A stretch of 64,000 nt of DNA from Podarcis vaucheri (GCA_965113315.1 OZ220368.1), one strand, 5' to 3'; positions 1 to 64,000 are shown, counted from the first letter of the stretch. A program made the numbers and translations. The notes: generated by a model not told the origin, from the letters alone.

Positions 1-19
1 GGCAGTACAAACTCCTGTA

Positions 20-146
20 TGCCCCCAACCACTAAAGCACCTCCCCTTTGAAACTCCCTGCATGTTGGTATTAGGCAAGCACCTTCACTGTGTTTTCGGT
101 GTCTACTAAAATCTTTTTTGCTTAAGCAAGCCTATCCAGACATGTA
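20..146 (+). mobile_element. Degenerate 3' end of an L2-like LINE
   Basis: Degenerate translation resembles the L2 ORF2 C-terminal motif (..NSL..IRQAPSL..F...LK..L..QAY stop). Confidence 0.45.
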
Positions 147-344
147 AAATTTGACCTGTGTTTTAATATGTGGTTTTATTTTACAATGTATATATTTCAA
201 AACAGGTGATTTTATCTTTTAGAAAAATAGGCTAACCTGTTTTTTAATTGTCAACCTTTAACGCCTATTTTAATTAAACCACTTAAGAGTTTTTTGAATT
301 CGGTCAAGTAAGATAATGGAATTGTAGAAATGTAGTGTGGGAAC

Positions 345-1203
345 TGTCTCCTGAGAAATCTGTATGTGGGACAAGAAGCTAAAGTTAGAACTGGATATGG
401 AACAACTGATTGGTTCAAAATTGAGAAAGGAGTACGGCAAGGCTGTATATTGTCTCCCTGCTTATTTAACTTATATGCAGAATTCATCATGCGAAAGCAG
501 GGGCGCCGACTTATAAAAAATATGGGGGGGGGGCATACCGGGGTCCTGCCCCGGGAAGTTTTCTAAATTTTAGATGAAAGTTAGTGAGTTTTAAAGTATT
601 TCGGCGGAGCCGGAGCGATTGGGGAGGAGGGGGCTTGTTGCCGGATTCTTCAGCTGGGCCGGAGATCCGCTGCTGGGGGGTCCCTGGGCCGAGTTGTGAG
701 CACGGCCTGCTGAAGGGAGATCCAGCCGATTGCGCGACGGGGACGGCCGGGGCTCTCCGGCTAGGGCGCGTGGCTGGCTGGCTGGCTGGCTGGCTGGCGA
801 AGGAGCAGGTGGGGAGGAGGCGGGGGACGGCGGCGGCGCTCTGCTGGAGGGGCACCCTAGATTATTGGGGGGCGGAGCCCCCAAAACGAATTTTTGAGGG
901 GGCTCGGGCCCCCTTAGGCCCCATGGAGTCGGCGCCTATGTGCGAAAGGCTGGGCTGGATGAATCCCTAGCCGGAAATGGAGGCAGTGAGAGATTTTACT
1001 TTCTTGGGCTCCATGATCACTGCAGATGGGGACAGCAGCCACGAAATTAAAAGACGCCTGCTCCTTGGGAGAAAGGCGATGACAAACCTAGACAGCATCT
1101 TAAAAAGCAGAGACATCACCTTGCCAACAAAGGACCGTATAGTAAAAGCTATGGTTTTCCCAGTAGTGATGTATGGAGTGAATGATGGACCATAAAGAAG
1201 GCT
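345..1203 (+). mobile_element. BovB/RTE LINE reverse-transcriptase fragment, interrupted by a hAT insertion and internally deleted
   Basis: Translations LLRNLYVGQEAKVRTGYGTTDWFKIEKGVRQGCILSPCLFNLYAEFIMRK and MEAVRDFTFLGSMITADGDSSHEIKRRLLLGRKAMTNLDSILKSRDITLPTK...MVFPVVMYG are typical RTE-BovB RT. The YADD segment is missing at ~976. Confidence 0.92.
498..940. mobile_element. Non-autonomous hAT element with GC-rich interior, inserted in BovB
   Basis: TIRs CAGGGGCGCCGACT / AGTCGGCGCCTATG; perfect 8-bp TSD TGCGAAAG at 490-497 and 941-948. Confidence 0.9.
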
Positions 1204-1857
1204 AATAATAAATATAATTAGGACAGGGGTGGGGAACCAGCAGCTTTTCAGCTCCTACTCCCCATCAGTCCCAGCCAGCATGGCTGATAGTCAGAGTTGA
1301 AAGCAGTTGCTGACCTGGGGGGGGGGCACCTGTCCCCACCCCACTTTAGGACAAAGCTGACAGAATGTGATCCCAGCACATGTATGTGAAGAGACTCACT
1401 GAAGTCACCAAGACGCAGAGATGAGATAAATGTGTACTTCCTGCTCGCGAAACTGGTCTCAAGAAAATTACCACTCCTTACGAAACGGTATTGACTTGGG
1501 AAAGTAGCAGTAAAACTGTGTCTTTAGACAGGATTTACCAGCTGGTTCCAGATTTGATCTGGATATCATTCAAACAGTTAAAATAATGTGTCAATTGCCA
1601 GCAGTGTGATCCATCCACAGGAAGCCAGCAACTATTTTGTGGGTCTTAACCTGCCATATATGAGTTTCACTAGCTGAAAACCCTCTTTATTTTGAAGGTT
1701 TCACTACCCCGACCTGAAATGCCCAAGAGAGTATCCTGTATCTTTTTTTCCGAAGAGGGAGAGAAAGGCTTCCTGCTAGCGAATCTAATGTTTCACACCT
1801 AGTCTGCCAAATCCATGCATAATGTGATACTGTCAACAGTGGAGCTTGGGCTCTTAA

Positions 1858-1946
1858 GGCTGCAATCCTAGGCACATTTATCTGTGTTCCAGCCCCATTG
1901 TGCTCTGTGGGGCTTACCTCCAAGTAAACACGCAGAGGATTGTGGC
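1858..1946. repeat. ~90-bp palindromic MITE-like repeat (Harbinger-like); at least 9 related copies in the window
   Basis: GGCTGCAATCC...AGCCCCATTG..GGGGCTTAC...GGATTG hairpin. Related copies near 2881, 27347, 30021, 31450, 36358, 55360, 56993 and 63180, often next to TAA/TTA. Confidence 0.65.
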
Positions 1947-3541
1947 ACAATTCTCTGGTGGAATTTGTTATCTCTACTGACAAGCATCTTTTCTGAAAGC
2001 AAGGAAACGTGAACACCCTTAAGGGAACTCATGCTTCAGCAAGAGCCTAAATGAATCCAGTGTTCGGCTGAATGGTGCTTACATCCGAGGGAAAAATGTT
2101 TCCCAGTCAGCCCTTTGAAGTGCCTCTATTAAGTGATTTTATACTAATAGGATTTTCCCATGAAAGAAAGACAAGAATGACAAAGCACTGAATGCTTGAT
2201 TAACTCTGCCCCTCTAACTAATTTGGATCATGTTAATTGACTCCCTCCCTGCTTGGCCATATTCAGCCATTGTCTGCTCCATTTATGAAGGCAGCTTGAT
2301 GAGACCCAAAATGCACCAGTGTGTAAACAGAGTTCTGCCAAACACAGGGTGGATGAGACATTCTCCAAAGCAAGTTTTCTTGGCTCCTGGTGACATTGCT
2401 GGACCCAGGCAGTCTGCTTTATGCATCCGCTGAATTGCTCATTTCATTCTTACCTCCCCCCCTTCTCCCCATTCATTTTCACCCAAACTTGTTTCTGGGC
2501 TCATTCACAGTCATTAACGTAATTGCTCCGGGAACTTTTTCTTCTTCTTCTCCCTGTTTGTGGCTGGCGGAGATTTTTGGCTCGCAGAAAAGAAATGTCA
2601 TTGTTCCTGCATTCAAAAGACAGCAGGGACTACCTGGGCTTTTCTTTCAACATTTTTTTTTTCTTTTCTGCTGACTCACTCCAATTGCTGAAGTTTAATT
2701 ACAGCTAAGCATATTGGCTGCACCTGTCCCATTCACAGCTGAATGCTGGGCGCCAGAGGCTGCGGCCACGTGGCTGGGGGTTCCCTTTTGCCCTCCGCAT
2801 CACCAGCTTGTGAAAACTGAGGGGCTTACGCACCAATAGGTGACCACAAAATTGCAGCCACAGTTGCTGAATGACTCCTAGGCTGCAATCCTATCCTCAC
2901 CTGGGAGTAAGTCCCCTTGCACTCAGTAGTGCTTACTTCTGATTAGACATGTATGGGCTTGTAGATTGCTGCTTGTTTCAGCTGCCACGTCAAGCCAGAA
3001 AATCCCATGAGAACTGCCATAAATCACACAACGAACACTTTTATGGTGCACAAATTACTGTTTTAATATTGTGTATGTAAAAAAAAATGTAGAAACAGGT
3101 CCCTGAAAAATTAAAATGAAAGGCAACCTGTCTCATGAAGAATCTGAGAACAAAAAGCACCAAAACCAGCAATTTTAAAATTAATGTAATTGTAATAATA
3201 ACAAACTATTATTTATAGTTTGTCATATATTCACCAATTCCAGAAGATGTTGCTTCCCAATCAGGGTTACAGTCTTTCAACCATTGCAAATGGAGTTGGA
3301 CTTTCAGGTTTTCACTTTCACTTAGCCTTAGCCAAGGGGCAGTTTTATATTTGCACATCAGGCTAGATTCAAGTAATGAATCCTGCTAGAAGAAGCCTGT
3401 GGAGGACTTCCAGTAGTGCAATGAATCCCGCTTCCCCTGTCCCCGCCCCCGTCCCCTAGATCAGCATTTGGAAGTAGAAGAGGGGGAATTGTTCCTTCTG
3501 GGAAGTTTAAAAGCTCACACTGACAAAACTACTACCATAGC

Positions 3542-3833
3542 AAAGGTAAGGTAAAAGGTAATGGACCCCTGGATGATTAAGTCCAGTCAGAGGTGACCAT
3601 GGCGTGTGGTACGGTGCTCATCTTGCTTCAGGCCAAGGGAGTCGCCCTTTATCTTCCCACCACAGTGGTACCTATTTATTTACTTGCACTGGTGTGCTTT
3701 CAAACTGCTAGGTTGGCAGAAGCTGGGACAGAGCAACGGGAGCTCATCCCATCACATGGATTCGAACCGCCAACCTTCCAATCAGCAAGCTCAAGATGCT
3801 CAGTGGTTTAGACCACGGTGCTACCCACGTCCC
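3542..3833 (-). mobile_element. Sauria SINE
   Basis: Reverse complement has a tRNA-like head and the (ACCTTT)n tail (AAAGGTAAGGTAAAAGGT on +); homologous to the copy at 9322. Confidence 0.85.
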
Positions 3834-4514
3834 TACCATAGCACTATGTTGACAGGGTCTCTATGCCTTAATACAGGGATGGCCCTCCAGATGTTGGGTT
3901 CCCAACTCCTATAAATCCTAACCAACATGGCCAATAGTTAGGGATGCTGGGAGTTGTAGGAGGGCTATGCTCAGTCATACAGATATTAAAAGGCGCAGAG
4001 AAAAAGCTGACCATCCTTGAAGCCCAATTTAAATAAGTGTGTGTGTCCAGCTGGCCAAGTGCATAAGAAAAGTGTGATCCAATGGGCTATGGTACCTTCA
4101 GTGGGTGAATAGTTCTACCAGAAAACTGTTGAAGAAGTTTGTTGTAAGATTGTTGAAAGGGCCCTGTCTGATTGAATTCACCATACTGGATAATTTCTGG
4201 CCAGTCACCAATTTATCTTGGGGGCAAGCATGCAATGGTGTCTCCCTGCCAAAGGCTTGTGGAGGATGAATATAAATTTCAATCTGATTTCTGGCCTGAC
4301 TTTGGTACTGAAATGGATTTGGTGGTTCCCAACTCTTTTTTTGCCCTCGAACCACTTGAATATTGCTTGACAGGCTACTTAATGATTATAATGTTGTAGC
4401 AATTATAATGTGCTATGCTAGATGCTGTATGATTTTTTAATTTTAATTTTACCAACACTGCGTTGACCACCTGAATGAAGCTCACAGGCCACAGTTCGGT
4501 TACTGCTCTAGACA

Positions 4515-5225
4515 ATCTACACTAGGAGCTAGACCCAGGGAGTCTTGTCTCTGGTGGTCTGCTGGACCTGTCAACAGCTTTCAGTACTATCCACCACAAT
4601 ATGGTTCTCATGGACCTGCCTGGGATAGACTCCGCTTGCTAGCAGTTCCAGTCCTTAATGGAAACACACAGTTCTGAAAGATGGTGCTGAGGACGACTGC
4701 TCATCTTGTCTCCCATGCTGTTTAACATCTATATGAAACGTATCAAGATCTGAAGATTTGGAGTTCACTGCCATCAGTATGCAGCTGTTGCTCAGCTCTC
4801 GTTTCTTCTTTCCATCTTAATCAAGGAAAGCCATGGAGATTCTGAATCACTGCCTGGAATCAGCAATGTTGAGCAAAGGTTAACAAAGCAAACGGGGGTT
4901 AACAAACTGAAGATTAATCCAGACAAGTCAGAAGTGTTCCTGTTGATAAAATAACCAATCTTGGATGAAGGAGCACTCTCCTTAAAGTTCGCAGATTCAG
5001 CGTGCTCCTAGATGCTTTGGTGGCAGATGTATCCTTGATCAATTTTGCCTAGCTGAATCTGGTGCTCCAGCTACATGGGGCTACCATTGCAAAATGTTCA
5101 GAAACTTGTACATAACATTGCTGTGAGACTTCTGACTGGAGCCAGTTATCAGGAGCATGCCGTGCCTTTATTTTTACCTTCATTGTAGTTTGATTCCAGG
5201 TCCAGTTCTAAACACTGATCATCTA
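4515..5225 (+). mobile_element. Old degenerate L2-like LINE RT fragment
   Basis: Remnants of LVLLDLSxAFxTIxH, SPMLFNIY, HQYA and LKINPDKSEV motifs, with many frameshifts. Confidence 0.65.
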
Positions 5226-5989
5226 CAGCAGTGTTTTCCAACCGGAGGCCATATTGCCCTCTGCCCCCCCCCCAGATATTTCAAGGGGGGCCGCAGGTGA
5301 AAATCACATAAATGGGGGGGGGGGCACAGCACAAGGCTAGGAGACCACAGAAGGAAGTGGGAAGTGATGGGGGGAATATTTTTTTAAAAATAAAAATTCC
5401 TGATTGATTGGCTATCCACTTGGCCAATCACAAGCGGGTAAGGGGGTGGCCCTGGCACTCCTTTTTGCCATGTGTGTTTTCCTGGAGCAGTCCTGGTTTC
5501 TTTCTGATGGGAGAGGGCAATTGCTGAGGCTCCCGTTTTGACCAGTAGAGCCAGCAATCCAGAACCCCCAGGTCAGGTAAGTGCGGTGGTGGGGTGGTAA
5601 TGGGTAGGACTGGGAGAGCCACTGCTGCTTGTTGCTGCTGCCAGTGCTGGGCCCAGTGGCAGCCTGGGCCTGACTCTGCAAGGTGCAGGGTGCAATCTAC
5701 CCAGCGCCTAGCAGAGAGGGTTGTCTGTTGCTGCTGACTTGCGTCTAGTAAATAACTAAGAAAGCTGCACTAAGTTCAGTGGTTCTCACTCCCAGGGCTC
5801 CTCCAGATGGCAAGATCTTTTTGCACCAGTTCAGTGAAGACCACTTGCTTTTTAAAATTCTCCCATATATACGGAACTCCCTGTGTACCTTTTGGACTGT
5901 ATCCATAGGTTTCCCCCTCTGTGTCAAATAACTGGGGTCAAATAAGTGTTCTTTCTTTTTTTATAATACATTGAAGATTGATCTCCCTT

Positions 5990-6113
5990 GGGAGATTCTG
6001 GACTCTCCTTCCTTGGAGGTTTCTGAGCAGAGGTTGGATATTTCATGGATATTTTAGCTGAGTTTCCTACATTGCTGACCCTTGGGGTCCCTTCCAGCTC
6101 CATGAATCTATGT
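5990..6113 (+). mobile_element. CR1 LINE 3' tail
   Basis: GACTCTCCTTCCTTGGAGGTTT..GCAGAGGTTGGAT...TGACCCTTGGGGTCCCTTCCA..TC..TGA.TCTATG, the typical squamate CR1 terminus. Confidence 0.75.
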
Positions 6114-6768
6114 TTTTATGCTTATTTCATTATGTTCCTGTCATTTTATGTAATTGTATAAATAATAAATATAAATAAAGCATGCTCTATTTACAAACAA
6201 AATATTTACCTAAATAGCTACCTTTCTACCGGTAGGAAGGGGGGTGGGTGGGCGTAGCCAGGATTTTTGTGGGGGGGGGGCAGAACTTCAGATTTGTATT
6301 GATGTTTTCTTATGGGGGGATCTGCCCCCCTTGCCTACGTCAATTGGGGGGCACAGGGTTGGAAGGGGGCCACGGTCAGAAAAAGTTTGGGAAACACAGA
6401 TATACAGAGACCTGCACAGCTTATGATCAGGATATGTGCCGGGCTGCCCCCTGCCATACAAACGTGTTCAACTAACTGAGCTCCATGTTTTGCTGATAGC
6501 AATGGGCTCAGCCAAAGAGGACAGAAGAGAGAGGGACATCTATTTGTTGCACAGTCATGTGCATAGTAAGTTGCCAACCTTGCCATCCCTCTGCTTGGCT
6601 TCCAAAGTCAGAGAAAAGGAACAGATTAAGGTATGGTTACCAGATTTTTTTCAATGAATCCGGGGGGCACTTTTTTCCTTTTTGAAGCTGAGTAGCAACA
6701 GGGAGTCAGTAGTGGGGATGGTGAGTCAAAAGACCCTGGGCCCAAGCACACACGCATATTGTATAAAG

Positions 6769-8232
6769 CAGTGTTTCCCAACCAGTGTTCCGCGGCACAC
6801 TAGTGTGCCGCGAGATGTTGCCTGGTGTGCCGCGAGATGTTGCTTGGAGGGAGGCGGGCGAGTCCAAAAAAGGTTGGGAAACACTGCTCTAACACACGCC
6901 AGCCGGGGTCTGCCTCCGCGTTGCATCAGCTTCCTCGCTCTCGGCGCTCTGCTTGCCAGCCTGGTGGCCTCTGCCCTGCCCCGAGACTGGAAGGGAGGGG
7001 CGGGGCTTCCACTGCGGCTGCGTCTCTGGCTCTTTCGACTCATTCCTCCTCCGAGTGGGCTTGAAAGAGCGGCCGATGGATGAATCGGCCGGCGACCCTG
7101 AAGCCTTGTGCAAAGTAGAGGAGGCGGAGAAGCGACGGCAGGGAGCTTAGGCGCCGCATCCGGCTCATTGCGGGAAGTCAAGATGGCGGCGGGTAAGTGT
7201 GGGAAGCAGCTTTTTTCCTCCGCCGCCCCCCTCTCACCGGGAATAAAGGGGGCCCCGCTGGGGGGTGACGTTGTAGAACGCAGAGTTCCTATTTTGGGAA
7301 GGTTTGAGGGGTCGGACTAAGCGGGTTGGGGGCTGGTCTGGGCTTCCGCTCCCTCCCCTCCCCACGGAGTGTACCTGCGGTGCAAGGAGGCGCTCTGAGC
7401 CACTGCTCTGGGAAAGGAAGGAGGGCGAGGCGGCCTGGCCAAGTGCAGGGGAGACCCGTAGTGGGGAGCAGGGGGAGGAGGAGGCACCAAGGAATGGAGG
7501 CGGGGGAGACTCCCTCGCTTTGCAGAAACTGCAAAAAACGAGGCAGGAATTGGGTTTGTTTTTGTAGCTCAGGACGTGCTTCGCTTCTGGTGTGCCTAAG
7601 GCGGCCGCCCCAATTCTCCCCTAGCCCGTCTTTCCAGGTGCTGCCCCCCCTCCGCAAAGGGCCATAGAACTGTAGAGTTGGCAGGGGTCCCAAGGGTCAT
7701 CTAGTCTTAAGTTTCTCTTTCAAAAAGGAAACGTGGGTTAAAGCGGCGGCGACGCCCCCCACTCACTTTCCTGCTCTGGCTTCCCTAACAGTTTTCCAAG
7801 TTGCGTCACTGGATCCAGCCCCCTTTTCCACAGGTGACACGGGGCTGGAGGGAGGGAAAGAGGGCTTTACGTCGCGCACAAAGGCAGCCTCCTAGAAGCG
7901 CTCTGGGCCAGCGCCGTTTCGCCGAAGGCGCCGGAGGACCCCCACCCTCAGCTCCTTCAGAAAGGACTGGAGCGGAATAGCCCTTTCTCTTCTTCCCCAA
8001 CCCTTGTCGTTGGAGGAGTCCCTCAGTCCCTCGCTTTGCTGCCTCCTCCCCCCCCCCAAAGCTTGGAGGTTCCCCGGCAAGGGGGAGGGGAAAAAATTGA
8101 AACTTACACTTTCGTGCGTCCCTCCCGGCGTGACGCTGCGCGCTGACGTCACGGGGCTGTAATGGTGGTGTGCCTCAAGATTTTTTTCATCAAACAAGTG
8201 TGCCTTTGCCCAAAAAAGGTTGGGAAACACTG
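6769..8232. mobile_element. Nested 1464-bp non-autonomous hAT element carrying CpG-island cargo (Pack-type)
   Basis: TIRs CAGTGTTTCCCAACC / GGTTGGGAAACACTG; perfect 8-bp TSD GTATAAAG at 6761-6768 and 8233-8240; an additional internal right TIR ends at 6886. Confidence 0.85.
6990..7198 (+). promoter_or_regulatory. Captured housekeeping-type promoter/first exon inside transposon cargo
   Basis: CpG-rich, with a GC box (GGGCGGGG ~6998), ETS-like GGAAGT and YY1 motif AAGATGGCGGC with ATG at 7183, followed by the consensus donor G|GTAAGT at 7192/7193. Confidence 0.6.
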
Positions 8233-9321
8233 GTATAAAGGTGCAAAGCACTTCTTTCGTACCCTGTGACAGCCACCTGCCCATGACTCCCGAGCCTCCC
8301 CTAATCTGTCAAAACAAAGGGGAAAGGAGATCTGTACTGCCAGACACCCCTGGTGGCGGCGGCAGAGAGCAACTCCAGAAGCCAGCCAGAGCCAACTGCA
8401 CTACCAGGCTGGCTCTGGGCTGCTGAGGAGACGGAATTTGTCTGGGGACAGATTTGCAAATCTGGGGACTGTCCCAGGGAACCAGGGACATCTGGTAATC
8501 CTAGATTAAGGCCTTCCAATTTAAAGTTCCAAAAGGATAGACACTAAAATTAGGATAGAAAAATCTCATTCTGCAGTTTGTAGGTCTTAAGTTGGGAGTG
8601 CAGGAAGGGTTTTGCAGACTTAATTAAATTGCCCTGGGTACAAAACGTGTTCCTGCAAGGACTAATCTTCCCCATTCTCTCCATTTTCCATCCAAGCTGG
8701 AGAACTTGAAAGCCTGCTCAGTGAGGAAAATGACTTAAGGAAAAAGCCACGTCTCTTTCTTTAAAGAAAAAATCCCTGGACCACTGGCCTAGTTTAACCA
8801 ATCCAGAACAGCTGTTCTGTGATGTTTCAAGCACCTCTCAAATACACAGGACGGAATTTCCCCCTTTGATGGGTGTATCAAATGTAAATAAGAAATCTCT
8901 CCTAGTTCACATCTCTTATTTTTGTACCTTCTTGGGTTGTTGTAAAGTATTAATGGCTCAGCTTCCTTGGTGGGGAACCTGTCTCTCTCCAGATGTTGAC
9001 AGACTCCAGCTTCCACCAGTCCCAGTGAGCATGACGATGGGAGATACAGTTCAACATCTGGAGGGCCCAAGGTTCCCTGCCCATGTGGAACGCCATGCCC
9101 CACAGCGTTCAAAGATGGCCCATCATAACTACAATGGGTACATCAAATTAAAAGATACTCTTGCCTCTCCTCTGAGTATTTGGATAAAAATTGAGATGAT
9201 GTCATCCTTTCTGTCTATTCAGGTATCTGCTATTGAATATCAAAGGTGATCCTTCCCCTTTAAGAGTTTCTGTCTAGAGCCGGCTACTTAGGGAGCAATG
9301 TGTTTTGGTTTTTTAAATAAC

Positions 9322-9662
9322 ACGGGTGGCGCTGTGGGTTAACCCAGAGCCTTGCTGATCAGAAGGTCGGTGGTTTGAATCCCTGCGACGGGATGAGCTC
9401 CCATTGCTCTGTCCCAGCTCCTGCCCACCTAGCAGTTTGAAAGCACGTCAAAGTGCAAGTAGATAAATAGGTACCGCTCCGGCGGGAAAGTAAACGGCGT
9501 TTCCATGCGCTGCTCTGGTTTCACCAGAAGCGGCTTAGTCATGCTGGCCACATGACCCGGAAGCTGTACACCGATTCCCTCGGCCAGTAAAGTGAGATAA
9601 GTGCCACAACCCCAGAGTCGCCCGCGACTGGACCTAATGGTCAGGGGTCCCTTTACCTTTAC
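9322..9662 (+). mobile_element. Sauria SINE (near full length)
   Basis: ACGGGTGGCGCTGTGGGTTAA head, B-box-like GGTTTGAATCC, CCCTTTACCTTTA tail. Confidence 0.9.
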
Positions 9663-12600
9663 CCAAATTCTTCAGTTTGTTTTTTTTAAAACCTAATGTA
9701 TATTCCAAGGAATTATCCCATGTGTGCTATACCTCTTTGCAGTACATGCTTTAACTAAGTGCAGGAAAACAGGAAAACAGGCTGAATTTGCCCAGTGATA
9801 ATTGGGGATTTAACAGGTAATTGCACCATCTCTAAAGGAAAAATAACACCTAGTTATTGGGAATTCCTCTCTCACTTAAGAATGAAGAATTTAGAGGTGT
9901 TAAAATTAGCAGGCTGGAGTACTGCAGCTGACTATGCCTAGGGGATGCTGGACATTTTCTGTAAACGGACCAACATGACTACCTATCAGAGGTATATTTA
10001 TTTTATAAATATGTGTCTGCATTGGTTAGTTGCAGTTGTTCCTAGGAGACCAGGTTACATAGATGCGTTTAATCCCAGCTGTTGTTTGCTGATCACCACA
10101 AACACGAAGAAACTACCACAGATGTGTCTTACGTGACCAGAACAAGCCTGCAATTTTCCTTCTCTGTTACTCTAACTTCCAGGATCATGTTATGCCTAAG
10201 GCTGTGTCAACAGCCAAGCTTATATGTAAGAATGCAGCTGACTGTTTTAAATTGTCTTTAGTCTGAAGTTAATGGAAAAACTATGCTGTCTGCTTTCTAT
10301 GATGCACCCAGACTCCCCAGGTGGCAGAAAGGAAATTTCGTTTCTAAATTAGGAACTGTGGCACATTAATAGATCTGTAAGCGAGTGAACTGTAACTGCA
10401 TGGCTGTCCGAGACACGCAACATCCTTCAGCACCTATGAGGGATGCAATAGGGTACACTACTGTATTGATGCCTGGTTGAAGTGGACACTATTCCAGACA
10501 GCTGTTTCTGGGAGCCAATCATCATTATAAATCCCCACAGTAATTAAAAAAGCCATCTTCAGTGCCATTTTAATTTGCCACAAAGCCTTGCACCAATGCT
10601 ATGTGCTAGGTAGAACTGCCATTCAGGTTCATAATCTTGCATCCCACCCCCACCAAATATAAACAGGCATGTCAGCCTCCCTCCCATGATTTCATGCCAC
10701 GTTAAGGCTTTCAAGGAGCAGGTAGTATGAATAGAGCACACAGACTTGATGCCTTTTGAAGGTGTTTTAATTGTAGTGAATTAAACAAAAAATTACCACT
10801 ATCCATATCCCATATACCTATTTAAATGAAACAAGGTGCTCACCAAGATTTTGTCTTTTTAAGTCAGCGACTGCAGTTTTAATGCTGCTAGGAGCGCTCC
10901 TAGCTGCTTTGAAATAGGTGAAAATCAAGATATGCATTTCTTAAATAACTCAACAGGGAGCTGTGAAGATGTGGGTGGAGTATCACTTCCAATTTGGTCC
11001 AGGCACCTGCGATGCTCCTCAGACAGCTTCTCCCATCTCCAGTGACAGCCAGGTGCTCCAGTTCAGTATGCCAAGCACTAGGACTCTATTACTTTCTTTT
11101 GCAGTCACAAATATGACCATTACCTTGCTAGAATATGTGCAGGAAGTGTTTAAGCCCAACTGATTTTAGAGTAGCAACACCACCATAGAGTTATTTTGTC
11201 AAAATTATGAAGAACGTGTTAATATTTGAGGTTAGTGAAAACTAGCAGCTGTTAGCATTACAACTGGATGCCTCAAGGAACTACTCCTAACAATGGTCTT
11301 TTACAGTATCTAAGATGGTGGCAGCTACTATATTATATTGCATTAGAAGAAGAGTTTAGTCCCAACAGCAAAGCTGCAGTAACTAGGCAGCCATGCAATT
11401 TCATTTGCCTAGTGCCTCCAGCAGTGCCTGGGTAAGGAGATAAAAATTCTTAAAGGACATCACTAGATGGCCTTAAAAGAGGTTTCTCAACATATTTGAC
11501 TCACCTCTGATATAGATGAATCATTTTTTCTTGTCACAAGGGGCTTAATCTTGGGAGATTTCTGGTCTGTGACCATAATAAATCCATTCATTCAATCTTG
11601 GGAGTATTCCTTCTCTATTCAGCACTAAAACACAGCTAGTTAAAAAAAAAAAAAAGAAGTATCCTGCTAACAACTGTCCACTGCAGACTGAATTCAGCAT
11701 GGAATCCTCCTGTTTGTAACAGGAGACTGTTTTTCACGCTGTCGGTAAAATCCACTGTGCCACTCCACCCCTACATATGAGCTGACTGGGTTCCACAAAT
11801 TAACACTTTGGCTTGCTAGCCAAATCTCAATTTTTCCTTGATTCCTACAAAGTATCTATTCTAGAGGAAAAGGAGTTGTTATCTTGTTTCACTAGTGCTG
11901 GAGACATGGATAAGCCAGAAGAAATGCCTGTTTTTTCATATTCAAACTACAAGCACATGCAAGCAACTCCTAAATTTCTTGGGATTCTTCTTGGCAGAAG
12001 GCAAGGGACACTTACATAGGTTTCCCATATCCAATGCCAAGTGTATCCCACACAACTATAAACAAGCTTATACTGTATCTTTATATTACCAAAATATTAA
12101 CACTGAAAGCAAATACACTAAGTCATGCTTTTATTTAAGAGATTTTAATATAGCAGGTAGTTCACATGTGCTTATAATGTGTCTTTCCTGGCAATCTGAT
12201 TAGAGTATGGTATTCAAAGTGTGTACACACATACCCAACAGAAGCTGATCTAATTAAATATCTTAGTGTTATGGTACTGATTTATTGATACTAGAAGACC
12301 ACAAAGAATTGACTAGTTTCAATTAGCATGTAGCATATAAAAGAATGTAACCCCACTGCAGTTTATCGTAGAAGCCAGAGGAAGCAGAATTGTTCCATGC
12401 AAGGTCCAGGAACTTCTTAGGTACTAGTCTTGGAAACTCAAAAGCCTTTTTCTCAAGGCCCATCTATCTGCCCTCTGGGATTTCTTATCTTCAAAGATTT
12501 GCAACCCACTAGTATTTCCTTCCAAGTCAGCTTTCCAGCCCTGATTCTTCCTTCCCCCAGGATGACATTTTAATCCCATTCTCACAAAAACTGATATTGT

Positions 12601-13824
12601 TGACACTTTGTTCTGTGACCATTTGGAATGTTTGCCACCAGAATCTCAACCTCCATTGGAGGCTTCGGCGTTCTAAAGTGCAGTACAGATGAAGTAAAAT
12701 GCAGATGGTCGTTCGTTCAGTCAATATTCATCCAGTCACATGGTTTATGGGTCTTCTTGCTCTTGATTGTACTGAATCAATGATTATTCAAGCATGAAGG
12801 GAACCAAGAAAAACAGCACTGGAAGCTCTGGTGAGTGTCCAGACAGCTTGTCGGTTCCTACTTGTGTACCATGACTCTTACCTGCAACCACATATCCTCC
12901 CCAAATCCACACACACACACACCCGGTGTTGGAAGAACCTCAGTACAGACTCATGGGGTACTGGTGGGGGAAGAGTTCCATTGCTCAAGTGTATATCCCT
13001 AGTTCTGCACTGGATACAAGCCTCCATATTCACACACCAAGGACATTTCTCTGAATTAGTGAACTCAGATTTTGCCATTTAAACTTGCCTACCTTGTTCC
13101 CTCTAACAAAAACAATTAACTGTTCTGGAAAGCTATCTACAAAGAAAATGTAATTTGACCAATGTCAAGAGAAACAGGCAACCTAATTATGCAGATTATG
13201 CCTGCATTCTGTCAAGATGACCAGAAATTGGTCCCCTTACTGGTTAAAGGTTTTAGTGCATTTGTGGATGAATTCAATAACCAATTCAACCTGAAGCTAG
13301 AACTTCAGAAAGCAATATTAAAGTTGTGCCTACACGTCTGTCAGTTGTTAAAATATGCATACATTACTTTGCAACCACAGCTAAGGTTTTTATATAATAA
13401 CCTAAAAAGCCATGTCATTAGCTTCCTACTCACAGTATTAATTCAGTATCAAAACTCACCACTTTCAGATGTCCGATATAGCAAGCAATTTAATTTTCAA
13501 AAAATTTAATCGCATTAAATGTATTCCACCTCACGTTACACCTAAAAGGAGATTTAAGGTTCCAGCCTATGTACCTAATCACCAGTTAAGAGCTTTTTAT
13601 AATGGGTTTTGTTTTAAGCACACTGCTTGTAATAAATCACATGGTTATGAAGTTAACATTGTTGTCTCCTCCACATATCTAAGAGTAAGGCAAGCCAGAA
13701 AGGTATGGATAGGTTACCACTTCAGGAATTCTTCTGTGGCAACATTCTTTGGGTTATAGCGTCAGGGCATACCTACAGCTATATAGCACAAAGGCTTGTC
13801 ATTACAATTACTTTGCATGTTCTA

Positions 13825-14179
13825 CAGTGGTACCTCGCAAGACGAATGCCTCGCAAGACAAAAAACTCACTAGACGAAAGGGTTTTTTGTTTTTTGAGCT
13901 GCTTCGCAAGACGATTTTCCCTATGGGCTTGCTTCGCAAGACGGAAACGTCTTGCAAGTTTGTTTCCTTTTTCTTAACACCGTTAATACAGTTGCGACTT
14001 GACTTCGAGGAGCAACTCATAGAACGTGGTGTGGTAGCCTTTTTTGAAGTTTTTAAAGACTTTGGTGATTTTTGAAGCTTTTCCAAAACTTTCCCGACAC
14101 CGTGCTTCACAAGACGAAAAAAATTCCAAGATGACAAAACTTGCGGAACGAATTAATTTCGTCTTGCGAGGCACCACTG
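13825..14179. mobile_element. Tc1/mariner (Tigger-like) MITE
   Basis: TIRs CAGTGGTACCTCGCAAGACGAA / TTCGTCTTGCGAGGCACCACTG with TA on both flanks. Confidence 0.88.
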
Positions 14180-16714
14180 TACTAGCAAACATTACTGCTG
14201 TAGGCTGTCAGTAACCATTTTTCAGCCAGAGAGTATCTCTTAGCTACTCAGTAGGAGCCCACAATAGCAATTTTAGTTTATTACAACTTTATGATGCATA
14301 TCCAAAGAAACCAACTGCTGCCATGTGCCTAGGGCAAGAGAAAGCAAACATCACTTGATGGTACAATTTCTTCTAAAAGTAGAATAAGCTGTTTGTATAC
14401 TATTGCCATTTTGTGAAGAACGATGCACTTCTCTGTGGACTTAAATTGCCTTGACAATGAGATGTTGACAGCTACATTGAAGAGTACATGTGCACCTCTC
14501 ATTATACCCCAAACTCCCTTAAATTTCAATACCAATTTGAGAATGTGACTTCTTCCCCCTTTGTATGCTTACACCAGTTGTTTTGGACACAGTGGGAGTG
14601 GGAATGCACAATTCACATCCATCATAGGTACCTGCACATATGAGCATCACCAGACCCAGATGCAAGCTTGCCAGGCAAAGGAAACATTTGTACTGCACGA
14701 AGAATAAAAAGGGGATCAGGAAGCCACCAGAGGTAAATCATTTTTTAACCAATAAATTTACCAGGAGGATTTAACGTGCAACTCTTTGGGGCTGATACTC
14801 TGCAGTCCCTCATGCTCCTCACACAGGTTTCAGAACCTCTATGGTACAGGGAGCTTACACACTAAAACTACTGAGCTGGATGTTTACTACATGGCATAGT
14901 GCAGGCACTTCTAACTCTGCAATTTGACATGCTTTAACTATATCCCTTCCTTCTCATTTTTCAGCAAGGCTTCTGATACCTGGGTTACATGTGATATGAC
15001 CCATGTGCAAAGGTTCAAGGTAGTACATAAAAGTGACTCATGTGGAGTCTTGAGTGTTGTTTTCATAGGGTTTAGTTCGCAATTGCCCCCTCCAAGCCTG
15101 TCTCCCCAAAAAGACACCTACTTCAACAGCTCATTCTGCTGTGAGTTTTTTTGTTTTTTTACAAATGCTTTAGCCACATAGGTTGACAAGGCACAATGGA
15201 ACTCTGCAAGACAAGTCTTTAATGAAGCATGCATTTCCCCTTTTTGAAGCCGTTTAAGATAGAATATTAAACATTAACAATCTTTGGATGACCATGTAAT
15301 TTTCCTTAAAAGGCTAGATAATGAAATTAAACCAAATGTTTTCAAGTAGTATGGATTTAATCTAAAATTCACAAGACCAATTATTTTCTGGGCACAAGAC
15401 CAATGGATAAACGTTGCATGCAACATTTGTTTTAATGCAGAGCATTTAAAGCTTTGTCAGCATTACAAAGCTTAATTTTTATGCTTAACTTGAATCCCTG
15501 CATAGCAAGTTCACTTTTGGTATACAAGTTTGAGTGCTTCATTACTAAAATGAATGCTCATTGGAGTGCAGCATGCTAAGCCAATCATTATTGTAACTTG
15601 TTGTGAATGTGTTGTAGTAAGTAACCATGTATTACCATAGATGATGACTGAGGCAATTGCCTCTAGGTATTTGAAGAGGTATTTTAAAAGGAACTATGTG
15701 TGGTCTGTTACTTACATATGAACGTTCTCTGAATAGCTCTTTATCCAAACATTAACACAGTGAAATTTGATTATGGCTTCAAATTGTTCACAATAACAGA
15801 TTTGAATTAAACTGTACACAAGTCCATCTGAATGTTATATTTGCACTAAAGTATGTCAAAATACGAAAGTTAAATACTTAGAACGATTTGTAACCAAAAT
15901 TTTAATCCAAAGATCTCAAAGAGTTTACAGTGACATGACAACTTATGCACAATAAGAAAATTTCGCATCTACAATGTACCCTTATGCACCCAAATCCTTT
16001 AAGCTAATCATCTGTTCTTTTGGTCTGCTCTATAATGAACAGATTAGGCAGTTCACATTTCAGCAGTAAGTACTGATCCACACAAAGATACAAAACTTAA
16101 TCTACACTTTTACATGGTAGAAGGTAGTTCTGACTAAACTGGTATAAATCAGAACTTGTAAAACAGTATCAAAAACATATAGCTCCTACAAGGCTTTCAT
16201 AACCCCTTTGCTTACTATTGGTTTTATCCTGTCCATTAATCCTGCTCTCACCTTGCATAGATTGCCCATTTGTGATTGTAGCAAATGCTCAGGATTAAAA
16301 GGTCATGTGTGTTGTGTACTTCCTTTCAAGTTTAGATCCTGCAGATTCCAGAACACAATATTTATATGAAGAACATTTGCCACTTGCATGGCTTTTGAGG
16401 TTTTATTTGGTAAGTCTATGCAAGGTTATTAGCTAAACATTAATACAAATCAAAGTTATGCTTAAGGGTACATTGTAAAGCAACAAGTTATTACACTTCA
16501 TATGACCTGCTCAGAACCATATACAGATTCACAACTGTTACATTTGTCACCTGTTACAAGAGACAAGAAAAACAAAATTTGACAGCTAAAACATTTTAAA
16601 AATGCACCAAGCTTATGAAGTCTTAAAAGAAAACAATGTTCTGTACATACTCCTTTCACATACTCCTTTCTTCAGATCTAATATGACTTCCTGTACACTG
16701 CTGTTCCTGAAGTT

Positions 16715-19700
16715 CTATTTCCTGTCATTTGACCTGGAACGGCTAGAAAGAATATACATTGAGATTCTCAAACAATGGAAGTAGTTCAGTATCATTATTT
16801 AAACATACACCTGAAATTTCAACTAGACAAATTGACCTATTATAAGGCTTTTAATTAGTGCACTAATGAAAATGACATTTCTCTAGTAAATATGCTAAAG
16901 AATTAAACTCTGTATTCAGACATTAAGGTTATGGAAGTGTTCTTACCTACGAGATCTGGAAAATGAACGGGAAGGCTTATGATTTCTCTCCCTTGACAGT
17001 GATCTCTCTCTCCTTCTATCTCTAGAAAGGGACCTATAAAAGGAATAATCAGGATTTCAAGAGAATATATTTTTCACGCAATTCTTGAAAAACAGCATAC
17101 TCAAATCTCACTCCTTGAATAACCTTTTTCTTGTAGCTTAAATTCATATTTTTAAATATGTTGCAAATTAATGGCTATAACATACTAACGTATGTGCACA
17201 GGTTTTACTTTCTATTTGAGCAACACATGGTATCAATGCATTAACTAGTACAGTGCTTGTAAACATGCTTGAAAATCTTAATTTATGAGGCACATTTTAG
17301 AAGAATATGTAATTCATCATTGATACTGGATTCAAAACAAAAGGTAGTTTAGTTTATCACAGCATTTGATGGCAGAAAAAAACACTTTTAAATTTTTTAA
17401 AGCTGAATTCAGATTAGACTATACTTTAATAAACACATTTGGCATGCATTTTACACAGCATACTGACAACTGTGCTGGCCAAGTACACTTTCAAAGGAGT
17501 CAGAGATTTATGGCACTTCAAGTGTAGAATTCAACTATCCTTTGGGCTATGAAATGTCACACCTGTGCCATCTGCACCACAGTGCCATCTGTTTAAGGGG
17601 GTGGGGAGTCCCTTATTCTATAAGCACCATCTAGGCCAGGGGTCAGCAAACGCTTTCACCAGGGGGCCAGTCCACTTTCCCTCAGACTTTGGGGGGCGGA
17701 CGGGTGGACTATATTTTGGGGGGGAAATAAAAAATGAACGAATTCCTATGCCCCACAAATAACCCAGAGGTGCATTTTAAATAAAAGGACACATTCTACT
17801 CATGTAATAACATGCGGATTCCCGGACCATCCATGGGCCGGATTTAGAAGGCGATTGGGCCAGATCCGGCCCCTGGGTCTTAGTTTGCCTACACATTATC
17901 TAGACAACCCAAATGCTGCACCAATAGTTTACCTGCTGCGGCTACGGGAGAAGCTTCTCCTTCGTGGAGATCTACAATCAAAAATAGAAAAGTGAGTATT
18001 TTCATCAATTCAACATTACTGGGGCGAGGCAATTCCCAACTTGTCAAGTCACTGTTGGGCCCAGTGAATGTGCCAAATAACATGGCACTCATCGTCCAGC
18101 AAAATGGAAAGATTCAGGCATTAAAAACTCAGTGTGATCAGCACGCTTCCAACCATGAGTTTGCTTTAACTAACACCATGTCATAAGCAAACCTGTCCAA
18201 TGCAGCACTTCCATCTCAACTAAATCCACTGCCTAGAACACTATACTAATGTCCCACAAGTAGTCCCAAAATTGGTATAAACCAGTATTTTGGAACCCAT
18301 GCAAGGTAAAGTCCGCAACAGGACACAAGGTACCAAGTGAAAGACTAACGCACACCGTGACAAAGCCATTAAACACCATTAGAACTGCATATTTGTGAAT
18401 GTAAAAAATTAAAATGTCATAGTGTGTTTAGTCTAAAGAACCTTAGTTTGCCCAGTTTATCCCAAAAGTAATTGTTCCGAAAACTGTTAGTAAAACAGTT
18501 TAAAGGTGAAAGGAGTTGGCAGATTTTTGCAAGGAAGAACTAAGTTAGCAATTAAATGTAGTTTGCCATCTCGCATGCAAATATACTGCAGTTTAGTTTC
18601 TTATATTAAGTTTCCTTAACACCCTTAAAAGTTTTATTCAAGCAACATATGTATGTTACCACGAAATTATGCACAGCCAGCCTTTGATTGAGAAAAAGTA
18701 ATTACTTATAAGCCGCTTACTCNNNNNNNNNNNNNNNNNNNNNNNNNNNNNNNNNNNNNNNNNNNNNNNNNNNNNNNNNNNNNNNNNNNNNNNNNNNNNN
18801 NNNNNNNNNNNNNNNNNNNNNNNNNNNNNNNNNNNNNNNNNNNNNNNNNNNNNNNNNNNNNNNNNNNNNNNNNNNNNNNNNNNNNNNNNNNNNNNNNNNN
18901 NNNNNNNNNNNNNNNNNNNNNNNNNNNNNNNNNNNNNNNNNNNNNNNNNNNNNNNNNNNNNNNNNNNNNNNNNNNNNNNNNNNNNNNNNNNNNNNNNNNN
19001 NNNNNNNNNNNNNNNNNNNNNNNNNNNNNNNNNNNNNNNNNNNNNNNNNNNNNNNNNNNNNNNNNNNNNNNNNNNNNNNNNNNNNNNNNNNNNNNNNNNN
19101 NNNNNNNNNNNNNNNNNNNNNNNNNNNNNNNNNNNNNNNNNNNNNNNNNNNNNNNNNNNNNNNNNNNNNNNNNNNNNNNNNNNNNNNNNNNNNNNNNNNN
19201 NNNNNNNNNNNNNNNNNNNNNNNNNNNNNNNNNNNNNNNNNNNNNNNNNNNNNNNNNNNNNNNNNNNNNNAAAAATGAAAAACAAGCCATCAGTACAACC
19301 ATCTATTAGCTAACAAATACTCCTATTGTGTTCTACAGTGAAAGGGAACAGATTTCATTCTCTTATCTTGTATGGACTTCATTTACCTGAAACAGGCTAA
19401 AATCAGCCCTTGCAGATATAATGACCTTAAGTACGACTAAAACACCCAACCAATCTGTCAGGGTCAGAGAATGCATTACTTGTAAAAACCTGCTTTATTT
19501 TGAAATTTATTCCTGCATAACTCAAAAGTTGGTCATATTTCAACAGATTTACTATTTTCAGATTTAGCTAAGCAACTGTTCATTGCTTCAGCATTTTTAA
19601 AACAGTTGCCTGCCTGGCATCATTGTGCTAAAGTGGAAAAATCTCAAGTGGGTGAAAAAGCCAAGCTGTTGTATGCAATGTTTACAACAATGGTGTAAAG

Positions 19701-21054
19701 AAAAGCAAAAAAAAAAAACAAAAAAAAAAACCCCAAGTTGGAGTACTGGGAAGAAAAAGAAAGTGACTAGAAGATGAACAGACTTCAGAAGGAAAGATGA
19801 TAATCCATGTTAGAGGGCACTATCAACTGGTATAGACACCTAAGGATAAAAGTCAGTGTTCAACACAATGTATCCCTCTAACACATATTCAATGCTTTAA
19901 AATTCTGTGTCTGGGTAGGTATAGACAAGCATATATATTTTAAAAAAAAGTCTATTATGCCAAATGGTAATACTGCCAAACATTACTATACAAGTTCTTT
20001 GCTCCTAAATACCTGCGGCGAGGTGGAGGACTTCTCCTGCGATAGTCATCTCGAGGACGTCTACCCCATGAGGGAGGTGGACCACGGTTCCGACTACGTT
20101 TTTCACCATTGGAGAGTTCCACCCTGACACGACACCCACAAAGTGTTCTAAGAGAAAAAGGGAAGGGTTGTTAGTTCTAACAGCCTAATAAAACTAAGCC
20201 AGACACTTCAACTAGTGCCCCTGTATTTCCCTAGTTATTTAAACTTCAACACAAAACCATACCAAGTCAGTCTAATTTTGTTTTCTTTAACTGAAAATTA
20301 GACTGGGGACCAGTATTTCACTAAGAAGCAGCCATCACTTAAGATTGTTTTGATCATATAGAACGCATATTCAGCTTCAGCTATTATAGATGTCAAAGTA
20401 AAAATGTTTTTAAATCAACATGAGTGAAATTTAGCTACAGTCTGAGCCATTAAGAGCCTGCAATGTTAAGCATATTTCCATTTTAAAAAAATATTACATG
20501 TTTGAAACAGGGCACTCAGAATCACAAGAGCTCACAACCAGTGTTTCCAAAACTTGGTAGCTGTGCAAAATCTAGAAGCTCAGGAATAATATGCAACATG
20601 TTTTAACTGTACTCAAAATAAACTCTTCTAACACAAGCAAAAGATTACATTTCACACAAATTTAATAGACTGTTAGTAAGAATTACTTCCCAGCCCCACT
20701 AGCCCCACAGAAAATCAGTTCTATTTCTTTTGGATCTCCAAATACAGAAGCCAGGCTATTTGTGACCAATTTTCTTTTCAATCAAAGCAGCATATCACAT
20801 TAATAGAGTATACACACAAGCTCAACCCAAATGTAAGTGAATTTTTACCTCCCATCTAGTTCTCTGACTGCATCAGCAGCATCACGTGGGTCTTCAAATT
20901 CAACGAAAGCAAAACCAGGGGGATTCCTAGCAACCCACACACTACGTAGTGGTCCATAGTAGCCAAAAGCTCGCTCCAATTCAGTTTTGTTGCCATTGTT
21001 CCCAAGGTTACCTACATAAACCTTGCAGTCCAGTGGACACGAATCACGATGCAT
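16715..21054 (-). CDS. SRSF3: Serine/arginine-rich splicing factor 3 (164 aa)
   Basis: Coding exons (minus strand): 21054-20849, 20147-20013, 17971-17933, 17033-16947, 16742-16715 = 495 nt, all GT-AG. Protein [69 protein letters not shown] (RRM) followed by an RS domain ending RSRSNDRK*. Confidence 0.98.
17637..17897. mobile_element. hAT MITE in SRSF3 intron
   Basis: CAGGGGTCAGCAAAC...TTTGCCTACACAT; TSD ATCTAGGC/ATCTAGAC (7/8); same family as 56092-56332. Confidence 0.85.
18723..19270. other. 548-nt run of N (gap or masked sequence) in SRSF3 at the expected position of the poison exon
   Basis: The N run is directly visible and lies between the 135-nt and 39-nt coding exons. Confidence 0.95.
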
Positions 21055-21499
21055 CTCTGGAAGACATGCAAGGAAGAACTGGTTTGCCTTCTGTTCATAT
21101 TTATTAGTTAGGGAACCTTTTGGGTTATAAGGTATTTGAAACAGGCTCATGATTTTGAAAATACAGTGCAGATGATTTGACTTACAACGCATAACTATTC
21201 ATACATTTAAGTCCATCTTATAATCTACTTTAGAAATATAATTCATTGTTCCAAGGTACTAATCATCTTATATTGAAGACCCATACTCCGGGCCCTTGAA
21301 ACACAAAAGCGAAGTCAAAATTAAGAGACCTCGATATAAGTTGTCGATCCTTCCCCCATTTCAGGGCATCCAGGGGTTGACAACTGGTCTTGGAAGGGCG
21401 TGTTGTGTTTAGATCCCCAAAGCAGGTCTCCTTCAAGGCAGCCTGTGGTGATTTGAGCTGGGCCTCAGGCTCCTCGCTCACGAGGAGGCGAAAAGGGCT

Positions 21500-22320
21500 T
21501 CTTACGCCTTGGTAACTGGCGCGCCTACTACTGAGAGGTTTCCCGCCCATCGCGGCGGCCTCCGGCCCTCACAATTCTCCGTCGGTTCGACTCGAGCTTG
21601 CGCATATAATACCCACCACGCCGCCCTTCACGCTCAAGCAGTCCGCCTCCCCTTTCATCTCCTCCCCGGGACCAACATCCCGGCGGGAGACCTGACGTTA
21701 CTTCAACCACACAAAATGGCGGCGGCTCTTTGTCCGCTGCCGCAACCGCGAGGCCTTCCATCCCGACCAAGCCCCTCCCTCACCGGCTGCCGGGCCAGGA
21801 GTGTGACCGACTCTCACGAGTAACCGCTACACGGTTTTATGATTATTAATTTTCGGTCGGCTCCGCAGTCTCCCTCGCTTCTCGCCCCTCAGCCACCGAG
21901 CTCGATCGCTGCGTCGCCCGTTTTCCCGCCAAGACTCGATTCCGCCGCCTCTCCCACTTCGTCGCACTGGACAAAATGGCGGAAGGCGCCTACACACCCC
22001 GAGTTTATATACGTCCTGCCCATCTAGCACGTGACCAGGATTCTCACCAATTGCACGTCGCTTCTCCGGTGATCGACGGTTCCTTGCGCCCTACCCCCTT
22101 TCTCAGAGAGATGGCTCCGCCTCAAGGAGCGATCCTTCCTGACGCTTCTTGTTCGCTTAGTAGTGCCTGCTCCTATTGCCCAGTAGGCCGGGCCACTGTC
22201 ACCGTGGCAACCAGAGAATAGGTGGGACGGGGAGGGGGGGAAGAATGGGCGGGGCGGGGCCGACAGTGCCTCACGGAGGCTCAGGGCTTATGGTGGAAAC
22301 GTGTGGGGCGGGAGGTGTCC
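21500..22320 (-). promoter_or_regulatory. SRSF3: SRSF3 CpG-island promoter and non-coding exon 1 (~21980-21818)
   Basis: Minus-strand TATATAAA at 22011-22004, YY1 motifs (AAAATGGCGG at 21973 and ~21713), CACGTG E-box at ~22028, CCAAT at ~22048, candidate donor CTC|GTGAGA at 21818. Confidence 0.75.
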
Positions 22321-23793
22321 CAGTATTTACTAAAGGCCGGTGGGGTTTCGCTCAACTGCTCCATTTCCACTTCGACGCAACCGCTTTTCAAATTTCCCGG
22401 ATGAGCTCTTTGTATTAAAGGGCGTCCCTATTTTAGAAGCGCGGCAAATCTCGCTTCAGCTTTAACCTGAACCCGCACTGGATTGTGGAGGGAACCCACC
22501 TCGCCATTAATCCTTAAACGGGAATTTAAGGGTGCCTCAGTTCCGATTCTTTTCTCCTAACGATTTACAAAGTGGGGCTTGTTTCCGAAGAGCTATGTTT
22601 TCCCTTTGCATAGGTGTTGCCCATCCTAGGTGCTGTACGAAAAAGGCTATAATTTCCCCAACTGTGCTGTGACTTTGTTCCTAGAGGGGTTGCTAGATAG
22701 GAACCCCGTTCCCACACCTGATCTGGCTTCAGCTGGATTCAGAATAAGAAGGACAAGGAATCGGATGCTGTCGGAGCGAGTGGTACCTCCATTCTGTGTT
22801 CGGTTAGGTGGGATGCAGGCCCTAAAGGCAAGTGTGGGGTGGTTATTGCCCCTCCTGTGACAGATGAGGCAGTCCGTTGGCTGGCAAGTTGTGCGGAGAG
22901 GTGATGAGGGCAAAGTGTTTTGGGATGCTACCTGCCAACTCCTAGGGGCCGAGGTCCCTTTGCCCCCCCCCCGAGAATATTTCGGGGGGCACCACCCCCG
23001 CAGAATGTTGATGGGCATTGCCCTTCAAATAGTGTGGGTGTGTCCCATGTGATTAATTATGTGGGGAAGGGCTTACCTAGGTCTCCAAATATTTCATTCA
23101 AGTTGGCACCCCAGTAATCTGACAGTTTTTGGCCAGGTATGCAAAAGATGAGTGAAGCAATTTCCCCTCAGTGGGGCTCAAAATCCCACCTATTTCCCAA
23201 CCCTGAGTCCTGTGTAGGGCACCACTATGGGATAGTCCTAGCAGTGTGTGATAGTGTGTAGCTGTGGTTCCCCTTTTCGCGTGTCCTCCTAATCTCTCTG
23301 GATTGCTTGACAAAAAAATAATAATATTCCCTGAGCGTCTTAAACAGGGTCCTTTCTGCAGGCTTATTGCCATGTGGTGAAAGAAATATCCTATTTCCAT
23401 GTGAGTGTTCTGTTGTGTGACCTCTTCTTCCTCCTCTTTGGGACTTATACTGTACTTCTAAAAGTACACTTTTGTGAATGCTTACATTTGGAAGATCGCA
23501 TTGTAGTATGTGTGACCCTGTCGGTCTGCCACCTAGTGGCAAGCAAAGAAACCTGTTTGCTTTTCTGGAGATAAAAGCCTAACTGTCTTAACTATTTCCC
23601 CTCACTTTTCTATCCGAATAATCCATAGCTCCTCTGCTATTTTGTCACCCACACAGGAGTGCTTTCTGTTGTAGAGTAGTCTGAAGTTATTCTAGGTTAA
23701 AACCCCAGAAGGCCACAAGGCCTATAAAGATATTAGACATATGGAGGCAACTAGTTTTGTGTTTTGCATGAATGCTATGTAAAAAGCTGGACA

Positions 23794-24272
23794 TGTCACA
23801 TGCTCTTAATATAATTTTACGAGTTAGGTGGGGTAGGTTGTATACCTGAACTTCCTTCTAATTCCTGGATCGAGCATTGTTTCAATTTATGGAATAGCCA
23901 GGTTAGGTTCCTGGTGAGGTAATGGCTCTCTAAGTATGGGCCATTAGGTAACAAAGGAAGTGGTTCTGTGCCAGATAACATCCCTTTGTCGGAAAGACAA
24001 AAGCGAGAATTGAGAGTTGAGTGATGTAAGCTAGAAGCTGGAAGACAGAGCTATGCCTGATTTCTTTCTCAGGCACAGGTTGTTGCTTTGTTATTGTTTA
24101 GTTGTTTAGTCGTGTCCGACTCTTCGTGACCCCATGGACCAGAGCACGCCAGGCACGCCACGTTGTATATATGTAAATAAACCATTGATCCTTAAGACAC
24201 CATAGTCTCTGCTGTCCCTCATTTCAAGGAAACTGAAACTTGGGTAAGCACCTGGTCATTGAAATGTACATC
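23794..24272. mobile_element. Possible solo LTR with a BovB-type 3' tail fragment (24081-24158, minus)
   Basis: TGT..CA ends with an internal AATAAA; GTCGTGTCCGACTCTTCGTGACCCCATGGAC is the BovB/RTE 3' terminus in reverse. Confidence 0.4.
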
Positions 24273-24384
24273 AAATGCAAAACATTTGGTAGAGAAAGGG
24301 AGGCATTTTATTTATTTGAAAGAAAAGCATCAACAATTTAGAGAAATATACATACCATTTCAAAAATAAGAAAACACTGATTAC

Positions 24385-24510
24385 GTAAAAGCTCATATCT
24401 AGAAAGCTTATACTTAGTTGGTCTTTAAGGTGCTACTGGAACATCTTTCAATATTTTTTTTTTAATCTTTCATCATTGTTATTTATTACGACAGACCAAC
24501 ATGGCTACAT
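24385..24510 (+). mobile_element. Penelope-like element terminal fragment
   Basis: AAAGCTCATA...TTAGTTGGTCTTTAAGGTGCTACTGGA...ACAGACCAACATGGCTAC; a reverse copy begins at ~63961. Confidence 0.55.
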
Positions 24511-49971: not shown

Positions 49972-52900
49972 TGACTCACAACAAAACTATTCCTGAACCT
50001 TCATTCTTTCCTGTCAGCACAAGTTTTTTCTCCTATGCTTCATAAACTTTATCTGAGGCCTGTGAAATCTTGAGAAGAGTGCAAAATAACATCATTATGC
50101 ACAGTGTTTACATTTAAATGGATTTATGCATTGAAAACTTCCACAAATGGCACTTATGAGCCTGCCTTTGCAGATTTTATTGCAGAAATAGGTTATTCTG
50201 GCTTTAGTTAAAATTCCTAAGACTGTTACTTCAAGAAGGAGAGTGCAAGCTTTTATTTACATTGTAGAGTATAACATAATTGTGGTTTGGTTTTTTTTGT
50301 ATCTTCTGTTTTACAAGTGCTGTGCAAAGGTACAGCACAATTCTAAGGGCTAAGGTATTGTACAGGAAACAGAGCAATAACTAGTATGAGGTAGACCAAA
50401 TTCTCAGAAGCTTATCCTATAGGAGGGCAAAACCTGTATTGCCTTAATTGTCACTAGTGTGTTGTATACTTAGTTCAAAAGCCTTTTGGATAGCAATTTT
50501 TTCAACCCAACAATGGCCTCAAAAGCTGCTGCACTTTACTGTTGGTACTAAAATAGTAATCCTAAAGTATTGAGCTTTTTCCCCCTTCTAAACTTCAGAT
50601 TTGGGGAACGTTACGCTTTTTTACAAGCATTGTCAAGAGAGCTAAAGATGATTCCTTGTGAGATTTATGTAACTGCATTCTACTTGGTAGTAAGAGAGAA
50701 ATCACTGTTAATAGCATTATTAGGATACCATAGTTAATACTGTGAAAGGAGCCCTGCTTTTTCAGATTCTTTCCCTACTTCTCACCCTCAAGACTTTGAT
50801 TAATGAAAGCTTAGGAAGTTGCTGCAAGCAGAGAATTGTAAAATAAGTGTTTAGCTAGTGGCATAATATACTTTGGAGCTTTATCTTTCTGAAGCTTGGA
50901 CGCAGAGAGCCCTGAAGTGCCTTTTGGGATAACCTAGGAGTGCTCTACAGGAAGTAATGGGATCATAGTGACTGGTTGTTCAAAGGATCTACATGGTGCA
51001 GTTCTACTTCTTGGGCTGTTGCCATTAGGTGGCACTGACCCTCTGAGTGTTCTTCAGATTCTTAAGGTGGACCCCTGCCCTCTCAGGCTCTGCATGATAC
51101 ATGAGACTGCCATCATTTGGTGTATCTCATGTAGTTCACTATATTGTTCAGATAACTATCTTTGAAATCATTTGTTCAAGACAATGTTAAGCTCCAGACT
51201 GAGGATGGGGGCAGGTAACAGTACAGGAGGAGCCCTAGTGCATCTGGAGTCAAAATGAAGACAGGAAAGCCAGAGGAGGAGACCTAAACATGATAGCTTG
51301 GGATGGTCCTTGTACATCAGGCTATGTTACCGGGCGATTCAGTAAAAACCTTAAGCTTTCCTTTAGTAAGGTGCTCTGATGCCCAAATAGGCTGAAAGAA
51401 GTTGAAGTCCTTTGTTCTTGTACAAAGGTCAGGATTCAGTTGTAATTTAGGAGATAGTCGTCAAATATTATTGTTGTCTCTGCCTTTAGGAGATCTGATG
51501 AACCCTGCAATATTTCAATAACAGATGTCTTAGTCATTTTCACTGAATGTGCATAATTATGCAGTAGTTCACTTGTCCTCTGATGGTTCATCTGTCCTTA
51601 TCAGATCGGAGTTTTAGCAAATTAATTGGAGGGATTAATGTGCTAAAACATTAAAAATGGTTTTAATAGTGGTTGTTCTCCAATCTGCACTGTTACACAT
51701 ACCCCTCACTGGTAGGCAGTCTTATGTACTGGTTTGGAAACACCCCCCCAAAAAAAAAAATCATTATACCATGAGTGTTTCCTATCTTTCTTAGTACTCC
51801 TATAAATCCAGATAGATCCTGGTCCTTAATTAGTTTTCTAGATGTGGCAATGCACAGAAGCTTCAGTAAGAAGGTCACTAATGAAATATTTTGCATTTAG
51901 GCTTTGTCCACAAAATGTATCTAGAGAAGAGGCTATAGGGAGGTAACTCTTATTCCTGCTTTAATATATCCTCTGTGCCTAGTTTGTAATTATTACTGTG
52001 CTCCAATGACGTGTCCTACACATGGTGGGGCTAGAGTTTTGCTTACTGGTTAGATAATGATGGGTTTAAAGTTAAATTTCTGGTGCTTGCTGAATGTTGA
52101 AAATATGTAGCATACATAACTGGTGCTTTAAAAGCTTTTTTTTAAAAAAAGCTGTAGAAGGTCTCAGGATAACCTGATTGCCTAGAGAGCTGCCCAGCCA
52201 ATAACTTGCACAAAAGGGAAGAAAACAAGATTCTTGCATGCCTCTTTGATGTTTCCTTTTGCATTATGACCATTTAACAAAGCATCTCTGTGCCACAGTG
52301 TGACAGATGAGTGCAAGCATTGTGTGTACGTGAGTAAATTGAATTGCAGTACAAGGTGTAATTTTCTGTCTTCTACTGTTGGGAATTTTTGAAAGATTTA
52401 CTTTGTGTATTGTAGTGAGAATGAATATAGCATATTGTTGTAACTGAGGTCGAATCCTTGTTCCTGTAGTCTCTGCAGCAGCCAAGAGCATAGTTGAGTT
52501 GCCAGAGGTCACCCAGTGTGCTTAATTAACACTGCCAGTGCAGTGAATGAAGGCTCCCCACAAATAAGGACATTATGCATCAACAAGCTTATGGAAATGA
52601 GAATTAAGCATTTGGGAACTTAGAACATCAGTCTGTGAACCATTTTCTTTTGGGGGGGTTAAAATCAATGCTGCCCTCTCATAGCAACATTACAACTTGG
52701 ATTCCTATGGTATTGCTTTTTAAAAAAAAAACCACAACACTAAAACAGGAGTATTAACTGAAAAGATCATATATTGGCTGTTGCAAATAATGCTGGCTTC
52801 CTTTTAACAAATTTTTTAGAGAGCTTCCGCATGAACTCTGTCACTGCAGTAAATGTCCTCTTTAATCAGTTAAGTAGTCTGTTGGCACTAATTTAGAGAA

Positions 52901-53582
52901 TTAAGGTTCTCATTTAACCAAGATCTGAAACCTGTATTTAAATCCTGGTTAAACAGGAATCCCAATAAGCCTTAATGACCATTGTAAGTGTCAATGCTTA
53001 ATGCCAATGCTTAACCACAATTAATGTGGCAGGGAGTGCACAATCCACAGGTGGCTGCCAATCTCATGTTCCTAGCTCTTGTCACCCTGCATCAGCCCAT
53101 AGTAAATTATAGAGAAACTGTTGCCTTTCCAGGGTGGCACATTTCTTCTTCGAAAGCAGTTGTAGATCTAGAAGCCAAACAATTACACAGCTTACTCATA
53201 ATGCAAGTTCGTATCATTTTTCTGTTTCCTGTTCTACTGAGGTATTTAGTAGCGCTGATGTCTCTCTGGCACAACAAAAAGCTACAAAATACTACATTTT
53301 TGGTGTGTCTGGGTACAGGAGAAAATTCCTGGCTGAGACTTAAGATGAGCAATGCTGCCAGTTGTGTGTGATTATTAGCAAAGTATTGCACTTAGGTACT
53401 GCTTAACCAATGTGCCTGGGTTCCGCCTTATGGCCGATTAAAATTGATTTTGTATCTGCATATAGCTGTAACTACTTGCAGTGTAAAATTTCATATACTT
53501 TGTACATGATTCTGGGGTTTTGTGTGAAGACCAATTTTTATGGAAGTGTCTTTGCATTCTGAGCTGTTTAAAATACTTCCTC

Positions 53583-53620
53583 AATAAATGTAGTTTTCCT
53601 AATGTTTTGTGAGTTATTTG
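53583..53620 (+). terminator. Candidate STK38 polyadenylation signal
   Basis: AATAAA followed by a GU/U-rich downstream element; implies a ~3.6-kb 3' UTR. Confidence 0.5.
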
Positions 53621-54199
53621 AATTGAAAAGCTTGTTGTTCGCAACAGATGACACTGAGGTAATCAAAGGGGGTGCCTGGATGTATTTGCTAAGTGTGTTG
53701 ATTAGGTGCAATAAGAGTGAATAATAAGTAATAGATATGTTCACTTATTCCAGTCGCTGAATTCCTCCCCCCCCCCCCCGACATCTTCATTGAAAGTTGA
53801 AAAAGTACATAAAAAGAAAGTGTCTTAAAAACCCTTTTTGTTATGCTTGAGAGCACTTATGAGCATACTCCTTCTCAGGCATGCGTTTTGCAAACTTTTG
53901 TTCTAACATGAAATATCTTCAGGGTTGCTTCACATGTGTTAAAGAGTTAGTGGTGGCACCAGGTGTTTCCTGTTACACGGGATGTGGCTATATACATTCT
54001 TTATACCATGTGTACACACAGGTGGGGGCTGGGGCCAGTGTGGCTCCCTCTGGAGAGTACAGGTAGGGGCACACTGTTCTTGAGCATCAAGGTAATGCAA
54101 AGAAAATGATTTTCCAGACCAATATTCAAGTTGACTAGAAAAACGACAACCAAAGAGACAACACAGGATTAGAAGCATAACACAGCAGATAAAAGGCAA

Positions 54200-54263
54200 A
54201 TCTTTGAAAACTAAGACGCAGGACGTAAACAACTACCAGAAAAGTATTTAAAAGTTTTTTATT
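54200..54263 (-). terminator. Candidate KCTD20 polyadenylation signal
   Basis: Minus-strand AATAAA (TTTATT at 54258-54263) followed by the GU-rich tract TTTTCTGGTAGTTGTTT. Confidence 0.5.
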
Positions 54264-56091
54264 TAAAGGTATGATAATGTAAACACTGAATATTGAACAA
54301 AATAAAAAAGGAGAAACTTGTTTTTGTGCCTTTTTAATTACAGATAACGGAAGAGAAAGTAAATCACCCCAGAATAGAAACATCCCATTAGTCCAATATT
54401 CCTAGTTGGACAATGCTATATAATACTTATTTTTTTTATTTTGCATCAGATATAAATACATTGTTTCTTTGGGAAAGCAACCTATTATTTGTGAAAAGCT
54501 TTTAGTGGCTTATATTGGCTCTATGAATGTTTAGTTATAATTTGGAGTAAGTGTAATCTTTCAAGTCAGGTCTGACTTCGTTTGCAATGGGCATTCTTCA
54601 AGTTCATTGGGGTTGCCTCACTTTTGAATTTCTTTGTTTTTGGAATCCTAAGAGTTACCTCTCATTTTCTGTGGCAGTTGTCTTTGTTTTTGCCTATACT
54701 AGTATGTCTGCTGCAGCAAATGTAAAATGTGAAGGGCAGCTATATGTTCCATGAACATGCAGCAGACATGATCATGTTGTTATAGCCATTGTGGGCTCAG
54801 CATGCATCCCTGAATGTCTAGAAAGGTGTATCTGACTTTGAGCACTTTCTTTTGGAAACACCAATGTAGCTGCAGCAAGCATGGCTACTGTATGAAATTG
54901 TAATCTTCCAAGCAGCTGCTCTGAAAATTCCTAGGTTAGAGATTTTATCAAAAATTCTCACCACCCTCACAGGTAAGTAGTTTCTGCAAAGGACAAGCAC
55001 ATCAAACCAGCTGTTAAAGTGGTTCAATTTTCTAGCAACATTCAGTGCATTCGTGGGAATGGCTCTTACACAGATGTGAGAATGGCAAACTTAGCTTACC
55101 CAAATTTTTGAATTTAATACTGGAAGTATTCTCCAATAATTTTCATGCTGGAGCTTCTTTCAATGTTGACACCTGTCTATAAATCACCCTATATTTTTCT
55201 AATTAAATATTTCTAAAAAGACCACCTTGCCTTGTGGACAGCACAAGTAGTGCAGCTTTTGAAAAACGTTGCTGTAGGCACTTTCGTGAGAGGTTGAATG
55301 GCTGTTTAAATAAAATAACTGCATCAGAAATGATAAAAGCTTCCTTGATGCAGTTCTAAGGCTGCAAAACTATGCACACTTTCCAGAAAGCCCCATTGAA
55401 TATAATGGGGCTTACTTTTGAGTAAGCATGTGTAAGATTGTGCTACAAGTCTGTTTTAACATCTTCAACAGTGTAACAATAGCATAGTCCATTAATCTTG
55501 CTTGGAAATAAAACCAAAAAGTTTTAATTGAAAATTAAAAAGACAATTTGTTACATAAATTAGTGACCTTGGGCGATTCTCCCTTCACTGGAAGTATTAA
55601 CTCGATTTATTCTGACTCTGGAAAGCTATCTCCACTATCTGGCAATATCTATTCACTTAATTCCTCTAAGCAGATCCCAAGTAGATGACAATCAGCTACA
55701 CATTTGTTCTTTTGAGGCTCTTAAGATAGAGATATTTGGTGCATTGATTTTTTTTAAAAAAGTATATAATTGCAGGTGCTGATAGTTGCAAAGTCCTCTA
55801 CATGTTAATTCAGACCAGCATTATACACAACCTGTTCTAAAATCACACTTAGGTTGCTGAAAATTCAGGACTTCAGGTGTGTATTTGCTTTCTTCTGCAG
55901 TAAGATTCTTCATTTGAATGTGTCAAAAGTTTTTTCTCTACCTTGCAGAGGATGGGCTAAGCTTTTGAAGCACTTTAATGTAATGGGCAGGTATACTGTA
56001 ACTACAATGCATAACTCATATAACAGCCAATTCCCATTCAAACTACCAGCATGTTTCCCTGAGCTTAACCCATCAAAATCTCCCGGTACAC

Positions 56092-56332
56092 CAGGGGTCA
56101 GCAAACTTTTTCAGCAGGGGGCTGGTCCACTGTCCCTGAGACCTTGTGGGGGGCCAGACTATATTGGGGGGGGATGAACGAATTCCTACGCCCCACAAAT
56201 AACCCAGAGATGCATTTTAAATAAAAGGACACATTCTACACATGTAAAAACACACTGATTCCCAGATCCTTGCCGAATTTAGAAGGCGACTGGGCCGGAT
56301 CCGGCCCCCAGGCCTTAGTTTGCCTACCCATC
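56092..56332. mobile_element. hAT MITE (same family as 17637-17897)
   Basis: CAGGGGTCAGCAAAC...TTTGCCTACCCATC; TSD CGGTACAC/CTGTACAC. Confidence 0.85.
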
Positions 56333-57848
56333 CTGTACACTGAAAGCTAACATACTGGTGAGAAGTGCTAGCTTTCTTCATGTTAGGAACTTTTAATCTT
56401 AGGGCATATTCTATTATAAAATCTTAAATCCCACCAAACTTTTAAAAAAACATTGCAAGGTTGGTAATGATCCGAACATCCTAGCACCGAAGAGCAGCAT
56501 CCCCTCCCATCAACAATCCTAAATCATAATTTCTATTGCAGCCATTAAAGCTAAACATCATCCAGAATCAAGACAGGCATTTCTGCTACACACACTGTGA
56601 AGTCGTACAGCCCCTGCAGCACTAATACCATGTGCTGTTGAACATTTGAAGAGGTTCAATATTATATTTCACGAAAGTGGCAGCAAGATGAGAATCCTGG
56701 AATGGAACCAAGGAAGTAACACAAAATAGAGAAGATTGGCAGGGCTATGCTGAGAAAACATTGTAATGTTTATGCAATACTGTACATCTGTACTGCGCCT
56801 GCCAAGCACTCTGCACTTGGCTTTGTTGCTGAATCCAGTAGGATTCAGCACTCACTGTAACCTTAAAAGATATTCCTACTAATTTACAAGAGTCATAATA
56901 GAGAGCAAGTTACAGATACAAGATGTAGAGAGAGACGCTTCTTCATCTGCATGGCTGAATATAAAGAACTTTAACCCTTTTCCAGAAGACTTGCAGCACA
57001 ATCCTATGCAAGTTTAGTTGAAAGAAAAGTCCCACAGTTTTCAATAGGATTTACTCCTAGGTAAACTTGCCTAAAATCACAACTTTTATGGGTTTCACTA
57101 ATGCAATAACTTGTGTCCGGTTCTGTTAGGTTTTTTTCTTTTTTAAGGTATTGGGATGGCAGAGCAACTGTGCCTTGAGTTGAAAACGCAGCATTTTGGA
57201 GTGCAGACTGGTATTTGGTTTCTTGAAAACTGATGACTCAGAGTGAACTTGTTTGGTATGCCTCTGAAATCAGAGTTTTCAATCTCTTCCCAGCAGGTGC
57301 TGGAGATTAAGAAGCAATTTAAGGAGTTGGTGGGACAGCTACTGAAAAGGAAACTTAAAAAGCAACAACACTGGACTGCATAGGCTATCCGTTGTGTAGC
57401 TGCACCCAACTGATGGGAAGCATAGTTTTTTTTATTCTTACTGGTAATTGTCCCATGACGGTGAAGTCATTATTGCTATAGAGCTTGGCCTATTTGTAAC
57501 TAAGCGATGGCTGCTAAGCATTAACACAGAACTGTATGTATATTTACACTGTATTTCAATTCAATGAGAACATTTTATTTCTGTTCTTTGACAGGGTGAG
57601 ATGTAAACTTAATTCCCAGAGTCCACGTTCTCATTGGAGAATACTTGGGAGGCCTCAGCAAATGATGTAATAACGCTAGTCCTTTCTACTTATGTAGACT
57701 GTATTTAGAGAATAGAGCAATTATGGTAATGCAATAGCTTTTAAGAGATCCACTTGTATGAAAACTAGCAGCAGGCCGATCTGGATATTCAGTCCTGAGC
57801 CAGTCAATCAACCAAATCCATTTGAGGAAACACTGCACTTTAGCTACA

Positions 57849-63755
<5,907 letters not shown>

Positions 63756-64000
63756 TTAAATGCATTAGACAGATTACCAAAAAAAAAAGGTGATCTATAA
63801 CAAAAGTTTAATAACCAAATAGGTGACAATACAATGCTAAGAGAATATGCACCACTGACTTAGATGATTACTAAAACACCCTGACACATCTGTAAACAGC
63901 ACACAAATCAGCCATGTAAGCACAATCTGATCATACACATACAGGTATTGGTATCAGTTACAGAGAGGTAGCCGTGTTGGTCTGCCATAGTCAAAATAAA

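Follow-up and report, generated by a model that had tools for sequence, protein, structure and literature searches.

A nested hAT element of Podarcis vaucheri with a cargo resembling the 5' end of a housekeeping gene

The 64,000-nucleotide stretch of Podarcis vaucheri DNA analyzed here (GCA_965113315.1, OZ220368.1; called the window below) contains two nested hAT elements, each bordered by perfect 8-bp TSDs. The inner one carries a cargo which, judging from its motifs, probably stems from a housekeeping gene of the short-5'UTR, TISU type and would comprise its promoter, its very short exon 1 and roughly 1 kb of its intron 1. It is likely that this gene 5' end was captured from a donor locus that was itself linked to a transposable element (TE). 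An initial annotation of the same DNA had described the nested structure, and its coordinates, TSDs and TIRs all hold (Table 1); the CpG island is, as it had also stated, not ancestral to this locus, as it lies within nested TIR/TSD elements.

Table 1. Features of the nested elements and of the cargo (positions in the window)
Feature	Position	Strand	Remarks
Outer element	6632-8503	+	TSD 8/8, TIR 12/14
Outer left TSD	6624-6631	.	GATTAAGG
Outer element, left part	6632-6760	+	non-autonomous hAT, CpG o/e 0.29
Inner left TSD	6761-6768	.	GTATAAAG; TA-centred, fits NTNTANAN
Inner element	6769-8232		1464 bp, TSD 8/8, TIR 15/15 starting CAGTG
Short self-contained MITE unit	6769-6886	+	118 bp, folds as hairpin
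Left TIR of the 118-bp unit	6769-6783	+	within inner element
22-bp tandem repeat in the 118-bp unit	6803-6847	+	
Internal right tip	6864-6886	+	23 bp identical to 8210-8232
8-mer after the internal right tip	6887-6894	.	CTCTAACA; differs from inner TSD
Cargo	6887-8165	+	1279 bp, GC 0.62, CpG o/e 0.66
GC box	6997-7005	+	weak alone
Inr-like site, putative +1 at 7167	7164-7170	+	candidate
ETS-like GGGAAGT and TISU/YY1 motif CAAGATGGCGGC (7179-7190), ATG at 7183	7172-7192	+	10 coding nt up to putative exon end
5' splice site GTAAGT	7193-7198	+	followed by G-run-rich, intron-like DNA
Retroposon 3' tail, 44 bp	7662-7705	-	diverged copies elsewhere in window, 78-89% match
Possible branch point and acceptor	7784-7833	+	23 codons, then stop, if used
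Half-CRE and full CRE TGACGTCA (full 8144-8151)	8131-8151	.	only full CRE in window
True right end of inner element	8166-8232	+	~67 bp, two GTGTGCC subterminal motifs, no CpG
Inner right TSD	8233-8240	.	GTATAAAG
Outer element, right part	8241-8503	+	CpG o/e 0.24, TpG o/e 1.58
Outer right TSD	8504-8511	.	GATTAAGG

All 64 kb were scanned for perfect 8-bp TSDs bordering a TIR match of at least 11/14. Three structures were returned: the outer element, the inner element and a MITE at 498-940 that is not related to them. At this threshold the mean over 30 block-shuffled windows was 0.63 structures; all 30 together yielded a single one at 12/14 or above and zero at 14/14, and the nested TSD/TIR pairs are therefore far above chance. 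The outer element is a MITE of 400 bp once the inner element and one TSD are taken out, with a small non-coding body and short TIRs. The rule for hATs is an 8-bp TSD and YARNG termini (PMC3014272); the outer termini, TATGG and TAGGA, are each one position off, which is consistent with decay. From its termini and its CpG-poor interior the outer element looks older than the inner one, and it is probably immobile. No further ends of the outer element were detected in the 64-kb window with three trial patterns.

The inner element fits a non-autonomous hAT of the Buster/Charlie type, an assignment made by ends and target only, with no transposase inside. Its CAGTG termini and TA-centred target agree with Charlie-related and Buster patterns: the word GTATAAAG fits both nnnTAnnn, the Buster target consensus (PMC3517528), and NTNTANAN, which together with NTCTAGAN is given for Charlie-related hATs of the anole (PMC3014272, table 1). 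Target words are TA-centred in 5/5 of the Buster-type insertions listed in the window. None of five ORFs over the element matched Pfam, and the element is non-coding. An older relative of 1171 bp with a GC-rich interior is located 232 bp upstream and has only end sequence in common with it.

The cargo looks like a gene 5' end, as the initial annotation had proposed. It has promoter motifs, a TISU/YY1 start, a splice donor and a skew flip. The GC box, the ATG, the donor GT and the CRE that it listed are all present. Of its ETS/YY1 site the YY1 part with the ATG stands, but the ETS part reads GGGAAGT, one base off the canonical core. The motif at 7179 has the TISU core AAGATGGC and is the window's only perfect match to the longer consensus; AAGATGGCG occurs a single time in the window, inside the cargo. 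The TISU/YY1 motif falls 12 nt after the Inr-like site, by which alone the putative start site is placed; this distance would agree with the range known for TISU. A start near 7167 would give a 26-nt exon with 10 coding bases. In TISU genes the core is found between +5 and +30 relative to the start site and provides the start codon in 64% of cases; these are housekeeping genes, with an excess of translation, RNA, mitochondrial and ubiquitin functions (PMC2518114).

Motif rarity was estimated against 3000 dinucleotide-shuffled versions of the cargo. YY1 was found in 19/3000 shuffles, the CRE in 14/3000, the donor alone in 156/3000 and the GC box in 362/3000, while YY1 with GTAAGT within 30 nt occurred in 1/3000 (strict) or 13/3000 (loose), counts that flatter the motifs, which were chosen after inspection of the sequence. 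The GC box and the donor alone are not rare at the composition of the cargo; YY1, the CRE and YY1 with the donor are rare. Furthermore, GC skew flips near 6990, from -0.24 to positive values of up to +0.42 across the putative start; the native STK38 promoter shows the same flip and SRSF3 its mirror image. The acceptor at 7833 was considered as exon 2 of the donor gene and rejected, since the stop comes so soon after it. A minus-strand donor-like site is present at 8107; together with the CRE cluster it could represent a second promoter or a composite cargo. The CR1 tail of the initial annotation is indeed a retroposon tail, presumably of the CR1 type. Such a diverged retroposon tail points to genomic DNA as the source of the cargo, an argument shared with Novick et al. 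on the hobo_AC elements of the anole (PMC3014272).

CpG o/e in the cargo (0.66) lies between that of bulk DNA (0.19-0.22) or the surrounding MITE (0.24-0.29) and that of two native islands (0.84-0.99). The MITE at 498-940 is equally CpG-rich, so CpG content alone is no evidence for promoter capture. TpG and CpA o/e of the cargo (0.90 and 0.85) are near the native-island values (0.76-0.82 and 0.75-0.95), and CpG decay is thus unable to date the capture. That the motifs are intact and the CpGs preserved is equally compatible with recent arrival and with protection from methylation. The element is located ~8 kb beyond the SRSF3 stop codon with its cargo oriented towards the 3' end of that gene; the inner copy encodes no protein and would be, at most, an orphan promoter facing SRSF3 from that distance.

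The left part of the inner element holds a trace of how the capture may have begun. As the initial annotation had noticed, an extra right TIR ends at 6886, and its flank, CTCTAACA, is unlike the TSD. Its last 23 bp are identical to the distal tip, yet just inside these shared tips the two right ends diverge over ~25 bp, and they therefore derive from different copies. The two outer ends of the element have the TIR and a subterminal motif in common, as judged from the ends themselves, and the internal right end is without the proximal GGCACAC motif. The 8-mer CTCTAACA is TA-centred and fits nTCTAnnn (0.16% of cargo 8-mers) and nnnTAnnn (1.9%). It fails NTNTANAN and NYYTARRN, and it is only moderately rare, as 33/1271 cargo 8-mers score as well under the matrix built from five local target sites. 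We read it as probably the right half of an earlier TSD from the donor locus, which suggests that a 118-bp MITE probably once stood ~280 bp upstream of the start of the donor gene. No left-TIR match with up to 3 mismatches, and hence no second left end, was found in the cargo. Loss of the subterminal motif as the cause of a disabled internal right end was dropped, since the right end of Hermes binds no BED domains (PMC10368747), and a plain end-bypass to a cryptic end was rejected, the distal end being a real 67-bp family end.

For the mechanism of capture we lean, with slightly less than an even chance of being right, towards template switching during repair. A 118-bp MITE of the family would have inserted upstream of the donor start, with CTCTAACA as half of its TSD. 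Another family copy would then have been broken or excised and its left end would have invaded the promoter-side copy by homology; repair synthesis would have passed through the right end of that copy and 1.28 kb into the gene, and would have rejoined the broken copy's own right end (8166-8232). Such a capture would be a duplication that leaves the donor gene intact, and its product may either have stayed where it was formed or have moved once or more as a unit. A single template switch explains the different right ends and the absent left end without extra deletion. The route is also favored in part because single-copy animal Pack-TIRs arise mainly by gap filling (PMC8277862). By this route the TSD may be that of an insertion without cargo, and it is thus no proof that the promoter ever moved. 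The initial annotation had suggested that a short MITE was mobilized together with adjacent host DNA. The linkage of MITE and donor is supported by the TA-centred 8-mer, but co-mobilization is not necessary, as the same TSD results when gap repair brings the DNA into a resident MITE. Against the template switch it may be said that the donor was not found, that the cargo has 1279 bp versus a median of 224 bp in animal Pack-TIRs, that the window holds no parent whereas 56.9% of Pack-TIR parents lie within 15 kb (PMC8277862), and that the half-TSD is moderately rare and fails two published patterns.

A real possibility, which we nevertheless hold to be somewhat improbable, is transposition of two elements together (hybrid or macrotransposition), the route of the initial annotation. 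The transposase would have combined the left end of the upstream 118-bp MITE with the right end of a second family member, truncated on its left and located in intron 1; everything between these ends would have been excised and inserted at GTATAAAG, and the donor would have been restored from the sister chromatid. This would account for the retained internal right end with its target-like flank, the two different right ends, the large cargo, the perfect TSD and TIRs and the lack of a nearby parent, and it has precedents in the Ac macrotransposons, also hATs (PMC9910405), and in the hybrid Pack-CACTA model (PMC6379663, PMC13317346). However, it needs two insertions around one promoter and the loss of the second element's left end and target half, neither of which was found. 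Moreover, the Pack-CACTA model loses both inner ends, while one is kept here (PMC6379663), and in view of Hermes a crippled internal end is no usable argument for it (PMC10368747). Compatible with both this route and the template switch is the reading that the 1464-bp unit is a standard multicopy non-autonomous form, captured once by either route and then amplified, which we consider unlikely. Non-autonomous hobo_AC families of the anole, of 1.3-3.4 kb, do contain genomic DNA that they captured, and most of these families have tens to hundreds of copies (PMC3014272), and multicopy Pack-TIRs are far from their parents and favor GC-rich cargo; just 4 (1.4%) of the animal Pack-TIRs are multicopy, however (PMC8277862). 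The 1171-bp relative upstream would suit a multicopy form by its GC-rich interior, but shares nothing beyond its ends, and the absence of a second copy of the unit from the 64 kb is weak evidence against amplification.

Very unlikely, in our judgment, is an origin of the cargo in the CpG-rich 5' region of a retroelement instead of a host gene. L1-type 5' UTRs carry YY1 sites, and a YY1 motif in CpG-rich DNA, the CpG-rich interiors of other TEs in the window and the failure to find a donor would all suit such an origin. It is opposed by CpG-rich DNA and a GC box reaching ~290 bp upstream of the YY1 motif, by a splice donor 10 nt after the ATG, by the diverged retroposon tail that interrupts the downstream part and by the lack of a Pfam-matching ORF after it. 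Least probable of all, to the point of being almost negligible, is a native CpG island, with TIR/TSD pairs that would come from independent insertions, chance or misassembly. For two independent target words, agreement at all 8 letters has p ~0.0013, a value resting on the matrix from five local target sites, the focal site included, and a native island with chance flanks is thus very unlikely. Target-site preference makes equal 8-mers likelier and the scaffold has an N gap at 18723-19270, but the outer pair must match too and each end would be without a partner. In addition, the coding genes identified in the window (SRSF3, STK38 and a BTB_3-domain gene) are located elsewhere, two of them (SRSF3 and STK38) with a CpG island each.

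The search for the donor was limited to the window and to protein libraries. Self-BLAST of the 64-kb window, of which 6.6 kb are visible to the left of the element, found no parent copy of the cargo. The antisense ORF 6729-7316 gave 0 matches among 777 candidates and 0 in a library of 1.84 billion representative proteins, the ORF 7895-8308 matched 0/43 candidates and, at E <= 10, the in-frame stretch 7102-7317 matched 0/389 longer candidates. The blank searches say little, since almost certainly none of these ORFs is genuine.

The initial annotation had called this type of gene capture mainly characterized in plants, a view that does not agree with 370 Pack-TIRs from 100 animal genomes, 208 of them with hAT ends (Tan et al. 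2021, PMC8277862), with the hobo_AC hATs of the anole, which take up genomic DNA that contains old CR1 and other fragments (Novick et al., PMC3014272), or with bat Helitrons, which have multiplied the promoters of 15 genes to a total of 4,690 copies (Thomas et al. 2014, PMC4224331). The inner element works like a Pack-TIR, and capture of gene fragments as such is already known in animals. Pack-TIRs are defined by 100-5000 bp of internal sequence enclosed by the two ends of one TIR element, each end keeping 10 or more terminal bp, by a unique parental copy of at least 90% identity and by a parent without a TE within 100 bp of the captured stretch (PMC8277862). With 1279 bp between its ends, judged from themselves, the inner element lies within the size and end limits, but owing to its internal TIR and target-like 8-mer it would probably be filtered out by the parent rule. 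It shares with the animal Pack-TIRs non-TE DNA between ends of one TIR family, the commonest carrier, hAT, and gene 5' sequence such as the 291 bp of CAPSL 5' UTR in the three copies of hAT-N8_XT. It differs in a cargo of about six times the median size, which seems to hold a whole core promoter and exon 1, and in an internal TIR and half target site that imply a TE-linked parent. Such parents were excluded by Tan et al. and, by their own statement, possibly missed, and the choice between template switching and two-element transposition was left open for them (PMC8277862). The signature of a TE-linked donor, outside the animal survey by design, is the most useful feature of the element. The first step of the capture can be read from the kept internal end and the half target site. 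Squamates are nearly absent from that survey, and the anoCar2 row of its supplement gives 0 Pack-TIRs from 77 annotated DNA TEs (PMC8277862).

Similarities to other systems are partial. The hATs of Anolis carolinensis are likewise from a lizard and have 8-bp TSDs and YARNG termini, and the Charlie-related ones have CAGTG-type TIRs and NTCTAGAN/NTNTANAN targets; the inner TIR is, however, identical to no row of table 1 of that study, the closest being hAT-N3_AC, hAT-HT3 and SPIN, and capture is known there from the hobo clade, with promoter cargo not among the features described in the available text (PMC3014272). HelibatN3 also carries a promoter, 5' UTR, first exon and part of intron 1 on a vertebrate DNA transposon, but is a rolling-circle element without TIR or 8-bp TSD and is amplified, whereas we have one copy (PMC4224331). 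In Ac macrotransposons and hybrid Pack-CACTA the outer ends of two neighbors enclose host DNA and internal ends may persist, as here; those are plant systems with observed movement, while the lizard element has one internal end and a route that we infer (PMC9910405, PMC6379663). No lizard hAT with promoter cargo was found in the open-licence literature searched for squamate cases. The present element is a clean, probably young cut-and-paste transposon with what appears to be a whole CpG-island promoter in a squamate.

The further proposal of the initial annotation, a system that duplicates and disperses housekeeping promoters, goes beyond a single copy whose donor was not found. It is improbable, in our view, that a Buster-type lineage amplified an intact TISU/YY1 promoter and exon 1 to many loci, where the copies would be unmethylated and start new or antisense transcripts. 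The preserved CpGs (0.66 vs 0.24-0.29) and intact motifs are compatible with dispersal, but recent arrival explains them equally well. If true, such a lineage-wide amplification would be the cut-and-paste counterpart of the bat HelibatN3, produced by a TE-linked route to which the animal Pack-TIR survey was blind. A multicopy, active element would be a source of new promoters, and a single inert copy a structural curiosity.

The genes of the window are SRSF3 on the minus strand, which has a PDB match, STK38 on the plus strand and the BTB_3-domain gene, which is presumably KCTD20. The native CpG islands of SRSF3 and STK38 are near 21.5-22.5 kb and 34.3-35.3 kb. Synteny of SRSF3 with CDKN1A was unconfirmed: p21 peptide motifs gave two chance-like matches, none of them in 1-6600. 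Rfam at gathering thresholds gave one match in the window (31812) and none in the element. The repeats of the window are presumably Sauria SINE-like, BovB-like and CR1-like. The unrelated MITE at 498-940 has a CpG-rich interior with a CpG o/e of 0.78.

The older Buster-type hAT (see table) ends 232 bp upstream of the outer MITE that encloses the focal element, an inner hAT carrying DNA that resembles the 5' end of a gene. Its ends are related to those of the focal element, the end sequence being the only part in common. The interior is CpG-poor (o/e 0.18) though GC-rich. Two CCAAT boxes (5406 and 5424), a GGTAAGT (5576) and a CR1-like tail were found, and this hAT is possibly a decayed capture of older date.

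Other repeat elements in the window
Element	Coordinates	Location	Details
MITE	498-940	left edge of window	perfect TSD TGCGAAAG, TIR 12/14
Sauria-SINE-like copy (presumed)	about 3543-3830
Older Buster-type hAT	5229-6399		1171 bp; TIR 12/15; TSD ATCTACAG/ATATACAG
Sauria-SINE-like copy (presumed)	about 9323-9643
Small hAT-like insertion	17637-17897		TSD TA-centred, 7/8 matching
Small hAT-like insertion	46205-46294		TSD TA-centred, 7/8 matching
Element with inverted ends	about 46826-47327	STK38 intron
Small hAT-like insertion	56092-56332		TSD TA-centred, 7/8 matching

A second promoter-like cluster is present at the right edge of the cargo (8100-8165). It contains a half-CRE, a full CRE and a donor-like site on the minus strand (8107), and the C-rich skew over 7887-8086 was counted with it. 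This cluster may represent an overlapping start on the opposite strand, or another captured piece. Within the native CpG island of SRSF3, YY1-like motifs were detected at 21712 and 21973, running opposite to the orientation of the gene, which also harbors an N gap of 548 bases (18723-19270).

The apparent CpG island at the left edge of the window is explained by the MITE listed there. Its interior is CpG-rich (o/e 0.78), and its host DNA is a fragment that we take to be BovB/RTE-like. The element in the STK38 intron, presumably a Tc1/mariner-like MITE, has a CpG-rich interior. Among the small hAT-like insertions, those beginning at 17637 and 56092 are 81% alike. The two SINE-like copies are 85% alike over 149 bp. 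The sole Rfam match in the window, tRNA-like (31812-31884, 44 bits), adjoins a CR1-like tail and is probably a SINE head.
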